Sequence record: PQ826431.1
Length of the DNA stretch: 64,000 nucleotides
From: a phage
Strand: one strand, 5' to 3'
In this document: positions 1 through 64,000 of the stretch, piece by piece
Numbering within the stretch: the stretch's first letter is position 1
How the letters are laid out: the number at the start of each line of letters is the position of its first letter
Made by a program: the position numbers and the translations under genes
The notes under the pieces: generated by a model
Database searches by the model: none
Told to the model about the DNA's origin: nothing
The model's input: only the letters and a program-made list of their open reading frames with translations

Positions 1-2
1 AG

Positions 3-149
3 GATGCAGCAAAACCTCTCCGCTTCCAAGCAGCTAAAGCTATTAAAGAGCAAGTAGAAGAATGGTTAGAAGAACATTATGAAGCTATGGAAGAAGAAAC
101 CCCTGCCGTGCAGAATACAGATGACGTTCCTAAAAAGATCGTAATCTAA
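3..149 (+). CDS. 3' end of an upstream gene (5'-truncated), hypothetical protein
   Basis: Open frame from window edge to TAA near 147-149; acidic C-terminus ...EEWLEEHYEAMEEETPAVQNTDDVPKKIVI. Confidence 0.4.
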   Translation, partial: DAAKPLRFQAAKAIKEQVEEWLEEHYEAMEEETPAVQNTDDVPKKIVI

Positions 150-199
150 TCCCTCTCCTCTCTTGGGGCTTTGCCCCCTCCTCCTTGTTATTTTTAACA

Positions 200-229
200 C
201 CCCTCTCCGAAAGGTTAGGGGCTTTTTTA
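200..229 (+). terminator. putative rho-independent terminator
   Basis: CCCCT...AGGGG stem followed by CTTTTTTATTTTT. Confidence 0.4.
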
Positions 230-239
230 TTTTTAATGC

Positions 240-269
240 TTGCAATTGTATATCATTTTGTGATAAGAT
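240..269 (+). promoter_or_regulatory. putative sigma70-type promoter
   Basis: TTGCAA -35, about 18 nt spacer, TGaTAAGAT extended -10; followed by GAGGAGG RBS. Confidence 0.35.
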
Positions 270-290
270 CAGATATGAGGAGGATAAAAT

Positions 291-467
291 ATGCGCAATT
301 TTGTAGTTAAAAATGATTTTAACCGTTCTTCTTATCATAAAGATAAAAAGAATGATTACACACGGGTTTGGAACTTGGAGGAAGAACTTTATGATGACAG
401 AGAAGACTTGGGAAGAGATCCTAGCGGAGGCTCAACCAATGGAAGTGAAGAAGATAGTTAACAACGC
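291..467 (+). CDS. small hypothetical acidic protein (57 aa, not in ORF track)
   Basis: ATG preceded by AGGAGG at correct spacing; MRNFVVKNDF... Confidence 0.3.
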
Positions 468-511
468 CCCTTCTCTTCCTAAAATAAAATTTTATGAGGA
501 AGTAGAAGATA

Positions 512-904
512 ATGAATCTAAAGACTAAAACTGTATTAAGTTTTGTTTTAATTGTTGTTCTTATTCTTGCCGGAATGTTTGCTTATAACAAGATACGTGA
601 GTCTGGCTACAAAGATGGTGTTGCCTATCAAACGCAAGTATATCAAGCAGCCCAAGCAAAAGCAAAACAAGATTTTGATGTTCTTCAAAAAAGAGCAGAT
701 GAAGAAAGAGCATTATTAAATACTCAAATAAACAACTTGTCTAAAAACAATGCACAATTAAAAGCAGATTTAGAGAAGAAGAAACAAACGATCAATGAGG
801 ATACAACGAATTATGCAAAAACTAATTCTGGCAGTATGTCTTGCTTTGCCCCTAATGATGACGGGTTGTTCATCATCAACAAAAGTTTCCCCAGTTCTTA
901 TTGA
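512..904 (+). CDS. putative i-spanin (Rz-like)
   Basis: N-terminal TM helix (VLSFVLIVVLILAGMFAY) then coiled-coil periplasmic domain; 3' end overlapped out of frame by a lipoprotein gene. Confidence 0.5.
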   Translation: MNLKTKTVLSFVLIVVLILAGMFAYNKIRESGYKDGVAYQTQVYQAAQAKAKQDFDVLQKRADEERALLNTQINNLSKNNAQLKADLEKKKQTINEDTTNYAKTNSGSMSCFAPNDDGLFIINKSFPSSY

Positions 905-1139
905 TGAGTGTAAGGCTGTAGCCATAGAAAAGGTTAAAGGTCCAGATTCGGACTTGATGGATAAAGTATCGACACCTGTGCCATACACTAAAAATCAAAT
1001 TGCAAAAGGGGCTAGTAGATCTGAAGTTGTTAACAACCAAACTCAAAACAATGCTCTTTGGGAGCAAGATAGACGAAAGGTTTTAGGTTTACAAACATAT
1101 ATTAAAACACTGCAAGAAAAAGGTATTATTGCTGAATAA
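795..1139 (+). CDS. putative o-spanin (Rz1-like outer-membrane lipoprotein)
   Basis: Lipobox LALPLMMTG-C after signal sequence; likely start at internal Met (about 813); embedded in the 3' end of the i-spanin gene in another frame. Confidence 0.5.
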   Translation: MRIQRIMQKLILAVCLALPLMMTGCSSSTKVSPVLIDECKAVAIEKVKGPDSDLMDKVSTPVPYTKNQIAKGASRSEVVNNQTQNNALWEQDRRKVLGLQTYIKTLQEKGIIAE

Positions 1140-1148
1140 GGAGGGAAT

Positions 1149-3224
1149 GTGGCAAAGAAAAAGGCAGCAGGTAGTTTAGCTGGAGTAGATATTGAAGTAA
1201 AGGCTCAACCAGGTAAACAGACTCTTGCAATGGATTTAATGCCAGAAGTTATGATTTATGGTGGTGCCGCTGGATGTGTTTCTGCTGAAACGGAATATCT
1301 TACAAAAGATGGTTGGAGGCAGATTAGTGAATATTCGGGAGAGGATATTTACCAATACAATCCTAAGAATAAGCGTTTAGAATTGGTAACACCTTATTTT
1401 GTAGAATACGATTTAAATGGAGATAACCTATACAGAATAACAAATGGTGTAGGATTATTCCAAGAACTTAGTATGGAACACCGTTTTGTATTCTATAAGA
1501 AAAAGAAATCAAAGAAACATTTCGAGATTCTTGTAGGAGATCTTATTGCATTACAGCAAATAGGAAAACCCCTGCAAGGTTATGTAGAAAATCCATTCGG
1601 TAAACGTGTTCCTTTTAACATACCTGGTAAAAAGAGCACTTACTTAAAAATACACGAGGTTATTTCAACAGATGATAAGAAATATTGTTTTGAGACTCCA
1701 AGCAGTTATATTGTCTTTAGACGTGGCGATCACTGCTTCGTTACTGGGAATAGCGGCAAGTCTCGTCTGCTATTGCTGAAAGCTTTAAAATACGCCTACA
1801 AAGACCCTTTGTTTGGTGGAATACTTTTCCGTAAGAACACCACTGCTCACCGTAAACCAGGTGGTCTGTTTACAGAAGCAAAACGTTTGTATCTTCCTTT
1901 ACAACCACACGTAAAAGAAAGTACAATGGATATCATTTTTGAAGCCACTGGTGGTGGAACCCTCAAATTTGACCATTTGGAAAATGATAACGTAACAGCA
2001 GAAACAAACCATCAGGGTACACAGTATTCAATGGTAGGTTTTGATGAGTTAACCCACTTCACACAATATGAAATGCTCTATCTTCTGGGACGTATGCGTT
2101 CAGAGTCAGAAACAAGTTTCATGTTGTGCACATGTAACCCTGACGCAGATAGTTGGGTTTTGAATTGGGTGTTACCTTATCTTGATGAGGGTGGTTATCC
2201 TAGAGAAGATATGTGTGGTAAACAAAAATATTTCATCATTGTTAACGATGAACCTGTTTTTGCTGACACACCTGAAGAACTGAAAGAAAAATATCCAGAA
2301 AACTGTTTCATGGAAAACCCTAATACAGGGGAGACAGTTGTTATTGAACCACAAACTTTCGTATTTATTGGTGGGACAATATTTGATAACCCAGAACTAA
2401 TTAGGCTTAACCCTAATTACTTAGCACAGCTTAAATCACAAACAGCTATCAAAAGAGCACAGCTTCTGGACGGTTGTTGGTTTGCACGTATCCAGAAAGA
2501 ATCTTTCTTTCAACGTGAATGGTTACATAAAATATCTTATAAAGATGTTCCTAACAATCTTAAACTAATGCGAGCATGGGATAAAGCTGTTTCAGTTCCT
2601 ACAGAAACTTACCGTTATCCAGACTATACAACATCTGTCAAAATGGGTAAAGACCAAGATGGTAATATCTACATCTTTGGCGACTATGATTATGATGCTG
2701 TGGATGAGAAAAGTAAAATTTTCGGAAGGTTTCGAAGACTACCTGGGGAAAGGGATAACCTGATTCTAAATCAATGTAAGATTGATGGACCAGAAGTTAC
2801 AGTAGTTCTTCCTAAAGACCCATCTGGTGCTGGGACAATAGAATATACAGAGTCTGCAAAGAAACTTATTCTAGAGGGTTTTGTTGTTAAACCAGATGCT
2901 ATGCCAGGCAACAAGAAAAAGCTTCAGCGTTTTATGCCTTTTAGTAGTGCGTGTCAAAACGGTTTTGTTTATATTGTTGAAGATTCTTTCCCTAATGTGG
3001 AAACTTTAACCCACTTTTATAAAGAATTGGAATCTTTCAATGGTGAAAGATCTACAGCCACTATTAAAGATGACATTCCCGATGCTGCTGCCTCTTGTTT
3101 TAATACTCTGTCAAAAGAGAATACTTTCAAAGCAGTAGCTATCCCTACAACAACAAATGCTCCTACAGGATACAGTAGAATGAACAGCGGATTTCACCAA
3201 CCGTATAGTGTCCGTAAAAGATAA
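1149..3224 (+). CDS. terminase large subunit, intein-containing
   Basis: Walker A GGAAG/SGKS split by a Hint domain, Walker B MVGFDE, large ATPase/nuclease-sized protein directly upstream of portal. Confidence 0.8.
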   Translation: MAKKKAAGSLAGVDIEVKAQPGKQTLAMDLMPEVMIYGGAAGCVSAETEYLTKDGWRQISEYSGEDIYQYNPKNKRLELVTPYFVEYDLNGDNLYRITNGVGLFQELSMEHRFVFYKKKKSKKHFEILVGDLIALQQIGKPLQGYVENPFGKRVPFNIPGKKSTYLKIHEVISTDDKKYCFETPSSYIVFRRGDHCFVTGNSGKSRLLLLKALKYAYKDPLFGGILFRKNTTAHRKPGGLFTEAKRLYLPLQPHVKESTMDIIFEATGGGTLKFDHLENDNVTAETNHQGTQYSMVGFDELTHFTQYEMLYLLGRMRSESETSFMLCTCNPDADSWVLNWVLPYLDEGGYPREDMCGKQKYFIIVNDEPVFADTPEELKEKYPENCFMENPNTGETVVIEPQTFVFIGGTIFDNPELIRLNPNYLAQLKSQTAIKRAQLLDGCWFARIQKESFFQREWLHKISYKDVPNNLKLMRAWDKAVSVPTETYRYPDYTTSVKMGKDQDGNIYIFGDYDYDAVDEKSKIFGRFRRLPGERDNLILNQCKIDGPEVTVVLPKDPSGAGTIEYTESAKKLILEGFVVKPDAMPGNKKKLQRFMPFSSACQNGFVYIVEDSFPNVETLTHFYKELESFNGERSTATIKDDIPDAAASCFNTLSKENTFKAVAIPTTTNAPTGYSRMNSGFHQPYSVRKR
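1275..1751 (+). mobile_element. mini-intein (159 aa) inserted in terminase P-loop
   Basis: Starts CVSAETEYLTKDGW (Hint block A), TxxH-like block SMEH, ends ...DHCFVTGN with +1 Ser restoring GxxxxGKS. Confidence 0.7.
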
Positions 3225-3227
3225 TTG

Positions 3228-3256
3228 TTGACAAAAGTCACTTTAAAGTGTATTAT
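3228..3256 (+). promoter_or_regulatory. putative sigma70 promoter upstream of portal gene
   Basis: TTGACA, 17 nt spacer, TATTAT; then GGAGG RBS and GTG start. Confidence 0.45.
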
Positions 3257-3325
3257 AACTAGATAGGTGAGGTTGTATATAATACAGCCTTGCCTTAACG
3301 ATTTTATACCTGACTGGAGGAACAA

Positions 3326-4891
3326 GTGTCAACAGGAAAAAGAACGTACACTAAAAAGTCAGAATACTGGGACAAAGGTGCTGCAAATAAAGCTGCTCTC
3401 TCTCCAACAAAAGAGGCAGAGAAAGAGAAAACGTTACTCCTGTCACCTGAAATAGGAACGATCGGATTAAACTCAATCAAAGCATTTACGAATTTCATGC
3501 AACCTTATGAGACTCGTTTCCCAGAATGTATTCGCACTTTTAAAGAGATGGGTGAAGACCCTGATGTAGCTACTGCTCTTGACGCTACATATATCTTTGT
3601 AGATAGAGCATTCTTTGATTTCAAGATAAAATACAATGTAAACTCGGCAAAGTCAAGAAAAGCTGCTAAGTTTATTGATTACATGTTGCGCAATATGCAA
3701 GCCCCTCTACGTCAATATGTTAGATCACTTTTGACATATAAGCAATATGGTTTTGCATTCGCAGAGAAAGTTTATGAGTTGGATGAAGATCCTAAAAGTC
3801 CTTACTTTGGGTATTGGCGATTAACCAAACTGGCTTTTAGACCACAAGACACTCTTCACATGGCTCAACCTTTTACATATTCGGCAGACGGACGTTCTAT
3901 TCTATCTGTTAACCAGAATATCACCAATACGATGTTAGCTCCAGGCAATACAACTTTAGAAACTGGTATTAAAGAAATTCCTTTCAGTAAAGTTTTATTT
4001 GTTGGTAGCAACATTACAGAGAATAACCCACTAGGAGTTAGTCCGCTTTTAGCTGTATATCGTAGCTGGCGTGAAAAATCTCTTATTCAGGAATTTGAGG
4101 TTATTGGGGTATCTAAAGATTTAGGTGGTATGCCAGTTCTTAAGGTTCCAAGTGACATTCTAAACAGGGCATCTTTAGATCCTGCTGGGGATGAAGCACA
4201 ATCTCTTCGAGTTCTCCAAGCCAACATCGCTAACCTGCACTCTGGTGAGCAAGCCTACATGGTATTGCCTTCAGACGTTTATGAAGGCACAGTGATGCGT
4301 CAATACGATCTTGTATTCCAAGGTGTTGATGGCACGGGTAAACAGTTTGACACTCAAGCACTAATCAAACAACGCAAGCTAGATATTTATAACCGCTTTG
4401 GTGCGGGTGTGTTGATTATGGGTGATGGTGATGCAGGAAGTTTTGCGCTTTCTGACAACAAACAAACACTATTGTCTCATTTTATTGAGCGAGATGTAGA
4501 TATTGTTGTAGAAGCTATAAACTCTCAACTGATCCCTCAAACACTACGACTAAACAATATCTTCCTTTCTGATGAAGATATGCCTAAGTTTGTCAGTGGT
4601 GAAATGGGTGATCCTGATATTGAAGTAAATGCTAAAGCTATTCAGCAGTTGGTAGCCTCTGGTGCAATACCTTTAACCCCAGAAGTTATTAACGAATTCC
4701 TTGAAAAAATTGGTTTTGAATATCGCATCCCTGACGATATTGTTGCCAATAAAGAGAAATTCTTTGAATTCATGGATAACTATATGCCTGACAAAACTTC
4801 ACGATCAGGAGATGGTTTAGCTACAGCGGGAACTGGAACGTCTGATACTGTTTATGCTCTAGATCCTTCAGCACAAAACCTGTCGAATTAA
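3326..4891 (+). CDS. putative portal protein
   Basis: 521 aa protein immediately after terminase; GTG start with GGAGG RBS; call by position and size. Confidence 0.55.
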   Translation: MSTGKRTYTKKSEYWDKGAANKAALSPTKEAEKEKTLLLSPEIGTIGLNSIKAFTNFMQPYETRFPECIRTFKEMGEDPDVATALDATYIFVDRAFFDFKIKYNVNSAKSRKAAKFIDYMLRNMQAPLRQYVRSLLTYKQYGFAFAEKVYELDEDPKSPYFGYWRLTKLAFRPQDTLHMAQPFTYSADGRSILSVNQNITNTMLAPGNTTLETGIKEIPFSKVLFVGSNITENNPLGVSPLLAVYRSWREKSLIQEFEVIGVSKDLGGMPVLKVPSDILNRASLDPAGDEAQSLRVLQANIANLHSGEQAYMVLPSDVYEGTVMRQYDLVFQGVDGTGKQFDTQALIKQRKLDIYNRFGAGVLIMGDGDAGSFALSDNKQTLLSHFIERDVDIVVEAINSQLIPQTLRLNNIFLSDEDMPKFVSGEMGDPDIEVNAKAIQQLVASGAIPLTPEVINEFLEKIGFEYRIPDDIVANKEKFFEFMDNYMPDKTSRSGDGLATAGTGTSDTVYALDPSAQNLSN

Positions 4892-4919
4892 AAATATTTA
4901 ATATTTTTTAATTTTTCTA

Positions 4920-4948
4920 TTGACAAAACAACAAATATCCTGTAGACT
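4920..4948 (+). promoter_or_regulatory. putative promoter
   Basis: TTGACA, 17 nt spacer, TAGACT. Confidence 0.3.
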
Positions 4949-4984
4949 AAGATTTATGGGATATCTGTTTTTAAGAGGTTTCAA

Positions 4985-5464
4985 ATGGAACTCAATAAAG
5001 ATACACTGTGGGAACTCTTCAAAACCTTCGCTGGTTTTAAAGAGAATTCTGAATCCCAACAAGATTCTATACCATCTCAAAAACCTGAAACTCTAGTCAA
5101 ACAAAATAAATTTGATGAAGAAAAGATGCAGGTTATTGAGGTCTTGTATTGTCCACCTGAAGAAGACGATCTCCACGGAGAGCGCATGTCTGATTTGGAA
5201 ATCAGGAAGATGGTTGACAACTTCAATGAGAATATTACCAATATTAGTGGTAATCTTGGTCACATGAAGAACACCGATAAGTTTGCTCCAATTAAAGCTT
5301 GGGTAAATGAAGTCGATTGTTACATTGGTGACGAACTCGTTGTGGAAGGAACTCCCCTCGTTAAAATCCAATTCAACGACCCTGAATTATATCAAGCTCG
5401 TAAAGACGGCGTTCTTAAAGGTTTGAGTATAGGCGCAATGGGCGTTAAAGTCAAGAAGGACTAA
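4985..5464 (+). CDS. putative prohead protease (XkdF-like family)
   Basis: Motifs resembling XkdF/S78-like phage proteins (VLYCPPEEDDLHGERMS ... GLSIGAMG) recalled from memory; sits between portal and scaffold. Confidence 0.4.
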   Translation: MELNKDTLWELFKTFAGFKENSESQQDSIPSQKPETLVKQNKFDEEKMQVIEVLYCPPEEDDLHGERMSDLEIRKMVDNFNENITNISGNLGHMKNTDKFAPIKAWVNEVDCYIGDELVVEGTPLVKIQFNDPELYQARKDGVLKGLSIGAMGVKVKKD

Positions 5465-5466
5465 TC

Positions 5467-6582
5467 GTGGCAAATACATATTTAACTAACGTAGACTTTT
5501 CAGGAAAAGCTACGGAAGAGTCACTAGGTGCTCATATTGCTTACACTTTTGATTTTCAAGGTGGAGCGGCATCTGGTTATAATACCCCCCTTTTATTTAA
5601 GTCAGACGGATCTCCAGACATAACTTTTGAAAAGTTAGAAGCTCTCACTAAAATGGGAGAAGATGTTACAGAGTTACGTAAAAGCTATATTCAACAAGTA
5701 ATGGATCGCATTTCTGAAAAAGTGCGTGAAAAATTTGAAGCTGGTTGGGATTGGGTTTACGTTATTGATGCTGACTTCGATGCGAACGTTGCAATTTTCT
5801 GTTCAGATAACGGTATGTTCTCTGTTGGCTTTAAAGTTGACGGACTGAATGTTGAAGTTGAAGAGGTTGCTAAACCTGTTGTTCGTGTTACTGATTATCA
5901 AGTTGTTGATGGTGATGTAATGATCTCCATTGATTTCTTTGAGGACGTTTTAGACGATGCTTTGAGTAATCTCGTTAAGAGTTCCTTGAAACAAAGTCAA
6001 GTTAAAGATTATTTAGTGAAAGCTCACGCTAAAGCTAATACAAACTCTGTGGATGCAGAGGCTAACCCCGCAGGTGATAAATCTGCAAACACAACTGGAA
6101 TCAATAAAGGAGAAACCCCTTTGGAAAATATCAACAAAGAAGAATTCCTGAAATCTGCTGAATTCCAAGAACTGATGAAAGCACAGATCGCTGAAGCTGT
6201 AGAAAAAGCAGCAGCAGATGCACGTGCAGCCGCAGAACTTGAAGCACAGGAAAAAATCGCTAAGGCAGAACAGGAAGCAGAAGAACTTCGTAAAGCTGAA
6301 CAAGCTCGTATCGAAGAAGAATATACAACTGTTGTTAAATCCTATTCTTTCGTAGAAGAAGACAAAGTTGAAGCTCTCGTTAAATATCTGGTAGACAATA
6401 AAGATATCGCTGAAACTATCGTCAAAGCATTCGAAAAAGCACGTGCAGAAGTGGACGCAGTTAAGAAAGAATTTGGAACAGAACGTGGTGTTGACGTGAT
6501 CAATACTCAACCTGTAGCTAAATCTTCTTCTGAACTGATTAGTCAGAAAGCTGCTGAACTTAAAAAAGCCCAGAAACAATAA
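5467..6582 (+). CDS. putative scaffolding protein
   Basis: GTG start; C-terminal half is highly charged coiled-coil (AELEAQEKIAKAEQEAEELRKAEQARIEEE); position before decoration/capsid genes. Confidence 0.4.
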   Translation: MANTYLTNVDFSGKATEESLGAHIAYTFDFQGGAASGYNTPLLFKSDGSPDITFEKLEALTKMGEDVTELRKSYIQQVMDRISEKVREKFEAGWDWVYVIDADFDANVAIFCSDNGMFSVGFKVDGLNVEVEEVAKPVVRVTDYQVVDGDVMISIDFFEDVLDDALSNLVKSSLKQSQVKDYLVKAHAKANTNSVDAEANPAGDKSANTTGINKGETPLENINKEEFLKSAEFQELMKAQIAEAVEKAAADARAAAELEAQEKIAKAEQEAEELRKAEQARIEEEYTTVVKSYSFVEEDKVEALVKYLVDNKDIAETIVKAFEKARAEVDAVKKEFGTERGVDVINTQPVAKSSSELISQKAAELKKAQKQ

Positions 6583-6601
6583 TCTTAGGAGATTAAATTA
6601 A

Positions 6602-7000
6602 ATGGCTAAAGGAATTACTTTATCTAACTCTCGCCAGGAATTCGGACACCTGGTTCTGGGTGGAGTGTTTAGCTCTGACCTTGGACACTGTGTACGTGAA
6701 GTTAACCTGGTTAAAACAGCAACCATGAAAATTGGTTCTATCCTGAAAGCTGACAACACTGAAGCTGCTAAAGCTGAAGCTGCCGATGCTGCTAAAGTTC
6801 TGATTTGGACTGATGCTCTGTTCGGTATTGACGATGTAGCAGTAGGTGACACTTTCACCGCAGTTGTTGGCGTACGTGATCTTACTCTGAACCGCTTTGC
6901 AGTATACTACAAAGATGGCTCCCTTGTAGATGAAGCTGGCGTAGCAGCACTGGAAACACATGATCTGAAACTGACCGAAAAAGTCGTTTTCACTTCTTAA
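6602..7000 (+). CDS. putative head decoration protein (gpD-like)
   Basis: 132 aa protein directly upstream of major capsid gene, strong RBS TAGGAGATTAA; loose resemblance to lambda gpD. Confidence 0.45.
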   Translation: MAKGITLSNSRQEFGHLVLGGVFSSDLGHCVREVNLVKTATMKIGSILKADNTEAAKAEAADAAKVLIWTDALFGIDDVAVGDTFTAVVGVRDLTLNRFAVYYKDGSLVDEAGVAALETHDLKLTEKVVFTS

Positions 7001-7021
7001 TTTTAATAGGAGATTAATATA

Positions 7022-8023
7022 ATGCCAGCAGTAATTTTAGATCAGGTTGTAGATTTCAGCCCTATGATCGAACTTCAGGATTCCCCTGATACACTGATTG
7101 CCAGCCTGAATCTGTTCAGTGTTGACTATCATTCAACTACCGCTATTGAAATCGGTAAAGAAAAAGCTGAAGATGCTCTGATCTCCGCTCGTGAGCGTGG
7201 TGGTGAGCGTAACTTCCTGAGCATGAAAAATCCAGAACTGAAAGCGTTCCGCATTCCGTTCTTCCCTCTGGATAAAAACATCAAAGCTCAAGATATTCAA
7301 TCTTTCCGTAGCTTTGCAATGGCAGGAATCAATGACTCTCTGCGCACAGACGCTGAAGTTGTTAACCGCTATATGTCCCAGATTCTGCGTGACGTAGCAA
7401 AAACCAAAGAGAAAATCTTTGCAGAAGCAGTTATGGGTCGTGCCTATAACGGCGTAGGTGGTGCAGCTAACTCTGCATACAACTGGTATACCGAATGGGG
7501 TGCTACCCAGAAATCTGTTGCTGTAGACTTTGCTTCTACCACTGTTTCTCCAGCAGCCACTATCGAGAAAGAAGCTCGTGCTTACATCATCGATACTAAA
7601 CAAGATGGCTCTACCGCTACTCGTATCGTAGCTCTGTGTTCTCGTGAATTTTTCGCATCTCTGGTTAACTCTCCATTTGTTCGCCAGGCATATCAGTATT
7701 TCCAGGGAACTCCTAACCTTCTGCGTGATCGCCTTAGCGGTAACATGGATGTTCAGGTGTTTGAATGGAACGGTGTAACTTACATTGAAGATATCCACGG
7801 TAACATCCCTGCTGGTGAAGCATATGTTCTGCCTATGGGTATCGAAGGTATGTTCCAGGCGCACTACGCTCCTGCGGATACTCCAGAACTGGCTAACACC
7901 CAGGCTCGTGAACTGTATACCTTCATGATCAGCCAGCACCGCACTATTCAGCTTCAGTCTGAATTCTCGCTGCTCGCAGTTAACACCCGTCCAGAACTGG
8001 TAGTTAAACTGACTACGGCTTAA
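7022..8023 (+). CDS. major capsid protein, lambda gpE-like
   Basis: C-terminal segment LANTQARELYTF matches lambda E MVLGNTQARGLRTYG region; 333 aa; strong RBS; followed by terminator. Confidence 0.8.
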   Translation: MPAVILDQVVDFSPMIELQDSPDTLIASLNLFSVDYHSTTAIEIGKEKAEDALISARERGGERNFLSMKNPELKAFRIPFFPLDKNIKAQDIQSFRSFAMAGINDSLRTDAEVVNRYMSQILRDVAKTKEKIFAEAVMGRAYNGVGGAANSAYNWYTEWGATQKSVAVDFASTTVSPAATIEKEARAYIIDTKQDGSTATRIVALCSREFFASLVNSPFVRQAYQYFQGTPNLLRDRLSGNMDVQVFEWNGVTYIEDIHGNIPAGEAYVLPMGIEGMFQAHYAPADTPELANTQARELYTFMISQHRTIQLQSEFSLLAVNTRPELVVKLTTA

Positions 8024-8044
8024 TAGAACTCTGTTAAGATTAGA

Positions 8045-8077
8045 GGCTCGTCCGTGATGGGCGAGCCTTTTCTGTTT
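8045..8077 (+). terminator. rho-independent terminator after capsid gene
   Basis: GGCTCGTCC-GTGAT-GGGCGAGCC hairpin then TTTTCTGTTT. Confidence 0.6.
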
Positions 8078-8107
8078 ACAATAAGAGTTTACAACGAGGA
8101 GATTGAT

Positions 8108-8452
8108 ATGTCAAACCCAGAATTGAAACGTTACTTTAGTTATCACGAAATGATTCGTGATTTCGAATCGCTTTCACCACTGATCGATGCTGATAAAACA
8201 TTAGTATCTGCGCCACCAATGTCTTTCTATCTGAAAGATGGTCGTATTGCATTAGGTGGAAACTTCATTCACTTCCTCACGCGTTTGAGAGAAGAAACAG
8301 GTATTCTTGTGCATCCTTTTGCAAGTGAAGAACACATGGGTTACTATCTTGTAAGTTACGAAGACTATGCGCCTGTAAAAATCAAAGAAGAAGTTTTAAA
8401 AGTAGAAGCGGTAGACACTCCAGCTAAAAAACGTTCCCTTCGTAAAAAATAA
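8108..8452 (+). CDS. hypothetical head-tail joining protein
   Basis: ORF 8054-8452; likely start at internal ATG (MSNPELKRY) preceded by GAGGAG, because the first ATG lies inside the terminator hairpin. Confidence 0.4.
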   Translation: MSNPELKRYFSYHEMIRDFESLSPLIDADKTLVSAPPMSFYLKDGRIALGGNFIHFLTRLREETGILVHPFASEEHMGYYLVSYEDYAPVKIKEEVLKVEAVDTPAKKRSLRKK

Positions 8453-8461
8453 GGTGGGCTT

Positions 8462-9010
8462 ATGCTGAATGCGGTAGAGTTGGCACCACTGATCCGAATT
8501 CTTGTTTATAACCCTTCTCAAGAAGTATTGCCAGATGCAATGCTGATTCAGATCATCCAAACTTGGATTGATATTATAGGGAATGAAGATAAGGATAAGT
8601 GTGCAGTATTGTGGAACAGCTTGATTTCTGTTTTAGAGTATTTATGGAACAACGATGTTCTTAACAACAGTACTCAAACAGGAGGAGCTATGTCCCGCAG
8701 AGAAAAGATGGGTGAAGTCGAAGTTGAAGTTAAATTTAACAACGGTCAAGTCACTTATAAGTCTCCGTGGGAAGATATCTATCATAACTATTTAAATGGT
8801 CTTATGGTCATTCCTGGGTGCACGGCAGGACGAGGAGCAACCAGTAAAGTTCTTATTGGCGGTGTGGATGCTCGTGAGATTGATCGAGTAAACAGCGATC
8901 CTAACTCTGTGAATGGTCTTGGTAATGTTGCAAGTGTTGATCGTAATACCCGCAACGTTAATTATTTGCGAAATTACGGACCTGTTTCTTTTTATCGTAG
9001 GGACAAATAA
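8462..9010 (+). CDS. hypothetical head-completion/neck protein
   Basis: ORF tightly packed in the head-to-tail connector block. Confidence 0.35.
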   Translation: MLNAVELAPLIRILVYNPSQEVLPDAMLIQIIQTWIDIIGNEDKDKCAVLWNSLISVLEYLWNNDVLNNSTQTGGAMSRREKMGEVEVEVKFNNGQVTYKSPWEDIYHNYLNGLMVIPGCTAGRGATSKVLIGGVDAREIDRVNSDPNSVNGLGNVASVDRNTRNVNYLRNYGPVSFYRRDK

Positions 9011-9498
9011 TGGAAAGTGAGATCTTACCAGGTGACGATACAGATTGGGAAACCATTATCAAAAAGATGATGGATCTTGAACAAGTTCAAATCGAAGCTG
9101 GTTTTTTAACAAACAAAAGGCATCCTGAATCAGATCTCACTATTCCTGCAATAGCAGCTATTCAACAATATGGTAATGAAACAAACAACATACCTGCTCG
9201 CCCTTTTATAACAGATGGTGCTGTTATCTCACAGAACAATATAGCTAAAAAGATGAAGCAGGTTTTTGCAAATTACCTAATGAACAATGTTGGGTTGGCT
9301 GTTTTTGAGCCTATAGCGAGAGCCTCTAGAGAAGGAATAGCTCAAGCGATTGCAATGCAACGTTATCGTCCTTTATCTCCTGTGACAATTAAGATACGAC
9401 AAGATAAAGGCAACTATTCTAATCATATCTTAATAGATACGGCATATATGATAAATGCAATCGAAACAAAAATCACAAAAAGCAAGTCTAAAAAATAA
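9010..9498 (+). CDS. hypothetical neck/tail-completion protein
   Basis: ATGA-type overlap with upstream gene. Confidence 0.35.
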   Translation: MESEILPGDDTDWETIIKKMMDLEQVQIEAGFLTNKRHPESDLTIPAIAAIQQYGNETNNIPARPFITDGAVISQNNIAKKMKQVFANYLMNNVGLAVFEPIARASREGIAQAIAMQRYRPLSPVTIKIRQDKGNYSNHILIDTAYMINAIETKITKSKSKK

Positions 9499-9499
9499 C

Positions 9500-9528
9500 T
9501 TGCATAAACTTTGTTTTTGATGTATACT
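9500..9528 (+). promoter_or_regulatory. putative promoter
   Basis: TTGCAT, 17 nt spacer, TATACT; followed by AAGGAG RBS. Confidence 0.35.
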
Positions 9529-9543
9529 AAAAAGGAGATACAA

Positions 9544-9960
9544 GTGTTACTAGATCAATTTACTCTCCTTGATCTAACTGAATACCAAGGCCGTAGACGA
9601 GTCTACAAAGAGGCAGTTGGTTCAGTTATTGCTAACTTAGAAAGTAGTGTAGAATATGAACCATTTACTATTGAAGCGGCAAGCTTACAACCGATATCTG
9701 GTAAAACACTGAATGCACTACCTGAAGGTTACAGATCTAAGGCTCAATATAGTTTCTGGACTAAAACAGAAATGAAGGGGTTACAACAAGGAACAGAACA
9801 GTTATCAGATCAGATATTGATAGATGGTAAATGGTATTCTGTTTATTCCCTTAAAGATTGGACCAGAACATCTTTCTTAGTCCATCATCACTGTGTTGCG
9901 ATATTAGACGATCAAAACAACTCCTGGTCTTATGGAACAGAAGGAGGAAACTTTGGCTAA
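9544..9960 (+). CDS. hypothetical structural protein
   Basis: ORF 9511-9960; likely GTG start at 9544 after AAGGAG. Confidence 0.35.
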   Translation: MLLDQFTLLDLTEYQGRRRVYKEAVGSVIANLESSVEYEPFTIEAASLQPISGKTLNALPEGYRSKAQYSFWTKTEMKGLQQGTEQLSDQILIDGKWYSVYSLKDWTRTSFLVHHHCVAILDDQNNSWSYGTEGGNFG

Positions 9961-10591
9961 TATTTACCAACAAATAGAAGCATACGAAAATGCCATCTAC
10001 TTAAATATAGGTGGCTTCCTTCAAGAATTAGTGGGGTTGCCAGTCTATGTTATGGATAAGCCATTCATTAAACCGGATACTCCTTACCTAGCACTACGTA
10101 TTATCACTTCCAGCGATTCTGGAGGTTGGTCTTACCGAAGCTCTATTCAAAATGATATGTATTCCTACGAGATGGATAATACCTACGAGATTGAACTTGT
10201 AGCCTATCGTGGAAGACCTACCACTTTGATGAGCTATGTTCTGGCTGCTCTCCGTGGTGCAGAGGAATTAAAATACAAACATCTCTATTCTAAAGGTCTT
10301 GGTTTTTTAGGAGCCTCTAATATAGCTCAAGCCAATACAATTGTAGACGGAGATAAGACTGAATTAAGAGCGCGTATGGTTATGACGTTCAACACTCGTA
10401 TGAGTATTGAAGATATTGCTACTACACCAATAGAAGCAATCAACATGCACATCCGTTCATTCAGAGATAGTTACAATGATCCTATCCCTTTAGATTTAAT
10501 TCTAAACAGGGTTTATGCAATTACTTTGGTTCCAGGCGAATACTCGTCAGTTAATCAAAATGGATCATTATTTAACAACCCTACCGAATAA
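9932..10591 (+). CDS. hypothetical tail-completion protein
   Basis: ORF; alternative TTG start near 9953 has a strong AAGGAGG RBS. Confidence 0.35.
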   Translation: MEQKEETLANIYQQIEAYENAIYLNIGGFLQELVGLPVYVMDKPFIKPDTPYLALRIITSSDSGGWSYRSSIQNDMYSYEMDNTYEIELVAYRGRPTTLMSYVLAALRGAEELKYKHLYSKGLGFLGASNIAQANTIVDGDKTELRARMVMTFNTRMSIEDIATTPIEAINMHIRSFRDSYNDPIPLDLILNRVYAITLVPGEYSSVNQNGSLFNNPTE

Positions 10592-10625
10592 ACTCATTGG
10601 AATTAAGTTTCTAACAGGAGCATAA

Positions 10626-11999
10626 ATGGCAACTTTTCGTGAAAAGGTAGCAACCGTAACTTTACTGTATGGTGCTACATCAATTCGTGAAACCCAGTTC
10701 GATATTCCCCTGATCCTTACAGGTCAGAACGTAACTGGCGAAGCGATTCAATATTACTCTTCTTCCGATGCACTTTTGGAAGCAGGTTATGGATTAAATG
10801 ATCCAGCGTATATTATGGCAGTCAAACTGTTTAACGGTTTGTTCCCACCAGATCAAGTCATGGTTGGTAAGCGTGAAGTTACAAACTTTACTCTAACTCC
10901 AATCGTAGAAGATAGTGCAACTTACACAATTACCATCAAAAATGGTACCAAGAAAAAAGAATTTAAATTCATTGCTGATGACACTGCAACTGCACAAGAG
11001 ATTGTAGTTGGTCTGACTGAAATGATCAATGCAGATCTTGTTTATGGCCCACTGTTTACAGTAGCTAACAACGGCGCTGCAATGACTTTCACTCCAGTAG
11101 AAGGTAAGTTTGGTTCTATTGACAGCACAGGTTTCACTCAAGAAACTGTCTATGCTAATGCTATTACGGAAGATATTGCTGCTCTGCATGATATTGATAG
11201 TAGCTGGTTCTGGACCCTTTCAGATTCCCATGAAACAGAAGATGTTCTAGCTTTGGCTGCATGGGTAGAAGAGAATGATAAAGTTTACTTCTTCTCTAGC
11301 TCTGAACCTGGAATTAAAACGAAAGCAGAAGATAACGTTCTGGAACGACTGAATGACCTCGGTTATAATAACACTTGCTTTGCTTTGTGGATGACCGATG
11401 CAGATTCTGTATTCCCAGAAGCAGCAGTTGTTGGTGCAATCTGTTCTCGTCAGCCTGGTTTAACTACTCTTCACGGTAAAACACTGGTAGGTGTAGAGAT
11501 CGAGAAACTGGATCAGACTTCGGAAAACAATATTGTTCAACAGAACGGTAACATCTATCGTAAAGAGCATGGAACTCTGTTCTATCGTGATGGATTGATG
11601 GTTAGCGGTTTCTTTGTTGACTATGTTGTTCATGCTTTGTGGTTTAAAGCTCGCACAGAAGAATCACTGTTTACACTGTTTAAACAACAGTCTATGCTGG
11701 GTGGTGGTGTTCGTGCTACTTCAAACGGTCTGGCTTTGATTCGACAAGCTGTTCTGGCTAACCCGATCCAAGTAGGTATCCTCAACGGTTCCATCGCTAA
11801 TGAAGTTGTTACTTCTGAAGAGACTGGTTTGCGTGTCGATCTGAAACCTATTGTTTATATTCCTTCTCGTGCTGATATGACTGATGCGCAAATCAATGCT
11901 CGTCTGGTCGATGGGATGAAGATTGAATATGTTTACGCTGGCTTCTTCCATTACGTTAAAGTTCAGGTCAACGTCCTGACTAACCGTACTGCAAACTAA
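10626..11999 (+). CDS. putative tail sheath protein
   Basis: 457 aa protein followed by about 160 aa tube-sized protein, chaperone pair and tape measure. Confidence 0.55.
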   Translation: MATFREKVATVTLLYGATSIRETQFDIPLILTGQNVTGEAIQYYSSSDALLEAGYGLNDPAYIMAVKLFNGLFPPDQVMVGKREVTNFTLTPIVEDSATYTITIKNGTKKKEFKFIADDTATAQEIVVGLTEMINADLVYGPLFTVANNGAAMTFTPVEGKFGSIDSTGFTQETVYANAITEDIAALHDIDSSWFWTLSDSHETEDVLALAAWVEENDKVYFFSSSEPGIKTKAEDNVLERLNDLGYNNTCFALWMTDADSVFPEAAVVGAICSRQPGLTTLHGKTLVGVEIEKLDQTSENNIVQQNGNIYRKEHGTLFYRDGLMVSGFFVDYVVHALWFKARTEESLFTLFKQQSMLGGGVRATSNGLALIRQAVLANPIQVGILNGSIANEVVTSEETGLRVDLKPIVYIPSRADMTDAQINARLVDGMKIEYVYAGFFHYVKVQVNVLTNRTAN

Positions 12000-12045
12000 T
12001 ACGGCGGGGGTTAAGCCCCCGTTATCAAAATAAAGAGGATCTATA

Positions 12046-12525
12046 ATGGATAAAATGCTTACTGGCGTAATGGCCTACGACCCATCTCAAGTTATCCTTT
12101 CATTAGGTGGTTGGGAACCGTGGGGTTTTGCGGCTGATACTAAAATCGTTATTGCTAAATCTAACGATATTATCAACCCTTATTCAGGGACTGATGGTGA
12201 CGTTTCACTAGCTTTGAGTCGTAACCGTTTGGGAACACTCACAATGTCTTTGCAACGCACATCTCCAGCTAATGAAGTACTTGCAACATATGCACAAACA
12301 ATGTATTCTACTCGTCAAGTAGCATTCAGCGTTTACTTGGAAGACCCACGTGGCTATTACATTAGCACGATTGGATGGATTCAAAGTCAGCCTGAAGATA
12401 CTATTGGCGAAATGATTACAGAGAACCAATGGGTTATTGGTCTTAAAGATGCAAGCCTTCTGCGTAATGAAGTTGGTGTAGGTTTGAGCACCCTTAACTC
12501 AATCTCTGCTCTGACAATTCAATAA
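12046..12525 (+). CDS. putative tail tube protein
   Basis: 159 aa between sheath and chaperone genes; followed by strong terminator. Confidence 0.5.
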   Translation: MDKMLTGVMAYDPSQVILSLGGWEPWGFAADTKIVIAKSNDIINPYSGTDGDVSLALSRNRLGTLTMSLQRTSPANEVLATYAQTMYSTRQVAFSVYLEDPRGYYISTIGWIQSQPEDTIGEMITENQWVIGLKDASLLRNEVGVGLSTLNSISALTIQ

Positions 12526-12532
12526 TAAATAA

Positions 12533-12552
12533 AGGGCAGAAATGCCCTTTTT
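12533..12552 (+). terminator. rho-independent terminator
   Basis: AGGGCA-GAAA-TGCCCT hairpin then TTTTT. Confidence 0.6.
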
Positions 12553-12570
12553 ATCATTAGAGAGGAAAAT

Positions 12571-13053
12571 ATGTCACAAGAACAAGATAACACAATTCAA
12601 AAATATGCTCGACCAGAAGAAGTAGTTGAGATTCCGTTAGATGGAAACAGATCTGTTACTTTCCGTATTATGAAGTGGAGTCCATCTAAAGTGTTTGACA
12701 GGATTCCAGAATTGGGTAGTGTTCTGGTTGTTCCTATGACTATGTACAGCACAGCAACAATGTCCGCAGACGAAGACCTTGAGTCACGTATTGCTATGGC
12801 ACTGATCCAACTTTTTGCAGGTTTGGAAGAAAAGAATTTAACTGTCTTTTTGCGTAAAATTTTAGATGAGGTTTATACTCAAGACGGTTATAACGTTGCA
12901 GAAAATTTTGACGAATTATTTATGGCTCACCCAGAACTAGTGTTAGATCTTACTGCTAAAGTTCTGGAGGTAAACTACGGCCCTTTTTTCAAACGAGGTT
13001 TCGGAAAACTGTTCACACAGCTTCAGGCGATGACGAGTTTAGCAGCAAATTAA
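12571..13053 (+). CDS. tail assembly chaperone (G-like, frame 1 product)
   Basis: Position between tube and tape measure; contains slippery heptamer near its 3' end. Confidence 0.55.
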   Translation: MSQEQDNTIQKYARPEEVVEIPLDGNRSVTFRIMKWSPSKVFDRIPELGSVLVVPMTMYSTATMSADEDLESRIAMALIQLFAGLEEKNLTVFLRKILDEVYTQDGYNVAENFDELFMAHPELVLDLTAKVLEVNYGPFFKRGFGKLFTQLQAMTSLAAN

Positions 13054-13319
13054 CACCTGCGATTGAACATGCTATCGACACAGCAACGAAAACCCTTACT
13101 TTGAAGTGGTATGAGGTTATTCTTTGCAAAGTCGTTAAAGATACCTCGGAAACACTGAAAACATTGGATAACTACGGTGTAGATTATCTTTTAAAACTAT
13201 ATGAGTATTTAACATACGAAGAGTATGTTGAAGCCATGTATGTTAAAGACACTTCAATAAAGAGAAAACATCAAAACCAGACAAATAAAATGTCAGATTT
13301 GTTTAAGAAACTTGTTTAA
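12571..13319 (+). CDS. tail assembly chaperone frameshift fusion product (GT-like)
   Basis: Joins ORF 12571-13053 with ORF 13101-13319 through a -1 shift at about 12990; the -1 frame has no stop between 12990 and 13319. Confidence 0.5.
12984..12990 (+). other. -1 programmed ribosomal frameshift slippery site T_TTT_TTC
   Basis: Heptamer in X_XXY_YYZ register in the chaperone frame; -1 frame stays open to 13319. Confidence 0.55.
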
Positions 13320-13339
13320 TCCAACACGAGGAACATACT

Positions 13340-15328
13340 TTGTTAGAAATTAACGCCTCCAAAATTAGTAACGTGGTTACGTTTAAGGTGGACAAGAACA
13401 GTCTCAAGGAAGCAAAAGATGCCGTGTTGAGTGTTCAGAAGTTTGCAAATAAAATGCAACCCACTATGAACATGACCAAGTTTAGACAACAAATGAAAGA
13501 GATTGAGCGTGAACTTAAGAAAGCTCAAACTCAAAGTCAAAAACCTATGCGAGCACCTACTCCCGCTGGAGCGGGTGCTCCTGTAGGTGGATCTGGCAGA
13601 CCAAGAACTCCTAAAACCCCGCAAGGAAGAGAAGAAGAAAAAGCTCGTAAAGCGGCTGAACGCGAAGCTAAAGCAGCAGCACGTAGGGAAGACTTAGGTA
13701 ATCTTCGTTTGCAAAACTTTAACTACCGAGCAAAAGCATTTAGTAAAGCCAGCCCTGGCGCTATACAAGAAGCTAGAGACGTTATGGGTAAAGCTGTAGA
13801 GCAATACAAAAAGGGTGAAATAACTCTTCAACGTATGAACCAAGCTCTTGCTCACCAGTTAGATGCCTTACGCAGATCTCATCGTGAAAAGAATGCTGAA
13901 ATAGAAGACGAGGTTCGCGGTCGTCGCCGTATTCGTAGAGAGCTAGAAGCAGAAGCTAAAATGCGTATACGTATGCGAAATCGTGAACTTAGAGATATAG
14001 AACGCAACCGTAAGCGTGAATTAGCTCAACAAAAACGTGATCGTGATCGTCGATATGGACAATTAAAAGAAGGTGCAGCAGGTCTTAATCCACGTATGAT
14101 TGCATCCTCTTTGATAGGTGCTGGGCTGTTTGCAGGTGGTTCTGTAGTTGGTAACACGTTGATGAATACTAACGAAAGAATTAAACTTGTAAGTCGTGGC
14201 GCTGAAAACGTTCAGACAAACGCCAACGCTATTTTGGCAATGACAGCTTGGGGTGAACAGAACGGTGTAGACTCTGCAAATATTATTAAATCAATAGATA
14301 ATATTAAAGACGTTCGTGAACGTCTTGGTAATACAGTTTTAGCCTCAAAATGGAATGAGAAAGAAGGGAAGTGGAAAGGCGGTGATAATGGCATAAATGA
14401 CATTATGAACTTGTTTGGATGGAATCCAGAACAGCTTAAACCTTTACAGAACGACCCTTTAGCTTTTATTCAGGCTACTGTTAATGAAGGTGAGCGTCGA
14501 GGTATGAACTCTGCTCAAATCGGGCGACTTCTTGAAAACCTTGGTGACGACCTTATGCACTACCAGCGCATGTTTAGTAAAAACGGCGAAGGGTATAATG
14601 AGGTATTGAAAATGCTTCAAAGAACAGGTGCAACATTAACTCAAGAACAAATAGATGCTTCTAAAGAGTTTACTCGTTTTGCTGCAACAGTTCAGCTTGT
14701 AGGTCAAGGTATGCAGAACCATTTCTTAGAGGGTTTTGTGAAAGCCTTACCTAAAGATGATTCTTGGTTGGATAACGTTAAAGTGCTAGATCAGTTTGCC
14801 AAAGATTTAGGTGAAGAACTTGGTAAAACAACAGTTCAACTTGGTGGTTTTGCTAAAGAATTGGGAGATGGTTTCGGATCTTTTACCAATTGGCTTAAAG
14901 AAACATTCCCAGATACCTTCGGAGACAACACAGATCCTAATAAATCTATGGCACAAAAAGCATACGAGGCAACGCAAAGTGGAGACAGTAACCCTGTAGC
15001 AGATTGGTTGTACAATTTAACAGGTATTGATACACAAGATATTGGTCGTATGTGGAGAGGAGAACAAACAAGGACACGTGCTTTTGGATTTGGTAATCCT
15101 CTTGAAGATTTACGTGAATCAGCCTATACACCTAACGTAAGTTTGGCTCGTAATCAACCTGTTGTTGAGAATACGGTAGCAATACCAAGTGATCTTATCA
15201 AAGTTACGATCAGTCCTTCTTCCGAGTTTGGAAATATTCTTGATGCAAGAATTCAAAATAGCGGAAATAGCATTTTCCAACGTTTGTCTCTTTCAACTCT
15301 AAGTGGACAATCTAGCACTGGTGGTTAA
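13340..15328 (+). CDS. tail tape measure protein
   Basis: 662 aa, Arg/Glu-rich coiled-coil (RRRIRRELEAEAKMRIRMRNRELRDIERNRKRELAQQKRDRDRR), hydrophobic Gly-rich segment; follows chaperone pair. Confidence 0.7.
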   Translation: MLEINASKISNVVTFKVDKNSLKEAKDAVLSVQKFANKMQPTMNMTKFRQQMKEIERELKKAQTQSQKPMRAPTPAGAGAPVGGSGRPRTPKTPQGREEEKARKAAEREAKAAARREDLGNLRLQNFNYRAKAFSKASPGAIQEARDVMGKAVEQYKKGEITLQRMNQALAHQLDALRRSHREKNAEIEDEVRGRRRIRRELEAEAKMRIRMRNRELRDIERNRKRELAQQKRDRDRRYGQLKEGAAGLNPRMIASSLIGAGLFAGGSVVGNTLMNTNERIKLVSRGAENVQTNANAILAMTAWGEQNGVDSANIIKSIDNIKDVRERLGNTVLASKWNEKEGKWKGGDNGINDIMNLFGWNPEQLKPLQNDPLAFIQATVNEGERRGMNSAQIGRLLENLGDDLMHYQRMFSKNGEGYNEVLKMLQRTGATLTQEQIDASKEFTRFAATVQLVGQGMQNHFLEGFVKALPKDDSWLDNVKVLDQFAKDLGEELGKTTVQLGGFAKELGDGFGSFTNWLKETFPDTFGDNTDPNKSMAQKAYEATQSGDSNPVADWLYNLTGIDTQDIGRMWRGEQTRTRAFGFGNPLEDLRESAYTPNVSLARNQPVVENTVAIPSDLIKVTISPSSEFGNILDARIQNSGNSIFQRLSLSTLSGQSSTGG

Positions 15329-15335
15329 TAAAATA

Positions 15336-15360
15336 CCTCGCTTCGGCGGGGTTTTTTCGT
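15336..15360 (+). terminator. rho-independent terminator after tape measure gene
   Basis: CCTCGC-TTCG-GCGGGG hairpin then TTTTTTCGTTT. Confidence 0.65.
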
Positions 15361-15365
15361 TTCCC

Positions 15366-15395
15366 TTGACACGAAGTTTCTATATGTGTTACAAT
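15366..15395 (+). promoter_or_regulatory. putative strong sigma70 promoter for baseplate operon
   Basis: TTGACA, 18 nt spacer, TGtTACAAT extended -10. Confidence 0.5.
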
Positions 15396-15454
15396 AATCA
15401 ATATGGGAAGATCTTGCATCTTCCTTTTGGCATTATCATTACTACGAGGTTATC

Positions 15455-16156
15455 ATGGCAGCAATGACTCCACAACAGTCGGTGAGAGCCGTCTATAAGG
15501 CAGAACAGGAAATCAACTCTACCGAGAATAAAAATACCTCGGCATCTACTGTAAAGGGTGATAATGGTTTCTGCATTTTAGCAAGTGTTTATAATAGTTC
15601 AAGTGATCAATACATTCAAAACTTTAAAGCAATTACTTTCGATTCAGTCCCTGAAGTAGGTGTAACTCGTGAGGCAGATGTTACAAGTTTTCCAGTAGAA
15701 TCGGGATCGGATGTAAGCGACCACGTTCAAATAAAAAACAACAGATTTAAACTTTCAGGTATAATTACCGAAACACCAATTCGGCTCATGCGAGATCAAT
15801 TATACAGTGCAGGTGTAAATGGGGCAAGGATTTCTCAAGCAATAGAATATCTAGATCAAATATTTGAGTCAAGACAACCAATAGTTCTTTTGACAGAACA
15901 CAGAACTTTTGAAAATGTTATTCTCAAAGGTTATTCGTATGATTATAAATCTGAATTTGCTATGCAATTTGATTTAGAGTTTGAACAAATCCGTCTCGTT
16001 TCTAAGGCCACTACTAACGCTATTGCTGTAAAAACAGCACCAAATAAGTCAACTGGTGGTGATGTGAAAGGTCAAGTTGCTTCTAATGGTCCTAAGTCAG
16101 ATATTACAGTAAGAACTGCTGAAGCTACTAATACCCCAACAAACAATGGAGGTTAA
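15455..16156 (+). CDS. hypothetical tail/baseplate protein
   Basis: First ORF of post-tape-measure block. Confidence 0.35.
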   Translation: MAAMTPQQSVRAVYKAEQEINSTENKNTSASTVKGDNGFCILASVYNSSSDQYIQNFKAITFDSVPEVGVTREADVTSFPVESGSDVSDHVQIKNNRFKLSGIITETPIRLMRDQLYSAGVNGARISQAIEYLDQIFESRQPIVLLTEHRTFENVILKGYSYDYKSEFAMQFDLEFEQIRLVSKATTNAIAVKTAPNKSTGGDVKGQVASNGPKSDITVRTAEATNTPTNNGG

Positions 16157-16158
16157 TA

Positions 16159-16572
16159 GTGACAACTTATTCTAAAACAACAAGGTCTACAAGTAATACT
16201 GGCTACAGTGCAGTTTATCTGGAGGACCATTCTACTTATTTTGCATGGTATCTGAAAACTGAAGAGTACCCTGATCAAACATATACAGTTACATTGGATG
16301 GAGTTGATTATGACATTCGTTTAAGGTGGAACACTAGGGACGAATCTTGGCAATGTCAAATGGGATTATCTGGAGATGATCCGAGTATAAGTTTCAAAGT
16401 TACAAATGGTTTAGATCTTCTTAAACCTTATAAATATCTTGAAAGTGTACCAGATGGTCAATTGTATATAGTAGATACAGTTAAGATTAATGGTCGTCCT
16501 GGGTATACAACTACAGGTCGAGATAAACGTTTTGTATTGGTTTATATTGATAACAAACCTAATCAGGCGTAA
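16159..16572 (+). CDS. hypothetical tail/baseplate protein
   Basis: ORF, compact spacing. Confidence 0.3.
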   Translation: MTTYSKTTRSTSNTGYSAVYLEDHSTYFAWYLKTEEYPDQTYTVTLDGVDYDIRLRWNTRDESWQCQMGLSGDDPSISFKVTNGLDLLKPYKYLESVPDGQLYIVDTVKINGRPGYTTTGRDKRFVLVYIDNKPNQA

Positions 16573-16581
16573 GGAGATAAT

Positions 16582-17592
16582 ATGGCAGAAAGAGAGTATA
16601 CAAAAGCTCCTGCCCCTAATTTAAACAGGGCATACAAATTATTAATTGGTTCTGCCACAAACACAATACAGAAGAGAACTAAGAACTCGGCATTTAAATC
16701 TACAGTAGATTTGGATACCAAGTTAGGGACAACAGAAAAATCCTCTTCTAATTTGTATTTGTTGCAAGACCATCAAATAACCTTCAGTATTAAGAAAGAT
16801 AATAACAAAGATCCTAACCAAGCAGAGATTGTAGTTTATAACCTTTCAGATGATACTGTTAACTATATAAACCGTGGTATCCGAAATAACTTGGCTGTTG
16901 CTTTAGCGGTAGGATACGAAGGTGAAGAGTTGGTTATGATCTTCAAAGGAACTATCCAGTGGGTTAGTGATACTTTTGACTCGGTAGACAGGAAAACCAC
17001 TTTACACTGTTTGGATGGTGGTATTAACATTGCAGAAGCAAGAACAAGCCGCAGCTATCCAAAAGGAACTAAAATCAAACGTGTTGTGACAGATTTGGTA
17101 AAGGATTTAGGGACTACAGAAGGTAATATACATGTAGACAATGACCAAACACTGTCTTCAGCAACAGCTATGTGTGGAAACACTTCACATTACCTAGAAC
17201 ATATTTGTAAGAGTATTGATCACAATGTGTCAATACAAGACGGATCTGTTTATGTTACTCCACGTTCCCAAATGTCTAGTGCACGTAGCGCCTACATTAG
17301 TCCTGAAACTGGTTTAATAGGAAGCCCAGAACCATTCCACAATGATATTAAACCTACTAAAAAAGTTACCAAATCCTCTAAGAAGGCAAAGAAACCTACA
17401 GATGGTGTTAAATTCAAATGCCAAATGAATGGTGCAATATTACCAGAAAAAACAATCTGGTTAAAAAGCCGAGATTATGATGGTCCATTTAAAGTAGTTT
17501 CTGTTTCTCACAACGGAGATAAAGAAGGTAAAGAGTGGGTTACTGAAGTGGAGTGTGTATCCGTGTCTGAAATAATGACTAAGGAGAAATAA
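16582..17592 (+). CDS. putative baseplate hub protein
   Basis: 336 aa ORF immediately upstream of spike-like gene; call by position. Confidence 0.3.
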   Translation: MAEREYTKAPAPNLNRAYKLLIGSATNTIQKRTKNSAFKSTVDLDTKLGTTEKSSSNLYLLQDHQITFSIKKDNNKDPNQAEIVVYNLSDDTVNYINRGIRNNLAVALAVGYEGEELVMIFKGTIQWVSDTFDSVDRKTTLHCLDGGINIAEARTSRSYPKGTKIKRVVTDLVKDLGTTEGNIHVDNDQTLSSATAMCGNTSHYLEHICKSIDHNVSIQDGSVYVTPRSQMSSARSAYISPETGLIGSPEPFHNDIKPTKKVTKSSKKAKKPTDGVKFKCQMNGAILPEKTIWLKSRDYDGPFKVVSVSHNGDKEGKEWVTEVECVSVSEIMTKEK

Positions 17593-18326
17593 TGGATGCA
17601 TTGAATTTTGTCACAGCAATGCGTGGCTTAATGACAGAACAATTAGCAGAAGTCCATACAGCCTTGCCAGTCCGTGTGACTGGCGTTAATTATGGTGCTA
17701 AGACTGTCACCTTAGAATCTATTGTTAAAAACACACGATCTAGTGAAGATGAAATAGATTATCCTACTTTTGAAGATGTTCCTTTCATGGTTAATGGTGG
17801 TGGGACAGGAAGAATCTCATTCCCTATTAAATCAGGAGATTTAGGGACCGTTATATTTTCTGAACGAGATCCTTCTAATGCACTGCAAACTAGTGGGGAA
17901 ACTTCTTCATCATCCACTTTTATGCAGCCTTGTGGATTATACCCTATTTGTTTTATTCCCAAAATAGCTACAGGAACAGATTCAACAGAAGCTGTAGATT
18001 CTGAAAAGGTAGTTATTTCTAATAACAAAAACACGTACGCTTCTTTCGACCCTACAGGTAATATTTCAATATGGAATAGTCAAGGGATGAAAATAGACAT
18101 TACTACCTCCGGTATTACTATTACAGATGGCACAGGGACTTTGGATCTAAAAGGTGGTAATTTAACTTTCAAAGGCGGCGTAGCAGATATTAATGGTCTT
18201 AAAATAGATCAGAACGGTTTGATGACAGATGGTAATGGCATCGGATTCCATACTCACACGCACACGGTTCGTAACATTCAGAGCGGTAGCTCAAGTGCCG
18301 AGTCCTTAAAACCAACAGGAGCCTAA
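17592..18326 (+). CDS. putative baseplate central spike (gpV-like)
   Basis: C-terminal Gly/Thr beta-rich region ending GIGFHTHTHTV (His-x-His apex motif). Confidence 0.4.
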   Translation: MDALNFVTAMRGLMTEQLAEVHTALPVRVTGVNYGAKTVTLESIVKNTRSSEDEIDYPTFEDVPFMVNGGGTGRISFPIKSGDLGTVIFSERDPSNALQTSGETSSSSTFMQPCGLYPICFIPKIATGTDSTEAVDSEKVVISNNKNTYASFDPTGNISIWNSQGMKIDITTSGITITDGTGTLDLKGGNLTFKGGVADINGLKIDQNGLMTDGNGIGFHTHTHTVRNIQSGSSSAESLKPTGA

Positions 18327-18327
18327 C

Positions 18328-18954
18328 ATGGGAATCCCTTTTGACTTAAAACTTGGACCAAACAACGACCTCATCATGGATGATGGGGATTTGGTCCTCA
18401 CCACAACCAGAACAGAAATTGCAGCACAAACTCTTGGGATAACTCTGAACACGTATCGTGGGGAGTGGTTTTTAAATACTAACTTCGGTGTTCCTTACTT
18501 ACAAGAGATTATTGGTGTTGCTAGAAAGAAAGATATTGTAGACAGAATATTTTTAGCAGAGATTGCCAAAAACGTTTACATAGATACAATAAACAGTTAT
18601 AAATCTGCTTATGATATGGATCAACGTTATTACTCAATGACAGTTATGGTCACAGTTGGAGCAGATACAGTAACATCTATATTCAATACTCAACCTTCTG
18701 AAGAGTTTATTTACCCTGAAGCTGGTGAAGACAATGCAGCGATCATTTGTGAAGCTTACAGTATTGTTGAGAATTCGAATAGACTTTATCGCTTTATCAA
18801 CTTTGTTGGTTTGCCACGTGATACCTACTCTACTTGGTGGAATGAATGGTCTACAGAGTCAGCAGTGGAAAGAATCATGGTTAACGAAAAAGGTGATGCA
18901 TTAGCTACAAACAATGACTTCGGTATAACAGCTATGACAGGAGTAGAAGAGTAA
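18328..18954 (+). CDS. hypothetical baseplate protein
   Basis: ORF in baseplate block. Confidence 0.3.
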   Translation: MGIPFDLKLGPNNDLIMDDGDLVLTTTRTEIAAQTLGITLNTYRGEWFLNTNFGVPYLQEIIGVARKKDIVDRIFLAEIAKNVYIDTINSYKSAYDMDQRYYSMTVMVTVGADTVTSIFNTQPSEEFIYPEAGEDNAAIICEAYSIVENSNRLYRFINFVGLPRDTYSTWWNEWSTESAVERIMVNEKGDALATNNDFGITAMTGVEE

Positions 18955-19427
18955 TGGCAGATTTAACTACGATCAAAATTTCTGATCTTACACAAACAAC
19001 CTCTGTGTCTGATACAGATTTCTTTGTAACAGATCAGGCTGGAATAACAAAGAAAACTTCTTTGAAAGTGCTGTTGAGTGGTGCAGGGGTAACTAGAAAC
19101 CGTCTGAATGCACGGGGAACAGTAACTAGCACCTTGGCATTAGATATTAGTTCAGCAGAATATTTTTCAGCAACTTTATCTTCTGCAACGTGCACAATTA
19201 GTTTTACTAATATTCCAGTAGCAACAAATGCAGTTTTAAACTTTACTTTAGCTTTGCGTCAAGGAAGTGGTGCAAATAAAGTCGTATGGCCTTCTTCTGT
19301 AAAATGGAGTTTTGGTCGCCCCCCAGTTTTGAGTTATCGTCAAGGTGCAACAGACACTTTTGAGTTTATCAGTTATGATAATGGAGCAACTTGGACAGGT
19401 AGCTTAGTTTTAGCAGGAGTTATTTAA
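18954..19427 (+). CDS. hypothetical tail protein
   Basis: ORF, start codon overlaps upstream stop. Confidence 0.3.
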   Translation: MADLTTIKISDLTQTTSVSDTDFFVTDQAGITKKTSLKVLLSGAGVTRNRLNARGTVTSTLALDISSAEYFSATLSSATCTISFTNIPVATNAVLNFTLALRQGSGANKVVWPSSVKWSFGRPPVLSYRQGATDTFEFISYDNGATWTGSLVLAGVI

Positions 19428-22303
19428 TGTCAAGAGTTAAGCACAATATTGACAACACGTTTCAGTTGATTGAAGGGTTGGTTCAGTTTTTGGAAAGAAA
19501 TACTGGTCTTACCATAGATCCTACGGTTCAGCATTACATTATCAACCCACAAAACGTATTGGCGAACAACAGACACTTTATTAACTGGACAGCGCAGGAA
19601 GGGCAACCAAACGGTGACGCTACTACCGAAGGTCAATCTGTGCTTATCACTGGTTTTGCTTATGCATATTTGGCTACAGGGGATAAAAAATATCTTGAAT
19701 CTGCCGAGAAGTATTGGCAAGCTTATATAGATCACTTCTTCGGGGGCCAACCTATTCCTGATCCTCCGGCTAAATATCGTCCCAACTGGATCATCAATGG
19801 TAAAGAACCACGTTTAGCACATTACCCTCTCACAGATGATGGGTATCCTACGCACGGTGGGTTCAAAGGTAGCATGATGACTTGGATTAACGGAAGGACT
19901 ATTATTCCTAAAGGTGCGCCACACTGGGGAGAATACTTAGATAAAGCTTGGTTTGCTTTCAATGGTAATCTTGGTTGGAACTCTGTTAACGCAACAGTGT
20001 ATGCAACTAACCCAGATGGTTCAACCAACTGGAAAGAATATGGAGATCAGTGGGACGTTGAATGGATTATAGACCGTCTAGGACGTAAAGTTGATTGGGA
20101 TGGTAACATTTTATCTACTGGTCATAGCTTTGCAGAATATGGAACAGTGCAACTTAAAAACGCTTCTGTGAACGGTGACTATAAATTCAACTACGCTACA
20201 TGCAACCCTGTAGAACACGGTGGGTATCTACTTAAACGTAATGAGATGTGGCATAACCGTCCTGTAAACGTTCCGGTAGAGTTAGGTTATCAAGATAATG
20301 CTTCCGATGCTGAAACGTGGTGGTGTGATGCAAACTACTTGATGTATCAGATCACAGGAGAGAGAAAATACTGGCTTTGCTGGCAATCTTCTTTATTGCT
20401 GTGTCAAGACTACTCAAACATCGATATGTTTGATAAATTCTTCCGTAGATCTACGACAGCAATAATTCCTTTTACAGATGGTATTTCTTATGATTACTCA
20501 TACCCATCTACAGCAATACCTAAATATTCTCGTGACGAATTAGGATACACAGTAATTCGCCAAGATGTTGCAGCACAAACAACTCTAGAACAACAGGCAG
20601 TTTGGTTCAGAGTGGATCAGAATTCAAAACTACGTATTGAGTTTCAAGGCGTAGATGATGCAGGGGAAGGTGTTCTTTTCCGTCCAGAGTTAGAATTAAG
20701 CAAGACTAAGAGTGAAACAGACACAGTGACATATCGTTGTGGCTTACCTCTTGGTGCAGCTAATATGACTAAGATGGATATACCTTTATCCAGTTTTATG
20801 CGCACTGAACCTCCTGGAGGTGGTGTATATATTATTGCCGAACCTAGAATCATTGTTGACTGGGGAAGCAATACTGTGATACAATATAAATATGCAACTG
20901 GTATTGCTGGGACAAATAGTGATCAGATAGTTTCTGCTAATATGGATTCAGATGGTGGTTTTACTATTGGGTTTTGGTTAACACCAACTAAAACAGCCAA
21001 TTTAAAATCTATTACGTATCGTTCATACGCAGATGATTTTAACATCACTATTACGGATTCCGCAGGTTGGAGATGGTGGGCTATGTTAGAAAAAACAAAT
21101 TCTGCATGGGTTACTAAAGCTTTAAGTCCTGCTGATTTCAAATTAAGTACTTGGCAACCTAATCACGATGACACAGAGACAAAACCTTCGTCAATAAACC
21201 TGACTGCTGTTGATCAGATCAACATTGCATTGGATTCTGAACCTGCAAATGGCTTGACAGGGGCAATCGACTTTTATTGCGTTAACGATATCCCATCTTT
21301 GTATTCTTCAGCCGCTGGCGATGATTACACAATGTATTTCAGGGTTACAGTTTCATCTGAAAATCCTTATACAGCAAAACTTGGAGATTGTACAATACTG
21401 GACTACAAACTTGACAGTTTGAATTATACTCCAGGAATCATTCCATTTTCCAATATTAGTGATCCTAATACAGCATTATATGACGGTTGGCGTGGTATTC
21501 CTTACCCAGGTTATCAATACCCATCCTTATATTGTTTTAAAGGGAGAGATATTGACTGGGTTCGTATGAACAACAGTATAGACTTTTTATATGATTCACA
21601 AATGTGGTTTTATAATAAGTTTGCCCCTGTAATGCCTGGGCCAATGGCACAAGCTTATGTTTGGGATCGTTGGGATGCTCATAAATATGGAAACAAAAAT
21701 GAGTTCACAATGTATCATTGGAACGATAAAGCTTGGGATGGTTATGAAGCACGAGCATTCTTCTGTGCGTGTCATACGGTATACGAACTAAAGCGACGAG
21801 GAGCCGAAGTTCCTGAAAAACTTTTAACAGTTTGTAAAAACTGGATCAACTACCTGAAGTGGTTCCAAGATAACAACGAAGGAAGAACACCAACAATATT
21901 TTATCCCAACGGAGAAGTGGCTGCGCCTGTAGATGACTTTACAAGTCACATGTCTGCGCTCTTTATGGCGGGATGTGCTATAATGGGGATGGCTGGATAT
22001 GATTCAGAAATTCCTAACATTAAAATAGTAGCAGACCGCTGTTTTGAACTTATTCAGGAAAACTATATTGTTCTTGGTCCTAATCACGTTATGAATGGTT
22101 GTTGGAGTGCTGCTCCTAGACCAGACAGTGATAACGGAGTCTTCTTTGGCTTCCACGCTGGAGAGTTGTTACGTGGTTTTGGGTTGTATGCTTTATACAA
22201 AAAACTTAATCCCCAAAATGCATTACCTGTTTTGGATTCGAGCAATATTCCTGCACTTACTGTTTTGACAATGGCAAACATTAGTGTGGACGTTACCGAG
22301 TAA
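19427..22303 (+). CDS. large virion structural protein (958 aa)
   Basis: Long ORF in tail block, Trp/Tyr-rich. Confidence 0.4.
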   Translation: MSRVKHNIDNTFQLIEGLVQFLERNTGLTIDPTVQHYIINPQNVLANNRHFINWTAQEGQPNGDATTEGQSVLITGFAYAYLATGDKKYLESAEKYWQAYIDHFFGGQPIPDPPAKYRPNWIINGKEPRLAHYPLTDDGYPTHGGFKGSMMTWINGRTIIPKGAPHWGEYLDKAWFAFNGNLGWNSVNATVYATNPDGSTNWKEYGDQWDVEWIIDRLGRKVDWDGNILSTGHSFAEYGTVQLKNASVNGDYKFNYATCNPVEHGGYLLKRNEMWHNRPVNVPVELGYQDNASDAETWWCDANYLMYQITGERKYWLCWQSSLLLCQDYSNIDMFDKFFRRSTTAIIPFTDGISYDYSYPSTAIPKYSRDELGYTVIRQDVAAQTTLEQQAVWFRVDQNSKLRIEFQGVDDAGEGVLFRPELELSKTKSETDTVTYRCGLPLGAANMTKMDIPLSSFMRTEPPGGGVYIIAEPRIIVDWGSNTVIQYKYATGIAGTNSDQIVSANMDSDGGFTIGFWLTPTKTANLKSITYRSYADDFNITITDSAGWRWWAMLEKTNSAWVTKALSPADFKLSTWQPNHDDTETKPSSINLTAVDQINIALDSEPANGLTGAIDFYCVNDIPSLYSSAAGDDYTMYFRVTVSSENPYTAKLGDCTILDYKLDSLNYTPGIIPFSNISDPNTALYDGWRGIPYPGYQYPSLYCFKGRDIDWVRMNNSIDFLYDSQMWFYNKFAPVMPGPMAQAYVWDRWDAHKYGNKNEFTMYHWNDKAWDGYEARAFFCACHTVYELKRRGAEVPEKLLTVCKNWINYLKWFQDNNEGRTPTIFYPNGEVAAPVDDFTSHMSALFMAGCAIMGMAGYDSEIPNIKIVADRCFELIQENYIVLGPNHVMNGCWSAAPRPDSDNGVFFGFHAGELLRGFGLYALYKKLNPQNALPVLDSSNIPALTVLTMANISVDVTE

Positions 22304-22311
22304 GGGGTAAA

Positions 22312-24465
22312 ATGAAACAAGCTATATTTACTGTCACGCGAGACAAGAGAGTAAATGCGAGTTCATTTAACTACACGACTGTTGACGGAACAGCAGTCGC
22401 TGGTAGAGATTATATTGCAAAATCGGGAACACTTGTGTTCCCTGATGATGCTGATTCTGCTACTATTGTGGTTGAAGTATTTGAACGACCAAAGAACTCA
22501 ATAGATCTTAACTTCTCCCTCCAAGTTTCAGGGATTAGTCAAAATAACATGATGGTTGAAACAACCATCAATTGTATTATAACTACTATCCAAGAAAATA
22601 CTACTCCAATAACTTGGACTACAAAAGACGTTAAAATGTTCTCTCCTATGTATTGGACAATAGATTCTCAAGCAACGGAAAGTTGTTCTATTGTATCTCA
22701 TGGAGACTCTTTTACTGCAAGATTTGTAAACAGAACAACAGCAGGTTTGGCAGGGGTTATCTGGAGCACAGTTGACAAATATGACCATAAAGGTGTTGGG
22801 TATTTGCCTCACACAGATTTAAGTTCAGAGAAACTTTGGTTTAAAATGGAAATTAGTCAAAACATGCCAGGTTTTAAAGAAGAACCTTTGGTGCCGACTT
22901 TAACTGTAACTCTCCTGGATAAAAGTGTTCATTATGTCAGTTTAGGATTCTACGCTTCAGATATTTCAGAAGATGGTAAAACAGCCACAATCAAGTTAGA
23001 TTTTGGTAATATCTTTTCTGGCCCTAATAATGATATTCCTTTGGATATGAGTGCTGTAGATAATATTTTCTTCTCTTTGATTACAGCAAGGTATGAAGAA
23101 ATAGAAGAGATTGTGCCTATTGATAGTCAAGAGGCTTGGTTTACTTTCACTCTTCTTGAACCTACTTCTGGTTACAGTATGATGAAAGTCAGCAACCTTG
23201 TCCAGCCTGAACATGATATTCGTATGTGCACATCTTATGATGATATGTATAACCTGACTCCAGAGAGAGTTATTTATAATACATATGCGCTAGGTTATCG
23301 TGGGATGATTAACCATTATAACGGAATGTCCCATTATTATGAGTTCTCATGGAATGGAACATCTTGGGCTTTAAATAGATCTGTCTTCCTGAATCCTGCT
23401 ACAGAAGCTTGGCTAAATAGTTTCCATTCTATAGCAAACGAGAAGGGCTACACAATAATGAACTCTTTAAGTTTTGAATTGATGAGCACAGTTTGTCCTG
23501 TAGAATGGGTCCAGCATGATTGGAACGATGCTCTTGCAGCAACAGGGTATAAGCCTCCTAGTTACGTGTTGTCTCCAACTATTGACGAAGGCATGGAATA
23601 TTTGCAAAATGTTATTAACAAAATAGCATCTATTTCTCAAGCTAATAACATTCCAGTCGTCATTCAAATTGGTGAACCTTGGTGGTGGTATAATACAGCA
23701 AGTAAAATGCCTTGTATATATGATTACACTACCAAACTGGCATTCAATACAGAAACAGGCTTATTTGCACAAGATGCAGGAACAATAGATAATTATAAAA
23801 CAGGAACGCCATTTGACGAATACTATGCATTTTTGTCTCGTAAACTAGGGTTAAGAGTTACAAAGTTTGCAACAGACACCAGAGCAACTTACCCAGGAGC
23901 TAAAGTAACATTGCTTCCGTTCTTACCATCGATTATCGGCAACGGTTTGATGGAGAAAGTTAACTTTCCGTCTGATTACTACATTCCTGAAGCTTTTGAT
24001 TTTTACTGTTCAGAGTGTTACGACTGGCTTCTGGAAGGTAAGATGATGAAAGCATTTGATGCAATTACCATACCACATGAAAAATTAGGTTTTGAATATT
24101 CTGATATTCACTATCTTTCGGGTTTTGTTCCAGATGCTACTCTTGCACCTTTGTATGGCTTCGATCCTGAATCAAACTACCGCACGTATCTTTGGAAAAT
24201 GATTATAGGTAATATAGTGTTGAACGCCAATAAGTTCAATGGGCTTACACAATACATATGGGCCTATCCTCAAATAATGCATGATTCTATCACGGTAGTT
24301 AATTCTCAATCCCAAGTTTTCTATATGGGTAACGTGCCTTTGAACGTTTATTTACAGGATATCACTCTTAAACAGGTAAATGTTGAGATTGCCACCATAA
24401 GTGGAATTACATTAGCCACTAAATCTGGAGAAGATTTAGTAACAACGCAAAAATTTTATATATAG
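22312..24465 (+). CDS. structural protein with N-terminal Calx-beta-like domain
   Basis: N-terminus TVTRDKRVNASSFNYTTVDGTAVAGRDYIAKSGTLVFPDD resembles Calx-beta signature. Confidence 0.4.
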   Translation: MKQAIFTVTRDKRVNASSFNYTTVDGTAVAGRDYIAKSGTLVFPDDADSATIVVEVFERPKNSIDLNFSLQVSGISQNNMMVETTINCIITTIQENTTPITWTTKDVKMFSPMYWTIDSQATESCSIVSHGDSFTARFVNRTTAGLAGVIWSTVDKYDHKGVGYLPHTDLSSEKLWFKMEISQNMPGFKEEPLVPTLTVTLLDKSVHYVSLGFYASDISEDGKTATIKLDFGNIFSGPNNDIPLDMSAVDNIFFSLITARYEEIEEIVPIDSQEAWFTFTLLEPTSGYSMMKVSNLVQPEHDIRMCTSYDDMYNLTPERVIYNTYALGYRGMINHYNGMSHYYEFSWNGTSWALNRSVFLNPATEAWLNSFHSIANEKGYTIMNSLSFELMSTVCPVEWVQHDWNDALAATGYKPPSYVLSPTIDEGMEYLQNVINKIASISQANNIPVVIQIGEPWWWYNTASKMPCIYDYTTKLAFNTETGLFAQDAGTIDNYKTGTPFDEYYAFLSRKLGLRVTKFATDTRATYPGAKVTLLPFLPSIIGNGLMEKVNFPSDYYIPEAFDFYCSECYDWLLEGKMMKAFDAITIPHEKLGFEYSDIHYLSGFVPDATLAPLYGFDPESNYRTYLWKMIIGNIVLNANKFNGLTQYIWAYPQIMHDSITVVNSQSQVFYMGNVPLNVYLQDITLKQVNVEIATISGITLATKSGEDLVTTQKFYI

Positions 24466-24473
24466 GAGTAAAA

Positions 24474-26150
24474 ATGTCAACTACAATTACTAATTTACCC
24501 GAAACATCAAAAGTTAACGGTTCAGATTACCTGGTTTTAGATCAACCTGATAAAACTGTTAAAAGCACAGTTTCCAATTTTCTTGCTGACACTGGGGTGG
24601 TTTTAGCCACCCAGTTGAAAGATACAGATGGAGCAGATTCAGGTTTATCCATTATCGGCACTAACCACCGGGGGACTTTACAGGAAGATTTAGATGCTAT
24701 CGACCGTCGTCCTGATGGGTATTCCAATAATATCCAAACAGTTCTATCGAATGGCCAGGATGTGCAGATTGCAAAAGATATTAATATCACAACAGTAATA
24801 TCGCCTGTGGCTGACTACCAAGTAATTCAAGGGGTAGGTGGTTTAGTCTCCAATACTACAAAAACGCAAGCTGTGAATATTAATGGAAAAAACGGGGTTA
24901 AAGTAAGAGATATACGTGTTTCTGGTTTAATTGTGAATGCCCCTACAACTGGGGGTAATGTGGCGTATGCTGTTAATGCTAATGACTGCTCAGATATTTC
25001 AATGATTGGTATTAATACATTTGGCTATACAGGCTCTGTGCAGCTGACAAGAGTTGCAGACTCAGTTGTTAGGGATGTGTATTCTAGAGGTAATAGATAC
25101 CATTCTGATGTTGTTGCTGGCGGGTATGGAGTTCTTCTTGGCGGGTGTAAGAGAGTTCTCATTGACGGTATTAATTTTGAGGCTGACCATGCAAAGGGCG
25201 ACTTAGGTCGCCATGCTCTGTATGTGTCCGTAGTACAGTCAGATGGTTCGTACTGTGAGGATATTATTGCAAAAAATATTATAGGTCGCTATTCAGGTGT
25301 CGATGACCGTAATATGTGGTTTATTAATATTCGCCATAGTAAGCGAGTATTGGTAGATGGGTTACTGCTGCAAGGTGGTAACGGTGGTGTAGCACTAAAC
25401 ACTGATGACGGAGAAGTTAGAGATACTCAAATAAAGAATGGGCATTTGCAAGTTCTCCAGTATGGAAGCGACACTGTCTATGGCATTAGTGGTACACCTG
25501 CTGATAGTTCTCTTCTTAACAACCTCCTGATTAGTGGTGTCTCTTTTGATATGCAAACCAAACTCGGGGTTACAGCCACCACAAACGGCATAATTCCGAT
25601 ATCTCTGAGTTGTCAGCGTTCACGTATCGAGAACATTAAAATAGCAGGTAACGGTGCGTCTACACCAATATTGCTAGGCTCCTGCTCACAATTAACCATT
25701 GATGGGGTCACTGATACGATAAACGCTGGTAGTGTTACCCAACCATTCTTGCGATTTCAGGGAACTTGCTCTGATATATCAGTGCTGAACATAGATACCC
25801 CTAGAGATACTATGTTCTTTGGGCTGGATAATGTAACTAACCTTACTGTCAACTGGGAGCGGTTTGGTCGTATTGTGAGTAACAACGGAACCATCAACAT
25901 ATCCGATAGCAACTCACTATTCAGTTCTGTCACTAGTACAGGTACTGGTGAGATTACTGTTGTATTCAAAAATCACGTTACCATTGATGCGGTCAGGAAT
26001 TGCACTGTAACCCCAGCATCGACGGCAGGATTTGTGTGTCTGCCAGAGGTTGTTGGTCGTAACTTAATTTTACGTTTCTATAATAGCAATGGTACGTTAG
26101 TTCCCCTTGCTTCTTCCATTGTATCGGCTGATGTTAGGTTACATTCATAA
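24474..26150 (+). CDS. putative tailspike/tail fibre (beta-helix-like)
   Basis: 558 aa, Gly/Asn/Val-rich repetitive beta strands. Confidence 0.4.
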   Translation: MSTTITNLPETSKVNGSDYLVLDQPDKTVKSTVSNFLADTGVVLATQLKDTDGADSGLSIIGTNHRGTLQEDLDAIDRRPDGYSNNIQTVLSNGQDVQIAKDINITTVISPVADYQVIQGVGGLVSNTTKTQAVNINGKNGVKVRDIRVSGLIVNAPTTGGNVAYAVNANDCSDISMIGINTFGYTGSVQLTRVADSVVRDVYSRGNRYHSDVVAGGYGVLLGGCKRVLIDGINFEADHAKGDLGRHALYVSVVQSDGSYCEDIIAKNIIGRYSGVDDRNMWFINIRHSKRVLVDGLLLQGGNGGVALNTDDGEVRDTQIKNGHLQVLQYGSDTVYGISGTPADSSLLNNLLISGVSFDMQTKLGVTATTNGIIPISLSCQRSRIENIKIAGNGASTPILLGSCSQLTIDGVTDTINAGSVTQPFLRFQGTCSDISVLNIDTPRDTMFFGLDNVTNLTVNWERFGRIVSNNGTINISDSNSLFSSVTSTGTGEITVVFKNHVTIDAVRNCTVTPASTAGFVCLPEVVGRNLILRFYNSNGTLVPLASSIVSADVRLHS

Positions 26151-26350
26151 TACTTAGCCCCTCTTTGTAGGGGCATTACTTAGAAAAACAAAGAGGTTGT
26201 TATGAACGAAATGTTCTCACAAGGCGGTATTGCCCCAGGTACTACTGCCATTAGTCTTAGTGCTGCCGGAGTATTAGTTCACTCTGCGGGTAATGTGGAC
26301 CTTGGGGAATTAGCTGCATATCGTGATTTAAAAAGTAATGAGAACGCACT

Positions 26351-26593
26351 ATGAGAAAATTTTTAATAGGTATGTTCTGTACATATCCTGATAATAAAGT
26401 CAGTTCTACGAAAGTCTGGAACGCTGTAGGCATGTCGGTTATGACAGGCATGTTTATCTTTTTAGGAATAGAAAAAGAAATTCCTGAATGGATGGGTTGG
26501 GCTTTTGTTTTCATGATAACTCCTTCTCGCCTCATGAAAAATCTTATTGATTTACGCTGGGGCAGATCACAATCTACCAAAGAGGATGACTAA
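26351..26593 (+). CDS. small membrane protein, holin-like
   Basis: 80 aa, two hydrophobic segments, charged C-terminus RWGRSQSTKEDD. Confidence 0.3.
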   Translation: MRKFLIGMFCTYPDNKVSSTKVWNAVGMSVMTGMFIFLGIEKEIPEWMGWAFVFMITPSRLMKNLIDLRWGRSQSTKEDD

Positions 26594-28080
26594 TGGACGA
26601 ATATGGTTTGACAGATGCGGGATTTGTAATCCCGACTTTTGACGATGTTTTAAACAACTACATGACAGCAGTAAAAAACACATTTGGTGCAGATGCAGCC
26701 ACTTCGGAAGATACTGTGATCGGACAACTGTTTAGAATAATTGCATACACAGATTACACATTGTGGGAAGGTATGCAAGGTGTTTATAATACTCAAACAC
26801 TGGATGGTGCAGAAGGTATTTATCTTGATGAAATCTTTTCTAAACGCGGTTTCTATCGAGCAGGGGCAGCAGCAAGTACAGGTTATGCATATGTTAAGAG
26901 TAATAACAAAGCAGCTTGGACTTATGAGCTAGGCACGGATATTTACTTCAACTCTGATAGTGATATGAACTACTATGTTAGCACACCAACTATGTTGAAT
27001 GCTAAGATTGCAGCTTATCAAATCTCTCGTGCTAATGCAACTGCTACAGGTGTTCCAAATATTACTTTTTATGCACAAAGTGCGGTCGATGGAGGACTAA
27101 ACAGTAAAACACTTGCACCTGGTTCTTCTACATTTATAACCGATCTTGAAACTTTTATCAAGGCGAATTTAACAGAAGCTGATCGTAGTCTTGTATTTTC
27201 TGATTCAGGTAACTTATCAATTGGTTTTACTTCTTTAACCAGTGATACTCCAGTGGGGCTGGTAACTCCTATTAAATTTTATGCTAGTGTTCCGGTTGGA
27301 ACCAAGTGGAGTGAGATTCCGGTAGTTGCAGCAGAGAAAGGATACAATCCTGTTGGTGTGGAGTCTATTACAGGGATATCTTCTACCTTTACAGGTTATC
27401 TTGATAGTGGTAACTTCTATTCATTTTCCCCTGGTCGAGATGTTGAGACAGACGCAGAATTCCGCTCTCGTTTCAATGACAATGTTGACGAAGCTAACGC
27501 AGGGACACGAGCAGCTATTGTGAAAGCTCTGCTACTTACAGATGGTGTTACTAAGGTGAAGATTTATGATAACCCTACGTTACATGATCAAGAACACGCT
27601 CCAGCTATGACTTTCCAGACTATAGTTTATGGTGGCAGTGCAGAAGAAATTGCAAATGTTATCTATAAAACCAAACCAATCAACACTTTGACACACGGAA
27701 CAACTAACATAACAGTTACAACAGAAGATGGAGGACAAGAAATTATTCGCTTCTCTCCTGGTGCTTCTGCTATGTATTCCGTAAAACTTGTTTATCAAAC
27801 TGTCAACGGAACAACTTTAAGTGGAACAGAAAAACAAAACATCGTAGAAGCTTTACAAAACCTGCAAGCTTACTTTGAATTAGGTTCTTCAGTAACGAAC
27901 GATCAAATCAAAGGTGTTATTTATGCAGCACTTGCTTTTGGACGCTTGACTTCTCTTCGTGTTTATGTTAAACTTAATACTGAGGATGACAGTAAATATA
28001 CAGAGAATAATATAGTTCCTGCTTATAATGTTGTCCCTTCTTTTGACCTTGATAACATTTCTTACGAGTATGGAGTGTAA
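26593..28080 (+). CDS. putative baseplate J-like protein
   Basis: 495 aa ORF in baseplate block; call by size and context. Confidence 0.4.
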   Translation: MDEYGLTDAGFVIPTFDDVLNNYMTAVKNTFGADAATSEDTVIGQLFRIIAYTDYTLWEGMQGVYNTQTLDGAEGIYLDEIFSKRGFYRAGAAASTGYAYVKSNNKAAWTYELGTDIYFNSDSDMNYYVSTPTMLNAKIAAYQISRANATATGVPNITFYAQSAVDGGLNSKTLAPGSSTFITDLETFIKANLTEADRSLVFSDSGNLSIGFTSLTSDTPVGLVTPIKFYASVPVGTKWSEIPVVAAEKGYNPVGVESITGISSTFTGYLDSGNFYSFSPGRDVETDAEFRSRFNDNVDEANAGTRAAIVKALLLTDGVTKVKIYDNPTLHDQEHAPAMTFQTIVYGGSAEEIANVIYKTKPINTLTHGTTNITVTTEDGGQEIIRFSPGASAMYSVKLVYQTVNGTTLSGTEKQNIVEALQNLQAYFELGSSVTNDQIKGVIYAALAFGRLTSLRVYVKLNTEDDSKYTENNIVPAYNVVPSFDLDNISYEYGV

Positions 28081-28082
28081 AA

Positions 28083-28712
28083 ATGGCAGTGAGTGTTGAC
28101 CATGTAACAACTTGGGCCAGTATCAATGAAGATGTTAAAAACCTTCTGATTGAAGATTTTAAATCTTCTCCTAACATTGTCAAGCTCCTCTACATCGTAT
28201 CCAGTGAAAAGCAAAAGATAGATCAGGCAATGATCTATCTTGCTAAACACCGCTTGATCTCTACAGCCACAGGCAAATACCTAGATATTCTAGGGGAAGA
28301 AATGGGGATCGAACGTAATGGCTCTGATGATGAAGAGTATAGAACAATATTAAAAATCAGGGCTTACCGCGTAGCCTCATCGGGGACTCGTGGTGACATA
28401 ATTGATATCTTCGCCCGTTTCACAGGAACAGAGCGTGAAACGCTTAATACTTACGTAGGTTTGAATAAAACCTTTGATGTGTTTTTCTACAACCTGTGTC
28501 TTCAATCTGATCAAGCTTTAGAGCAGTTGCTAAGTGTTTTCCCTATTATTAGTAGCTACCGTCTTGGAGCAAAAGCAGGATCAGCTTTTGGTTTTAGTTC
28601 TTATTATGCTACCAAACCGCCTCATGGTATTGGTGGTTTAGGTTCCCTGTACATGGAATCTACTGGGGATGAAACAGGACGCATGTGTACGCTTCTCAAG
28701 CAAATAGATTAA
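28083..28712 (+). CDS. putative baseplate/tail protein (gpI-like)
   Basis: 209 aa ORF immediately after J-like gene. Confidence 0.35.
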   Translation: MAVSVDHVTTWASINEDVKNLLIEDFKSSPNIVKLLYIVSSEKQKIDQAMIYLAKHRLISTATGKYLDILGEEMGIERNGSDDEEYRTILKIRAYRVASSGTRGDIIDIFARFTGTERETLNTYVGLNKTFDVFFYNLCLQSDQALEQLLSVFPIISSYRLGAKAGSAFGFSSYYATKPPHGIGGLGSLYMESTGDETGRMCTLLKQID

Positions 28713-28721
28713 GGAGTTTAA

Positions 28722-29783
28722 ATGGCGAAGCCAATATATTATCCTGACTGGGCTACACAAACTGTAACGCTCCCAGGAACTTTAAACACAAACAAAATTA
28801 GACCTAAAGAAACCATCCGCACAGTTGGTATGGATTATGGTCAAATCATGACTTGCGAAGAAATGAACTGGATTCTTAATAATATCGGTTTATGGATTCG
28901 CTATTTGGTGGATGATTTTCTTCCAACTTTACCTAATACCTACTTGCCTTTAGTGGGAACTAAGATTACAATGGCAGGTGATGCTACTGGTGAGGCCACT
29001 TGGAACGGTAACAAAGAAGTTACTTTATCTATCCAAGTTCAAGATAACAGTCATAATCACTTGTCAGCAAACATTACAGATGCCACTAGTTCAACAGTAA
29101 CACCAAACGTGCTGGTAAAACGTGATGCGGGTGGTGCTATTTATGGTGGCGATGTTTATGTTAACGGTACTTCCACAACAGATCCTGCAACACTGTTCTT
29201 CAAAAACTTTGCAGGACAAACAAATGGTGAGATTTCTGCCGAGTATCAAAGCGGAGGTCAGCTTTACATCTATCGTAGAAATCCTAGCACAGGTAGTGTA
29301 TCGGCAGGTATTCGTTTATATGACGCAGGTTATGTTCTAATAGATAATCCAAGATCAAACAGTGGACAAGATACTTCTAACGGAAATGCTTTAGTTCGTT
29401 TAGATTATCTGAACTCTCGTTTGACTTCCCTTCAGAACACATTGCAGACGAATATTAACACTGTTCAAAACAACTTGAATAATGTTAACAACAACCTCTC
29501 TTCTCGTATAAACAATGTAGAAAGTAATCATCAAAGTCAGATTACAAATAACTACAACTATGCTAACGGAACCTTTGTAAGAGATATTCGTTATACTAGC
29601 CAAGGTGTGTATTATCCACCAGGGAACGAGGTTTCTTGGACTTATATCTGTTCTTCTGGTTATGTTCTTTCTGGTATTATCGTACAGGAAACAGGACGTA
29701 GCTCTGCGGATAACATCGGTGGGGTTTACTTCAAACGCCTCCAGCGCAACGTTAACGGAAACTGGTACGATATTGGAGGCTAA
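28722..29783 (+). CDS. putative tail fibre protein
   Basis: Asn-rich heptad region (LQTNINTVQNNLNNVNNNLSSRINNVESN) typical of fibre shafts. Confidence 0.45.
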   Translation: MAKPIYYPDWATQTVTLPGTLNTNKIRPKETIRTVGMDYGQIMTCEEMNWILNNIGLWIRYLVDDFLPTLPNTYLPLVGTKITMAGDATGEATWNGNKEVTLSIQVQDNSHNHLSANITDATSSTVTPNVLVKRDAGGAIYGGDVYVNGTSTTDPATLFFKNFAGQTNGEISAEYQSGGQLYIYRRNPSTGSVSAGIRLYDAGYVLIDNPRSNSGQDTSNGNALVRLDYLNSRLTSLQNTLQTNINTVQNNLNNVNNNLSSRINNVESNHQSQITNNYNYANGTFVRDIRYTSQGVYYPPGNEVSWTYICSSGYVLSGIIVQETGRSSADNIGGVYFKRLQRNVNGNWYDIGG

Positions 29784-30329
29784 ATGATATTTACAAACTT
29801 TAAAAAATATATTCCTGAAGACCCTGAACTAAAAGAATTGGTAGAAGCAGAGAACATTCTTTTTCTTCGTTGCGATCAAGGTTACGATTGGTATGATTTA
29901 CGTAGCACAGAATTCAATAACGATAAAATGAAAGTCGTTTTTGATGATCAAAATCGTATTGTGTTTTGGAATACTGATCCTACACTACTTTGCCCTGAAG
30001 ATCTTTCTATAGCACAAGTAGACTTTAATATAGATACTTTTGAGGATATTAGGAACAAGGTTCTGGATTTAGAAACCTTAACTCTTAAGGATAAAGAGTA
30101 TTCCCGTGAAGAGTTGATGACACAAGCTAGTGCAAAAATTCGCTCTTTACAAGAAACAGCGGTAGCACTTATAACACCTTTACAGTATGCTAAAGATTTA
30201 GAAATGGCTACTGAAGACGAATTAGCTTATCTTAAAAATCTTCAAGTTTATGTAGTTAAACTAAATCGTGTTCCGCTTCAAAAAGACTATCCTTACGCTA
30301 TAGATTGGCCTACATTACCGACAGAATAA
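29784..30329 (+). CDS. putative tail fibre assembly protein
   Basis: 181 aa ORF directly downstream of fibre gene. Confidence 0.3.
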   Translation: MIFTNFKKYIPEDPELKELVEAENILFLRCDQGYDWYDLRSTEFNNDKMKVVFDDQNRIVFWNTDPTLLCPEDLSIAQVDFNIDTFEDIRNKVLDLETLTLKDKEYSREELMTQASAKIRSLQETAVALITPLQYAKDLEMATEDELAYLKNLQVYVVKLNRVPLQKDYPYAIDWPTLPTE

Positions 30330-30338
30330 GGGATCACT

Positions 30339-30674
30339 ATGGAATTTCAAGAAGCATGGGGACTTGCAAAGGATGCAATAATCCCTTTAATCGGAGTCAT
30401 CTGGTTCTTTTTCAAACAAAAAATGGATAAATTCGGCTCTGATCTTGAGGAAATGGAGGAGAAAAGTCGAGAGCTAGAGAAGAAGTTGGTCTTTGTTGAA
30501 TCAACTTATGCAACTAAAGCCGAACTTACCCAGATGCTAAATCAAATTAACTCTACATTAATGGCAAATAATAACACCCTTGAGCAAAAAATTGAAAAGA
30601 TTATGGACCTCAAGAATGCGACTATCCAAATGATGCTAGATGACATAGTTAAACGTACACAGAATAAGGGGTAA
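30339..30674 (+). CDS. membrane-anchored coiled-coil protein
   Basis: One N-terminal TM segment (AIIPLIGVIWFFF) then coiled-coil. Confidence 0.3.
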   Translation: MEFQEAWGLAKDAIIPLIGVIWFFFKQKMDKFGSDLEEMEEKSRELEKKLVFVESTYATKAELTQMLNQINSTLMANNNTLEQKIEKIMDLKNATIQMMLDDIVKRTQNKG

Positions 30675-30677
30675 TTA

Positions 30678-33600
30678 ATGGCAACATTCCCAACATATCC
30701 AGCAACGTCTCTCGAACAGGGCGTAGACCTGGTTATTTTCTCATCTAACCAACTCCATGATGTTATTAATGGAAGTGCTACAGAGAGTATTGAAACAGAA
30801 TCAGGGTTGATACCAACCCTGAGAAAAGCCCTTGTTGACAACTTTTTCTTTAAAAGCCCATTGGATTGGGCGCAAGGCACAAACGAAACAGTTTTTAACC
30901 AACTTCGTTATTTCCAGAATGGAGTATTGAGCGGTTATTACTATGCCCCTAACGCTACATTGGTTAACCCAATCCCTATGCAAGGGACTCCAGTAGGAGA
31001 TAACAACTGGGTATTGTGGGGACTGAAGACAGAACAATTGGCAACAGAAGTCACCCCTTGGGTATATTCTGGTGCAACTGGTTATGAAACAGTAATTAGT
31101 CCTCCTTACATCTTTGATAGTGCTATTGTTACGATCAATGGTGTTATTCAGGTTCTGGGGGAAGCTTTCCGTATAGAAGATAGTAAGATCATCTTATCTG
31201 AACCTTTGGGACACGATCCTGCAACAGGACTGCCAAACAAACTTTTTGCTTATATTGGCAAAATCGTAGCTTCAGCAGATACAGATCCTAATCTAGAGAA
31301 CCGTCTTGTTAGTTTAGAAACAAAAACGGAAGAACTAACAGAAAGCATGGATAAAGTCCCTCTGCAAACTATTGCTCGTAAGTATGGTTTGTTAGATGAT
31401 GAGGTGGCTTACGCAACAGCAGGTCAATCGTTAACAGGGATTAAAGCTCTGTATGATCCGGTAGCGCAGTCTTCCTACACATTACCTCCTAACATTACAG
31501 GCACTTTAACATCCTTGTCTGTTTCTGGAGTAATGACTTATTCTGGAGGATCTGTAGACCTTTCTGCACTGGCTGTTGAGCGTGGACAGTTTGTTCATTT
31601 GCCTACAAGCTTTGGTAATAATGTAACTCTGACAGCTAAAAATCAGACGATTGGACGTGGCGCTGGTCGTTATCGTTGGGCTGGAAGTTTACCAAAAAGT
31701 ATTTTGGCTTCCGATACCTTGGAGACGAGCGGAGGATTAGGTCCAAATGCATGGGTTCTGACTAATACAGAAGGACTGTTAACCCCTCGTGGTGGAACAT
31801 ACAACGATTTATTCGATGTTGTCTACTTGTCCGAATTTGCTAACAATATAACTACCTATACCACACCAGAAGCAGCTTTCCAAGCGGCACTGTTAGCAGC
31901 AAAAGCTTCGAAAAGCAAGATTCTCGATGCTTACGGTTGCGATATGACTTTCACGACAAGCTCTTTTGATATTCAAGGTATCACTTTGCGTGGGGGTGTG
32001 TTCCGTGGTCAACGCGACTATCGTGTGCAAAATGCTACAGTAGAAGGCACAACTTTCCGTAACTCTCGTGTTATGTATTGGGGTGGTGCTGTGCGCATGT
32101 TTGATTGTTTGTGGGACGGTGCTCCTCGCGCAGGTCAAGTTGGTAGCTTGGTATTCCAAGGCAACCCAATATCAGGTACTTTTGAAATTGATAACTGTAC
32201 TTTTAAAAACGGGTTGTATGGCATCCTTCAACAAGGAACAGGGGAACCAGTAACACGTGGTGTCTTCCGTAACCTTACCTTCATGGACATGCAAGGTGAT
32301 GCAATAGAACTGAACGTCATCAATAAACATTATGACGATGGTTGTGTGATTGAGAATATTTACCTGTCTAATATCGATGGGACTAACGCTCCTATTCCTC
32401 TGTCCAACTGGGGTATCGGTATCGGTGTAGCTGGTAAAGGACCATATGGTTACGGAATCCCTGATGATCAATATTGCAAGAATATTACAATTCGTAACGT
32501 TTTTGCAAAACGTTGTCGTCAGATTGTCCACGTAGAAGTTGGTCGTAATATCTCTATCGAAAACATTCATGGCGATCCAGATCAGACTGTATCTGTTGGG
32601 ACAGGTTTGGCAACTGGCGCAGTTGTAATGTACGGAAGTAAAGATTTTACGATTGACGGTGTTTACGGAGAGCCTAAAACAGACGGTAGCACACTTGCAA
32701 GTAATATCCGTATGATTTATTTGGAGTGGGGAACTAACGCAGTTCTGGACGAAGAGGGTAATCCGGTAGTTCCGGCACAGGGTAGACCTTCAAACCCATG
32801 CTTTAACTATTCTGTTCGTAATATTCACACCAAAACTGGGCGTGTTTTTGCAGGAGTTTCCGCTGGGCCAGGTTATGAAAACAGAGTTAGCTTTGAAAAT
32901 ATTCGTTGCGCTGCATTGCAGTTGTTCGGTATAGCTTCTTGGCTTTCAATGTCTAACATCACCTGTAATATCTTCGATTGTGTTGGTCAACCTGAATCTG
33001 GTCCAGGGACATTTTATGATGGATTCTTCCGTAGAGAAAAATCTGTTCTTGAAATGGTTAACGTAAACTGTTACCCAGATGGCAAGACGATGGTTACTGG
33101 TCGTCCACAGTGGAGCCGTTGCCGTTACTCGGATATTCATCGTGTCAACTGTAATGTTGAAGCTAATATGTATACCAATATCGCAGGTGGTATTGGAGCT
33201 ATTGTAGGAACAACTGGCAAAGTTTATTACTTAGAGCCTAATCCTAGTCGAAACATTGATGGAATGCATTTCCCAACAGGGAAAGAGTTTGACAAAGGTG
33301 ATATGATAGTCAAGGCGGATAATACGTTCTTCCTTGTAACAACAAGTGGGGCATATATTCCAGATATCCCAGCTTTCGGTATTCGAGCTACACAGGCAGG
33401 AGATACCTTCCTGACACAGAACTTGACTCCTAACGGGACAGCAACAAATGCTTCTTGGTTGTATCATTACCCTCTGTCAGCAGGGACACGTATCCGTATT
33501 CCTGGTGCTGGCGTAGGTGGAGCAGATTTGGACACAGTTATTACTCGTGCACCTTATCAAGATAATGATACGTGGACTAACCCAGTTAAAATAGACATTG

Positions 33601-33731
33601 CAGATCCAATTGTAACGCCTACAAGTGCTGGAGTTAGAATTAAAACCATACCTAATGATTCCAGTAATGTTTCTGTAGGTAATACTGCGGTTATTCGCCC
33701 AACGCCAGTAGTAGATGTGCCAACAACCTAA
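30678..33731 (+). CDS. putative tailspike/depolymerase (parallel beta-helix)
   Basis: 1017 aa; repeated N-I-x-I/V rungs typical of right-handed beta-helix. Confidence 0.45.
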   Translation: MATFPTYPATSLEQGVDLVIFSSNQLHDVINGSATESIETESGLIPTLRKALVDNFFFKSPLDWAQGTNETVFNQLRYFQNGVLSGYYYAPNATLVNPIPMQGTPVGDNNWVLWGLKTEQLATEVTPWVYSGATGYETVISPPYIFDSAIVTINGVIQVLGEAFRIEDSKIILSEPLGHDPATGLPNKLFAYIGKIVASADTDPNLENRLVSLETKTEELTESMDKVPLQTIARKYGLLDDEVAYATAGQSLTGIKALYDPVAQSSYTLPPNITGTLTSLSVSGVMTYSGGSVDLSALAVERGQFVHLPTSFGNNVTLTAKNQTIGRGAGRYRWAGSLPKSILASDTLETSGGLGPNAWVLTNTEGLLTPRGGTYNDLFDVVYLSEFANNITTYTTPEAAFQAALLAAKASKSKILDAYGCDMTFTTSSFDIQGITLRGGVFRGQRDYRVQNATVEGTTFRNSRVMYWGGAVRMFDCLWDGAPRAGQVGSLVFQGNPISGTFEIDNCTFKNGLYGILQQGTGEPVTRGVFRNLTFMDMQGDAIELNVINKHYDDGCVIENIYLSNIDGTNAPIPLSNWGIGIGVAGKGPYGYGIPDDQYCKNITIRNVFAKRCRQIVHVEVGRNISIENIHGDPDQTVSVGTGLATGAVVMYGSKDFTIDGVYGEPKTDGSTLASNIRMIYLEWGTNAVLDEEGNPVVPAQGRPSNPCFNYSVRNIHTKTGRVFAGVSAGPGYENRVSFENIRCAALQLFGIASWLSMSNITCNIFDCVGQPESGPGTFYDGFFRREKSVLEMVNVNCYPDGKTMVTGRPQWSRCRYSDIHRVNCNVEANMYTNIAGGIGAIVGTTGKVYYLEPNPSRNIDGMHFPTGKEFDKGDMIVKADNTFFLVTTSGAYIPDIPAFGIRATQAGDTFLTQNLTPNGTATNASWLYHYPLSAGTRIRIPGAGVGGADLDTVITRAPYQDNDTWTNPVKIDIADPIVTPTSAGVRIKTIPNDSSNVSVGNTAVIRPTPVVDVPTT

Positions 33732-33792
33732 TGGAATAGAGGGGGATTTCCCCTCTTCTTCCAATAGAATGGTCTAATGATAGGAGAGATAA

Positions 33793-35817
33793 ATGAATTT
33801 AACAAGACCTAATAGTGCGATAGCCGATCTGGTAGAAGCTACTTATCGAAAACGTCGCAGCTTTGAGGCAGGTTTTACATTACGTAATTCCCGTGAAGTT
33901 TTGCTGTTAGCAGCAGAAGGGAATTATTACCAATGGAAAGGAACTTTTCCTAAAGTAGTTCCAGCAAACTCTACACCAGCCACCACAGGTGGTATTTCTT
34001 CCCTTGCATGGCAAAGTGTTGGGACCGCTGATGATATAGCAATTATCAATGCCAAGTTTACGGCAATGCAGCAACAGATTGATGATCTGTCGGAAACAAT
34101 ACCTGAAGCTGGTAAATCGGCTTATCAGATCGCACTTGATAATGGTTTTGTTGGAACAGAAGCACAATGGCTTGCTTCTTTGAAAGGGGATACTGGTGCT
34201 CAACTTAATATTAAAGGATCATTAGCAAGCACTAGTGAACTACCATCCACAGGTAACGTTGCAGGGGATGGTTATATCGTAGGTGATGTAATCTACGCTT
34301 GGGATGGTTCTGTTTGGAAACTTATTTCTTCTCTTGGGCCAGAAGGTAAATCAGCTTACGAGGTATGGTTGGCAGATGGTAATACAGGATCTGTTTATGA
34401 TTTTCTTACCTCTATAAAAGGTGATAAAGGCGATGTTGGTCCTACAGGGCCACAGGGAGCACCTGGTGTTAACGCCAACGGTTTTGATTATCGTGGGGAT
34501 TTGCCTTCTACAAGTAACTTACCACAACCAAACTCTGAAAACGTAAGTCAAGCTTATTCTATCAATGGTAATCTTTATGTCTCTAATGGGACAGCTTGGG
34601 TCAACATGGGTAATATTGTTGGTCCTCAAGGTCCACAAGGTGAGGCAGGTAAAGACGGTCTTGATGGAACAGATGGAGATGAAGGGAAATCTGCATATCA
34701 AAGTTGGCTGGATGCTGGTAATGAAGGGACAGAAGTAGATTTTATTGCCTCACTTAAAGGTCCAAAAGGAGACAAGGGTGATCAAGGAGAGCGAGGTCCA
34801 CAAGGTGAACTAGGTCCACAAGGACCAGTGGGTGCAACAGGATCAGGCTTAGAGATTATCGGGGTTCTGAACAGTGAAGCTGAACTTCCTCCTACTGGAG
34901 AAGTAGGTGATGCATATAAAATTAATAATGATTTGTATGTTTGGATTCAAGATGCTACGGAATGGATGAATGTTGGCAGTCTTGGAGGAACATCAATTAC
35001 AGCTAAAGGTCATGTTCCGAACAGTGAAGCTCTCCCTGTTTATAATAACTATGGTGATGCCTACTTAACTGAAGACACTAGTAATCTTTACATCTATACC
35101 TACGATCAAGACACCAATTCCGCATCTTTTGTTGACATGGGAAGTATTAAAGGCGACAAAGGTGAAAAAGGGGATAAAGGAGATAAGGGTGATCCTGGAA
35201 CAAACGGAACCAACGGTACTAATGGGACCAACGGTAAAGACGGCGCACAGTGGTTTGTAGCAACAACTAATCCAGTCGCAGGTGATGGTGTTATCAATGA
35301 TTACGCTTTCAACACTACCACTGGAGCAGTGTTTAAGAAAACAGATTCTTCTACGTGGACACTTATAGGAACTCTTCCTAGTATACCAGAAGCACCTCAA
35401 GACGGCTTGACGTATGGTCGTTCTGATGGGAACTGGATCGAAATATCAGGATCAGATCCTACAGAAGCTATAACACCAACTAAAGTTACAGCAGGTTTCA
35501 TGGAACTTGAAACAACTACTGCCAACTCTGGAGCATCTTGGACTCCTTCTGGAACTTCCAATATGTATGTTGTTACAGTAACTGACGCTCTGACAGTTGG
35601 AGCATGGCCTGGTGTCACTGGCTCTACAAAGCCTAAAGCGTTTTCAGCAATGATTTATTTGATTCAAGATACAACGGGACACACGGTTACACTAGATGCG
35701 TCTTATGGAGCACTGAATGATACAGAAATAGCAACTACTGCTAACGCAGTAACAATTTTGCAATTAACGTATCCTGGTGTGGGTAATGTCGTGGACATGG
35801 TTGTTGTAACACGATAA
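33793..35817 (+). CDS. collagen-like tail fibre protein
   Basis: Several Gly-X-Y triplet runs (GDKGDVGPTGPQGAPG; GPQGPQGEAGKDG; GPKGDKGDQGERGPQGELGPQGPVG; GDKGEKGDKGDKGDPGTNGTNGTNGTNGKDG) alternating with a repeated GKSAYxxWLxxGN module. Confidence 0.6.
   Translation: MNLTRPNSAIADLVEATYRKRRSFEAGFTLRNSREVLLLAAEGNYYQWKGTFPKVVPANSTPATTGGISSLAWQSVGTADDIAIINAKFTAMQQQIDDLSETIPEAGKSAYQIALDNGFVGTEAQWLASLKGDTGAQLNIKGSLASTSELPSTGNVAGDGYIVGDVIYAWDGSVWKLISSLGPEGKSAYEVWLADGNTGSVYDFLTSIKGDKGDVGPTGPQGAPGVNANGFDYRGDLPSTSNLPQPNSENVSQAYSINGNLYVSNGTAWVNMGNIVGPQGPQGEAGKDGLDGTDGDEGKSAYQSWLDAGNEGTEVDFIASLKGPKGDKGDQGERGPQGELGPQGPVGATGSGLEIIGVLNSEAELPPTGEVGDAYKINNDLYVWIQDATEWMNVGSLGGTSITAKGHVPNSEALPVYNNYGDAYLTEDTSNLYIYTYDQDTNSASFVDMGSIKGDKGEKGDKGDKGDPGTNGTNGTNGTNGKDGAQWFVATTNPVAGDGVINDYAFNTTTGAVFKKTDSSTWTLIGTLPSIPEAPQDGLTYGRSDGNWIEISGSDPTEAITPTKVTAGFMELETTTANSGASWTPSGTSNMYVVTVTDALTVGAWPGVTGSTKPKAFSAMIYLIQDTTGHTVTLDASYGALNDTEIATTANAVTILQLTYPGVGNVVDMVVVTR
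34420..35240 (+). repeat. collagen-like Gly-X-Y triplet repeat blocks and three-fold internal module repeat
   Basis: Seen directly in translation and DNA (ggt-nnn-nnn periodicity). Confidence 0.6.
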
Positions 35818-35821
35818 CAGA

Positions 35822-35845
35822 AGCCCCGAAAGGGGCTTTCTTTTT
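35822..35845 (+). terminator. rho-independent terminator
   Basis: AGCCCC-GAAA-GGGGCT hairpin then TTTCTTTTTAT. Confidence 0.6.
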
Positions 35846-35858
35846 ATGGAGGGTTTAA

Positions 35859-38531
35859 ATGTTTCCAATTCCAATATTTACTATTATGACCAGCACTGGT
35901 GTCGTTCCTCTGCCAGCGGGTATTGTTAAAAAAGTAATCACTTTAGATTACCCATATAATGCTGGTAATTCTAACAGCAGTTTAGCAATTTTGCTTAATG
36001 ATGGTAGATTGTTTACTCAAGGCGCAAACCTTTTTGGTGAGATTGCAGATGGAACTCGTAGTGCACGATTCAATAATTTCCACTTAGCTTCTACTGTAGT
36101 AGCGGATGTGTTTACCGCAGATCGTTGTTTTGTTATTAAAACTAACAGTGGGGGATGGCAATATTCAGGATTGACAGCAGGGTTGGTAGGATCTATAGCA
36201 GCAGGTGGTACGGATGCATGTGTAACTACTTGGACCAGCTTTCCATCTGTAATAACAGGGACTATCTCTTTAGCCAATCTTAAAGAGGTTAAGGGAGGAT
36301 ATAACAACACTCTCTGGTTAATGAATAGTGGTGTTCTTTATGGATCAGGTCAAAACACAGTAGGTAGTTTAGGTGCAAGTACTACTAACGAAGTTTCTAC
36401 TCCTCGTCAGATAACAAGTGCAGCAGTTGCTTTTGATGCAGGTTACAACCAATGCTCTTATGTCAACAATGTGGGAACCTTGCGTGTTTGTGGAGCTAGT
36501 AAAGGTTTAGCAGGTAATAATAACACAACAACAGCTTTTGTCAATGCCAAGATATCCGCTACTGAAACAGTGTATGTCAAAGATTACATCAATACAGTTT
36601 CCCAGACAATAGTTGTAGGAGATACCTCCGGTGGCACGGGTGCAGTAAACTACTTATATGTTAGATCTAATACAGAAACAACCTACACTAAACTGGATAC
36701 CTTTGCAGCAGGTTTCTCAACATGGAAATTTCCACCAAGCCGCCACTCTTTTTTCGTTGGGATCAATAATTCCTTGTGGGCTATTGGTAAGAACTACACT
36801 GCAAACTTAGGTTTGGGGTATGATTCTGCGAGCGGAGATCCACTTCAAGTGGGAAAACCAGTTAAACCTGAAGGAGTGGGTTCCTGGGATATAAACAAGC
36901 TCACAAGCGTTCATACGCTGAATATGGATGTTACTAACCAATTAGGTTATCAAGGAACCTTTTTCGTTTATAATGGAGATATGTATTATTCCGGTATTTG
37001 GAAAGATGGGAAAGCCTCGTATCTGTTCAATAGTGGTCTAAACTATAATAAATTCACACCAATAGCAAGCTCTGTGATTACAGGGGATGTGCTGGCAACT
37101 AGCTTAACTACAGATTCTTTAGGAGTTTGTATTGTAGGTGGAACTAAACAGTTGACACATTCTGTTAGCCCAGAAGGAGGTAAACTTTTCAATATTAAAT
37201 ACACTTCTTCTGCCCCTGCAAACATGACAATATCATCTACTGGTTTAATGACTTTCCATGCAGAAGGTGGTTTTGATGCAGGTATGACAGCCTTAAACGC
37301 TGAAGGAACAACTTTATCAGATACCTCTGGAGGATATGCTTCAACATTGAGTGTTTACACCCCTAGCTTATCTGCGATGGATGTAGGAACAACACAAACA
37401 ATGGTAGCAGAAATAACGCCAACAGGGGCAGCAAGCTTACCTGGCATGGTTGTTGAATATACAACTACAGATCCTAGTGTTGCTACAGTAGATCCTACAA
37501 CTGGTGTAATAACTGGTGTTGGTGATGGTGGTTGTAGGATTGGTTGCACAGCTACGTATCAAGGTGTTGTTACCGCTTCCGATAGTTCTTATTTAACGGT
37601 GAATGCTGTTGCGGGAAAGGAGTTAGCTCCATCTCCGAGTAGTAGTTTAACGGTTCTAAACGGATATTTCAACCACTCGGCAGATGGGGCAATTACGTTC
37701 CCAATTTTATCGGGTACTGTCACACCAGCTAACTTTGTAGTTAAGGTGGATGACGTTGTAATACCTTCAAATAAAGTAATATTTAGAAATAAAGCTTTCT
37801 CTACAGTGGATAGTTATCCAGCAGGAGAATATAGACTGGCTATTGAATTTGCAAGTGCTTCAGTAGTGAATAGTGTTGATGTGTCTATGGAAGCAAATCC
37901 AGATCTTTTAGAATTATGGGGCGGCAACAGAATTGGTTATTCTACAAGCCCAGCCTCACAATTCTTAAAAGGTTGTGCTAACTTAAGACGAATAACTTCT
38001 GATTGTTTTAGTAACACATCTTACACCGGAACATCTATAAGTGGTATCTTCTCTGGCTGCACAAGTTTGACAGCTATCCCTGAAGGATTATTCAGTGATG
38101 CTTTATTTCCTTCAATGACAACAATGTCAAGCACGTTTGAAGGTTGTACATCTTTAACATCTATTCCTTCAGATTTATTTAAGAATCTATCAAAAGTTAC
38201 AAGATATTCTTACACTTTTAAAGATTGCACCTCTCTTGCAGAAGTTCCAGCAGGAATGTTTGATAATATTCCAACGAAAGTGACCTCTTTAACAGCTACA
38301 TTCCAAGGTTGTTTAGCACTTACAGATTTTAATAAAATCTTTAATGACAACCCAGGGTTAACTGTTTGTGGTAAACGTGGAGCATTATCTTCTTTCTTTA
38401 GTGGATGCACAAATCTTACAGGAACAGGAACAACATTAACAAATACATTAGGTGGAGTAGCTAATAGTTACCTATTCAGGTATTGCACAAAACTTTCTGA
38501 TTATAACAATATTCCTTCGGGTTATAAATAA
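35859..38531 (+). CDS. virion-associated protein with Big_2-like Ig domain and BspA-type leucine-rich repeats
   Basis: Big_2-like segment about 37360-37600 (TPTGAASLPGMVVEYTTTDPSVATVDPTTGVITGVGDGG); C-terminal repeats about 37960-38500 (FSGCTSLTAIPEGLF / FEGCTSLTSIPSDLF / FKDCTSLAEVPAGMF / FQGCLALTDF / FSGCTNLTG). Confidence 0.5.
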   Translation: MFPIPIFTIMTSTGVVPLPAGIVKKVITLDYPYNAGNSNSSLAILLNDGRLFTQGANLFGEIADGTRSARFNNFHLASTVVADVFTADRCFVIKTNSGGWQYSGLTAGLVGSIAAGGTDACVTTWTSFPSVITGTISLANLKEVKGGYNNTLWLMNSGVLYGSGQNTVGSLGASTTNEVSTPRQITSAAVAFDAGYNQCSYVNNVGTLRVCGASKGLAGNNNTTTAFVNAKISATETVYVKDYINTVSQTIVVGDTSGGTGAVNYLYVRSNTETTYTKLDTFAAGFSTWKFPPSRHSFFVGINNSLWAIGKNYTANLGLGYDSASGDPLQVGKPVKPEGVGSWDINKLTSVHTLNMDVTNQLGYQGTFFVYNGDMYYSGIWKDGKASYLFNSGLNYNKFTPIASSVITGDVLATSLTTDSLGVCIVGGTKQLTHSVSPEGGKLFNIKYTSSAPANMTISSTGLMTFHAEGGFDAGMTALNAEGTTLSDTSGGYASTLSVYTPSLSAMDVGTTQTMVAEITPTGAASLPGMVVEYTTTDPSVATVDPTTGVITGVGDGGCRIGCTATYQGVVTASDSSYLTVNAVAGKELAPSPSSSLTVLNGYFNHSADGAITFPILSGTVTPANFVVKVDDVVIPSNKVIFRNKAFSTVDSYPAGEYRLAIEFASASVVNSVDVSMEANPDLLELWGGNRIGYSTSPASQFLKGCANLRRITSDCFSNTSYTGTSISGIFSGCTSLTAIPEGLFSDALFPSMTTMSSTFEGCTSLTSIPSDLFKNLSKVTRYSYTFKDCTSLAEVPAGMFDNIPTKVTSLTATFQGCLALTDFNKIFNDNPGLTVCGKRGALSSFFSGCTNLTGTGTTLTNTLGGVANSYLFRYCTKLSDYNNIPSGYK

Positions 38532-38536
38532 GAAAA

Positions 38537-38560
38537 GGAGCCATTTGGCTCCTTTTCTTT
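38537..38560. terminator. bidirectional rho-independent terminator between convergent arms
   Basis: AAAA-GGAGCC-ATTT-GGCTCC-TTTTCTTTT; perfect hairpin flanked by A-tract and T-tract. Confidence 0.65.
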
Positions 38561-39087
38561 TATTCAGCGTTCAACCCTTCCCCATGTTCTTGATGCCAAG
38601 CTTCATGGTGCAGAGGACACAGCCATAGAACATCTAACGGTTTATCATAATCACAATGATGAGCATGAACATCAACAGACCCACACACTTGGCAAGGCTG
38701 TTTTACTAACTTTCCATCTCGGAGTGCGTTACCTACAGCTATATGAGCAGAACGTTTTTTCGGATTCTTTTCGATGTAACGTTTCTTAGCTTCATTAGCC
38801 TTATCTTTACCTTTCCCTTTTGCGTAAGCCTCTTTCAAAGCTTTGCGCTCTGGGGTCTGATCTCTGCTTTTATCATACTCTTTGTAATATTCAGATTTAT
38901 CTTTACGATTCTGTTTAACATCTTTCTTATTACATTCCTTGCATTTATTGACGTGACCGTCAGCCATAGCTTTATGTTTGTAAAATTCAGTGAGGGGCTT
39001 TAACACCCCACACTTGAAACAAACCTTAGAAGCAATGCAGGAAGTTTCGACCATATTGCAGTCCAATAGGGGCAAATGGAATATCAT
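38560..39087 (-). CDS. HNH endonuclease
   Basis: N-terminal Cys4 ribbon (CFKCG...CKEC), C-terminal HNH-type motif VHAHHCDY...LWLCPLHHEAWH; ORF track extends to 39252 but real start is probably an internal Met (39087 or 39054). Confidence 0.6.
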   Translation of the reverse strand: MIFHLPLLDCNMVETSCIASKVCFKCGVLKPLTEFYKHKAMADGHVNKCKECNKKDVKQNRKDKSEYYKEYDKSRDQTPERKALKEAYAKGKGKDKANEAKKRYIEKNPKKRSAHIAVGNALRDGKLVKQPCQVCGSVDVHAHHCDYDKPLDVLWLCPLHHEAWHQEHGEGLNAE

Positions 39088-39958
39088 CGTCGAAGTCCAT
39101 TGGAGGTTCTTCTTGATTACTTGGAGTTGGTTCTGGTTGTGGTTCAGGTTTCTTAACTTCTTTCTTCTCTTCTTTCTTAGGCTGTTCTGCGGAACCACGA
39201 ATGGCAGCAGCAACTTTATCAGACAGAGCCAGAACTTTACGAGCAGAATCAATCAGATCTTCTACAGAGACAGTCTTAATGGTATGGTCTTTACAAGCAT
39301 TGAGAATAGCGTGACCAACAGATGCCCCAAGATCATAATCATTAATATCAACGCCACGAGATTCAGCAATTTCAGATTTCAGCGTGACAGTTGCAGATTG
39401 AACAACCCCAGCGATATCGAAAGCATCGCCTTTAACACCATTACGAATCAGTTCCAGTGCACCATTTACTGCGTGACCAGTTTCCAGACCTACAGTATCA
39501 CGTTTTTTATAGGATTGCTTAGGAGCAGCATCGTTGGAACCTTTATTGCCAGAAGATTTGTTAGACTTCTGAACACCATCGGTAGACAATACTGTAATAC
39601 GAGATTTTTTAGTATTGTAGTAAGTTTTACCGCCTTTATTATCAACGCGATCAATATCAATACTTACTTCTACACCTTTTTCAATAGTGATCCAATTATC
39701 ACCTTCTTTGACTTGCAGGTTTTCATAACCTTCTTTCAGTTCAATGTCACCAAGAGAAATCCAAACACCTTTCTCATCTGGTTTAGCACCTTTCTCTTTC
39801 AGAACAAGAGAGGCTCGGTGAGTTGAAACAATCGTTTTTCCTTCCCAATGAAAAGTTTTAGGTTCAGCGAATTTATCCAGTTTAACGTAGTCTACGATAC
39901 CAGTTGCATAAGTTACGGTTTTGCCTTTACGATCAGTTTCAGTATTAATTACGGACAT
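39026..39958 (-). CDS. ssb: single-stranded DNA-binding protein
   Basis: Pro/Glu-rich linker followed by PPMDFDDDIPF (E. coli SSB acidic tip), then a 15 aa extension. Confidence 0.55.
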   Translation of the reverse strand: MSVINTETDRKGKTVTYATGIVDYVKLDKFAEPKTFHWEGKTIVSTHRASLVLKEKGAKPDEKGVWISLGDIELKEGYENLQVKEGDNWITIEKGVEVSIDIDRVDNKGGKTYYNTKKSRITVLSTDGVQKSNKSSGNKGSNDAAPKQSYKKRDTVGLETGHAVNGALELIRNGVKGDAFDIAGVVQSATVTLKSEIAESRGVDINDYDLGASVGHAILNACKDHTIKTVSVEDLIDSARKVLALSDKVAAAIRGSAEQPKKEEKKEVKKPEPQPEPTPSNQEEPPMDFDDDIPFAPIGLQYGRNFLHCF

Positions 39959-39974
39959 TATTATCTCCTCTACA

Positions 39975-40367
39975 TTACATTAATTTTGCACAGAAAGAAC
40001 GGAGTCTTTCCATATCATCTTGCTCTAACAGGTATTTACCTTTACCTATTCCAACTCCAATTTCACCATTAGGAAAATGAACTATTTGCACTGGGAAACC
40101 TCCGAGTTTAATTGTGGCAGCTTTGCCTTCTTCGTCTATAACGTTTCGGATTGTATCTTGCAGTGAAATGAATTCTTTGTTTGTAACAGTGGTTTCAATT
40201 ATTTCAGATTTTTCAACACGAGCAGTTAGCTTCTTGTTTCCACCTTGAATAACCAAAATTTGAAAATAAAAAGAGTTGTCAAGACCTACAACATTTTTCT
40301 CAACTAGTGTCAAACTGGTATAGTTTCCATAAACAGTTTCAACAGCTATCTTAGAACGTTCAGTCAT
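39975..40367 (-). CDS. hypothetical protein
   Basis: 130 aa ORF. Confidence 0.3.
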   Translation of the reverse strand: MTERSKIAVETVYGNYTSLTLVEKNVVGLDNSFYFQILVIQGGNKKLTARVEKSEIIETTVTNKEFISLQDTIRNVIDEEGKAATIKLGGFPVQIVHFPNGEIGVGIGKGKYLLEQDDMERLRSFCAKLM

Positions 40368-40412
40368 TGAATGCTATCCTATCATAAAATGTTTAATATT
40401 GTCAAGCTTTAA

Positions 40413-41006
40413 TTACCAAGGAATATCATCTTCTTCCAATCTGGTATCTACTTGAGGTGGACGTGGAACCTTAACCTCTTTCACAAAACGAAGATATGGG
40501 AAACGTGTAGCAATTTTAATAACGTGTTTGGCATCTTCTCTAACGTCTTTGTGCAAGAAGCAGATCCCTGTTTCCAAGGTTGTTTCAAAATCTTTAGAAT
40601 AATAACAATCCTTCCCATCAAATGCAGCCTGGCAGATGGACAGATCGAACTCATTTAGAAAGGTTGTCATTACGCTTGGTTCCATAATCATAAGGTTGCA
40701 AAGCTGACCATCACGTTCAAACTCAAAAACGTGTTTAAGACCAGTAACACCTTCATAATTGTCAGAAGCCTCTTTGTTTCCTAGTTTACGAATATTGGTT
40801 CCCATTAAAGCAGATGCAATTAATCCTTGTATTTGTTCTTCCGTCCGATGTGCAGGAAGGGATGTATAGAAATCCAGATCACGTCCAGCAATATCAAGAA
40901 TACGCCAATCACGAACAGCACCGCCAGCCAAGACAGAATTAGGATCAGCAATCTTTAATACGGTAAGAATTTCTTTGGCAATATTGATTTGTTTTGATTT
41001 AGTCAT
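40413..41006 (-). CDS. Pol-beta-like nucleotidyltransferase (CCA-adding/poly(A) polymerase head-like)
   Basis: AGGAVRDWRILDIAGRDLDF matches GGxVRD...DxD signature; C-terminus ends EEDDIPW. Confidence 0.45.
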   Translation of the reverse strand: MTKSKQINIAKEILTVLKIADPNSVLAGGAVRDWRILDIAGRDLDFYTSLPAHRTEEQIQGLIASALMGTNIRKLGNKEASDNYEGVTGLKHVFEFERDGQLCNLMIMEPSVMTTFLNEFDLSICQAAFDGKDCYYSKDFETTLETGICFLHKDVREDAKHVIKIATRFPYLRFVKEVKVPRPPQVDTRLEEDDIPW

Positions 41007-41217
41007 GGATACGCTCCACAGTTACTTTTACAACATCGTCCATATTAATCTCATCCCCCAAGACCTCAATAACACCTTCCTCATAAAGTCGAGCACATTC
41101 TTCCCACACTTCAGCTTCCGTCATTCCACCTGCAATCTTATTTGCAAGACCTTTAATAACATCTTCATTTTGTTCATCAACAAGAATTGAAACATTAAAG
41201 CTCACTAATTTACGCAT
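40999..41217 (-). CDS. hypothetical protein
   Basis: 72 aa ORF with AAGGAG RBS. Confidence 0.3.
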   Translation of the reverse strand: MRKLVSFNVSILVDEQNEDVIKGLANKIAGGMTEAEVWEECARLYEEGVIEVLGDEINMDDVVKVTVERIHD

Positions 41218-41227
41218 TGTTTTCTCC

Positions 41228-41395
41228 TTATACTTCTAAACGGAAAGTTTCTTTAGATACAAAATCGTATCCACCTTTTTCAAGCCAGTCATTGTAAACC
41301 TCATCGGCTTGAGACTCTATCATAAAATACCGAGTGGTAATTTCGTCTCCGACAATACGCACAATTTTATAGCAAATCATGATACCATTTCCCAT
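41228..41395 (-). CDS. small hypothetical protein (55 aa, not in ORF track)
   Basis: ATG overlapping upstream stop (TAATG), ends 10 nt before the next RBS. Confidence 0.3.
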   Translation of the reverse strand: MGNGIMICYKIVRIVGDEITTRYFMIESQADEVYNDWLEKGGYDFVSKETFRLEV

Positions 41396-41607
41396 TAATC
41401 TTCCTCCAGATCAATTTCATTATAACAATGTATGCAGAAACCATCATTGTGCATATGTTGTTCATAAGACATATCTTTACCACAAGACCAACAACGGATA
41501 TCCCCATCGTCCCATTCACGTTCTTCTTCACCTTCAAATTCATCTGGTAGATAAGGCATACCAAAATAATCTAAATCGTAACTCATATCTTCTCCTATCG
41601 AGTCCAC
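41395..41607 (-). CDS. small acidic zinc-ribbon protein
   Basis: CWSCG ... CIHC pairs of cysteines. Confidence 0.35.
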   Translation of the reverse strand: MDSIGEDMSYDLDYFGMPYLPDEFEGEEEREWDDGDIRCWSCGKDMSYEQHMHNDGFCIHCYNEIDLEED

Positions 41608-42191
41608 TCCTTACGTTGTTCAATATGTTCAAGCATATCATTATACAATGTTTTAAGATGTGGAACAACTCTTTGATCTTCTGTTTCAAAAAACTTTGTA
41701 AGCTGCTCTGCTTTAGCTTTTAGCCAACAAAGATGTGCCTCAAGTTCAGTATCAAAACGTCCGAGCGTTATAATACGACCATCTACTTTTATATGGGCTT
41801 TATATTTCTTACGATCTTTTTCGTAATGGAAGCCTACCATAGTGCCATGAGATCTTTTACTTACCCTGTAAGCTAAAAACTTGTTAAGATCCCCTGTTAC
41901 TAAAAGGCAGGTGGCGGGAGAGTAAACTCTCCCTCCTATAATATCTTTATCGAGTTCTAAGTTTTCCCAGTTGTCCCAAGTTTGCAACCAAGCGTAGAAG
42001 TTGGAAAACAGTTTCCATTCTTCACAGACCGTCACTCCGTGATAACAAGGATCACGTTCTTGTTGGCAAGGGGAGTAACACCTCCCCAACATAGCCATCC
42101 ACTTCATATAATGAGGAGTTAATTTCTTACTGCCAGGCAGTGTACTTTCACCCTCCAAATCATTAATACCTTCACCATACACAGTAAGCAT
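41595..42191 (-). CDS. AP2-domain DNA-binding protein, possible homing endonuclease
   Basis: C-terminal GFHYEKDRKKYKAHIKVDGRIITLGRFDTELEAHLCWLKA resembles AP2 fold; adjacent to intein-containing polymerase. Confidence 0.35.
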   Translation of the reverse strand: MLTVYGEGINDLEGESTLPGSKKLTPHYMKWMAMLGRCYSPCQQERDPCYHGVTVCEEWKLFSNFYAWLQTWDNWENLELDKDIIGGRVYSPATCLLVTGDLNKFLAYRVSKRSHGTMVGFHYEKDRKKYKAHIKVDGRIITLGRFDTELEAHLCWLKAKAEQLTKFFETEDQRVVPHLKTLYNDMLEHIEQRKEWTR

Positions 42192-42218
42192 AAAAACTCC
42201 TTTAAAGTCAAATAGATG

Positions 42219-45200
42219 TCAATGACATGTGGCCCAGGAATTACCCACATCGTATCCGGCAGTAAGCTGAACGTTAAGATTGTAAAATTCTCCAGCCTTA
42301 GTAACAGCTAAAGCAGCAAGTTCACCTGCCCGACTATAGGCTGTAAACCATCCACCTTTGGGAGATTCATGAATGTTAGCCCAAATTTGCCCTGTCTCTT
42401 TTTCCTTATTATGCTTCCATTCTTCGACTTTAGCAAGGCATTCTTTATCAATTTTCTTTTGTTCTTCAGGATCGTCTACTTTCTTCCAACCTAATGATTC
42501 AGGTGAAAACCATTTGAATTCTACAAGGTTACGAGAAACTTCAAGCTGGGCTTCATCGTGATATGCAATCATTTGTTGCACGAAGTCTTTATTCTTCCAG
42601 TCATCTTTAAAGAAGTCAACACTTAGCCCTTCTTCTTCGATCATGTCATCATAAATAACCATTGCACGTTTAGCACAGATAACCCCACCGCTTTGGAACA
42701 GAGAGTTAAGAATCGCGTGAGCAGAACGAGTAGGAACCTTACGACCGTCAATACCCAAAACATATTGTTTACCAGTCTTAACCCAGAAATCGTTTAAACG
42801 TTCTTTAAGACGCGCCAATGGGAATGCAGCTTCCCAGAAAGCATCGAACACCAGTTGCCCTGTGTATTTATCGCTACCAATTGTTTTAGCAACCTTGTCG
42901 GCTTGTGCACCATAGGTAATACCATACTTAACAGATTTAGCAGGACTACGTTCAAATTTACGTCCAATAGTTTCAGTGATACGTTTTGCCATCATTGTGT
43001 GAACATCATTAGGTTTCTCTAACAACAGAGCGTTACAATATTCGTGTGGCTCCGGCTCGTACCGCCAACAGTTTCCTGTGATGGTAATGCAGTCTTTCTG
43101 ACGCATGACCCACGTACCAAGTTCTGTTTGTGGACACCAAACATCCTCTACACCCCACTCTTCAATAGTCAAACTTTGAACAGGAATGTGAGAGCGGTTA
43201 GTCAATGTTGCCACTTTTACTTTCTGCTCTTTTGTATTGAAAGCTACAGAGATATTGCCTCCATGCACCAGGTACGAGGCAGTTAAAGCTGCTTCAAAAA
43301 GTTCACCTGGGTTCTGCGCCCAACGCCAAACAGGTTTTTGTTTATGTTCGTGCCAGTAACCATCTGCAATCAAGAAACCTTCCAAGAAAGCTACACGCTC
43401 GGCATGAGACATATTAACTACACGTTCTACCCACGGAACATCCCATTTACCTTGTTGAACAGAAGTTAAACTATTTACCTGATCTTGTTCCATGTTAAAT
43501 GGAGCATTACAAATAATGTTATCTCCTGTGCAAAGCTCGGCAGTTGTTCTGACTTTAGGCACATAAGTATTCCCTTTACTACGGGTATTAACATACCAAC
43601 GGTGATCTGCTGTTGCACGGTAAGTGTGTGATTTCCCTTTAATCTCAAACGTCTTACTATTTTTATAGAAGACCTTACCTTTTACTTTAGTCCATTCTTT
43701 CAGACCTGTTTCAGCATTGTACCCTAAAATCTCATCCCCTTCCTTCAGGTCGTGATATCCTACCCAACCTTTACGAGTCAAAGCTTGAGCATCCATCGGC
43801 ACACAGTAATGCGATTCAATTTTTGCTTCCAAAGAGTCGAAGTCGTAACCAATCTGGAAGTATTTAGGAACCTCTACACCAAACAAGTTACGCATCTCCC
43901 ATCCAAACAAAGATGTGACACGAGGAATATTAGCTACAGATCTGTGCTTCATACGAGAGGTTGCAGCATCACATGTAGCGGCTGGGGTAGGAATACGACC
44001 ATCCGCCCTTACTGCGGCTAAGAAACCTTTATCATATTCTTGGTCTTCTTCATCTTCTTCCCAATCAGCACCGCCACCTAAAATAGAGTTCCTACGATGC
44101 TTATACGTTAAGTATTCTACAATCTGTGTAGCATAAGGAAATTTCTCACCCAAAGCTTGCAGGTTAGGACAAATTTCTTTTTCCTGACCTTTGGTAAAAC
44201 ATGGGTTAGTCAATACTTTAAGACCGCGACCCTTACCTTTTGCTATACGCTCTTGAATCTTCCTCTCCAAGGTTTCCGGTGTGCACTCCAGATGATCACA
44301 ACGATCCTGACAAAAATTAGAAGACAGAGTTTGCTCAACGTAAGCTCGAATACCTTTCTGAAGTTCTTCCTCGCTCTTTTTAATCTTGGTGCCAGATTTA
44401 AGAGTCAAGTCTTTATCTTTATATTCAGACGGTACCCAACCTAATCCTACAAGCCAGTTTTTAATATGGGTTGTATCGTTCAATGTTGCAGGAATGTTAG
44501 GATCACATAGAGGCTCATCTGCTGCAACTGGCAGTTTCCACTCTTTCCCCAGCATAACTAACCACCAATCGCCATCCCTCTCTTCCAAATGACCATCATG
44601 TTTCTTAGCAAAATTGATCATATGGTTAGTTGGCTCTAAGTTCTTTTTAATTTGCAACTTAGGTGGAATAAAAGCCTTAAGATAACCTTTTGTTGCTGGT
44701 TTAGGTGGCAAAATAGGCTCAACGAGTAAACGAAGACGCTCCATTTCTGCATCCAAAAAAGCAAGGTTCTCTTCTGCTTGTTTCATGTTAAAAGCAAACC
44801 CACGGTGTTCCTGGCGTGTAATAATGTCTGCTACACGTTGTTCAAGTTCAAATGGACCTTCCCATTTATCATAATCACCCCATTCTTCCATAAGGTAATT
44901 ATATACGCTCGTATTGGCTTTGTTGTCATAGATACAGTAATAAAGCATATCAGCAGCAAAAGTCTTAAATCGATCTTCTTCTGGAATCTCTTTACGGAAA
45001 TCTATTTTTACATCACCCCCTGCCTTTCGAGAAAGTGCTGCCAAGCTATGTCCTGATTTGCCCTCAATCTTTCGATCTGGGTTTAACACTTTACTCAAAA
45101 TCAAGGAGTCAATAAGTTTTACCTTATTTTTGCCCCACGTATTATATTTAACACTGTAATCTAAACCATAAAACAGTTTTGTAGCCAACCAGTCATAGTT

Positions 45201-45551
45201 GATACCGTTGTGAGCCACAGCCATTTCAACCAGATATTCAGGTTTATCTTTAAAATAACCTTCATGATTAATAAAGTCTGGGAAATCTTTTAGTTGAAAA
45301 TGTGTGTAATCTTGCGCCACATACTCTTTAAGAACATATGTGTATTTACCATCTGACTCTTCATAAGGACGCCCATCAAAGATGTATTTAGGGCCATCGT
45401 GGAAAGCTACTATTTCTCCTGTTTCATGGTTCTCTAAGACAATACAGTGCATTTGAAATGTGTCTTTGAGACGATAAGGACTAGCTAAATAATCGATAGT
45501 GTCATTATTCAACAATCCGTTTGCTTCAATATCCCATGTAAACTTACTCAC
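42219..45551 (-). CDS. family A DNA polymerase (3'-5' exo + polymerase), intein-containing
   Basis: Exo I WDIEANGL; motif A GYDFDSLEAKI; motif B RSPAKSVKYGITYG; motif C AYHDEAQLEV; 245 aa insertion between motifs A and B. Confidence 0.85.
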   Translation of the reverse strand: MSKFTWDIEANGLLNNDTIDYLASPYRLKDTFQMHCIVLENHETGEIVAFHDGPKYIFDGRPYEESDGKYTYVLKEYVAQDYTHFQLKDFPDFINHEGYFKDKPEYLVEMAVAHNGINYDWLATKLFYGLDYSVKYNTWGKNKVKLIDSLILSKVLNPDRKIEGKSGHSLAALSRKAGGDVKIDFRKEIPEEDRFKTFAADMLYYCIYDNKANTSVYNYLMEEWGDYDKWEGPFELEQRVADIITRQEHRGFAFNMKQAEENLAFLDAEMERLRLLVEPILPPKPATKGYLKAFIPPKLQIKKNLEPTNHMINFAKKHDGHLEERDGDWWLVMLGKEWKLPVAADEPLCDPNIPATLNDTTHIKNWLVGLGWVPSEYKDKDLTLKSGTKIKKSEEELQKGIRAYVEQTLSSNFCQDRCDHLECTPETLERKIQERIAKGKGRGLKVLTNPCFTKGQEKEICPNLQALGEKFPYATQIVEYLTYKHRRNSILGGGADWEEDEEDQEYDKGFLAAVRADGRIPTPAATCDAATSRMKHRSVANIPRVTSLFGWEMRNLFGVEVPKYFQIGYDFDSLEAKIESHYCVPMDAQALTRKGWVGYHDLKEGDEILGYNAETGLKEWTKVKGKVFYKNSKTFEIKGKSHTYRATADHRWYVNTRSKGNTYVPKVRTTAELCTGDNIICNAPFNMEQDQVNSLTSVQQGKWDVPWVERVVNMSHAERVAFLEGFLIADGYWHEHKQKPVWRWAQNPGELFEAALTASYLVHGGNISVAFNTKEQKVKVATLTNRSHIPVQSLTIEEWGVEDVWCPQTELGTWVMRQKDCITITGNCWRYEPEPHEYCNALLLEKPNDVHTMMAKRITETIGRKFERSPAKSVKYGITYGAQADKVAKTIGSDKYTGQLVFDAFWEAAFPLARLKERLNDFWVKTGKQYVLGIDGRKVPTRSAHAILNSLFQSGGVICAKRAMVIYDDMIEEEGLSVDFFKDDWKNKDFVQQMIAYHDEAQLEVSRNLVEFKWFSPESLGWKKVDDPEEQKKIDKECLAKVEEWKHNKEKETGQIWANIHESPKGGWFTAYSRAGELAALAVTKAGEFYNLNVQLTAGYDVGNSWATCH
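43071..43805 (-). mobile_element. intein (245 aa) in DNA polymerase with LAGLIDADG-like motif
   Basis: Starts CVPMDAQALTRKGW, block B TADH, LAGLIDADG-like AFLEGFLIADGY (about 43356-43391), ends ...CITITGN with +1 Cys; boundaries checked against codons. Confidence 0.7.
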
Positions 45552-46345
45552 TATTCCTCCTTTCTAATGTTCTCCAGAACCCACTGAAGTTCTTTTAAAC
45601 TTAAACTTCTTACTCCCGCAGTTTTACTAGCTTCAGCTTTAAGTAACGGGTAAGCCTCAATGATACGCGTTTTAAGATCAGAAGTCAAGGCTTTTAAAAA
45701 ATAGGTAGATGCTTCAGATAAAGAATCTTCTTCTGATAACACTTTACCTGCACTTGCTCCCGCTCTCCTAACGGCTATATCGTAGTCTTTACTGTTACCT
45801 AATACGAATAGTCGATTCTCTCCTAAAACAACGGGAGAACGCTTCTCGTTGCGTTTAATCCATATCTGGAATACACAAGGAACATCCCAAGGTTCTCCAT
45901 GAAGAATAAAAGATCCTTTTGGACATTCTTCTTCGTAAAGAAGATGCATGTGGGGATTTAGTTTGTGTGCAAAAAAGATTTTTTGAAATGTGCGAGGCAA
46001 GATAAAACAAATACCACCTTCGTTATCCAACATTTCAGCACAATGGTTAAAGAACTTAATGGCAAGACTGGCATTTTTTCCAAACGGAGGATTACCGACA
46101 AAAGCAGTTACACTACCAACAGACTCAACAGATTGAGCTAAAAAATCTGCCTCAATACAATCTTCAAACTTAGGGTCAATATCAAAAGAAGTTATGTTTT
46201 TAAAACAAGAAGAGAAAGCTCCTTCTCCCGCAGATGGTTCTACGTAGTTAGCTTCCTCTCCAAAAATTTCTTTGATCTTATCACATAAGAACCCCGCATA
46301 AGCGGGGTTAGTGTAATATTGATCAAGTGTGTTCAACTTGCTCAA
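45551..46345 (-). CDS. DNA methyltransferase (gamma-class, N6-adenine or N4-cytosine)
   Basis: Motif I VEPSAGEGAF and motif IV NPPF; stop overlaps polymerase start. Confidence 0.65.
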   Translation of the reverse strand: MSKLNTLDQYYTNPAYAGFLCDKIKEIFGEEANYVEPSAGEGAFSSCFKNITSFDIDPKFEDCIEADFLAQSVESVGSVTAFVGNPPFGKNASLAIKFFNHCAEMLDNEGGICFILPRTFQKIFFAHKLNPHMHLLYEEECPKGSFILHGEPWDVPCVFQIWIKRNEKRSPVVLGENRLFVLGNSKDYDIAVRRAGASAGKVLSEEDSLSEASTYFLKALTSDLKTRIIEAYPLLKAEASKTAGVRSLSLKELQWVLENIRKEE

Positions 46346-46354
46346 TAGTCCTCC

Positions 46355-46786
46355 TTAGTTGTTAGCGAACTCAATAGTGAGGTCAACTTTACCATCATCA
46401 GAAATAACCATGTTTTTAGTATTTTTAAAGATGATATCTACTTTACCTTCACTTACACGACAGAATGCAACACCATCTGCAACTTTATCGATATAATATT
46501 TGTAAGAAAGAATACCCACTTTACTACGACCAGCACCTTTTGTGAAAGAAGGGCTTACATCGAAACGGAAACCTTTAGAAGAAACAACACGGTAAGAACG
46601 TCCAGTTGGGATATGTTCAATAACAGAAACATTATTCTCAACAACTTTTACAGCAAACTCTTCAGGATGATCCTCAACAATCATATGTGGGATGGCAAAT
46701 GCCAACGCTTGTTTGTGTTTAATAACACCAGCACCCAGAGCACCAGCAGCTTTAACTTTTGCATTCAGATCGATTGTCATACGCAT
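46355..46786 (-). CDS. hypothetical protein
   Basis: 143 aa ORF with own promoter and RBS. Confidence 0.35.
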   Translation of the reverse strand: MRMTIDLNAKVKAAGALGAGVIKHKQALAFAIPHMIVEDHPEEFAVKVVENNVSVIEHIPTGRSYRVVSSKGFRFDVSPSFTKGAGRSKVGILSYKYYIDKVADGVAFCRVSEGKVDIIFKNTKNMVISDDGKVDLTIEFANN

Positions 46787-46819
46787 TTTTACTTCTCCTC
46801 TTGTTTGGTTGATGAAACA

Positions 46820-46848
46820 AGTATAAGTCCCTTCCGCAAAGTTGTCAA
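46820..46848 (-). promoter_or_regulatory. putative sigma70 promoter (reads on - strand)
   Basis: TTGACA, 17 nt spacer, TATACT on - strand. Confidence 0.5.
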
Positions 46849-46850
46849 CA

Positions 46851-46879
46851 GGTATTTTTAATAAAAGGGCCGAAGCCCT
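46851..46879 (-). terminator. rho-independent terminator after primase-helicase gene
   Basis: On - strand AGGGC-TTCG-GCCCT then TTTATT. Confidence 0.5.
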
Positions 46880-48657
46880 TAATAGTTGCTATCCGTAGGC
46901 AAATTAGCAGGATTGTTGAAATACTGCTCTTTGTCATGCAGAGTTGCAGTTCTAATGTCATAGTAAAACTGCCCTGCCGGACCAGTTTCCGAGAACTCAC
47001 GGTTTTTTAGGATAAAGCAATGAGTCGTATTGCGTTCTACAGGGTCTTCAGCGGCTTTATCTCGTTCCAAAGCCAAGGTAATACCAGCACCTTTAGCCAA
47101 GAAACTACTACCCATTGCATCGTCCTCTGTTAAGTGTTCATTGCCACCATTAGCCGATTTCTTAACGTGTGAGATGACGATAATAGTTATAGCATACTCT
47201 TTCATGATGCGCTTCAACCATGTTGCTAACTCTTCCTGGGCTTGAACATCCATACCAGAAAGCAAATCAGAATAAGGGTCGATAACAAGAATTGTTACTC
47301 CAAAATAGATGATCATCTCCAAAACTTTTTCTTTGATAGACTCCACATCTGCTCCACGATCATCACACACATAAAAACGTGGTGATCCATCTTCTCTTTC
47401 GTAAAAATCTAGGATTTTTTCTTTATTCTCTTCCAAGATTTGAAATTTCTCTTCCGGTGTTTTCCTGTGCAGAGGAATATGCAGGAACGAGGACAACAGG
47501 TTACGAGAGTATTTCTTATAAGTTGCTTCCAATGACAGAATACCGAGGGTATGTTCTGGGTGTGCAACGATAATATGTTTGGTGATCTCATTCACCATCA
47601 AAGTTTTACCGATACTCGTCTTTGCCAGAATGACTGTAATCTCTTCCTCTACTAAACCACCACCAAGCATATTTGCAGCAACACGCATAAAAGGAGGCAA
47701 GGTAATCATCTTGGATTCCAAGCATTCTAATGCAGCTTCATACAAGACATTAGAAGCATAAACACCTGCTGGGGTGTATAGACGAGCACTCCAAAAAGCT
47801 TTTACGAAATCCTTTGCACGACCTTCTTCCAGATACTGATTGGCATCCTTAAGATCCATCTGCATACGGTAGACTTTGTTACGAGGCAGCACCTTAACAA
47901 TATTTTCAAATGCCTCATTACCTGCTTTGTCATTATCCATGCAAACAATAATCTTCTTAAATTTTTCAAAAAAAGGATATTGCGCCTGAACTTGTTTATA
48001 CATACTGGTTTCACCAGTTGTGCCACTAACTACTGCTGGAAGTTCATACTTGTTGTCCAAGTTTTCAGATAGCATTTGATAAGCTGCCAGAGCATCGTGT
48101 TCACCACCTGTAATTACCACAGTATGAGAACGGTCTGCAAAACGAATTTGTCCAAAAAGATCTACATCTTTACCTACTTGACCAATAGGTTTACTGAAAT
48201 CTTTAGGATGAATACGACGCTTAAAACCAACCAATTCTTTACCGATAGTAGTCGGATATAAACAACTTTCTACTACCATCTGATCCCCTTCCTGACGGTA
48301 TTCATAACGAACACCATAGAAAGATGAAACTTTTTCTTTAATGCCTCGATAACCACGTGGGTTGGTTGATGTTTCTTGAACAATTTTACGATGAATCTGT
48401 TTATTAAATTCCGAACCCACAATCTCCTCCTCTTCTTCTAAAACTTCACCATTTTCTCGTAACCATTCTACGCTAGGAATAGTGTATTCACACGCAAAGC
48501 ACTTAGCACCTTTATGCTCTCCATTAGAATCTAATCCATAAACCATCAGGTTATTACGAGAGCGATCCTTGCCATTTTTCATGCAGCGCGGACAACCTGT
48601 ATGCCCTTCCTTGCTAAGATCAACATCAAATCCATATTTAGTTATAATGTGCGACAC
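46879..48657 (-). CDS. primase-helicase (T7 gp4-like / DnaB-like)
   Basis: N-terminal Cys4 zinc ribbon (CPRC...CFAC), Walker A AKTSIGKT, Walker B-like LVIDPYSD. Confidence 0.75.
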   Translation of the reverse strand: MSHIITKYGFDVDLSKEGHTGCPRCMKNGKDRSRNNLMVYGLDSNGEHKGAKCFACEYTIPSVEWLRENGEVLEEEEEIVGSEFNKQIHRKIVQETSTNPRGYRGIKEKVSSFYGVRYEYRQEGDQMVVESCLYPTTIGKELVGFKRRIHPKDFSKPIGQVGKDVDLFGQIRFADRSHTVVITGGEHDALAAYQMLSENLDNKYELPAVVSGTTGETSMYKQVQAQYPFFEKFKKIIVCMDNDKAGNEAFENIVKVLPRNKVYRMQMDLKDANQYLEEGRAKDFVKAFWSARLYTPAGVYASNVLYEAALECLESKMITLPPFMRVAANMLGGGLVEEEITVILAKTSIGKTLMVNEITKHIIVAHPEHTLGILSLEATYKKYSRNLLSSFLHIPLHRKTPEEKFQILEENKEKILDFYEREDGSPRFYVCDDRGADVESIKEKVLEMIIYFGVTILVIDPYSDLLSGMDVQAQEELATWLKRIMKEYAITIIVISHVKKSANGGNEHLTEDDAMGSSFLAKGAGITLALERDKAAEDPVERNTTHCFILKNREFSETGPAGQFYYDIRTATLHDKEQYFNNPANLPTDSNY

Positions 48658-48669
48658 TTTGTTCTCCTG

Positions 48670-48948
48670 TTAAAATGGTTCGTTAGTCTCCATCATATAT
48701 TCTGCTTCTAGTTCTTCCATGTGCTTTCTAAATTGGAAAGCAATTTCTGCTACAGTTACATTTAAATCTTTTTCAAAAACTTCTGTAGAGCCTTCGTAAA
48801 AACGAATACCGTCAATTAAAAGCCCTCCGTGGTAATCCCAATCACTTTCACGAGAAAGCGGGTTAGGCTCTTCATAATAGTAATCCACCTCCACGACTAA
48901 GGCTTTCCCGTTACAAGTGGTGTATTCAAAATCAAAAGTGTTAATCAT
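48670..48948 (-). CDS. hypothetical protein
   Basis: 92 aa ORF. Confidence 0.3.
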   Translation of the reverse strand: MINTFDFEYTTCNGKALVVEVDYYYEEPNPLSRESDWDYHGGLLIDGIRFYEGSTEVFEKDLNVTVAEIAFQFRKHMEELEAEYMMETNEPF

Positions 48949-49892
48949 TATAGCTCCTCAAATAAAAGTCTACGACGCTCATTCAACACATCAATGTGAT
49001 AATGAGTCCTGACATACTTAGCTAATGCTAATCCTTTCTCCATGCAAACATCGGGAGCACTTAATAAGTATTCCGTAATATCTTTCCACTCGGAAGGTGT
49101 TTCAGCAAAGAACAACAGATCTTTAAACTCTTGTGTATGATAATTCTCACGAGGAGAACAGATCAAAGGTAAACCCTTAGCACCTGCCTCAAGAATTTTA
49201 AGATTGCTTTTTGCATTATTAAACACGTTATCAATCAGTGGCGCAAGACTTATTTGATGACCATCGTAAGATTCCATGTAGTTGGCATATGGTCTTACAC
49301 CTTCATAAACACAAGTTGGTGCTACATTTTCTCTGATTACAGACCATTCACGACTACTTAAAACTTCAGAATCCCTACGAAAACCACATATTGTAAGATC
49401 TTTACCAAAATCGGGCAAGATAGCCAAATCTTGCTTATGTGTTTCACTTCCAGCCCACACTAATGGAGTTTTGGAGTAGCGATCACGGGTCAACACAAAT
49501 TGACCTTCGTCATAAGGAAGTCCATTAGGGATTATGTGCACATTATCATTGTATTGTGAAAGTTCAACTTGCAAGGCAGGTGTCGTAGTTGTAACAAGAT
49601 CACTGTGCTCTAAAAACCATTTTAAATGTTCACGAATACCTGATTCAAAAATACCTTCTAACATGTGTCCTTTTGGAATAACTAAAGAGTCATCCAAATC
49701 CATAACCATTTTAAAGCCTAGGTTTTTAAGGGCTAAAAAGCCCTCTTTACCTTTTGTTGGCACTCCGTTAAAAACGAAAACATTGTATTTAGGTTGTGAA
49801 GAGAACTGCCTTGAGTAAGGCAGCACTACCCTATGGAAATCGCAGACACTATAATTGATTCCGTTACGATTGTCAAGAATTATTTGTCCCAT
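48948..49892 (-). CDS. glycosyltransferase-like protein, paralog 1
   Basis: C-terminal LKILEAGAKGLPLICS; clear paralogy with next gene. Confidence 0.45.
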   Translation of the reverse strand: MGQIILDNRNGINYSVCDFHRVVLPYSRQFSSQPKYNVFVFNGVPTKGKEGFLALKNLGFKMVMDLDDSLVIPKGHMLEGIFESGIREHLKWFLEHSDLVTTTTPALQVELSQYNDNVHIIPNGLPYDEGQFVLTRDRYSKTPLVWAGSETHKQDLAILPDFGKDLTICGFRRDSEVLSSREWSVIRENVAPTCVYEGVRPYANYMESYDGHQISLAPLIDNVFNNAKSNLKILEAGAKGLPLICSPRENYHTQEFKDLLFFAETPSEWKDITEYLLSAPDVCMEKGLALAKYVRTHYHIDVLNERRRLLFEEL

Positions 49893-49899
49893 ACTTCAC

Positions 49900-50847
49900 C
49901 TACAAACTTTCAATAACCTGGCGTCGCAACTCGTTTGCATCTGCCAGATTATAATGTGTTCGAACATGTTCAGCCAAGAACAAGCCACGATCTTCCCGAT
50001 AGTTTGGATTGCGAAGAAGCTTAACAATTTCGTAATGCCATTCTGCTTTATTCTCTGCGTAAGCAACAGCGCGAGCATCTACAGGGTTAAAATAAGGTAA
50101 TACCTTAGAACAAACAATCGGAATACCTTTTGCTCCAGCTTCTAGGATTTTGAGATTACTTTTACAATTATTAAAATCATTATCTACCAAAGGAGCTATA
50201 GCAATAGCATGACTTTCGTAAACACTCATGTAATTATCTAAATCTTTTACAGCGGCTTTATATTTGGCATTTGGTAAATTTCTGCGAATCTTAATCCACT
50301 CTTGTCCCGTGATGCTCTGCGATGCTTCATACCCCGCAATAGTAAGAAGTTCATCATCGAAAGTATTAGAGACTAGTCGTAAATCGGGTTCGTGACTAGC
50401 ACCGCCAGCCCATACAACAGGGGTACCGGATGAACGATCATTTGACAAAGTGAATTGTCCGCTATCAAAAGGAAGTGCATTTCGGATCACAACGACATTT
50501 CTATTTAAGTGACGGATCTTGTATGCCAAGTATTCCGTAGTTACAATAACCACATCAGCAAGCTTAACCATAGCCACAATAGCATGAGTGTTTGACTCGT
50601 ATAGACTCGCTAAGTAATGTTCTGGATTAAGTTGGTAGAAATCATCTAAATCTACAACAACCTTAACACCTTGACGTTTCAAAGATAAAACGTATTCTGC
50701 ACCTTTAGAGTGGATACGGTTAAACACAACAATATCTTTCTTAGGTTGAAAATTATTGTTGTTAAATGGCATAACAATACGATGATAGTCACAACCACTA
50801 TGAGGTTTTGCATCAATTTTTAGTTTAGACCATTTTTTATTTGACAT
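49900..50847 (-). CDS. glycosyltransferase-like protein, paralog 2
   Basis: ORF track 49900-50886; likely start at internal ATG (MSNKKW) preceded by GAGGAGG; shares CDYHR, VVDLDD, LKILEAGAKGIP with paralog 1. Confidence 0.45.
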   Translation of the reverse strand: MSNKKWSKLKIDAKPHSGCDYHRIVMPFNNNNFQPKKDIVVFNRIHSKGAEYVLSLKRQGVKVVVDLDDFYQLNPEHYLASLYESNTHAIVAMVKLADVVIVTTEYLAYKIRHLNRNVVVIRNALPFDSGQFTLSNDRSSGTPVVWAGGASHEPDLRLVSNTFDDELLTIAGYEASQSITGQEWIKIRRNLPNAKYKAAVKDLDNYMSVYESHAIAIAPLVDNDFNNCKSNLKILEAGAKGIPIVCSKVLPYFNPVDARAVAYAENKAEWHYEIVKLLRNPNYREDRGLFLAEHVRTHYNLADANELRRQVIESL

Positions 50848-51520
50848 GTGCCAGTGCCTCCTCATAGGAAATTCGGATTTTCCCATTTTTAATATCCTCT
50901 AAAGATGCTTTATATTCTTCCCAGTTAATCCCGATAGCAGCTTCTTTCTCTTCTTTTGTCAGATTAGCAAAAGGCATAGGGTTGTTTCCAAAAACATCGT
51001 CTGGGTGGATATAAGCCATGATACGAAGTGGACAAGGTGTTGCCTGAATACCATGATTCAAACCAGCAGCTTTCAAACGGTGTCCCCATTCAGCATCTTC
51101 AAAACCATAGCCGTGAGTGTAAGGACGGAAATAACCCATCTTCTCAACAACGGCACGAGAATACATTGCAAATTGACACATTGCAAGTTCCCAGAGAATA
51201 ACTTCTCCTTTGCTTCCAACAACTTTATCTTTGAAATACTCCGGCATACCAAAGAAATCCCATCCTCCAGAGACAGCTTGATCTACAAAGTATGTTTCCC
51301 ATCCCTCCATGACTGGGTAGCAATCGTCGTCAAAAATAAACCAATAATCATAACCTTCTTCATAAAACTGGTGCATAAGTTCATTCCTGGCATAAGCTAC
51401 ACCTTTACGATCTGGATCGTTGAATACTCGAAAATCTGCACGTGGATCTGTTACAAGGTAGTCTTTAAGTGGACGGACACCTACAGTGATAACACCCACT
51501 CCAATTTTAATATTTTCCAT
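50837..51520 (-). CDS. glycosyltransferase (GT-A-like, DxD)
   Basis: FIFDDDCYP acidic motif after hydrophobic strand. Confidence 0.4.
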   Translation of the reverse strand: MENIKIGVGVITVGVRPLKDYLVTDPRADFRVFNDPDRKGVAYARNELMHQFYEEGYDYWFIFDDDCYPVMEGWETYFVDQAVSGGWDFFGMPEYFKDKVVGSKGEVILWELAMCQFAMYSRAVVEKMGYFRPYTHGYGFEDAEWGHRLKAAGLNHGIQATPCPLRIMAYIHPDDVFGNNPMPFANLTKEEKEAAIGINWEEYKASLEDIKNGKIRISYEEALAHVK

Positions 51521-51528
51521 TTTCTCTC

Positions 51529-52092
51529 CTAAATAGTTTTACTGTGATCATGACAGTGTAATAAATGATGTATAGACCGTTGAGGATTTGTTTGACCTAA
51601 TCTGTAAATGTGAAACAGATACATTCCCCGCATCAATCCTAACCTCTTTCCTTTTTCATGTAAAGTGCGAGAGAAAATTAAGTCGAATTGGATAGATTTT
51701 TCTTCGAAAGGAATTTCATTCCACAATGATTTTCTAAAAAGCAAGAAGAAACCTGCCAGAGGTGTTCCGAAAGGAACTTCTTCAACACTCACTTTATGAT
51801 ATTCTCTTGCAATCTTAGCATATTCTATATGGTTTAGAATATCTGGATCATCGTTAATTTGGTTAGAGAAAAGCTGATAACCACTGCCTAACCTGTTACA
51901 AGTTGCACCTATTACATCAAAAGGCGGGTTTGACATAACAAGCTCTTCAAGCATAGATGGTTGATCAGGTAGGAGGAACATTGTATCGGTATCTCTTAAA
52001 CACACCCAACTATCATCTGGAAGAACGGCAATGGCTTCATTGATAGCCTTGCCGATATTTCCTGTCAGATAGGGAGTAATATAATAAATCAT
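51529..52092 (-). CDS. putative glycosyltransferase-like protein
   Basis: LRDTDTMF DxD-like motif. Confidence 0.3.
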   Translation of the reverse strand: MIYYITPYLTGNIGKAINEAIAVLPDDSWVCLRDTDTMFLLPDQPSMLEELVMSNPPFDVIGATCNRLGSGYQLFSNQINDDPDILNHIEYAKIAREYHKVSVEEVPFGTPLAGFFLLFRKSLWNEIPFEEKSIQFDLIFSRTLHEKGKRLGLMRGMYLFHIYRLGQTNPQRSIHHLLHCHDHSKTI

Positions 52093-52108
52093 TCTCCCCT
52101 CCGTTATA

Positions 52109-52300
52109 TTAACTGTCAGCTACAATCCCACGTTTAATCATTTCTTGTTGAATCTGGATCACACGATCTCGTGCTTCCATATATTCTTTAAAAGATTCTT
52201 GGAGATGGTCACGAGCTACATCCCGTAGTTTAATCAGTTTGTCGTTTGTCACTTCTTGAAGAGAGATTTCGCCAGTTTCATTGGTCCCAAGCGTTTTCAT
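52109..52300 (-). CDS. small hypothetical protein
   Basis: 63 aa ORF. Confidence 0.25.
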   Translation of the reverse strand: MKTLGTNETGEISLQEVTNDKLIKLRDVARDHLQESFKEYMEARDRVIQIQQEMIKRGIVADS

Positions 52301-52556
52301 TTACAACCTCCTTAATAGCTACTGCACAGTTCTTACAAATACATTGACCTTTGTTCTTAGAAATTTCAATGTAAGGTTCATTTTCGTTTTCTCCGCGTCG
52401 TGAGTCGTATATTACTGTATTGAAGCAGACAACGCAAATGTTTTTAATAACGACATATTTTTGCACTTTCTGTTTAGTGCGAAAATTGACTTCAATGACT
52501 TCTCCCATCAATGAATCTCCCCTAAAATGTTGTTTTGAGACATTACTGCGGAGCAT
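52278..52556 (-). CDS. small zinc-ribbon protein
   Basis: CVVC ... CICKNC. Confidence 0.3.
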   Translation of the reverse strand: MLRSNVSKQHFRGDSLMGEVIEVNFRTKQKVQKYVVIKNICVVCFNTVIYDSRRGENENEPYIEISKNKGQCICKNCAVAIKEVVNENAWDQ

Positions 52557-52792
52557 TCTACAGCATCATGAGTCCTTGCAAAACGCTCCCACAACACAGC
52601 ATCTACTTTAAGAACCATACAAGGATAAATACTGTCGTTGATCATATCAATGCTATATTTATCTACATCCTTTTCATCTTCCATAAACAAAGTAGCGTAT
52701 GCTTCCAAATGCTTACGGGTGTAGTATACGTCCTCTTCGGTAAGACCGACAACCAGGTAACTTGCTACAACAACAGTATTATCTTCTTGCAT
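52508..52792 (-). CDS. hypothetical protein
   Basis: ORF track 52508-52855; likely start at internal ATG after GGGGAG RBS. Confidence 0.3.
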   Translation of the reverse strand: MQEDNTVVVASYLVVGLTEEDVYYTRKHLEAYATLFMEDEKDVDKYSIDMINDSIYPCMVLKVDAVLWERFARTHDAVECSAVMSQNNILGEIH

Positions 52793-52793
52793 T

Positions 52794-53315
52794 TTAACTC
52801 CCCTTTGGTAGATAGAAACCATGCACTTTATCTCGATAAACAAGACGCATATCACGTTCCCAGTGTGTCCTTATATTCCGTTTCTTGAAGTATAGAGCAC
52901 CTTTAGTAACATCTAAAACAGACCGCAATTCAGGAAAATGTTTCTCTAAATAAAGTAAACGCTCCGCTATTGCTTTTGCTTCCTGCCACTTATCTTTCTC
53001 TGTTACGTTAAAAGTTTTCGCATATGAGAATTGTCCTTTCTGGAACAAGACTCCTCTGACTGTGTTAGGGAAGTAGGTATCATTTCTTCTGTTGATTACC
53101 ACATTCCCAACGGCATTCATTCCTTTTTTACCCAGACCGCGACCTTCTGCGTAAATTGCACAAGCTAATAGAATTTTATCATTATATTGCTTTGTACATT
53201 TGTGAACTACTTTAGCGGTTTTTACGTTTGCAGCTTCGGCTTTCGCCACAACAGGTGTAAATGTAAAAGCAGTTAAGGATAGTAACGCAACTGTTACAAA
53301 GTTTTTTATCAGCAA
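52794..53315 (-). CDS. secreted cell-wall hydrolase, SleB/CwlJ-like (putative endolysin)
   Basis: Signal peptide ending AKA-EAA; motif CAIYAEGRGLGKKGMNAVGNVVINRRN...VLFQKGQFS; TTG start with AAGGAGG RBS. Confidence 0.55.
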   Translation of the reverse strand: MLIKNFVTVALLSLTAFTFTPVVAKAEAANVKTAKVVHKCTKQYNDKILLACAIYAEGRGLGKKGMNAVGNVVINRRNDTYFPNTVRGVLFQKGQFSYAKTFNVTEKDKWQEAKAIAERLLYLEKHFPELRSVLDVTKGALYFKKRNIRTHWERDMRLVYRDKVHGFYLPKGS

Positions 53316-53347
53316 ATTTTGCCTCCTTTTTAAGTTAACGAATTTCT

Positions 53348-53376
53348 AGTATAACACGATAGAGGCTTTATTGCAA
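53348..53376 (-). promoter_or_regulatory. putative promoter for hydrolase gene (reads on - strand)
   Basis: TTGCAA, 17 nt spacer, TATACT on - strand. Confidence 0.4.
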
Positions 53377-53396
53377 GAGGGGGATTTCTCCCCCTC
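53377..53396. other. G-rich palindromic hairpin GAGGGGGA-TTTC-TCCCCCTC
   Basis: Perfect 8 bp stem; near-identical copy at about 33738-33756. Confidence 0.5.
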
Positions 53397-53414
53397 AAAA
53401 TCATTTGTTAATTA

Positions 53415-54017
53415 TTATGGACATTCATACCATTCTTTTTTACCACCGAAGGCCATCACCACATCACAAATATCCAGACCAGCTTTACCTACACCATATG
53501 CTTTCAGCTTCCATTCCCCATCTTCACGAACCAAGGAAGCCACGTGGCAGATTGTGTTGCCAGCTACTTCAGGAGCCAGGAAGTCAAAATCCAGAATTTC
53601 CACATTGCGCTCGGAGTCGAAGATTTTAAGCATACCTTCAGAAGCATGACCAAAACGTTTCAGACCTGTATCATCATCAATGGTCAGAACAAAGGCAATC
53701 TCTTGTGCATCAGGAGAGATTTTAGCCAGAGTAATATCAATCTGCTCCATGCTGCCAGTTCCATCACGAACATCGTCACCAGCGAAGGTAGAACGTTCAG
53801 GATCAAACTTGTTAGCATAGCAAACCAGATGACGTGCAGACAGCATTTCAGGATTACCAGCGGCATTGTGACGACAAACCAGTGCACTTACATCCAGATC
53901 CAGTTTAGAATCAGATTTCCAAGAGAATTCCAGGCGCAGTTCTTTCAGAGCCGGAGCAACTTTCTTCAGGGAAATTTTTTCGCTAGAGCCTTTTTTCAGG
54001 GAAATTTTATCAGTCAT
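53415..54017 (-). CDS. terD: TerD-family stress protein
   Basis: N-terminal KISLKKG, DLDVSAL, EIAFVLTIDD, GEWKLKAYGVGKAGL match canonical TerD blocks (compared with E. coli TerD from memory). Confidence 0.8.
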   Translation of the reverse strand: MTDKISLKKGSSEKISLKKVAPALKELRLEFSWKSDSKLDLDVSALVCRHNAAGNPEMLSARHLVCYANKFDPERSTFAGDDVRDGTGSMEQIDITLAKISPDAQEIAFVLTIDDDTGLKRFGHASEGMLKIFDSERNVEILDFDFLAPEVAGNTICHVASLVREDGEWKLKAYGVGKAGLDICDVVMAFGGKKEWYECP

Positions 54018-54032
54018 CTTTTGTCTCCTCTA

Positions 54033-54302
54033 TTATTTAAGTGTAATACCAGTTACAGTCAATTCTACTTCCAAAAGCTTAGATGTGTTTTGGATTGATA
54101 CTAATTGTGCATGATGGTTTAGTTCTACAGCAGAATAATCATTTTCCCCATCATCTACTTTTAAATAAACAATGATTTCACTAAGGTCTAAACCATTTTC
54201 GTCAAATGCATTTTCATAGACGAAAGTATCTCCTACATCCAAATCTTTAATGGTAAGGCATCGTTTATTTACTTTTTGCTCATCAATTTCGAAGTTTAAC
54301 AC
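54033..54302 (-). CDS. small protein, paralog B of a phage-specific pair
   Basis: Shares DLDVGDTF ... ELTVTGITLK with the 55324-55602 product. Confidence 0.4.
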   Translation of the reverse strand: MLNFEIDEQKVNKRCLTIKDLDVGDTFVYENAFDENGLDLSEIIVYLKVDDGENDYSAVELNHHAQLVSIQNTSKLLEVELTVTGITLK

Positions 54303-54531
54303 TTCTTCCTCCTAATGTTATCTCCGGTTTGTATATACGAAGAATTATAGCATTTTCATTTTCTTTGTCAACCCATTCTTCATAATCGGGCCATACATGA
54401 ATCTCCACTCTACTTACAATATCTTCCATTCGCACAGTCCCAATGAAATACTCTTTGAGACTGCGCATAATGAAAGCTTCTCTCTCGCGCCAATAATTTT
54501 CTATGACTTGAGAGGCAAGCTCGTCGATCAT
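54283..54531 (-). CDS. hypothetical protein
   Basis: 82 aa ORF. Confidence 0.3.
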   Translation of the reverse strand: MIDELASQVIENYWREREAFIMRSLKEYFIGTVRMEDIVSRVEIHVWPDYEEWVDKENENAIILRIYKPEITLGGRSVKLRN

Positions 54532-55322
54532 TTTTTAGCACCTACTTTAACAACCCACTCTCCGAACTCTTCAGATAAGAGTTTGTCATAAAGCTCTGAA
54601 TCTGTCAAGTCTAAATCTTTAATGCCAATAAAACCAACATTATCATAAGCATTTGCCAGTTCTTTCAGGAACCCAAACTTCTCATTACCAACGCCAACCA
54701 TGAACCAATAAATAGGTTTATTCTTATTCTCTTCAATAAGACGACGAACAGCACTAGGATCACCATTCTCACCATCCGTCTGGAAGAATACAACACCAGG
54801 GGTAACGTCAGCACCTGGTTCAGATACAGCTACAACTTTTTCACGCTCTACAGACACTGTTTCAGTTTTACCAAGCAGACGATTAAAGAAGCCTTTCTTT
54901 GGAGCCTCCTCTTGTACCACTTGTTTAGTGGTAATATATTTGGTAACAGTGCCAAAATACTCATCGTAGATATCTGCCATTACAGGGGCGTAATTTGTTC
55001 CACCTCCGATACGAACATTACGCATACATTTACCAACATAGTCATCGTAAACGTCTGCTGTTGCTGGAGTAAGCTCTTGGGAACTCGTATTGAAGGCCCA
55101 CATATCAATTTGTTGATTATCGTCGAACAGCATACCAAAAGGAAGCAGTTTACCTACAAAATCACTCACTACCCCACTAGAATATAGACCATGCATACTA
55201 CCAGAAATATCTAGAGCACATGCTACACGAAGAACAATCTTACCTTCATTCAGGTTCTTATTCTTTTTCAGAGAGAAAGCAAGGTTTTCTTGACGTTTTT
55301 TCAGGCTGATTTTCTCGGACAT
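54528..55322 (-). CDS. vWA-domain protein, TerF C-terminal-like
   Basis: MIDAS motif ALDISGSMHG; N-terminus KISLKK like TerD. Confidence 0.6.
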   Translation of the reverse strand: MSEKISLKKRQENLAFSLKKNKNLNEGKIVLRVACALDISGSMHGLYSSGVVSDFVGKLLPFGMLFDDNQQIDMWAFNTSSQELTPATADVYDDYVGKCMRNVRIGGGTNYAPVMADIYDEYFGTVTKYITTKQVVQEEAPKKGFFNRLLGKTETVSVEREKVVAVSEPGADVTPGVVFFQTDGENGDPSAVRRLIEENKNKPIYWFMVGVGNEKFGFLKELANAYDNVGFIGIKDLDLTDSELYDKLLSEEFGEWVVKVGAKK

Positions 55323-55323
55323 A

Positions 55324-55602
55324 TTATTTCTCCTTCTTAAGTGTAATATTGGTAACTTCTAAATCTACTTCCACCATATTTGTATCTGGTGGGATGCAAT
55401 GAGTATAGCCTCGTTGTGCTAGTGATCCATTAATACAAATCGCACTGTTTGTGGAATTTTTAATGAACACCAAGTTACGGTAGGTATCCAACCCTGCGTC
55501 TTCATAGGCATCATAATACATGAATGTGGCCCCTACGTCAAGATCTTCGAAAGCAATAGGTAAATCCTGACTTTTTTCTTCTTGAATATTGAATCTAAAC
55601 AC
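55324..55602 (-). CDS. small protein, paralog A of a phage-specific pair
   Basis: ORF track 55324-55668; likely GTG start after GAGGAGG; DLDVGATF ... LEVTNITLKKEK. Confidence 0.4.
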   Translation of the reverse strand: MFRFNIQEEKSQDLPIAFEDLDVGATFMYYDAYEDAGLDTYRNLVFIKNSTNSAICINGSLAQRGYTHCIPPDTNMVEVDLEVTNITLKKEK

Positions 55603-56158
55603 GCATACCTCCTCTACCAATTTTGAAGCCCAAATCGTAAGCTTCCTTAGTGATCTTTTGTAACTCACTTATAGGAAGTGTTACAAGAGGATCATCTTCT
55701 TCAATTTCCATCTTGTCATCTTCTGTTTCAATGAGAGTATTATGCACTTTGTGATAAGGGTTGTCAACACGTTTAAACTTATTCTTTTCTGTGCTGAAAA
55801 AACAATCTGGATCTTCTTCACCATCACCCCAACCTTGGTTAGGATCTCCGTCAGATTGTTCTGTAGGGATTTCACCTGTAAAGTACTCTTCCAGCACCAT
55901 AGCAATACCGTCCCTTGGATTTGAGGAATGCATTAAATCACAAACCTTACCCCAATCCATAGCCCATTCGAACCGTTCACGAACGCCATTTTCATCCTCC
56001 TTTCCAGAGAAAACACAACCATAACTATCATAGTTGCCATACATCTCTTCAATAACAACACCGTCCTTCAAAAGAAAGAGGTAGCAAGGTGATCCGTCGA
56101 AAGAAGTAGAAAGGGCAGCTTTGCCCGATTCTTTGCACAAAAAGCTAAAACAACCCAT
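55595..56158 (-). CDS. hypothetical acidic protein
   Basis: 187 aa ORF. Confidence 0.3.
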   Translation of the reverse strand: MGCFSFLCKESGKAALSTSFDGSPCYLFLLKDGVVIEEMYGNYDSYGCVFSGKEDENGVRERFEWAMDWGKVCDLMHSSNPRDGIAMVLEEYFTGEIPTEQSDGDPNQGWGDGEEDPDCFFSTEKNKFKRVDNPYHKVHNTLIETEDDKMEIEEDDPLVTLPISELQKITKEAYDLGFKIGRGGMRV

Positions 56159-56361
56159 TACAAACCCTCCTTCAGATTATCAAGAGCTACAGTGGTTTCA
56201 CAAGAGTCTCCATAAGTTTTATGATGTTCCAGAAAAGCTTCGGGTCCACCCCAGTCATTATCTTGTGTATTCCAGCCATCAATAAAAGCATCTTCAATGA
56301 TTGTGATCAGTTCTTGTCGGGTTAACTGGATAATATTAGGATCGTTATCGTAGTTAAACAT
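56158..56361 (-). CDS. small hypothetical protein
   Basis: 67 aa ORF. Confidence 0.25.
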   Translation of the reverse strand: MFNYDNDPNIIQLTRQELITIIEDAFIDGWNTQDNDWGGPEAFLEHHKTYGDSCETTVALDNLKEGL

Positions 56362-56527
56362 CTTCTTCCTCCTCTAAAATATGGAACCCGTAATTACAAT
56401 AATCCTGAAAGGTTTCGTGCGCAAGATCTTCTATATCCTCTTGAGACATATCATCTTCAATTTCGATATCCACAACCTCATTGCATCCACACCAAGCAGT
56501 TTCAATATTCACTCGTAATGTTTTCAT
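56354..56527 (-). CDS. small Cys-containing protein (57 aa, not in ORF track)
   Basis: ATG overlapping upstream stop (TAATG). Confidence 0.25.
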   Translation of the reverse strand: MKTLRVNIETAWCGCNEVVDIEIEDDMSQEDIEDLAHETFQDYCNYGFHILEEEEDV

Positions 56528-56724
56528 TACTCCTCCTCCTCATTGAAGTCAATATCTGCAAGGAGTTCGAATTTACGGAAGTTACGACAACCTTCATAAA
56601 TATAACAATCACGACAAACTGCTAGAACACTTGCGGGATATATACCTCCCATCGGTGCGAATCGTTTTTCGTCATCATAACGGACACCAATGTCTTCATC
56701 AATTATATAGATACGGATTCTCAT
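56527..56724 (-). CDS. small hypothetical protein
   Basis: 65 aa ORF, CRDC...GC. Confidence 0.25.
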   Translation of the reverse strand: MRIRIYIIDEDIGVRYDDEKRFAPMGGIYPASVLAVCRDCYIYEGCRNFRKFELLADIDFNEEEE

Positions 56725-57833
56725 TTACCAAGCCCTCGTTTCACAGCAGCTACCATCCCGTCTTCCAGAGATTGAACTTCATTAATATAATCAACACGAG
56801 CAGCACGGGCTTCCGTATTGATGCGGTTAGTTTCTTCCAACATCTTAACCAAGTTTTCCTGATCGTGACGCAGAGTTTCAATATCCAACACTTGACGGTT
56901 AGCCAGTGCTGCTGCTTCGATCTGATTCTGTGTGGCAAGATCGCTACCCAGTTTAATTGCCAGGTTAAATTCATCAAGAACGTTATTCTGCGTCTCTGCT
57001 GCTTTCATTTGACGTAAGCTCTCGATATACATTGAGAAGTTAGCAGAGTAAGCAGGAATAACATTATTTACTATGTTACGCGCAGATCGCATTAAGCTTG
57101 CAGAAACTTTTTGCATACCTTGTACACGCGGTCCCATTTGGACACACAGTAGGCGCAATGCTTTTAAATCTGCAATACGAATCTCCAGAAGATCCAAAGT
57201 ATCTCGGATCACTTGTCGCTGTTCTACTGCATCTTCTGGAAGAGCAGCCAAAGCTTGTTCTTCTTTTTCATAGGTTGCTGTTAGAAGCTGCATATCTCGG
57301 TTCAAACTTGCAGCATATTGTCCAATAGCTTGATGCAGCTTTTCAAGATATACCAAGGAATCTTCTTCTTTGCGAATATCCATTTGAAGGTTCTTTACCA
57401 ACTCTTCAATACGGTTATTAACATTATCAAACTCCCCGAACAGGTCTTCTTTCATACCCATAACTTTTTTAATGAGTTTAGTAATACCCTTGCTTTGTTT
57501 AATAGAGTTTGGATCAAGTTGTTTTGCCTGTTTAATCAAAGCTGTGAGTCGTTCACTCATCTGATCGCCTTGATTACTACGTTGATGTTTTAACACCTCG
57601 GCATTCAAGGAACGCAAGGTTGTTCCTGCCTCTGCCCCAATCTCTTCAATCTCTTGTCGGGTCATAGAAGGCAAAACTGGAACTTCTTGCGGTGCCGCTG
57701 GTGCATAAACAGGACTGGCATCTAACACGCTTGGAGCGAATACAGATTTACTTGCATCTGTTGTTGCAGCGAATACACTCATTTCAGACTTCTTCTGACC
57801 ACCAGTAGCTGCTTTTAAAAATGGACTTGTCAT
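56721..57833 (-). CDS. telA: TelA-like toxic-anion-resistance family protein
   Basis: 370 aa, all-helical, acidic; call rests mainly on size, composition and the TerD/TerC/vWA neighbourhood. Confidence 0.4.
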   Translation of the reverse strand: MTSPFLKAATGGQKKSEMSVFAATTDASKSVFAPSVLDASPVYAPAAPQEVPVLPSMTRQEIEEIGAEAGTTLRSLNAEVLKHQRSNQGDQMSERLTALIKQAKQLDPNSIKQSKGITKLIKKVMGMKEDLFGEFDNVNNRIEELVKNLQMDIRKEEDSLVYLEKLHQAIGQYAASLNRDMQLLTATYEKEEQALAALPEDAVEQRQVIRDTLDLLEIRIADLKALRLLCVQMGPRVQGMQKVSASLMRSARNIVNNVIPAYSANFSMYIESLRQMKAAETQNNVLDEFNLAIKLGSDLATQNQIEAAALANRQVLDIETLRHDQENLVKMLEETNRINTEARAARVDYINEVQSLEDGMVAAVKRGLGK

Positions 57834-58420
57834 TCTTCATTCTCCTCTTCTGCATCTCTTATATATGGTGAAACACCGTACTCTTTAGCTACTTTAACCC
57901 AATCATCCCATTTATACAACCATAATTTTCCTTCAGTTCCTTCTTTATCTGATTTCAACCACATGTTAGGTTGCTTGCCTGGGTACATGCGATTAGGTTT
58001 ACGATTATAACCTCTAACACATCTTGTCGCAAACCTATCTACCAGAACAAGAACATATTTATATTCGTGGTTCAACGGCTCTTTGGAAGTGGCTTTAGGA
58101 TTAGCCCCTAACTCTGCTGCCAGTTTTTGCCAATGAGCACCGTGTCTACTAAACTTACCCATACAACCATCAATAGCATGAGCAATTTCGTGCTTCATTG
58201 TATCCACGATCATATCTCTTGTGGAGTTCTTATGCAAGTGCCAATTTACAACAACAATTTTATCTCGGTAGTTGCACCAACCGAAAGAGTTATTCACTTT
58301 GTTTCTAACACAAGCTTTATATCCTGCTTCACGTAACATGTTGTAGTAAACAGGAAAATCTTCTTTTATTTCCTGCATCACTTCCCACCACAAGAGTTGC
58401 AAGTCTCTCTCGGTATGCAT
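57830..58420 (-). CDS. SprT-like zinc metalloprotease domain protein
   Basis: HEIAH zinc-binding motif followed by HGAHW. Confidence 0.5.
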   Translation of the reverse strand: MHTERDLQLLWWEVMQEIKEDFPVYYNMLREAGYKACVRNKVNNSFGWCNYRDKIVVVNWHLHKNSTRDMIVDTMKHEIAHAIDGCMGKFSRHGAHWQKLAAELGANPKATSKEPLNHEYKYVLVLVDRFATRCVRGYNRKPNRMYPGKQPNMWLKSDKEGTEGKLWLYKWDDWVKVAKEYGVSPYIRDAEEENEE

Positions 58421-58423
58421 AAC

Positions 58424-59017
58424 TTACACCTTAAAAGCGAAATGCGTGGTCGTGGCTTCAAAATCAGGGCCAGATAAACTTGCACTGAAATCTGAAATAT
58501 TTGTAATTAAAAAGCTTTTATGCATACCTAACACAGCCACGCTTTCAATATCTTCTACTAACATTTCAATCATGTTAGAAACATGGCTGAACGTATAGTT
58601 TTGTTTTTTGATGGTGTAGAAAGAAAGACTCCCACCTGCTGTATAAGATACCTCTTCAAAATCTTTAATCGTATATTGTGTGCCATCAGTAAAGAAAATG
58701 GTAGCTTTATTAGTAGCACGTTTCTTGTTTTTTGGTCCTTTTTTACGTTTACTGCGAGTAGGCAAACCGTTTGGAAATACTGTAGCTACAAATTCTTCAG
58801 GAGAAACCTCCTTACCGAAATCATAACCGTAAGAAACAGCGTCTATAAACTCGTCGTCTTCATTTTTAAAATAATGAAAATAGGGCCAATTTGAGAGATT
58901 ATCGAGCATCTTATGCTCATCCACAGCAGAGAACGTATCCCTCAAAGCACGTGTGATTTGCAAAGCATTAGGCAAACTTTTAACACCTGTAATGGAAGTA
59001 CGAATAGAAATTGTCAT
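58424..59017 (-). CDS. hypothetical protein
   Basis: 197 aa ORF. Confidence 0.3.
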   Translation of the reverse strand: MTISIRTSITGVKSLPNALQITRALRDTFSAVDEHKMLDNLSNWPYFHYFKNEDDEFIDAVSYGYDFGKEVSPEEFVATVFPNGLPTRSKRKKGPKNKKRATNKATIFFTDGTQYTIKDFEEVSYTAGGSLSFYTIKKQNYTFSHVSNMIEMLVEDIESVAVLGMHKSFLITNISDFSASLSGPDFEATTTHFAFKV

Positions 59018-59031
59018 TGTTTTTCTCCTTA

Positions 59032-59469
59032 TTAACGTCGCTTGCTACGAGATGAACTCTTTTTACTTAAAGGGCTATTGTAAGATTTACGAGTTGTATA
59101 GCTACTATTTGTTTTAAAAGTTTGTCTCGGCTTTTCATAAGTTTTTATCTCTTGTTTAGGCTTACCATAAAAATTAGTTTTCGGTTTAGGTGTATTATAA
59201 TGCTTATTAATAATCGTTCTGTTATCGTTATAATCCCCACTGTTACGATTACTACCACCACTCATCATATGCCCTAACAACATACCTGTAGCAAACTCAC
59301 CAACACCGCTACTACTAGAACCGCCACCATTGTTGATAATAGTTGTATCTCCGTCAGATCCTTGTTGAGCGTATTGTTGAGGAGGTTGTTGGTATTGTGC
59401 AGGATTTGTTTCATCCTCGCAAGCTGTTAAAAAGATACAACCAATTAAAATCAGGGCTAGTTTTTTCAT
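59032..59469 (-). CDS. lipoprotein
   Basis: ORF track 59032-59544; likely start at MKKLALILIG after AGGAAAG RBS; lipobox LTA-C; Gly/Ser/Asn-rich mature part. Confidence 0.5.
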   Translation of the reverse strand: MKKLALILIGCIFLTACEDETNPAQYQQPPQQYAQQGSDGDTTIINNGGGSSSSGVGEFATGMLLGHMMSGGSNRNSGDYNDNRTIINKHYNTPKPKTNFYGKPKQEIKTYEKPRQTFKTNSSYTTRKSYNSPLSKKSSSRSKRR

Positions 59470-59656
59470 ATTTGCTTTCCTCATTTTGACTATTAATACA
59501 TCTGTGTTTGAAATCTCCAGAGAAGCAATAAAGTTGCTCTCCATCTCGGTATAAACTCACTTTACTGCCGTTGATTACGCTTGTCAATACAAAAATTACA
59601 ACAAACAACCCTATTGCAAAACAAATATTTTCAAACACAATCAACAAGTATTTCAT
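59411..59656 (-). CDS. small membrane protein (uncertain)
   Basis: 81 aa with one TM segment; overlaps lipoprotein start by about 60 nt. Confidence 0.2.
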   Translation of the reverse strand: MKYLLIVFENICFAIGLFVVIFVLTSVINGSKVSLYRDGEQLYCFSGDFKHRCINSQNEESKYEKTSPDFNWLYLFNSLRG

Positions 59657-60003
59657 TTTAAAAATACCTCATCATCAGTTTCATTATCCCAGAAGAACAA
59701 ATCCCAACCATTCGGATCATTCCATTTGGCTGCTGGAGAAGTCCATATTTGTTCGATATCAATATTCAAAACTTCACCGTTTCGTTTTGAAACAGCTTTA
59801 GTTAATTCCCAACGAGATACAGGCTCTACTTCCCCTGAACCACTCCCACAACAAGCTACCACGTTAGGAGGCAAATTAATTGGATCTTTGGTCACGATCA
59901 TAACGCTTACCCCAGGGTAAACTTTTGAAAGATAATCTAAAACGTAATCCACATCACCAGATAAATCCCAAACAAGTTCTTGAATTTCATCAAAATTATT
60001 CAT
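59653..60003 (-). CDS. hypothetical protein
   Basis: 116 aa ORF. Confidence 0.3.
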   Translation of the reverse strand: MNNFDEIQELVWDLSGDVDYVLDYLSKVYPGVSVMIVTKDPINLPPNVVACCGSGSGEVEPVSRWELTKAVSKRNGEVLNIDIEQIWTSPAAKWNDPNGWDLFFWDNETDDEVFLK

Positions 60004-60045
60004 AAGTCTCTCCTATAAAATAGCCTCCCGAAGGAGGCTCATCTA

Positions 60046-61020
60046 TTAAACAGCAGCTTCTTCTTTTTCAGGGAAGATAAAGCTTGCAATAACACCAAGA
60101 GCTAATGTGCTTAGAACAATCATCAGACTTACGTTAGGGGAAATATCATGCGGGAGGAATGACCATTTGGCATGAAGTGTTTCACCGAACGGGTGATACA
60201 TAAGTTTAGCACCGACAAACACCAGAACCACAGCAACAGCTTTCTCTAAGTGAACCAGATATTTCACAGCTACACTTAACACAAAGAAAAGTGCACGTAA
60301 ACCAAGAACAGCCATCAGCATTGCAGAATAAACTAGCAGAGGTTCTTGTGTCACACCGATCACAGCCGGAACTGAATCAAAAGAGAAGACAATATCTGTA
60401 AGCTCAATAACAAACACACAAAGAAGAGCAGGAGTTGCATATTTAATACCATTCTTAATGGTGATGAACTTTTCACCATCCAGTGCATTGTGCACAGGCA
60501 GAACTTTACCTACTAAACGAACAGCCCAATGCTTAGAGTAATCAATATCCTCTTCTTCGTCACCACCTTTGATGATAGCCACGGCAGACCAAGCTACAAT
60601 CAAACCGAACAACACTTGGACCGACCAATGAAGGTTAAACAAAGCGGTCCCTGCTGCAACAAAAATACCTCGGAAGACAATGGCTCCTGCAATCCCCCAA
60701 AGTAAAATCTTATGTTGGAGATGTGTGCTCTTAATTCCAAAGCTTGCAAAAATTGCCATGAACACCATCAGGTTATCTACAGAAAGACTCTTTTCCAACA
60801 CATAGCCACTTAGGAAAAGCGCGGCAAACTCTTTACCATGTTCTACCCAAATGAATGCGTAATATCCTAAAGCTAAAGCAATCCAAAAAACAGACCAAAG
60901 CAAAGCAGATTTAATTCCAATTTCTTTATTCTCTTTATGACCAAAGAAATCGATACCAATAGACAATGCCAAAATACCAACTAAAACAACTACATCAATA
61001 ATTGGGAAACCAAGTTGCAT
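60046..61020 (-). CDS. terC: TerC-family integral membrane protein
   Basis: Multi-pass membrane protein with signature YVLEKSLSVDNLMVFMAIF. Confidence 0.7.
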   Translation of the reverse strand: MQLGFPIIDVVVLVGILALSIGIDFFGHKENKEIGIKSALLWSVFWIALALGYYAFIWVEHGKEFAALFLSGYVLEKSLSVDNLMVFMAIFASFGIKSTHLQHKILLWGIAGAIVFRGIFVAAGTALFNLHWSVQVLFGLIVAWSAVAIIKGGDEEEDIDYSKHWAVRLVGKVLPVHNALDGEKFITIKNGIKYATPALLCVFVIELTDIVFSFDSVPAVIGVTQEPLLVYSAMLMAVLGLRALFFVLSVAVKYLVHLEKAVAVVLVFVGAKLMYHPFGETLHAKWSFLPHDISPNVSLMIVLSTLALGVIASFIFPEKEEAAV

Positions 61021-61037
61021 TCTTTTCTCCTCTCTTT

Positions 61038-61096
61038 GCGGGGAACTATTCCCCGCTTCATGTGATACATCTTACTCTTTTTAAGAACTATGTCAA
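61038..61096 (-). promoter_or_regulatory. putative promoter plus 5'-UTR hairpin upstream of TerC gene
   Basis: On - strand TTGACA, 16 nt spacer, TAAGAT, then GCGGGGA-loop-TCCCCGC hairpin and AGAGGAG RBS. Confidence 0.4.
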
Positions 61097-61099
61097 CAC

Positions 61100-61321
61100 T
61101 TATTTTGTTGAATGAGAGGAAAAGATTCCTCGTAATACAGCCAGAATAAACGAAACACAAACCACGGTCCAGAAGGTTACTGGGACAGTGATATCTGCAT
61201 GACCCATAACTTCAGCAACATAGTTGTAAGCCAGCAACAGTAACCAAGCTGGAATCAAACTAAGCATAAAAGCAATAACAAAAAAGCTTACCACTGCAAC
61301 AATACCTGCAAAAACACCCAT
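61100..61321 (-). CDS. small membrane protein
   Basis: 73 aa, two hydrophobic helices. Confidence 0.35.
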   Translation of the reverse strand: MGVFAGIVAVVSFFVIAFMLSLIPAWLLLLAYNYVAEVMGHADITVPVTFWTVVCVSFILAVLRGIFSSHSTK

Positions 61322-61333
61322 ACTAATCTCCTC

Positions 61334-61807
61334 TTAAAGTTTATAAATAGTCACATCGTGACCTGTTTTTACTAAAGTTTCTTCAATCATCACTTGGATG
61401 ATAGCCCAATTACCTCCAGCATATCCAGCGCCAATCATAGGTAAGCCGATCTTACATTTTTTGTCACGGAGAAGCAAATCGTTAGCCATAGCTATTAGTG
61501 CATCGTAAAGTGCATCATAGTCCAACTGACGACCTTTAGCATTGTATCCGTAACGGTATTGCCCGTATAGATTATATACCAAAGGGTCTGATTGTTCGTC
61601 TGGCACCCCTAAACTAAAACAACCTAGTTTACTTTGATCACCAGCCATTGTGTCTAAGTCTGCTGCATATGCGTAAGGAAATGCTTGTTTGATTTGTGGG
61701 GCAATACCTGCCCCCATATTACACATACAGTTGCAACAATGAGCAATAACAGTTACTTCACCTGCTTTAGCGGCATCAATAAGATTACCTCTTTTCATTT
61801 TAAGCAT
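61334..61807 (-). CDS. macro-domain protein
   Basis: VIAHCCNCMCNMGAGIAPQIKQAF fits macro pattern; ORF track extends to 61912 but AAGGAG-supported ATG at 61807 avoids overlap with upstream gene. Confidence 0.45.
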   Translation of the reverse strand: MLKMKRGNLIDAAKAGEVTVIAHCCNCMCNMGAGIAPQIKQAFPYAYAADLDTMAGDQSKLGCFSLGVPDEQSDPLVYNLYGQYRYGYNAKGRQLDYDALYDALIAMANDLLLRDKKCKIGLPMIGAGYAGGNWAIIQVMIEETLVKTGHDVTIYKL

Positions 61808-61820
61808 TTTTAGCTCCTTA

Positions 61821-62648
61821 TTACAGAATGTGTTGTTTTGTGTAACGATCCAAGAATTCAAAGTTTTCAGCATACTTTGAAATTCGGTTGTAACCTTCTC
61901 CCAAACATCCAAAGAAAAGTTGCTCTACATAGTAATGTGGCAATTGGCTAAGAATGATTTTGAAGTCTTCATGATTTTGGCCCATAAGATACTTAATAGG
62001 ACGAACAAGACACTGTGCATCACGTTCTTCATTAATCATTTTAACAAACGCTTCTGGTGTATTAATGTAGTTAAAATTCAGTTTAGCTTCGGTATCTGCT
62101 TGATTACCTTCGTATTTTGCAAAATACAAGAAGTAAACATCATTTTTAACTTGATTTTCATCAAGGATCTCAATCAGTTTGTCTTCATGCGTTCCAGTGA
62201 TATTTACATCATCAATGAATACAAGCTTCTTATCACCCCAGAATTCTTTGTTGCAGTAGAATGTATCCCCATCAATAAGTTTCTTACGACTAGCTTTATC
62301 CAAGAAACCATAATCGTTGATATAGCTAACTTTACGATGAATAATGTCCAGTTCTGCTGAACGACCTTGATCATATTGTGATTGCAACATATTAAAATAA
62401 TTAATAAAATGATTTGTCATCATTGTTGCAGCATTATGCACATGGTTATAAGGAGAAGGAATGATAACAAATTGTTCCCCAATATGTTTCATTGCCACTT
62501 GAGCAAAAAACTGAAGTGCCAATTCTTTACCCATACGACGCGCAGCTTGGTTACTACCAAATTTTAATTTTGAATAATCTTGGATATCAAAAGTAGCAGT
62601 TTCCAGGTCATCAAATTTATTTGCAAAAATTTGAGTTTGATTACGCAT
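61821..62648 (-). CDS. phosphoribosyltransferase-domain protein
   Basis: PRPP-binding motif KLVFIDDVNITGTHEDK. Confidence 0.55.
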   Translation of the reverse strand: MRNQTQIFANKFDDLETATFDIQDYSKLKFGSNQAARRMGKELALQFFAQVAMKHIGEQFVIIPSPYNHVHNAATMMTNHFINYFNMLQSQYDQGRSAELDIIHRKVSYINDYGFLDKASRKKLIDGDTFYCNKEFWGDKKLVFIDDVNITGTHEDKLIEILDENQVKNDVYFLYFAKYEGNQADTEAKLNFNYINTPEAFVKMINEERDAQCLVRPIKYLMGQNHEDFKIILSQLPHYYVEQLFFGCLGEGYNRISKYAENFEFLDRYTKQHIL

Positions 62649-63297
62649 TTACAATTTCTCCTCTTTTAAGTTTCTCTAGTAAGTCGTTAGGGTTCTTAAT
62701 ATGACAGAAGTTAAATCCTAAGTCAACACATTTTCCATCATATTCTTCACTATCGCCTACGTGCAACACTTCGTGCCCTAACAGAGGGATCGGAGAATAC
62801 GTGAGCGTGCGAGCAAAGAATCGCGGATCTGGTTTACAAAGTAAAGCTTCATCCGAGAAATGGGTGAACTCAAAACAATTCCAACTATCAAACTTACAAG
62901 CACGACGCAGGATATCCCCTGATATGAAGTTGGTATTGCTCTTAATACTCAAATCATAACGCCCTGAAAGATACAGCAAGTATATCGGCAGATCCACGGC
63001 TACGTGTGGTGGAAACTTAAGGAACCACTGTTCACACTCGAAACGAAGCTTTGCAGACTTCCAAGGCGTTATCCCAAGTTCAGAACCAAGTCTTTCCCAG
63101 GCGTATGCTGCACACTCGGCTTTGCCTTGAAGTGCTGCATTATCCAGTTCCTTTTTGATCTTTTTATAAGCTGCTCTTGCTTCCACTTCCGTAATATCTC
63201 CATATTTTGCGATAGTCCAGGCTCGCATGTCTGCGTAATTGGAGTTTGCTGTGATCAGTGTGTTCCATACATCAAAAGAGATATGTTTAATAGTCAT
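62641..63297 (-). CDS. HAD-superfamily hydrolase
   Basis: Motif I ISFDVWNTLI, later K-containing CKPDPRFF and acidic HVGDSEEYD. Confidence 0.55.
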   Translation of the reverse strand: MTIKHISFDVWNTLITANSNYADMRAWTIAKYGDITEVEARAAYKKIKKELDNAALQGKAECAAYAWERLGSELGITPWKSAKLRFECEQWFLKFPPHVAVDLPIYLLYLSGRYDLSIKSNTNFISGDILRRACKFDSWNCFEFTHFSDEALLCKPDPRFFARTLTYSPIPLLGHEVLHVGDSEEYDGKCVDLGFNFCHIKNPNDLLEKLKRGEIVNA

Positions 63298-63298
63298 A

Positions 63299-63904
63299 TT
63301 AAGCCCACCATGCGTCTAAGTTAAGATTACTGTCCACTACCACTTGTTCTATGTGGTAGCCTTTTATCTGTATCCCACTGTTCAAGAGCATATCATACGC
63401 TTCATTGAAACGCAACTTATCTTCTGCGGAATATAAGCGAGCATTATAAAATCGGTAATCAATTTCTTCAGCATTAGAAGAAATACGGAAGAAGTTTGTT
63501 TCTACTTCGGGATCACTTGCTGAAGTCTTAATGTGAACTTCTCCGTAATTTTCTTTACTTAGATCCATGAAAAGAACACAGGCAACATGTTTAAACATTC
63601 GTTCCAGTTTGTAACGAACAACATTGAAACCTGCATTCTCAAGTTTTTCTACACACTGCAACATTAAAGTAGTGTCGAGATCGCTTTGATACTTTGTTAA
63701 CATACGATCACGTTGAGACTTTGTATCCCGATGTAAATCAATTGTTGTGCATTTGGCACCAATAATCTTAGCTGCTTTCATCAACTCTTCAGAACTAACG
63801 TTAGATAAAGTAAGATGAAAATGAGCTTTCCACACTTTTTTAGCAGGGACACCAAAAGATTTATCCCCACTATTCGGCATGTTGACTACTACACTATGTT
63901 GCAT
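63299..63904 (-). CDS. hypothetical protein
   Basis: 201 aa ORF with GAGGAG RBS; contains HLTL, no confident family assignment. Confidence 0.3.
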   Translation of the reverse strand: MQHSVVVNMPNSGDKSFGVPAKKVWKAHFHLTLSNVSSEELMKAAKIIGAKCTTIDLHRDTKSQRDRMLTKYQSDLDTTLMLQCVEKLENAGFNVVRYKLERMFKHVACVLFMDLSKENYGEVHIKTSASDPEVETNFFRISSNAEEIDYRFYNARLYSAEDKLRFNEAYDMLLNSGIQIKGYHIEQVVVDSNLNLDAWWA

Positions 63905-63919
63905 TACTTATCTCCTCAC

Positions 63920-64000
63920 TTAAAATGGAAGTCTTTGAAGTTCATCTCCTCCGATATCAAGTAATTTAGCAACATCTCGATCAGAAAGCAACTCTTTTCT
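63920..64000 (-). CDS. 3' end of a further upstream gene of the same operon (5' outside window)
   Basis: Open frame to window edge ending ...LLDIGGDELQRLPF. Confidence 0.35.
   Translation of the reverse strand, partial: RKELLSDRDVAKLLDIGGDELQRLPF

Follow-up and report, generated by a model that had tools for sequence, protein, structure and literature searches.

In E. coli SSB the last residue is a phenylalanine, and structural work has established that its carboxylate contacts a basic residue in the pockets of partner proteins. The C-terminal tip is a hub that recruits more than a dozen bacterial genome-maintenance proteins, and textbooks place the Phe at its very end. Modelling also places the Phe carboxylate of the SSB C-terminus against a basic residue of the partner pocket (PMC5872125). 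The phage sequence PQ826431.1 raises the question of why such a tip should be followed by further residues. In the stretch of 64,000 nucleotides analysed here (the window), the open reading frame of an SSB-like gene encodes the host-type tip DDDIPF, continues for 15 codons to its stop and overlaps an HNH endonuclease gene by 29 nt (39026..39054, minus strand). Both the internal tip and the overlap had been pointed out in a first-pass annotation, and our analysis bears them out. Our comparisons make an explanation in two layers rather probable: the 15 residues belong to a conserved post-tip module, and in large myoviruses this module has been joined to an endonuclease cassette.

The SSB-like gene and the overlapping endonuclease gene

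The SSB-like gene (39026..39958, minus strand; ATG at 39958, stop codon TAA at 39028..39026) encodes a protein of 310 aa and belongs to phrog_4477, a family of phage SSB-like proteins whose function is listed as unknown. The family profile matches both domains of the protein (E=3.4e-97) and ends at F295. The architecture consists of an OB-like domain, a four-helix domain and a disordered acidic tail. Specifically, the beta-rich N-terminal part has an OB-like fold (aa 1-125, 39584..39958, minus strand) and is followed by the four-helix domain (aa 156-253, 39200..39493, minus strand), whose helices are modelled at pLDDT 89-96. The latter domain is common to relatives of ~400 aa, and these homologs align only to the four-helix half of the window protein. 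A Lys/Glu/Pro-rich linker (aa 254-284, 39107..39199, minus strand; pLDDT 44-69), disordered in the model, leads to the tip PPMDFDDDIPF with its D-F-D-D-D-I-P-F core (aa 285-295, 39074..39106, minus strand), which is internal here and equals the C-terminus of E. coli SSB chain 1eqq_A. In a PDB sequence search, EPPMDFDDDIPF at aa 284-295 was identical to the last 12 residues (167-178) of that chain. The post-tip extension APIGLQYGRNFLHCF (aa 296-310, 39029..39073, minus strand) fills the space up to the stop codon at 39026-39028, and with these 15 further codons the Phe of the predicted protein would have no free carboxylate. AlphaFold2 leaves the extension disordered and undocked on the protein core (pLDDT ~50). 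SSB PHROGs match the protein in the tail only, and it has no Pfam match at E<=0.01, PF00436 included. A family A DNA polymerase lies near the gene at homologous loci, which provides a context for a putative role in ssDNA binding and replication.

The free-standing HNH endonuclease gene (38560..39054, minus strand) encodes 164 aa. A mechanical list of open reading frames starts it at TTG 39252. The phrog_2340 profile ('endonuclease', E=1.5e-48) aligns to residues 9-163 of the product that begins at ATG 39054, and it is therefore likely that the gene runs from 39054 to 38560. Two modules can be read in the protein: a zinc-knuckle module CFKCG…DG…CKEC at the N-terminus (aa 12-41, 38932..39021, minus strand) and an HNH (His-Me finger) core CQVCG…HAHHCDYDKPLDVLWLCPLHHEAWH with flanking CxxC pairs (aa 121-154, 38593..38694, minus strand). 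There is no Pfam HNH match at E<=0.01 for this product and no second HNH copy within the window. We regard it as a putative homing nuclease. Read in the +1 frame, its zinc-knuckle N-terminus begins within the codons of the extension; the HNH ATG falls within the Gln-Tyr-Gly codons of ssb, and the ssb stop codon TAA lies within the Ser-Lys codons TCT AAG of HNH. The same 'xxT AAG' junction is present in KE23, ECML-10, L008, L010, L289, L291 and L293. Translation of the endonuclease is probably coupled to that of ssb, which is highly expressed, in the manner of the overlapping seg and mob genes of T4. Between the HNH gene and a convergent tail gene that ends at 38531 there is a hairpin, GGAGCC-ATTT-GGCTCC, flanked by A and T runs (38532..38558). 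It folds with dG of -21.8 and -20.6 kcal/mol (z of -6.9 and -6.1) and is kept in all relatives compared. A consensus terminator scan did not call this hairpin; it is likely to act as a bidirectional terminator.

The conserved post-tip peptide

We defined the post-tip module as IPF followed directly by [AS]P[ILV]GL, with a hydrophobic C-terminus 14-17 residues on. The consensus is IPF-AP[IV]GL-x-[YFH]-x3-hydrophobic-x-[HYN]-x-hydrophobic, usually ending 14-15 residues past the Phe, and the window tail fits both the definition and the consensus. Behind the tip, the motif was found in 28 of 120 homolog clusters, in 213 phage records, at no fewer than 120 IMG/VR loci and in 124 plasmid records. 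In the plasmid records the extension sits mostly on non-mobilizable plasmids of phage-plasmid size and otherwise on phages or prophages; SSBs of conjugative plasmids end at IPF. Bacterial genomes sampled at one per species gave 28 matches, 27 of them in Gammaproteobacteria and one in a Parasphingorhabdus MAG. More than 100 SSBs of temperate phages and prophages carry AP[IV]GLx[YF]… after the tip with no endonuclease nearby, and 98 unique loci of temperate phages are free of zinc-knuckle remnants. The carriers represent at least six unrelated protein families: canonical SSBs (PF00436/phrog_44), phrog_743, phrog_112 (T7 gp2.5-like), phrog_2544, phrog_4477 and the primase/helicases of phrog_239. 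As judged from sequence comparison, it is clear that, in phages of Gammaproteobacteria, many unrelated proteins of ssDNA binding and replication carry the post-tip module behind a host-type tip. Searches by motif string and keyword found no description of the motif in the literature, and the PDB sequence search returned tip-terminal SSBs only, with no entry carrying it.

Our results indicate that it is the peptide that is maintained. Between the window and phi92, 6 of the 45 nt of the extension differ, and in the SSB frame all 6 differences are synonymous and 0 non-synonymous; in the HNH frame the same 45 nt yield 5 amino acid changes. The extension of Vibrio phage V039C differs from that of the window at 19 of 45 nt, with 4 amino acid changes. 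In 94 unique IMG/VR tails the third codon positions have ~1-2 bits of entropy and are nearly saturated, which rules out a conserved DNA element in place of a conserved peptide. Residues outside the search pattern are kept as well (among 73 IMG/VR tails, Pro in 63, His in 56 and Ile in 62), and the tail is 14-15 aa long in 117 of 118 IMG/VR tails. Another candidate that we rejected is that 'QY' is kept for the start codon or the ribosome-binding site of HNH: an ATG is missing at this place in L008, the Gln is replaced by Pro or Met in the motifs of temperate phages, and residues read in the HNH frame show no conservation. The length alone is not unusual, since 15 stop-free codons have a chance of ~(61/64)^15 = 0.49; it is the conservation of the peptide elsewhere that lifts the extension above chance. 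The substitution pattern establishes purifying selection on the predicted extension in the SSB frame. On the same comparative grounds, the 15 residues are a copy of the conserved C-terminal post-tip module, kept by selection on the peptide itself.

A partner encoded next to the module was also considered. Clustering of 7,777 ORFs, drawn from 118 IMG/VR loci with extended SSBs and 120 with tip-terminal ones, gave no gene specific to the extended SSBs within 4 kb. An adjacent partner gene was rejected, as families other than SSBs reach 33 of the 118 extended loci at most. The same applies to a general link with HNH in IMG/VR, where one HNH-homolog fragment was found among 118 extended loci and one full copy among the control loci. 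Erf-like, Sak4-like and exonuclease genes neighbour both tail types, and because extended and tip-terminal SSBs share recombinase neighbours, no recombinase family explains the extension.

The endonuclease and the history of the window allele

In Stephanstirmvirinae, Vequintavirinae and their relatives, all large virulent myoviruses, association, junction, polymorphism and scars establish that the module is physically joined to a free-standing endonuclease of putative homing type. A zinc-knuckle endonuclease gene or its scar lies at the extension stop in 8 of 10 extended lineages versus 1 of 6 tip-terminal ones (Fisher one-sided p=0.024, for lineages that are few and only roughly independent), and four tip-terminal control lineages have none. 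The endonuclease overlaps the extension in the window, PsgM04F, L008, L010, KE23, ECML-10, L289, L291 and L293, and scars lie beside the extension in DE16 and L292. The zinc-knuckle module is the part of the endonuclease that always adjoins the extension, and beside extensions it is fused to two different nuclease domains (L008, L010, L011, L256, L289, L291 and L293).

Among genomes that are ~98% identical, HNH is polymorphic at the 3' end of ssb: it is present or absent at a fixed site of otherwise collinear genomes, as is typical of homing endonucleases. The gene is present in the window, Mt1B1_P17, nieznany and ZCKP1, absent in ESCO5-type genomes and reduced to a deletion scar in the DE16 type; in DE16 HNH is internally deleted and the extension is kept beside the scar. 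About 54 of 66 close relatives are identical to the window as far as base 2 of the Phe295 codon, after which they reach a stop (IPF-stop). At least 11 independent GenBank records contain the extended allele of the window, which is therefore not a sequencing error. Extension and endonuclease also occur apart. The identical 15 residues without HNH are found in phi92 and related Justusliebigvirus genomes, and an extension without HNH is also present in L005-7 and on the primase/helicase of KpS8. Extension-only alleles have no recognisable scar in phi92, KpS8 and L023, the spacer of 27 nt in phi92 being too short to judge. The reverse is seen in AV125, which has HNH alone, next to an intact IPF-stop, as have nepoznato and phiWec188; the 3' half of the HNH gene is nearly identical in AV125.

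How could the window allele have arisen? If the extension and the 5' end of the endonuclease move together by recombination, with the highly conserved DNA of the tip serving as homology arm on the upstream side, the exact position of the break in the close relatives, at the Phe codon, would be explained. In PsgM04F the tip, the extension and the HNH 5' end are 92-95% identical and the neighbouring ssb and HNH sequence ~60-85%. Recombination through homology in the tip DNA is probably the origin of the window allele. An endonuclease cassette that brought the extension along is its likely history, because HNH is polymorphic, relatives end at IPF-stop and the extension is associated with the endonuclease. 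On the core-domain tree at least 8 changes of tail state are needed. In Phapecoctavirus, the change of tail state would fit a gain together with the cassette as well as a loss by deletion, since the ESCO5 spacer has no significant similarity to the extension; a decayed extension after the ESCO5 stop, modelled with a 1-nt insertion, scored no better than shuffles (p ~0.4-0.5). The coexistence of tip-terminal and extended alleles in near-identical phages means that the extension is not essential here.

It is possible, if unlikely, that the extended tail is older, that the endonuclease homed into the DNA coding for the post-tip module, and that ESCO5-like tip-terminal alleles are later joint deletions which re-exposed the tip. 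The scar-free alleles of phi92, KpS8 and L023 might be empty target sites rather than cases of cassette loss, and the temperate phages show a module that is old and independent of the endonuclease. The same zinc-knuckle module stands behind extensions on two different host genes, and homing endonucleases favour conserved targets (PMC2988022). However, parsimony on the core tree gives a tip-terminal root with the extended lineages scattered as tips. A deletion exactly after the Phe codon that creates a stop would have to recur, and ESCO5-type spacers have no detectable remnant of the extension. Arrival of the extension with the endonuclease cassette is the history that we prefer for the window allele.

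A quite improbable role of the extension is that of a propeptide or degron: it would be removed, so that DDDIPF-COOH is exposed at a set time, or would target the protein for proteolysis and limit the level of phage SSB. The fixed length and the invariant F-A-P-x-G-L junction could form a recognition site, and the internal tip is still perfectly conserved. Non-polar C-terminal ends (YALYA, SALYA, IYVI, HCF) recall, by eye, degrons at protein C-termini such as ssrA YALAA, which is a resemblance only, but their last residues are bulky in comparison with the small Ala-Ala of the ssrA tag. Furthermore, no protease is implicated, and none co-occurs at the loci clustered.

Very little speaks for a fortuitous, functionless read-through of 15 codons that blocks the tip after an HNH insertion destroyed the ssb stop. 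Such an event would agree with the presence/absence polymorphism of HNH and with HNH-free relatives that end at IPF-stop, and chance alone may well leave 15 codons open. Against it, phi92-type phages without HNH have the identical peptide with only synonymous differences, the motif is carried by more than 100 temperate-phage SSBs and by a primase/helicase, and in the overlap the SSB frame is conserved and the HNH frame is not. The first-pass annotation had proposed that an HNH insertion altered the 3' end of ssb, and had named the same extension in HNH-free relatives as the observation that would speak against this. The link itself holds: in this phage family the extension is tied to the endonuclease by the lineage counts, the polymorphism and the IPF-stop alleles of close relatives. 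What has to be given up, in view of the phi92-type alleles, purifying selection and the temperate-phage SSBs, is the view of the 15 residues as a side effect of the insertion. An assembly frameshift error or a programmed frameshift to an SSB-HNH fusion is hardly credible: in its favour, 66 open codons precede the HNH ATG in the same frame, but the same sequence occurs in at least 11 independent records, no slippery site is seen around the tip on reading the sequence, and extension-only alleles have nothing to fuse to.

Known tails, T4 endonucleases and possible consequences

A conserved module behind the tip can be compared with several known tails. The phage tail has the 12 residues EPPMDFDDDIPF of the E. 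coli SSB C-terminus, likewise behind a disordered linker, and true PF00436 SSBs are frequent among the carriers of the motif; E. coli SSB ends at the Phe, whereas the post-tip carriers add 14-15 conserved residues after it. The tails of T7 gp2.5 and gp4 have an aromatic residue at their very end and bind to the polymerase of the phage. As in T7, one tail motif is found within a phage group on SSB-like proteins (ECML-10, K54lambda) and on primase/helicases (KE23, KpS8), and the gp2.5-like family phrog_112 carries the post-tip tail. In contrast to T7, the aromatic residue is internal here, and many carriers are temperate phages without a polymerase of their own. The SSB tail of HK620 (…NDYPPF) is needed by its cognate recombinase Sak4 (PMC5928155), which is an example of a phage SSB tail serving a phage-encoded partner, and Sak4-like or Erf-like genes adjoin many extended SSBs. 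The HK620 tail, however, ends at the Phe, and the extended tails continue.

The free-standing endonuclease genes of T4 commonly overlap the upstream gene by 11-24 bp, and the SSB gene 32 is the target of SegG, which lies between that gene and gene 59 (PMC2988022). The window HNH is similar to the seg and mob genes in being intergenic, in lacking an obvious translation start of its own, in having an overlap of tens of bases with the gene before it and in lying beside an SSB gene; presence or absence between near-identical genomes and mosaic recombination are shared as well. It differs in that the overlapped codons encode a conserved peptide, which appears to move with the endonuclease and to change the C-terminus of the host protein. 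We infer that the window allele is an actual example of a putative homing cassette acting on a host protein in this way.

What would the peptide do? It may be, although we are in some doubt, that it removes the free Phe carboxylate, bars the protein from the standard host pockets for the SSB C-terminus and, through its new hydrophobic C-terminus, changes the partner that is recruited. The logic of such a partner change resembles that of the shared acidic tails of T7 gp2.5 and gp4. Rather unlikely, but tentatively proposed here, is a wider role of the post-tip peptide as an undescribed short linear motif that re-wires the SSB network: the host tip would be buried, and through the new C-terminal handle phage SSBs, gp2.5-like proteins and primase/helicases would recruit a specific, probably host, partner or evade host nucleases that read the free tip. 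Zinc-knuckle homing endonucleases would then use tip and post-tip DNA as a portable landing pad, grafting the tail onto new replication genes.

In hundreds of SSBs and other replication proteins of phages and prophages, the exact host tip is capped by a conserved peptide of 14-15 residues. Either these proteins deliberately leave the standard tip pockets unused, or they bind or are processed in a way that has so far gone unrecognised. Near-identical coliphages in collections offer the cap (window, nieznany, Mt1B1_P17), no cap (ESCO5, phAPEC8) and the cap without the nuclease (DE16, phi92). The results are relevant to the spread of interaction motifs between phage genes and to the choice of phage SSBs for recombineering tools. 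The tail of the window type reads …DDDIPFAPIGLQYGRNFLHCF and that of the temperate type …APIGLPYPRHAIYVI.

The post-tip peptide and its carriers

The window contains an SSB-like ORF of 310 aa on the minus strand (ATG 39958 to TAA 39028..39026), a member of phrog_4477. Residues 285-295 of its product are PPMDFDDDIPF; with the Glu just before them they match the C-terminal 12 residues of E. coli SSB exactly (chain 1eqq_A, 167-178). After this tip the ssb frame runs on through APIGLQYGRNFLHCF (aa 296-310). Also on the minus strand lies an ORF ending at 38560, for which the mechanical ORF list has TTG 39252 as the start. Since the phage endonuclease profile phrog_2340 (E=1.5e-48) matches the ATG 39054 product from its residue 9 onward, the HNH endonuclease gene is likely 39054..38560 (minus strand, 164 aa). 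Its sequence reads as a zinc-knuckle N-terminus followed by an HNH core. The first-pass annotation of an internal SSB tip running on into an HNH gene is borne out by the 310-aa ORF, the 15 added codons and an overlap of 29 nt in the +1 frame. A strong hairpin (38532-38558; dG -21.8 kcal/mol, z -6.9) separates the HNH gene from the convergent tail gene. Just past it, within the tail gene end on the opposite strand, the minus strand has a 10/12 sigma-70-like promoter match (38500-38528; TTTATA-17-TATAAT with a TG), which may be due to chance because the region is poorer in promoter-like sites than shuffled sequence.

Far from being junk, the post-tip peptide is an old tail module, under selection, that phage ssDNA-binding and replication proteins carry. 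The first-pass annotation took the added residues for a by-product of an HNH insertion, which does not hold: phi92 and related Justusliebigvirus genomes have 15 post-tip residues identical to those of the window, and what lies downstream is a terminator and a gene for a methyltransferase, not an HNH. The phi92 type differs from the window at 6 of 45 nt of the extension; read in the SSB frame all six differences are synonymous, and in the HNH frame five of them alter an amino acid. Vibrio V039C differs at 19 of 45 nt, yet only at 4 of 15 residues. Of the best 120 homolog clusters, 28 have [AS]P[ILV]GL[QP]Y after IPF and then a short hydrophobic end; in some of these, identity to the window protein is as low as 32-50%. 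With the 23-residue tail as query, tblastn gave 232 phage records, and in 213 the match spans 80% of the tail or more. In IMG/VR, scanned with degenerate DNA for DDIPFAP[IV]GL, at least 120 loci match. Among the matches listed, nearly all lie on 40-55 kb temperate-phage contigs, all three stop codons are used and the tail ends 14-15 residues past Phe in 117 of 118; in the 94 unique tails third codon positions have an entropy of about 1-2 bits and residues outside the search pattern are kept.

The tail is carried by at least six unrelated families: PF00436/phrog_44, phrog_743, gp2.5-like phrog_112, phrog_2544, phrog_4477 and the phrog_239 primase/helicase. More specifically, it ends the canonical SSBs of Salmonella epsilon34 (…DDDIPFAPVTLPFPRHAIHAI) and V039C (…APVGLQYGRNLLHVI) and the primase/helicase of Mydovirus KpS8 (…DDDTPFAPIGLQYAKHAIYVI), none with an adjoining endonuclease; the primase/helicase of Seunavirus KE23 has a tail of KpS8 type and an adjoining endonuclease. 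Among tip-bearing plasmid records 124 of 659 have the extension, mostly on non-mobilizable plasmids of 45-65 kb, and SSBs of conjugative plasmids end at IPF. In bacterial genomes, taken one per species, the strict pattern occurs 28 times (27 Gammaproteobacteria and one Parasphingorhabdus MAG). The motif is a phage feature rather than one of housekeeping SSBs. A literature search for the motif strings found no paper containing it, and no PDB chain with it was found. In a Rheinheimera MAG (locus L263) two ORF ends with tip and post-tip peptide, at 5716-5744 (…DDDIPFAPMGLECRRMLHCI) and 6264-6292 (…ECWRMLHCV), lie 548 nt apart, suggesting that the region of the SSB tail was partly duplicated.

Alleles of the locus and the endonuclease

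The window phage, a coliphage of Phapecoctavirus type, shares 98-99% identity with Mt1B1_P17, nieznany and ZCKP1. Alignment of five relatives revealed four locus states: extension with HNH (window, Mt1B1_P17 and the more distant PsgM04F), extension with an internal-deletion scar of HNH (DE16), HNH with a different 5' half and an intact DEDIPF-stop (AV125, nepoznato, phiWec188), and neither, with IPF-TGA (ESCO5). We surveyed 66 records with a 141-nt probe across the junction. The extension is covered in 11, partly in PsgM04F, and about 54 match up to probe base 66 only, the second base of the Phe295 codon; the allele break therefore lies exactly at the tip end. PsgM04F has an overall identity of about 80% to the window, rising to 92-95% over tip, extension and HNH 5' end, and its HNH 3' half matches phiWec188 rather than the window, so the endonuclease is a mosaic. 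In AV125 (L003) and phiWec188 (L287) IPF-TGA is intact, and 5 nt beyond it the HNH gene is inserted with another type of 5' module, (M)ISKLCSCCGAEKPL…, and a 3' half matching the HNH of the local lineage; the gene is thus a recombinant mosaic of two 5' types.

On a neighbour-joining tree of 67 phrog_4477 core domains, with a tip-terminal root, the 10 extended representatives require at least 8 state changes. In nearly every extended phrog_4477 lineage inspected a zinc-knuckle endonuclease starts within the extension codons. This arrangement is found in the window, PsgM04F and the relatives' loci L008, L289 and L293, in truncated form in L291, with a different nuclease domain in L010 and ECML-10, and within the primase/helicase extension in KE23; DE16 and L292 retain internal-deletion scars. 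The endonucleases share an N-terminal zinc knuckle, CxxCGxxKPLxEFYKH…DG…CKxC. Their junction is constant: the host-gene stop TAA lies within an 'xxT AAG' (X-Lys) endonuclease codon pair, 1-3 codons ahead of the first Cys, and conservation is lacking over the opening 8-10 residues of the endonuclease, which are the extension in another frame. No endonuclease was found in tip-terminal lineages P0003, P0009, P0017 and P0058. An endonuclease or scar is present in 8 of 10 extended versus 1 of 6 tip-terminal lineages (Fisher one-sided p=0.024, a small sample of only roughly independent lineages). The link is real, but only in large virulent phages: among the extended IMG/VR matches listed, an HNH homolog was near one of 118 loci, as a fragment, and a zinc-knuckle remnant near 0 of 98 unique loci.

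In Stephanstirmvirinae, Vequintavirinae and relatives the extension and a free-standing zinc-knuckle endonuclease gene are joined. The exact breakpoint, patchy distribution, constant junction and scars suggest that recombination most probably moves both together, for which the near-invariant tip-coding DNA would be the upstream homology arm. The window allele would then be the cassette-bearing one, and the proposed HNH insertion altering the ssb 3' end is partly right within this phage family and wrong on the nature of the added residues. It is usual for free-standing endonuclease genes of T4 to overlap the upstream gene by 11-24 bp, to lack a translation start and to lie next to the SSB gene (PMC2988022); the window HNH resembles them in its gene overlap and its place. 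The reverse order is less likely but a serious alternative: an older extension would be the homing target of the endonuclease, and tip-terminal alleles would have arisen by deletion. Extension-only alleles lacking a recognisable scar, in phi92, KpS8 and L023, are in its favour; the ESCO5 spacer gave no signal either way on this order.

Possible role of the peptide

As read from the sequence, the extension would remove the free Phe carboxylate at the tip, which partner pockets of E. coli SSB use. Changed partner specificity is the mechanism that we tentatively prefer: the extended tail would no longer suit standard tip pockets and would offer a new hydrophobic C-terminus. In T7 the acidic tails of gp2.5 and gp4 are interchangeable, and one tail common to SSB-like proteins and primase/helicases may be a similar case. 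Modelling puts the tip carboxylate on Arg452 of DnaG (PMC5872125), and in HK620 a phage SSB tail can serve the phage recombinase (PMC5928155). A phage-encoded neighbour as the partner is disfavoured, because no gene specific to extended SSBs was found within 4 kb, Erf-like, Sak4-like and exonuclease neighbours occur alongside both tail types, and near-identical phages carry either tail. A propeptide or degron role is a less likely but serious alternative. An AlphaFold2 model predicts the extension to be disordered. The analysis brings out a widespread cap for the SSB tip, undescribed as far as we found, and an endonuclease cassette that carries it.

Neighbouring genes and public records

Two genes upstream of ssb, a nucleotidyltransferase-like ORF (40413-41006, minus strand) ends in …EEDDIPW, a second tip-like acidic C-terminus in the window, with a terminal Trp. 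Its [DE][DE]DIPW is kept in ESCO5, AV125, PsgM04F and phiWec188 and not in phi92. Homologs in L005 and L289 have a precomputed Pfam assignment, PF26128 'Gad2'; a Pfam scan of the window copy gave nothing at E<=0.01. In one distant relative (L291) a SIR2-domain gene (270-1082), two genes upstream of the SSB-like gene, holds this position.

In Escherichia phage dw-ec (L288, OL739525.1) a run of 16 G and then 6 C (about 1650-1750 of the locus, reverse strand) sits exactly at the HNH gene or scar site of other genomes and looks like an assembly artefact in the public record. Some labels of SSB-like homologs (P0073, P0064) are misleading: the SalP219 copy is named 'Tail fiber protein' and another stands under 'Cystoviridae sp.'. 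In K54lambda1.1.1 (L012) the 'exonuclease' CDS is in a different frame from the real ORF. The names Campylobacter phage B15/C3 and Acinetobacter phage ABPW7 mislead as well: these records share about 97% identity with E. coli phages of the genera treated here.

Follow-up and report, generated by a model that had tools for sequence, protein, structure and literature searches.

Which function might a phage assign to a small nucleotidyltransferase (NTase) that stands alone as a catalytic domain and whose C-terminus resembles the tip of SSB? This question is raised by a gene located in a 64-kb stretch of DNA, hereafter referred to as the window, which stems from a Phapecoctavirus-like coliphage. 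Phage replication modules very commonly encode small stand-alone proteins of the "poly(A)-polymerase head domain" type.

Genomic setting of the nucleotidyltransferase gene

The NTase gene is transcribed from the minus strand and begins with an ATG codon at positions 41006-41004. The coordinates given for the 197-aa reading frame in an earlier, sequence-only reading of this DNA proved to be exact, and the strand, which had not been stated there, can now be added. The following elements make up the locus.

40413-41006, minus strand: NTase coding sequence, 197 aa (open reading frame and translation), with its stop codon at 40413-40415
41014-41017, minus strand: GGAG Shine-Dalgarno/ribosome-binding site, read from the sequence, 7 nt upstream of the NTase ATG
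39975-40367, minus strand: gene for a conserved 130-aa protein (phrog_16560), between the NTase and SSB genes
39026-39958, minus strand: gene for an SSB-like protein, two genes from the NTase gene

The NTase start codon overlaps the stop codon of an upstream 72-aa open reading frame (40999-41217; overlap ATGACTAA), an arrangement that suggests translational coupling. GenBank labels the gene [quoted passage not shown], relatives with 95-99% nucleotide identity carry the same gene under the annotation "nucleotidyltransferase", and its product matches PHROG 10174 (E = 6.5e-63). The genes for the NTase, the 130-aa protein and the SSB-like protein form a syntenic trio, with the 130-aa gene found at position +1 in eight non-identical loci. 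The SSB-like protein contains the tip PPMDFDDDIPF (aa 285-295, nt 39074-39106), which equals the C-terminus of E. coli SSB, the identity extending over 12 residues; a further 15 aa (nt 39029-39073) extend the protein beyond this tip.

At a cut-off of E <= 1e-3, the NTase family comprises at least 446 clusters, most of which consist of proteins of 175-230 aa, and many stand-alone phage homologues are present in BFVD. A scan of the longer family members found no informative fused domains. The family resides mostly in T7-type replication modules: when genes on the same strand and no more than eight genes away from the NTase-family gene were counted in 63 non-identical loci, a gp4-like primase-helicase was present in 33 of them and a family A polymerase in 30, plus seven in a second cluster. 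A ligase co-occurs with the NTase genes as well, as does a candidate 5'-3' exonuclease (so designated by inspection of its sequence only), and in phage LKD16 the family member lies between the genes for the helicase and the ligase. Members were also found in small Vibrio phages (~47 kb) and in ICP1. The synteny with the replication module may in part reflect the common ancestry of related myoviruses and not functional coupling.

Predicted fold and active site

The AF2 model of the NTase, built from 140 sequences, attained a pLDDT of 90 (45.8 when it was built from ten close homologues alone), and it confidently predicts the head-neck fold of class II CCA-adding enzymes and poly(A) polymerases. 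The parts of the catalytic domain are as follows.

40473-41006, minus strand: folded catalytic domain with a class II-like head and neck, aa 1-178 (predicted structure)
40866-40928, minus strand: motif A, A27-GGAVRDWRILDIAGRDLDFY-47 (residue conservation; lies within the region in which the profile matches class II enzymes of the PDB)
40722-40724, minus strand: E95 in the strand VFEFE, candidate third catalytic carboxylate, assigned from general Pol-beta architecture and not by residue-level superposition; 97 of the 140 family members have an acidic residue here
40632-40649, minus strand: motif-B-equivalent F120-D-L-S-I-C125, in the place of RRDLTIN in Cca; Gad2 has the matching FDFTVC
40497-40538, minus strand: motif-D-equivalent E157-D-A-K-H161-V-I-K164-I-A-T-R-F-P170 (sequence inspection)

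The signature GGAVRD occupies residues 28-33 and is followed by DLD at residues 43-45. Across the 140 family members, G28, G29, D43 and D45 are invariant, and A27, A30, R32, D33, W34, Y84 and K164 are conserved in at least 90% of the sequences. Motifs B and D depart from those of Cca, the correspondence having been drawn from colinearity and inspection and not by superposing structures residue by residue: the NTase has EFD in place of the RRD of motif B (family consensus F-x-x-S-I-C), and the arginine of the EDxxR sequence in motif D is replaced by His or Tyr throughout the family (consensus H/Y-x-x-K; E-D-A-K-H in the NTase). H161 and K164 occupy the place of EDPLRVLR in Cca, and the Gad2 residue that is aligned to K164 is the invariant K155.

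Both the Pol-beta-type head with its GGAVRD...DLD signature and the absence of the usual body domains had been proposed previously from the letters of the DNA. The predicted fold and the invariant GG and DxD residues support the first of these proposals, and the second agrees with a model whose fold stops near residue 178 and whose residues 181-197 are disordered. Searching PDB sequences with the single NTase sequence returned noise only (abscisic-acid receptors, E = 0.3). A toxin-like identity of the MenT, AbiEii or MNT type was rejected on the basis of fold ranking and context; the combination of toxin-antitoxin NTases as closest structural neighbors and an adjacent antitoxin gene was not found.

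Profile relationship to Gad2

As judged by profile comparisons, the closest characterized relative of the NTase is the catalytic domain of Gad2 and not a CCA-adding enzyme. With hhalign, the NTase family aligned to a Gad2 alignment over 133 columns (Prob 96.6%, E = 4.8e-10), covering Gad2 residues ~17-159 only, and to a single Gad2 sequence with Prob 92% and E = 6.4e-7. Against the E. coli Cca sequence, the alignment was limited to 24 columns in motif A (Prob 28.8%), a contrast in which a 40-sequence profile, along with the single Gad2 sequence, is set against one Cca sequence. A BLASTP comparison of the two proteins was not significant; the link to Gad2 is detectable by profiles only. Likewise, the Pfam model Gad2 (PF26128) did not match the NTase in either the precomputed data or a local scan, and faint or weak precomputed matches to this model are present in three relatives (P0085, P0108 and P0009).

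Both proteins are encoded by phages and have in common the elements AGG...DLDxY, a Q-x-I/M strand, the sequence F-D-x-[ST]-x-C and the conserved Lys. They differ in size and setting: Gad2 homologues comprise 355-474 aa and possess an extra C-terminal domain of ~230 aa (ending in ...REVPKEEY) that is missing from the NTase, and they are encoded in the anti-defence locus of temperate Firmicute phages (Bacillus SPbeta-like phages, a Brevibacillus prophage), whereas the NTase gene belongs to the replication module of a lytic coliphage. Gad2 is needed for escape from Gabija and is itself a predicted NTase (bioRxiv 10.1101/2023.05.01.538930), for which, as of February 2026, a mechanism had yet to be established (PMC12904381).

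The C-terminal tail

Two segments follow the folded domain.

40431-40472, minus strand: linker of low confidence, aa 179-192, KVPRPPQVDTRLEE (drop in pLDDT; variable among homologues)
40416-40430, minus strand: D-D-I-P-W tip, aa 193-197, similar to the SSB C-terminal tip (SSB-Ct) (sequence, homologue alignment)

The NTase terminates with RLEEDDIPW, that is, with an acidic run, a hydrophobic-Pro-aromatic sequence and a free carboxylate, and the AF2 model indicates a disordered C-terminus, as the pLDDT amounts to 65 for residues 181-190 and to 47 for residues 191-197. The same design, an acidic run and a hydrophobic-Pro-aromatic sequence on a disordered linker, characterizes SSB-Ct (MDFDDDIPF in Gram-negative bacteria). 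The two differ in the terminal residue (Trp in the NTase, Phe in SSB-Ct), in the number of tails (one per presumably monomeric enzyme, four per SSB tetramer) and in their carrier, which is an enzyme in the one case and an OB-fold ssDNA binder in the other. The window contains 235 open reading frames of 50 aa or more; among these, the sequence [DE][DE]IP[FWY] occurs only in the NTase and in the SSB-like protein, and the NTase is the sole one with a free DIP[FW] end.

All ten close homologues (59-98% identity) have kept P196 and W197 unchanged at the C-terminus, while their linkers differ from one another in both length and sequence. A D-I-P-W terminus is also found at 36% identity in Citrobacter phage Tr1 (KPKDIPW, where basic residues precede DIPW) and, following a wholly changed linker, in two further relatives with 35% (P0014) and ~26% (P0085) identity. 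Termini of the type [ILVM]P[FWY] are present in six of 150 family representatives, with 0.13 expected (binomial P = 6e-9; enrichment P-values presuppose independent sequences, an assumption that holds only approximately). The tail is thus more than a product of chance. The likeness to the SSB tip had already been pointed out in the sequence-only reading, and the conserved tip, the disordered linker and the SSB-like protein with its E. coli-type tip two genes away corroborate it.

About 90% of the NTase family has no SSB-tip-like tail, and those members that possess one are scattered among tail-less nearest neighbors. The Justusliebigvirus orthologue, which is found in the same gene order, does not carry a tail although the SSB of this phage has DDDIPF. 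Since most members, Justusliebigvirus included, do without it, the core function does not depend on the tail. We had also considered that the tails of the NTase and of SSB might co-vary within one genome, a notion that fails generally: Justusliebigvirus and a second group of phages (L006/L010-type) keep DDD[IV]PF on their SSB, and their NTases end in NNEEFKI, EFMDEI and SPDVFNF. A literature search for phage NTases with an SSB-like tail, for the phAPEC8 nucleotidyl transferase and for 2la3 retrieved nothing relevant.

Possible functions of the tailed enzyme

The reading that we favor, albeit tentatively, is that of a Gad2-like stand-alone NTase, predicted to be catalytically competent, which is docked to its partner through mimicry of the SSB tip. 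The enzyme would be expressed within a T7-type replication module (primase-helicase, family A DNA polymerase, SSB) and would possess, in place of a nucleic-acid-binding body domain, a flexible linker of ~18 residues ending in D-I-P-W-COOH. This tip would insert into the SSB-tip-binding pocket of a partner, for which a host SSB-interacting enzyme or, as in T7, a subunit of the phage replisome are candidates. Docking would bring the catalytic domain to ssDNA or to DNA-end intermediates, and the NTase might then transfer nucleotides, with either a 3' end or the docking partner itself as the acceptor. Such a transfer could shield phage replication from host nucleases or from DNA-end-sensing defence, in a manner akin to that of Gad2.

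It is possible, though unlikely, that the tail has no host target and acts within the phage replisome as a T7-style accessory on the polymerase or the primase-helicase, or that it auto-inhibits the enzyme as an acidic pseudo-substrate in the nucleic-acid-binding cleft until it is displaced. The NTase module resembles the T7 replisome in its gp4-like primase-helicase, its family A polymerase and its several acidic-aromatic tails; three such ends are found in the module (on the SSB-like protein, the NTase and a 92-aa open reading frame beside the primase-helicase gene), the DnaB-like helicase of a related locus ends in DDRVPF, and gp2.5-like SSBs end in DDSLPF or DDSIPF. We know of no NTase in the T7 system. 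The tails of the T7 helicase gp4 and of the T7 SSB gp2.5 share one docking site on the gp5 polymerase (PMC12339929). However, these T7 tails are of the ...DGDF/DTDF type, whereas the tails described here copy the host SSB tip; the tip of the SSB-like protein is identical to that of the host over 12 residues, which points to host partners. An auto-inhibitory role finds little reflection in the AF2 model, in which the tail is left undocked on the domain (pLDDT < 50).

That the protein is a minimal tRNA NTase or poly(A) polymerase, which would act on the 3' ends of RNA, in tRNA of the phage or of the host, by repair or tailing, and whose C-terminal tail would be incidental, appears quite improbable. 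The NTase does have the head fold and motif A in common with class II CCA-adding enzymes and poly(A) polymerases (E. coli Cca, PcnB, PDB 1miv and 3aql), it has kept E157-D158 of the EDxxR sequence, 21 of the 140 family members match Pfam PolyA_pol (PF01743) at E <= 0.01, and RNA repair by CCA-adding enzymes of phages is generally accepted (PMC7824862). However, class II enzymes comprise ~400 aa and hold their tRNA substrate with body and tail domains, neither of which is present in the 197-aa NTase; PDB class II sequences are matched by the profile in motif A only, and both the RRD of motif B and the arginine of motif D are replaced. For the NTase itself, the PolyA_pol match (13.9 bits, E = 0.07) remains below the gathering threshold of 23, as do all CCA/PcnB matches in NCBIfam relative to their thresholds, and the family profile lies much closer to Gad2 than to the one Cca sequence used for comparison. 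The DNA-replication gene context likewise speaks against RNA repair, as does the presence of the family in ~47-kb Vibrio phages and in ICP1; no tRNA genes were found within the 64-kb window. The role in tRNA CCA repair or tagging that had been suggested in the sequence-only reading consequently loses ground. A stand-alone protein of comparable size is known from Streptococcus pneumoniae (NP_344798.1, PDB 2la3; 191 aa, "CCA-adding enzyme head domain"), but it is bacterial and only 13% identical to the NTase.

The tail might instead serve as a decoy that fills the SSB-tip pockets of host enzymes such as ExoI, RecQ, PriA or RecJ and thereby blunts host repair, nucleases or an SSB-sensing defence, with the NTase activity being unrelated; we see in this a rather slim prospect. 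Competition for the SSB-tip binding site had also been raised as an idea in the sequence-only reading. The tip is a close copy of the host SSB tip at a free C-terminus, and since the tip of the SSB-like protein is buried by its 15-aa extension, the NTase alone offers a free DIP[FW] end. Moreover, the sensing of phage SSBs has been reported for several defence systems (PMC12904381). Yet a single tail per enzyme would make a weak competitor of the abundant, tetrameric SSB, the strong purifying selection on the active site implies that catalysis matters, and the specific recurrence of the same type of tail on the NTase family and on Gad2 argues that the tail targets the enzyme and is not a decoy in its own right.

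A coincidental resemblance, or another purpose such as that of a protease degron, is hardly credible: the tail is missing from ~90% of the family and in Streptococcus mutans the three terminal residues LPF of SsbA suffice as a ClpXP degron, but this degron is reported to be strain-dependent and not to be recognized in other bacteria (PMC5143411), and the conservation of the Pro and Trp residues, the enrichment and the host-matched use of IPW/IPF in enterobacterial phages versus LPF in Firmicute Gad2 are better accounted for by mimicry of the SSB tip.

SSB-tip-like termini in Gad2 proteins

Gad2 is a validated anti-defence protein to which phage head-domain NTases are tied by profile homology, and both groups recurrently carry tails that match the SSB tip of the host; the homology and the shared tails render the docked, Gad2-like NTase a concrete hypothesis that is cheap to test. 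If it holds, the NTase would represent a first case of an enzyme that hijacks the SSB interaction hub through tip mimicry and would add a targeting principle to those of phage counter-defence; if the tail is irrelevant, the gene is an unremarkable member of a family that databases already annotate. It is conceivable, if doubtful, that SSB-tip mimicry is a general targeting principle of Gad2-like phage NTases. The tip (IPW/IPF in enterobacterial phages, LPF in Firmicute Gad2) would then enter the SSB-tip pocket of a host protein involved in defence or in the processing of DNA ends, and the enzyme would nucleotidylate this protein or the DNA 3' end that it holds, thereby disarming DNA-end-sensing immunity such as Gabija. 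A general mimicry of this kind would explain the mechanism of Gad2.

An acidic ...PF motif falls within the final five residues in 22 of 120 Gad2 proteins, compared with 0.58 expected. Many of these tails run one to three residues past the PF. The canonical SSB-tip pocket needs a free carboxylate and might hence not accept such tails. In their type, the acidic ...LPF tails of Gad2 match the Gram-positive SSB tip, as represented by DISDDDLPF of B. subtilis SsbA (PMC5531588).

A Small Nucleotidyltransferase Gene in a Phage DNA Replication Module

The window belongs to a Phapecoctavirus-like coliphage (phAPEC8-type, Stephanstirmvirinae) with 95-99% nucleotide identity to phages nieznany, Mt1B1_P17 and EF1-1. 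The nucleotidyltransferase (NTase) ORF proposed in the sequence-only reading is present at 40413-41006 and is located on the minus strand; its product contains the anticipated GGAVRD...DLD signature (AGGAVRD, residues 27-33; DLD, residues 43-45, in the translation) and has the C-terminus ...VDTRLEEDDIPW. A GGAG ribosome-binding site is positioned 7 nt 5' of the ATG, and this start codon overlaps the stop codon of the preceding 72-aa ORF (ATGACTAA), an overlap that suggests translational coupling of the two genes. The public assembly index has this exact protein sequence in 214 blocks. The gene is labeled 'nucleotidyltransferase' or 'putative tRNA nucleotidyl transferase / poly(A) polymerase' in GenBank/RefSeq.

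Gene order around the NTase gene, from the primase-helicase down to the endonuclease
1, minus strand, gp4-like primase-helicase (DnaB_C and Toprim)
2-3, minus strand, 143-aa ORF, then DNA methyltransferase
4, 42219-45551, minus strand, family A DNA polymerase
5, 41595-42191, minus strand, free-standing HNH endonuclease (phrog_953, E = 3e-73)
6-8, minus strand, three small ORFs between the HNH endonuclease and the NTase
9, 40413-41006, minus strand, NTase (197 aa, ATG start)
10, 39975-40367, minus strand, conserved 130-aa protein (phrog_16560)
11-12, minus strand, SSB-like protein, then endonuclease (ORF start near 39053)

This setting recurs. When neighbors at most eight genes away on the same strand were counted in 63 non-identical related IMG/VR loci, the commonest families were the gp4-like primase-helicase (33/63) and family A DNA polymerase (30/63, plus seven loci in a second cluster); homing endonucleases, DNA ligase and a putative 5'-3' exonuclease (assigned by inspecting its sequence alone) were also frequent. 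In LKD16, a structural homologue of the NTase sits between helicase and ligase.

The 130-aa phrog_16560 protein, for which Pfam gave no match, is always encoded between the NTase and SSB genes in eight non-identical Stephanstirmvirinae-like loci and could be a partner of either product. The 45-nt gap between its ORF and the NTase stop codon contains a promoter-like sequence (40376-40405, minus strand: TTGACA, 18-nt spacer, TAGGAT, with TG), which may be a chance occurrence because such sites are not enriched in the region (15 found vs 19.1 expected in shuffled sequence).

The NTase Family Has a Conserved Active Site and a Predicted Pol-beta-type Fold

Single-sequence evidence for the identity of the NTase is weak: the Pfam PolyA_pol match fell below its cut-off (13.9 vs 23 bits) and a PDB sequence search returned noise only. 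Its PHROGs matches are to families named 'nucleotidyltransferase' (phrog_10174, E = 6.5e-63). When 1.84 billion cluster representatives were searched in full with HMMER, 446 clusters passed E <= 1e-3. Their lengths are almost all 175-230 aa, and the family therefore consists of stand-alone proteins; many phage homologues of 170-220 aa, including ICP1 ORF223 and phiKMV-group proteins, are also found in BFVD.

In an alignment of 140 sequences, G28, G29, D43 and D45 are invariant, conservation reaches 90% or more at A27, A30, R32, D33, W34, Y84 and K164, and position 95 (Glu in the window protein) is acidic in 97 sequences, a pattern that indicates an active enzyme. Since AlphaFold2 reached a pLDDT of only 46 with 11 sequences, we used this larger alignment and obtained a model (pLDDT 90.1, pTM 0.84) whose fold covers residues 1 to ~178, with pLDDT dropping to 65 and then 47 across residues 181-197. 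Both the Pol-beta fold and the catalytic carboxylates, on which the sequence-only reading had staked its assignment, are found in the model and the alignment, and the assignment as a predicted Pol-beta-type fold stands.

A Remote Relationship to the Catalytic Domain of Gad2

Gabija anti-defence protein 2 (Gad2), which SPbeta-like phages encode, has 400 aa and an NTase domain predicted by AlphaFold; SPbetaL7 becomes Gabija-sensitive without it, and a co-expressed Brevibacillus laterosporus homologue blocks Gabija (bioRxiv 10.1101/2023.05.01.538930). Its mechanism was listed as not elucidated in a February 2026 review (PMC12904381). Precomputed annotations of three relatives of the window NTase contain Pfam PF26128 'Gad2', weakly in one (P0085) and faintly in two (P0108, P0009). 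With the verified B. laterosporus sequence as reference (supplementary table 10 of preprint 10.1101/2023.05.01.538930), the NTase family profile matched the single Gad2 sequence over 122 columns (Prob 92%, E = 6.4e-7) and a 40-sequence Gad2 alignment over 133 columns (Prob 96.6%, E = 4.8e-10; Gad2 residues ~17-159). Both share AGG...DLDxY, a Q-x-I/M strand, F-D-x-[ST]-x-C and a conserved Lys (K164 in the NTase, K155 in Gad2). Pairwise BLASTP was not significant, the window NTase itself has no Pfam Gad2 match, and it lacks the C-terminal domain of Gad2 (~230 aa); by these comparisons it is thus distantly related to the Gad2 catalytic domain and does not belong to the Gad2 family. According to a 2026 preprint, a Pseudomonas phage NTase adjoining primase/helicase is toxic at high induction, and in some phages this protein has been given a Gad2-family annotation (10.64898/2026.09.15.751885).

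A Recurrent SSB-tip-like C-terminus

The resemblance of the NTase C-terminus to the SSB tip, noticed from the sequence alone, was borne out as a conserved tip on a variable linker predicted to be disordered. Among the 235 window ORFs of at least 50 aa, [DE][DE]IP[FWY] occurs only in the NTase and in the SSB-like ORF two genes downstream. Ten close homologues (59-98% identity) all terminate in P196 and W197; D193, D194 and I195 vary little or not at all among them, and the linker (about residues 178-192) differs in sequence and length. More distant proteins end alike: the NTase of Citrobacter phage Tr1 (36% identity) in ...SPVHSKPKDIPW after a longer, unrelated linker, and other family representatives in FPDDIPW (P0014, 35%), SSNDIPW (P0085, about 26%), DDGIPF (P0108), ESIPY (P0031) and KPIPF (P0145). 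[ILVM]P[FWY] termini occur in 6/150 representatives, where composition predicts 0.13 (binomial P = 6e-9, assuming independent representatives). The tail is missing in about 90% of the family, including the Justusliebigvirus orthologue (terminus NNEEFKI) despite its identical NTase/130-aa/SSB arrangement; every tail-bearing member has tail-less nearest neighbors, so that the motif was repeatedly gained or patchily retained.

Genuine Gad2 proteins carry comparable tails. Many have a variable acidic appendage beyond the conserved end of the C-terminal domain (...REVPKEEY), and P[FWY] lies within five residues of the end in 22 of 120 homologues (P0160-P0279) vs 0.58 expected if the dipeptide were as frequent there as in the protein bodies (P about 4e-28, assuming independence). 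These represent 21 distinct tails, 17 in acidic context (e.g., DSEELPFL, DEDDILPFS, NADELPF*, LSDDAPF*). Only five stop exactly at PF; most run 1-3 residues further, and a pocket needing a free carboxylate might not accept such tails. The ...[L/D/A]PF appendages resemble DISDDDLPF, the terminus of SSBs from Gram-positive bacteria such as B. subtilis (PMC5531588); tail flavor therefore tracks the host, with LPF in Firmicute-associated Gad2 and IPW/IPF in enterobacterial phage NTases.

The SSB-like protein of the window carries ...PSNQEEPPMDFDDDIPF, whose 12-residue tip equals the E. coli SSB C-terminus, and in most relatives it really terminates at this tip. In the window (39026-39106, minus strand) it runs 15 residues (APIGLQYGRNFLHCF) past DFDDDIPF, through codons that reach into the beginning of the next ORF, which encodes the endonuclease (start near 39053). 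This extension, which would mask the free carboxylate of the tip, is also present in Mt1B1_P17, Tr1 and muut; a stop codon directly follows DIPF in EF1-1 and in loci L004-L014 and L091-L093.

Acidic Pro-aromatic tails are common to several replication proteins of NTase-bearing phages: gp2.5-like SSBs end in DDSLPF or DDSIPF, a DnaB-like helicase in DDRVPF, and phrog_862 proteins (roughly 225-245 aa) in DDVPW, KDIPW or EDTPW. Naturally occurring tails of this kind thus include some that end in Trp.

Contigs of NTase-bearing phages with such tailed helicase, SSB and phrog_862 proteins
L078, 3062-3904
L029, 727-1416
L035, 7134-7805
L044, 7807-8544
L028, 16841-17545
L037, 18808-19515

Immediately upstream of the primase-helicase gene, a 92-aa ORF (48670-48948, minus strand; phrog_4240) ends in ...EAEYMMETNEPF, the third acidic-aromatic tail of the module; its orthologues (L004, L005, L007, L008, L010) have similar endings (ETNESF, ESNEYF, YDNEGF).

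Possible Functions of the Tailed NTase

The findings thus describe a stand-alone, class II-like NTase core that looks active, is encoded in a replication module and is homologous to the Gad2 catalytic domain; the protein has a conserved SSB-tip-like end on a disordered linker, and Gad2 proteins carry analogous tails. We propose, as a tentative but quite possible reading, that the tip docks where SSB tips bind, in a pocket on a host SSB-interacting protein or on a phage replisome subunit; that docking would make up for the absent substrate-binding domains and bring the enzyme to intermediates with ssDNA or DNA ends; and that the enzyme would there nucleotidylate a 3' end or the docking partner and so keep nucleases or DNA-end-sensing defence away from phage replication.

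It is unlikely, though worth serious consideration, that the tail acts inside the replisome or is auto-inhibitory. T7-type modules with the NTase typically hold several proteins with acidic-aromatic ends, and for T7 a single docking site on the polymerase is taken to serve the tails of both gp4 and gp2.5 (PMC12339929).

We give a rather low probability to a minimal tRNA/RNA 3'-end enzyme, which would match the annotation. As first noted, the usual body domains are absent: the protein ends after the neck, without the tRNA-holding body and tail domains. Motif B reads KRRDLTINA in the E. coli CCA-adding enzyme (Cca) vs NEFDLSICQ in the NTase (family consensus F-x-x-S-I-C), and motif D reads EDPLRVLRVARF vs EDAKHVIKIATRF; in the latter region H/Y161 and K164 are conserved in the family and the E-D pair is not. 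These correspondences rest on inspection and colinearity, because the profile alignment to the single Cca sequence covers 24 columns in motif A only (Prob 28.8%). The 64-kb window has no tRNA genes, and the replication-gene neighbors in the 63 loci point away from tRNA. The suggested role in tRNA repair or tagging is consequently disfavored by the altered motifs, the missing domains and the gene context, and the NTase is probably not a tRNA CCA-adding enzyme.

Similarly improbable is a pure decoy for the SSB interactome. Coincidence or a degron is hardly credible as the source of the SSB-tip likeness: S. mutans has an LPF ClpXP degron, but it is strain-restricted (PMC5143411).

Because the gene and family already carry annotations, and comparable small phage NTases have been labeled Gad2-family, the enzyme as such is not new. 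Three things appear to be new: the conserved, recurrent SSB-tip mimic on the NTase family, the parallel tails on genuine Gad2 proteins, and the quantitative link that ties minimal replication-module NTases to the catalytic domain of Gad2. None of them was reported in the literature retrieved by targeted searches. Together they open the Gad2 mechanism to direct testing.

Mobile Insertions and Flanking Genes

Compared with the intein-less Mt1B1_P17 polymerase (otherwise 99-100% identical), the family A DNA polymerase gene contains a precise in-frame 245-aa insertion (residues 583-827; ~43071-43805, minus strand) that begins with Cys, ends with Asn followed by Cys, and includes a LIADGY motif. 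The insertion is an intein bearing a LAGLIDADG-type endonuclease signature; in this gene Pfam recognized DNA_pol_A alone. The HNH endonuclease gene (41595-42191), between the polymerase and the NTase operon, is present in the window, EF1-1 and nieznany and missing from Mt1B1_P17 and the commonest metagenomic versions. Together with the endonuclease after the SSB gene, the module carries three mobile insertions. Directly upstream of the primase-helicase module are four consecutive genes (48948-52092, minus strand) called glycosyltransferases in the nieznany RefSeq record.

Follow-up and report, generated by a model that had tools for sequence, protein, structure and literature searches.

LAGLIDADG homing endonucleases cleave DNA site-specifically and leave 4-nt 3′ overhangs. 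In PI-SceI, PI-PfuI, PI-PkoII and the TliVMA intein, a single chain contains both LAGLIDADG motifs (blocks C and E) and works on asymmetric sites as a monomer, and inteins are commonly taught to be either endonuclease-free or equipped with such a monomeric two-motif enzyme, with intermediate sizes read as decay. I-CreI, I-MsoI and I-CeuI, which have one LAGLIDADG helix, are free-standing, intron-encoded proteins of about 160–220 aa with pseudo-palindromic sites; single-motif LAGLIDADG enzymes function as homodimers (PMC2655683). Grafting of a homing endonuclease onto an intein by engineering is attributed to Fitzsimons-Hall et al. (2002), as cited in PMC3943268. The literature searched yielded nothing specific on a natural single-motif or dimeric LAGLIDADG intein. 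In the engineered case, the grafted endonuclease was reportedly I-CreI.

Here, we analysed a 64,000-nt stretch of phage DNA (PQ826431.1; hereafter the window) containing a family A, T7-like DNA polymerase gene interrupted between motifs A and B (Table 1). The open reading frame starts with GTG and ends with a stop codon at 42219–42221; its product matches Pfam DNA_pol_A (E = 1e-11), is 99.7% identical to other Phapecoctavirus polymerases and, in its spliced form, aligns with T7 DNA polymerase (E = 3e-17). The 245-aa insert begins 5 residues past motif A and ends 40 residues ahead of motif B. Its N-terminal end is CVPMDAQALTRKGW (CVPMD...), its C-terminal end is ITGN followed by Cys828, and it includes AFLEGFLIADGY. 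A sequence-only reading had described the insert as an intein with a LAGLIDADG remnant, and the length, termini, polymerase motifs and coordinates that it gave are all present on the minus strand. That reading left the strand unstated; plus-strand translation of 43071–43805 contains many stops.

Table 1. Coordinates of the polymerase gene, its intein and the associated substitution cluster in the window.
Feature	Position	Strand	Remark
Family A (T7-like) DNA polymerase precursor, 1110 aa including intein	42219..45551	−	From ORF list
N-extein, aa 1–582, C-terminal end ...GYDFDSLEAKIESHY	43806..45551	−	Contains motif A
Motif A, GYDFDSLEAKI, aa 568–578	43818–43850	−	D570 aligned to T7 D475
Intein, 245 aa, precursor aa 583–827	43071..43805	−	
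Hint splicing domain, N-terminal part, intein aa 1–104	43494..43805	−	Cys1
Block B, TADHRW	43596–43613	−	T65, H68, W70
Poorly ordered linker, intein aa 105–124	43434..43493	−	pLDDT <50 at residues 109–120
Single LAGLIDADG half-domain, intein aa 125–205	43191..43433	−	Two beta-hairpins, invariant Q164
LAGLIDADG helix, AFLEGFLIADG	43359–43391	−	D148, G149
Hint splicing domain, C-terminal part, intein aa 206–245	43071..43190	−	
Block F, DVWCP	43131–43145	−	C224
C-extein, aa 828–1110, begins with Cys+1 (CWRYEPEPHEY...)	42219..43070	−	Contains motif B
Motif B, RSPAKSVKYGITYG, aa 868–881	42909–42950	−	Aligned to T7 K522, Y526
Clustered, almost wholly synonymous differences from ESCO13, centred on intein	42900..43944	−	

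Comparison with the polymerase of phage ESCO13 identifies the insert as an intein. The ESCO13 enzyme (865 aa) matches the window polymerase with exactly aa 583–827 (735 nt) removed, with the junction KIESHY/CWRYEPEP encoded by DNA reading ...GAGTCGCATTAT directly followed by TGTTGGCGCTACGAACC..., and the extein DNA of the two phages is 97% identical (73 of 2,598 nt different). Overall, the intein was found in 35 records, and other near-identical polymerases are without it. Curated libraries matched the 245 aa weakly, with sub-threshold Pfam hits only (Intein_splicing, E = 0.007; LAGLIDADG_3, E = 0.15), no NCBIfam or PHROGs match and only E > 0.07 matches in a sequence search of the PDB; the insert is therefore identified on comparative and structural grounds, namely the intein-less allele, a full set of splicing blocks, a Hint fold in the structure model and the annotation of sister phages. 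The sub-threshold scores of curated intein models would also suit a structural insertion in the fingers subdomain, specific to one lineage and retained in the mature polymerase, an explanation that we find barely credible: the insert is precisely absent from 99.7%-identical polymerases, it has all splicing residues, a Hint fold and Cys+1, and this element is also found in host proteins of unrelated kinds (primase-helicase, adaptor protein and terminase). The sequence-only reading had allowed that the 245 aa might prove to be a conserved structural domain of homologous polymerases, which fails because polymerases 99.7% identical to this one lack them.

The intein as such is ordinary and already annotated in two sister-phage records. 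PaulScherrer (Bas60, MZ501100) and SD2 (PQ821640) carry the same allele at the same site and of the same length (245 aa; 97.6% aa identity), although they belong to Justusliebigvirus whereas the window phage is a Phapecoctavirus, and the whole proteins are 83% identical. MZ501100 is labelled 'intein-containing DNA polymerase precursor' in GenBank, and its mat_peptide is drawn one codon off; the PaulScherrer and SD2 records are without annotation of endonuclease architecture or splicing class. Most other records name the gene just 'DNA polymerase I', and such labels on 1110-aa products, with the intein unmarked, inflate apparent divergence in polymerase-based phage taxonomy. We found nothing specific in the literature on inteins in phi92/phAPEC8-like phages, and a 2024 paper stated that none had been reported from coliphages (PMC11162368).

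An exhaustive all-against-library HMMER search returned 2,205 hits at E ≤ 1e-3, whereas a word-indexed protein search recovered just 9 relatives. Of the 154 top-ranking hits that include both ends of the intein, 116 have the same 235–264-aa architecture; these represent distant clusters and, with the window intein, make up the 117 sequences counted below.

The splicing machinery of this family is complete but of mixed type. Cys1, Thr65 and His68 (TADH), Asn245 and Cys+1 are all present in the window intein, and conservation across the family is nearly absolute (C1, H68, C224, T243 and N245 each in 117/117; T65, W70 and G244 each in 116/117). The hallmark of class 3 inteins is a block F cysteine that is obligatory for splicing through a block F branched intermediate. 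The full class 3 triplet is found here as Trp70 (block B:12), Cys224 (block F:4) and Thr243 (block G:5), following the block positions in PMC2807308, PMC5050341 and PMC7891396. Class 3 inteins such as the mycobacteriophage Bethlehem DnaB intein and AceL NrdHF are, however, defined by having no Cys, Ser or Thr nucleophile at position 1, where this family has an invariant cysteine (117/117). In 2009, only three inteins with the Trp-Cys-Thr (WCT) triplet that start with Ser1 or Cys1 were known (PMC2807308). Block G (ITITGN) has Gly244, a glycine in 116/117 members, in place of the penultimate histidine. Tori and Perler are said to have found in 2011 that some WCT inteins with Ser1 or Cys1 still take the class 3 route. 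Loss of the penultimate histidine does not argue against an intein, because this residue is often replaced in phage inteins, sometimes by glycine (PMC5050341). With the class 3 triplet present alongside Cys1 and without that histidine, the first nucleophile could thus be Cys1, by the class 1 route, or Cys224, by the class 3 route.

Between the two Hint parts lies a single LAGLIDADG motif per chain. In the structure model, the half-domain forms a complete alpha-beta-beta-alpha-beta-beta core, which, like I-CreI, I-MsoI and I-CeuI, has one LAGLIDADG helix ending in Asp-Gly and a glutamine directly after the second strand; unlike those enzymes, it is embedded in an intein, its core is shorter (about 80 aa) and its presumed target is without clear symmetry. 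A weak profile alignment of the domain to I-DmoI places the aspartate on D21 and the glutamine on Q42. Relative to PI-SceI-type inteins, the window intein lacks the block C/D half and keeps only the one corresponding to blocks E/H; consistent with this assignment, only the second half of 309–343-aa relatives strongly matches the window domain (E = 1e-9 to 1e-17). A second LAGLIDADG half able to pair with this one was sought across the 64-kb window and none was found.

In phages nepoznato, ukendt, nieznany, phiWec187 and AV126, the same polymerase has at a second site a 324-aa intein of the same clade (CVPxD...TLTGN/C), 32% identical to the window intein, inside motif B (KSVKYG/CTYG) and 45 residues downstream of the window site. 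It has two LAGLIDADG motifs, and in alignment with the nepoznato copy the window linker falls at a gap, in the place of the first half. The 12 records with this longer intein do not overlap with the 35 that have the window-site intein.

The catalytic-type residues of the half-domain are conserved. Position 148 is acidic (Asp or Glu) in 116/117 sequences, G149 is present in 116/117 and Q164 in 117/117, with small residues at 139, 143 and 147 (position 143 always Gly, Ser or Ala), values that are partly favoured by sampling because the 117 sequences come from the best ~150 of the 2,205 matches to this query. In a comparison with KP13-16, changes at synonymous sites have reached saturation (124/155 differ), yet no more than 6 non-synonymous changes fall in the half-domain (dN = 0.032, the lowest of any intein region), and the linker has a dN of 0.40; a 77%-identical allele on a Logan contig (L007) has several frameshifts and was left out of these rates. 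Judged from these rates, the half-domain is under strong purifying selection. The beta-hairpins are also far more alike within than between insertion sites (ratio 2.1, versus 1.3–1.4 for the Hint parts). The term 'remnant' in the sequence-only reading thus holds in that only one of two halves is present; the half itself is complete, well folded, conserved and under purifying selection, and is probably a working domain rather than a decaying one.

A different history would make this a splicing-competent intein with a dead endonuclease, the half-domain being what was left after deletion of the other half, passed on by vertical descent and spread passively by general recombination. The solitary motif fits such a history, as do the disordered, fast-evolving linker in place of the first half and the outright deletion of the central domain in related mini-inteins (P0005 versus P0002). 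A Hint-only neighbour-joining tree, built to see if one-motif inteins had a single origin, interleaves one- and two-motif inteins, with at least 16 architecture changes by parsimony, which would fit repeated deletion, although at 137 columns and 40–60% distance the tree is poorly resolved. A dead domain should, however, lose its catalytic residues, whereas Asp148, Gly149 and Gln164 are kept in 116–117 of 117 distant members; the half-domain has the lowest dN in the intein despite saturated synonymous sites, and the architecture persists at no fewer than five insertion sites in several host proteins. We therefore regard a dead endonuclease as possible but unlikely.

The target site adds a further point in favour of a dead endonuclease. 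A simple homodimer would prefer a pseudo-palindromic target, and a palindrome scan of the intein-less junction over 29 centres revealed no significant symmetry; the best half-site match (6/11, at −7) is equalled by 3.8% of positions in the gene.

The DNA around the intein bears signs of its transfer between phage genera. Relative to Justusliebigvirus phages cardinal and phi92, 62–71% of synonymous sites differ in the flanking polymerase, whereas the intein is much less diverged (pS = 0.17, window versus cardinal). Differences from ESCO13 are clustered around the intein, from about 140 nt upstream to 171 nt downstream, with 33 of the 73 extein differences falling within −139 to +171 of the junction; 16 of the 27 differing sites downstream match Justusliebigvirus alleles. 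A four-way nucleotide alignment was unreliable near the junctions, and junction-anchored ungapped comparisons were used instead. The cluster looks like a co-conversion tract, although it and the low intein divergence could also be explained by ordinary recombination between co-infecting phages. Together with conservation and purifying selection, the signs of transfer look like the opposite of what is expected for a decaying endonuclease.

A free-standing HNH endonuclease gene lies just downstream of the polymerase. In another alternative, the half-domain has a non-nuclease job (DNA binding, targeting or splicing regulation) or helps a separate nuclease, such as this HNH enzyme, that would introduce the break mobilising the intein. 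Binding alone needs no invariant glutamine and acidic residue at canonical active-site positions. Across genomes, intein-plus phages are often without a close HNH copy (anhysbys, ZCKP1) and many HNH-plus phages have no intein (alia, PHB05, JohannJBalmer). In the window, the stretch of polymerase that separates the intein tract from the HNH-adjacent 3′ end shares about 99% identity with ESCO13, and the two tracts are therefore separate events. On this evidence, an accessory or non-nuclease role appears improbable. 'Collaborative homing' by the adjacent HNH gene was also considered as the main explanation and rejected, as the elements are unlinked across genomes and the conversion tracts are separate.

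Our preferred reading, to which we assign a probability of roughly 55%, is that of a bifunctional, mobile phage intein with an endonuclease that functions as a homodimer. The polymerase would be translated as a 1110-aa precursor that is inactive, its fingers subdomain being split by the intein between motif A and the O-helix (motif B). The two parts of the Hint domain would then excise the intein and join ...KIESHY to CWRYEPEP..., yielding an 865-aa enzyme the same as that encoded directly by intein-less phages. Two excised inteins would pair through their LAGLIDADG helices in an I-CreI-like manner, giving an active site with two aspartates, and in a mixed infection this dimer would cleave the other phage's intein-less polymerase allele near CATTAT/TGTTGG. 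Recombinational repair would finally copy in the intein together with about 150 bp from each flank.

More broadly, we tentatively suggest that phage inteins of about 250 aa are the first natural homodimeric, single-motif LAGLIDADG intein endonucleases, combined with a hybrid splicing chemistry (Cys1 plus the class 3 block F cysteine). If so, a large family, with hundreds of clusters at 50% identity in polymerases, primase-helicases and structural proteins of phages, would have been overlooked, because its members escape curated intein and LAGLIDADG models. That a large family under selection has exactly one half-domain, with its catalytic residues intact, challenges the view that inteins of intermediate size are products of decay. 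If the proposal is true, these elements would show that dimeric intein endonucleases occur in nature and would be a source of small (245 aa), sequence-specific and probably self-splicing nucleases from coliphages that are easy to grow, for which natural intein-plus and intein-minus strains exist for homing crosses.

The 245-aa insert in the DNA polymerase is almost certainly an intein, and the decisive evidence is comparative. In phage ESCO13, the polymerase (865 aa) corresponds to the window protein with precisely residues 583-827 removed (junction KIESHY/CWRYEPEP), and the extein DNA of the two phages aligns without gaps over 2598 nt, with 73 differing positions. Intein-less alleles also occur in phAPEC8_ev052 and others, which, like ESCO13, matched in two pieces at 78% query coverage. 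Because ESCO13 precisely lacks these 245 residues, they are not a conserved structural domain of homologous polymerases, the case that the sequence-only reading had set against its own claim. The features described in that reading are all found in residues 583-827 (CVPMDAQALTRKGW at the start, AFLEGFLIADGY inside and ITGN at the end, followed by Cys828), and its coordinates were exact, with the feature on the minus strand; translation of the plus strand revealed many stops. Every splicing residue is there: Cys1, T65 and H68 in the TADH of block B, DVWCP as block F, ITITGN as block G, and Cys+1 behind the intein. With this full set and the precise intein-less alleles, a reading as anything other than an intein is effectively excluded.

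The interrupted gene encodes a T7-like family-A polymerase (Pfam DNA_pol_A, E=1e-11). This enzyme shares 99.5-99.7% identity with its counterparts in Phapecoctavirus coliphages (phAPEC8-like: EF1-1, anhysbys, ZCKP1, ESCO5) and 83% with those in Justusliebigvirus (phi92-like phages). Without the 245 residues, it aligns with T7 DNA polymerase (E=3e-17), which sets GYDFDSLEAKI opposite GIDASGLELRC in motif A (catalytic D475 in T7) and RSPAKSVKYGITYG opposite RDNAKTFIYGFLYG in motif B (K522 and Y526). The alignment brackets the insertion point between T7 F487 and M488, 5 residues past motif A as the sequence-only reading delimits it and 40 residues ahead of motif B, upholding the placement between the two motifs.

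Positions of the polymerase, its inteins and neighbouring elements
Feature	Record	Position	Strand	Details
DNA polymerase ORF	window	42219-45551	-	1110 aa; from the ORF list
Polymerase intein	window	43071-43805	-	245 aa; precursor residues 583-827
Terminase mini-intein	window	1275-1751	+	159 aa; inside ORF 1140-3221; CVSAETEYLTKDGW...HCFVTGN/S
HNH homing-endonuclease-like gene, free-standing	window	41595-42191	-	198 aa; phrog_953, E=3e-73
Substitution cluster next to HNH gene	window	42219-42273	-	last 55 nt of polymerase; 8/73 extein differences vs ESCO13
Two-motif intein of nepoznato	MN850571	3001-3972		324 aa; inside motif B, KSVKYG/C...TLTGN/CTYG; window equivalent about 42921/42922
Intein mat_peptide of PaulScherrer	MZ501100	2232-2966		one codon off: VPMD...GNC vs correct CVPMD...GN

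As such, the intein is of a known kind and already annotated in sister phages, namely PaulScherrer from the BASEL collection (PMC8594841) and SD2 (PQ821640), while nearly all other records label this polymerase only 'DNA polymerase I'. Pfam Intein_splicing gave a sub-threshold match (E=0.007), and neither NCBIfam models nor PHROGs matched the intein. In four 146-kb 'Campylobacter phage' records (A150, A145, C3 and A110a; MG065639, MG065645, MG065656 and MG065689), the polymerase contains an intein that shares 99.7% identity with the one in E. coli Phapecoctavirus phages; the host labels of these records look doubtful. A 1777-nt Logan contig (SRR24775678) holds a polymerase fragment with a same-site intein allele, 77% identical and with several frameshifts, which could be assembly errors or signs of a decaying copy.

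HMMER, run exhaustively against 1.84 billion representatives, returned 2205 proteins at E<=1e-3, of which 794 reached E<=1e-10. Of the 154 top-ranking hits that include both ends of the intein, 116 were 235-264-aa inteins of the same architecture (CVPxD...ITITGN followed by C, S or T), about 25 were two-motif forms, and a few were mini-inteins (four measuring 138-163 aa, plus one of 210 aa). Their hosts are phage-like proteins, among them family-A polymerases interrupted at several sites (three, among the best hits, at the window intein's own site), a DnaB/Toprim primase-helicase, an SU10-type adaptor and unknown proteins. Conservation was scored over 117 aligned one-motif inteins, each from a different 50%-identity cluster and together a subset of the 2205 hits chosen by similarity rank. 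The family bears the full class-3 signature, with block positions as defined previously (PMC2807308, PMC5050341, PMC7891396): W70 (block B:12) in 116/117, C224 (block F:4) and T243 (block G:5) in 117/117, and Gly244 instead of the penultimate His in 116/117. Neither the conserved one-motif architecture nor the Cys1-plus-WCT combination was found described as a large phage family in our incomplete coverage of the literature, which leaves novelty unproven for both. The second intein of the window, of the same clade, sits in the terminase large subunit, where it interrupts the Walker A P-loop (YGGAAG/intein/SGKS); it lacks an endonuclease domain and keeps the Cys of block F and the Thr of block G, with Phe in place of the class-3 Trp.

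The central domain had been called a LAGLIDADG remnant, which was structurally right: a canonical intein endonuclease has two halves, and the window intein, compared with two-motif relatives, lacks the first. The nepoznato-type intein, 32% identical, carries LGWLLSDGYY and LEAFWMADGH; aligned to it, the window intein has a 20-residue linker in place of the first half, modelled with low confidence (pLDDT <50 at residues 109-120), and 25 two-motif relatives (309-343 aa) matched the window's domain strongly from their second half only (E 1e-9 to 1e-17). Residue conservation and selection, however, argue against decay. Residue 148 is Asp in 107/117 and Glu in 9/117, Gly149 is kept in 116/117, residue 143 is Gly, Ser or Ala in all 117, and residue 204 is basic in 87. 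Gln164, invariant in all 117, ends the second strand directly ahead of helix 2, where I-CreI has its active-site Gln47. The best PDB sequence match of the half-domain profile, a weak one (E about 0.09), was I-DmoI, aligning the Asp with D21 and the Gln with Q42. In a comparison with the allele from Klebsiella phage KP13-16, synonymous sites were saturated (124/155 differ), and intein and flanks were equally so, as expected under co-descent; dN was lowest in the half-domain (0.032, 6 non-synonymous differences), followed by the N-terminal (0.047) and C-terminal (0.095) Hint parts and the linker (0.40).

The two beta-hairpins of the half-domain are hypervariable among inteins of different insertion sites, with a within- to between-site similarity ratio of 2.1, versus 1.3-1.4 for the Hint parts. 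In canonical LAGLIDADG enzymes, the beta-hairpin surface contacts DNA, and the within-site likeness fits target-specific recognition, although fast-evolving positions reach such ratios more easily. We give a probability of about 0.45-0.5 to the half-domain being a working dimeric endonuclease. Counting against this model are the similarity ranking of the 117 sequences, the intein-less target, in which a scan found no convincing two-fold symmetry (best match, 6/11 half-site positions), and a metagenomic pair with nearly identical host proteins, the same insertion site and a Hint-part distance of 0.04, in which P0005 (262 aa, 163-aa mini-intein) seems to have lost the entire half-domain recently and cleanly relative to P0002 (344 aa, 245-aa one-motif intein). 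The missing first half and the lack of symmetry in the target would also suit a dead remnant, which is nevertheless unlikely given its poor fit to residue conservation and selection.

Synonymous differences point to mobility. Between the window and the Justusliebigvirus phage cardinal, they affect 0.17 of sites in the intein but 0.71 and 0.62 in the 600 nt upstream and downstream (0.33 between the window and phi92 inteins); being so much less diverged than its flanks, the intein appears to have crossed between the genera long after their polymerases split. Extein differences from ESCO13 amount to about 1.5% overall, yet 10 fall within the 140 nt immediately upstream of the intein and 23 within the 171 nt that follow it. 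Only one amino acid differs within 600 nt on either side, so these clustered changes are almost wholly synonymous, and 16 of 27 differing downstream sites carry Justusliebigvirus alleles. Co-conversion in double-strand-break repair leaves such a pattern, although ordinary recombination could give the same.

The HNH gene lies 27 nt downstream of the polymerase and is absent in ESCO13 and nepoznato; in relatives, the closest full-length copies in this position reach just 75-92% identity. The adjoining substitution cluster resembles a conversion tract of its own, one that the HNH element may have left. That the half-domain is kept for a non-nuclease or helper role, possibly with this gene, is improbable, as HNH gene and intein occur independently across genomes and about 600 nt of ESCO13-like sequence lies between their substitution tracts in the window.

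For the dimeric endonuclease, the proposed cycle starts from a precursor that would be unable to polymerise because the intein splits its fingers subdomain; splicing by the Hint domain would restore the 865-aa enzyme. The freed 28-kDa intein would dimerise via its LAGLIDADG helix, with small residues at 139/143/147, as single-motif LAGLIDADG enzymes do (PMC2655683), and an engineered intein with a grafted homing endonuclease, as cited in PMC3943268 (Fitzsimons-Hall et al. 2002), shows that a fusion of this kind is workable. Among 58 Phapecoctavirus records with polymerases at least 99% identical, 22 carry the window intein, 12 the other intein and the rest neither; overall, the window intein occurs in 35 records and the nepoznato type, inserted 45 residues downstream, in 12, with both together in 0. 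At the window intein's site, nepoznato has Thr at +1 and diverged neighbouring codons (TWRYDNPDHAY vs CWRYEPEPHEY), which may make its allele immune to the window intein. In co-infection, intein-less alleles would be cleaved by the intein dimer and would acquire a copy of the intein as the break is repaired.
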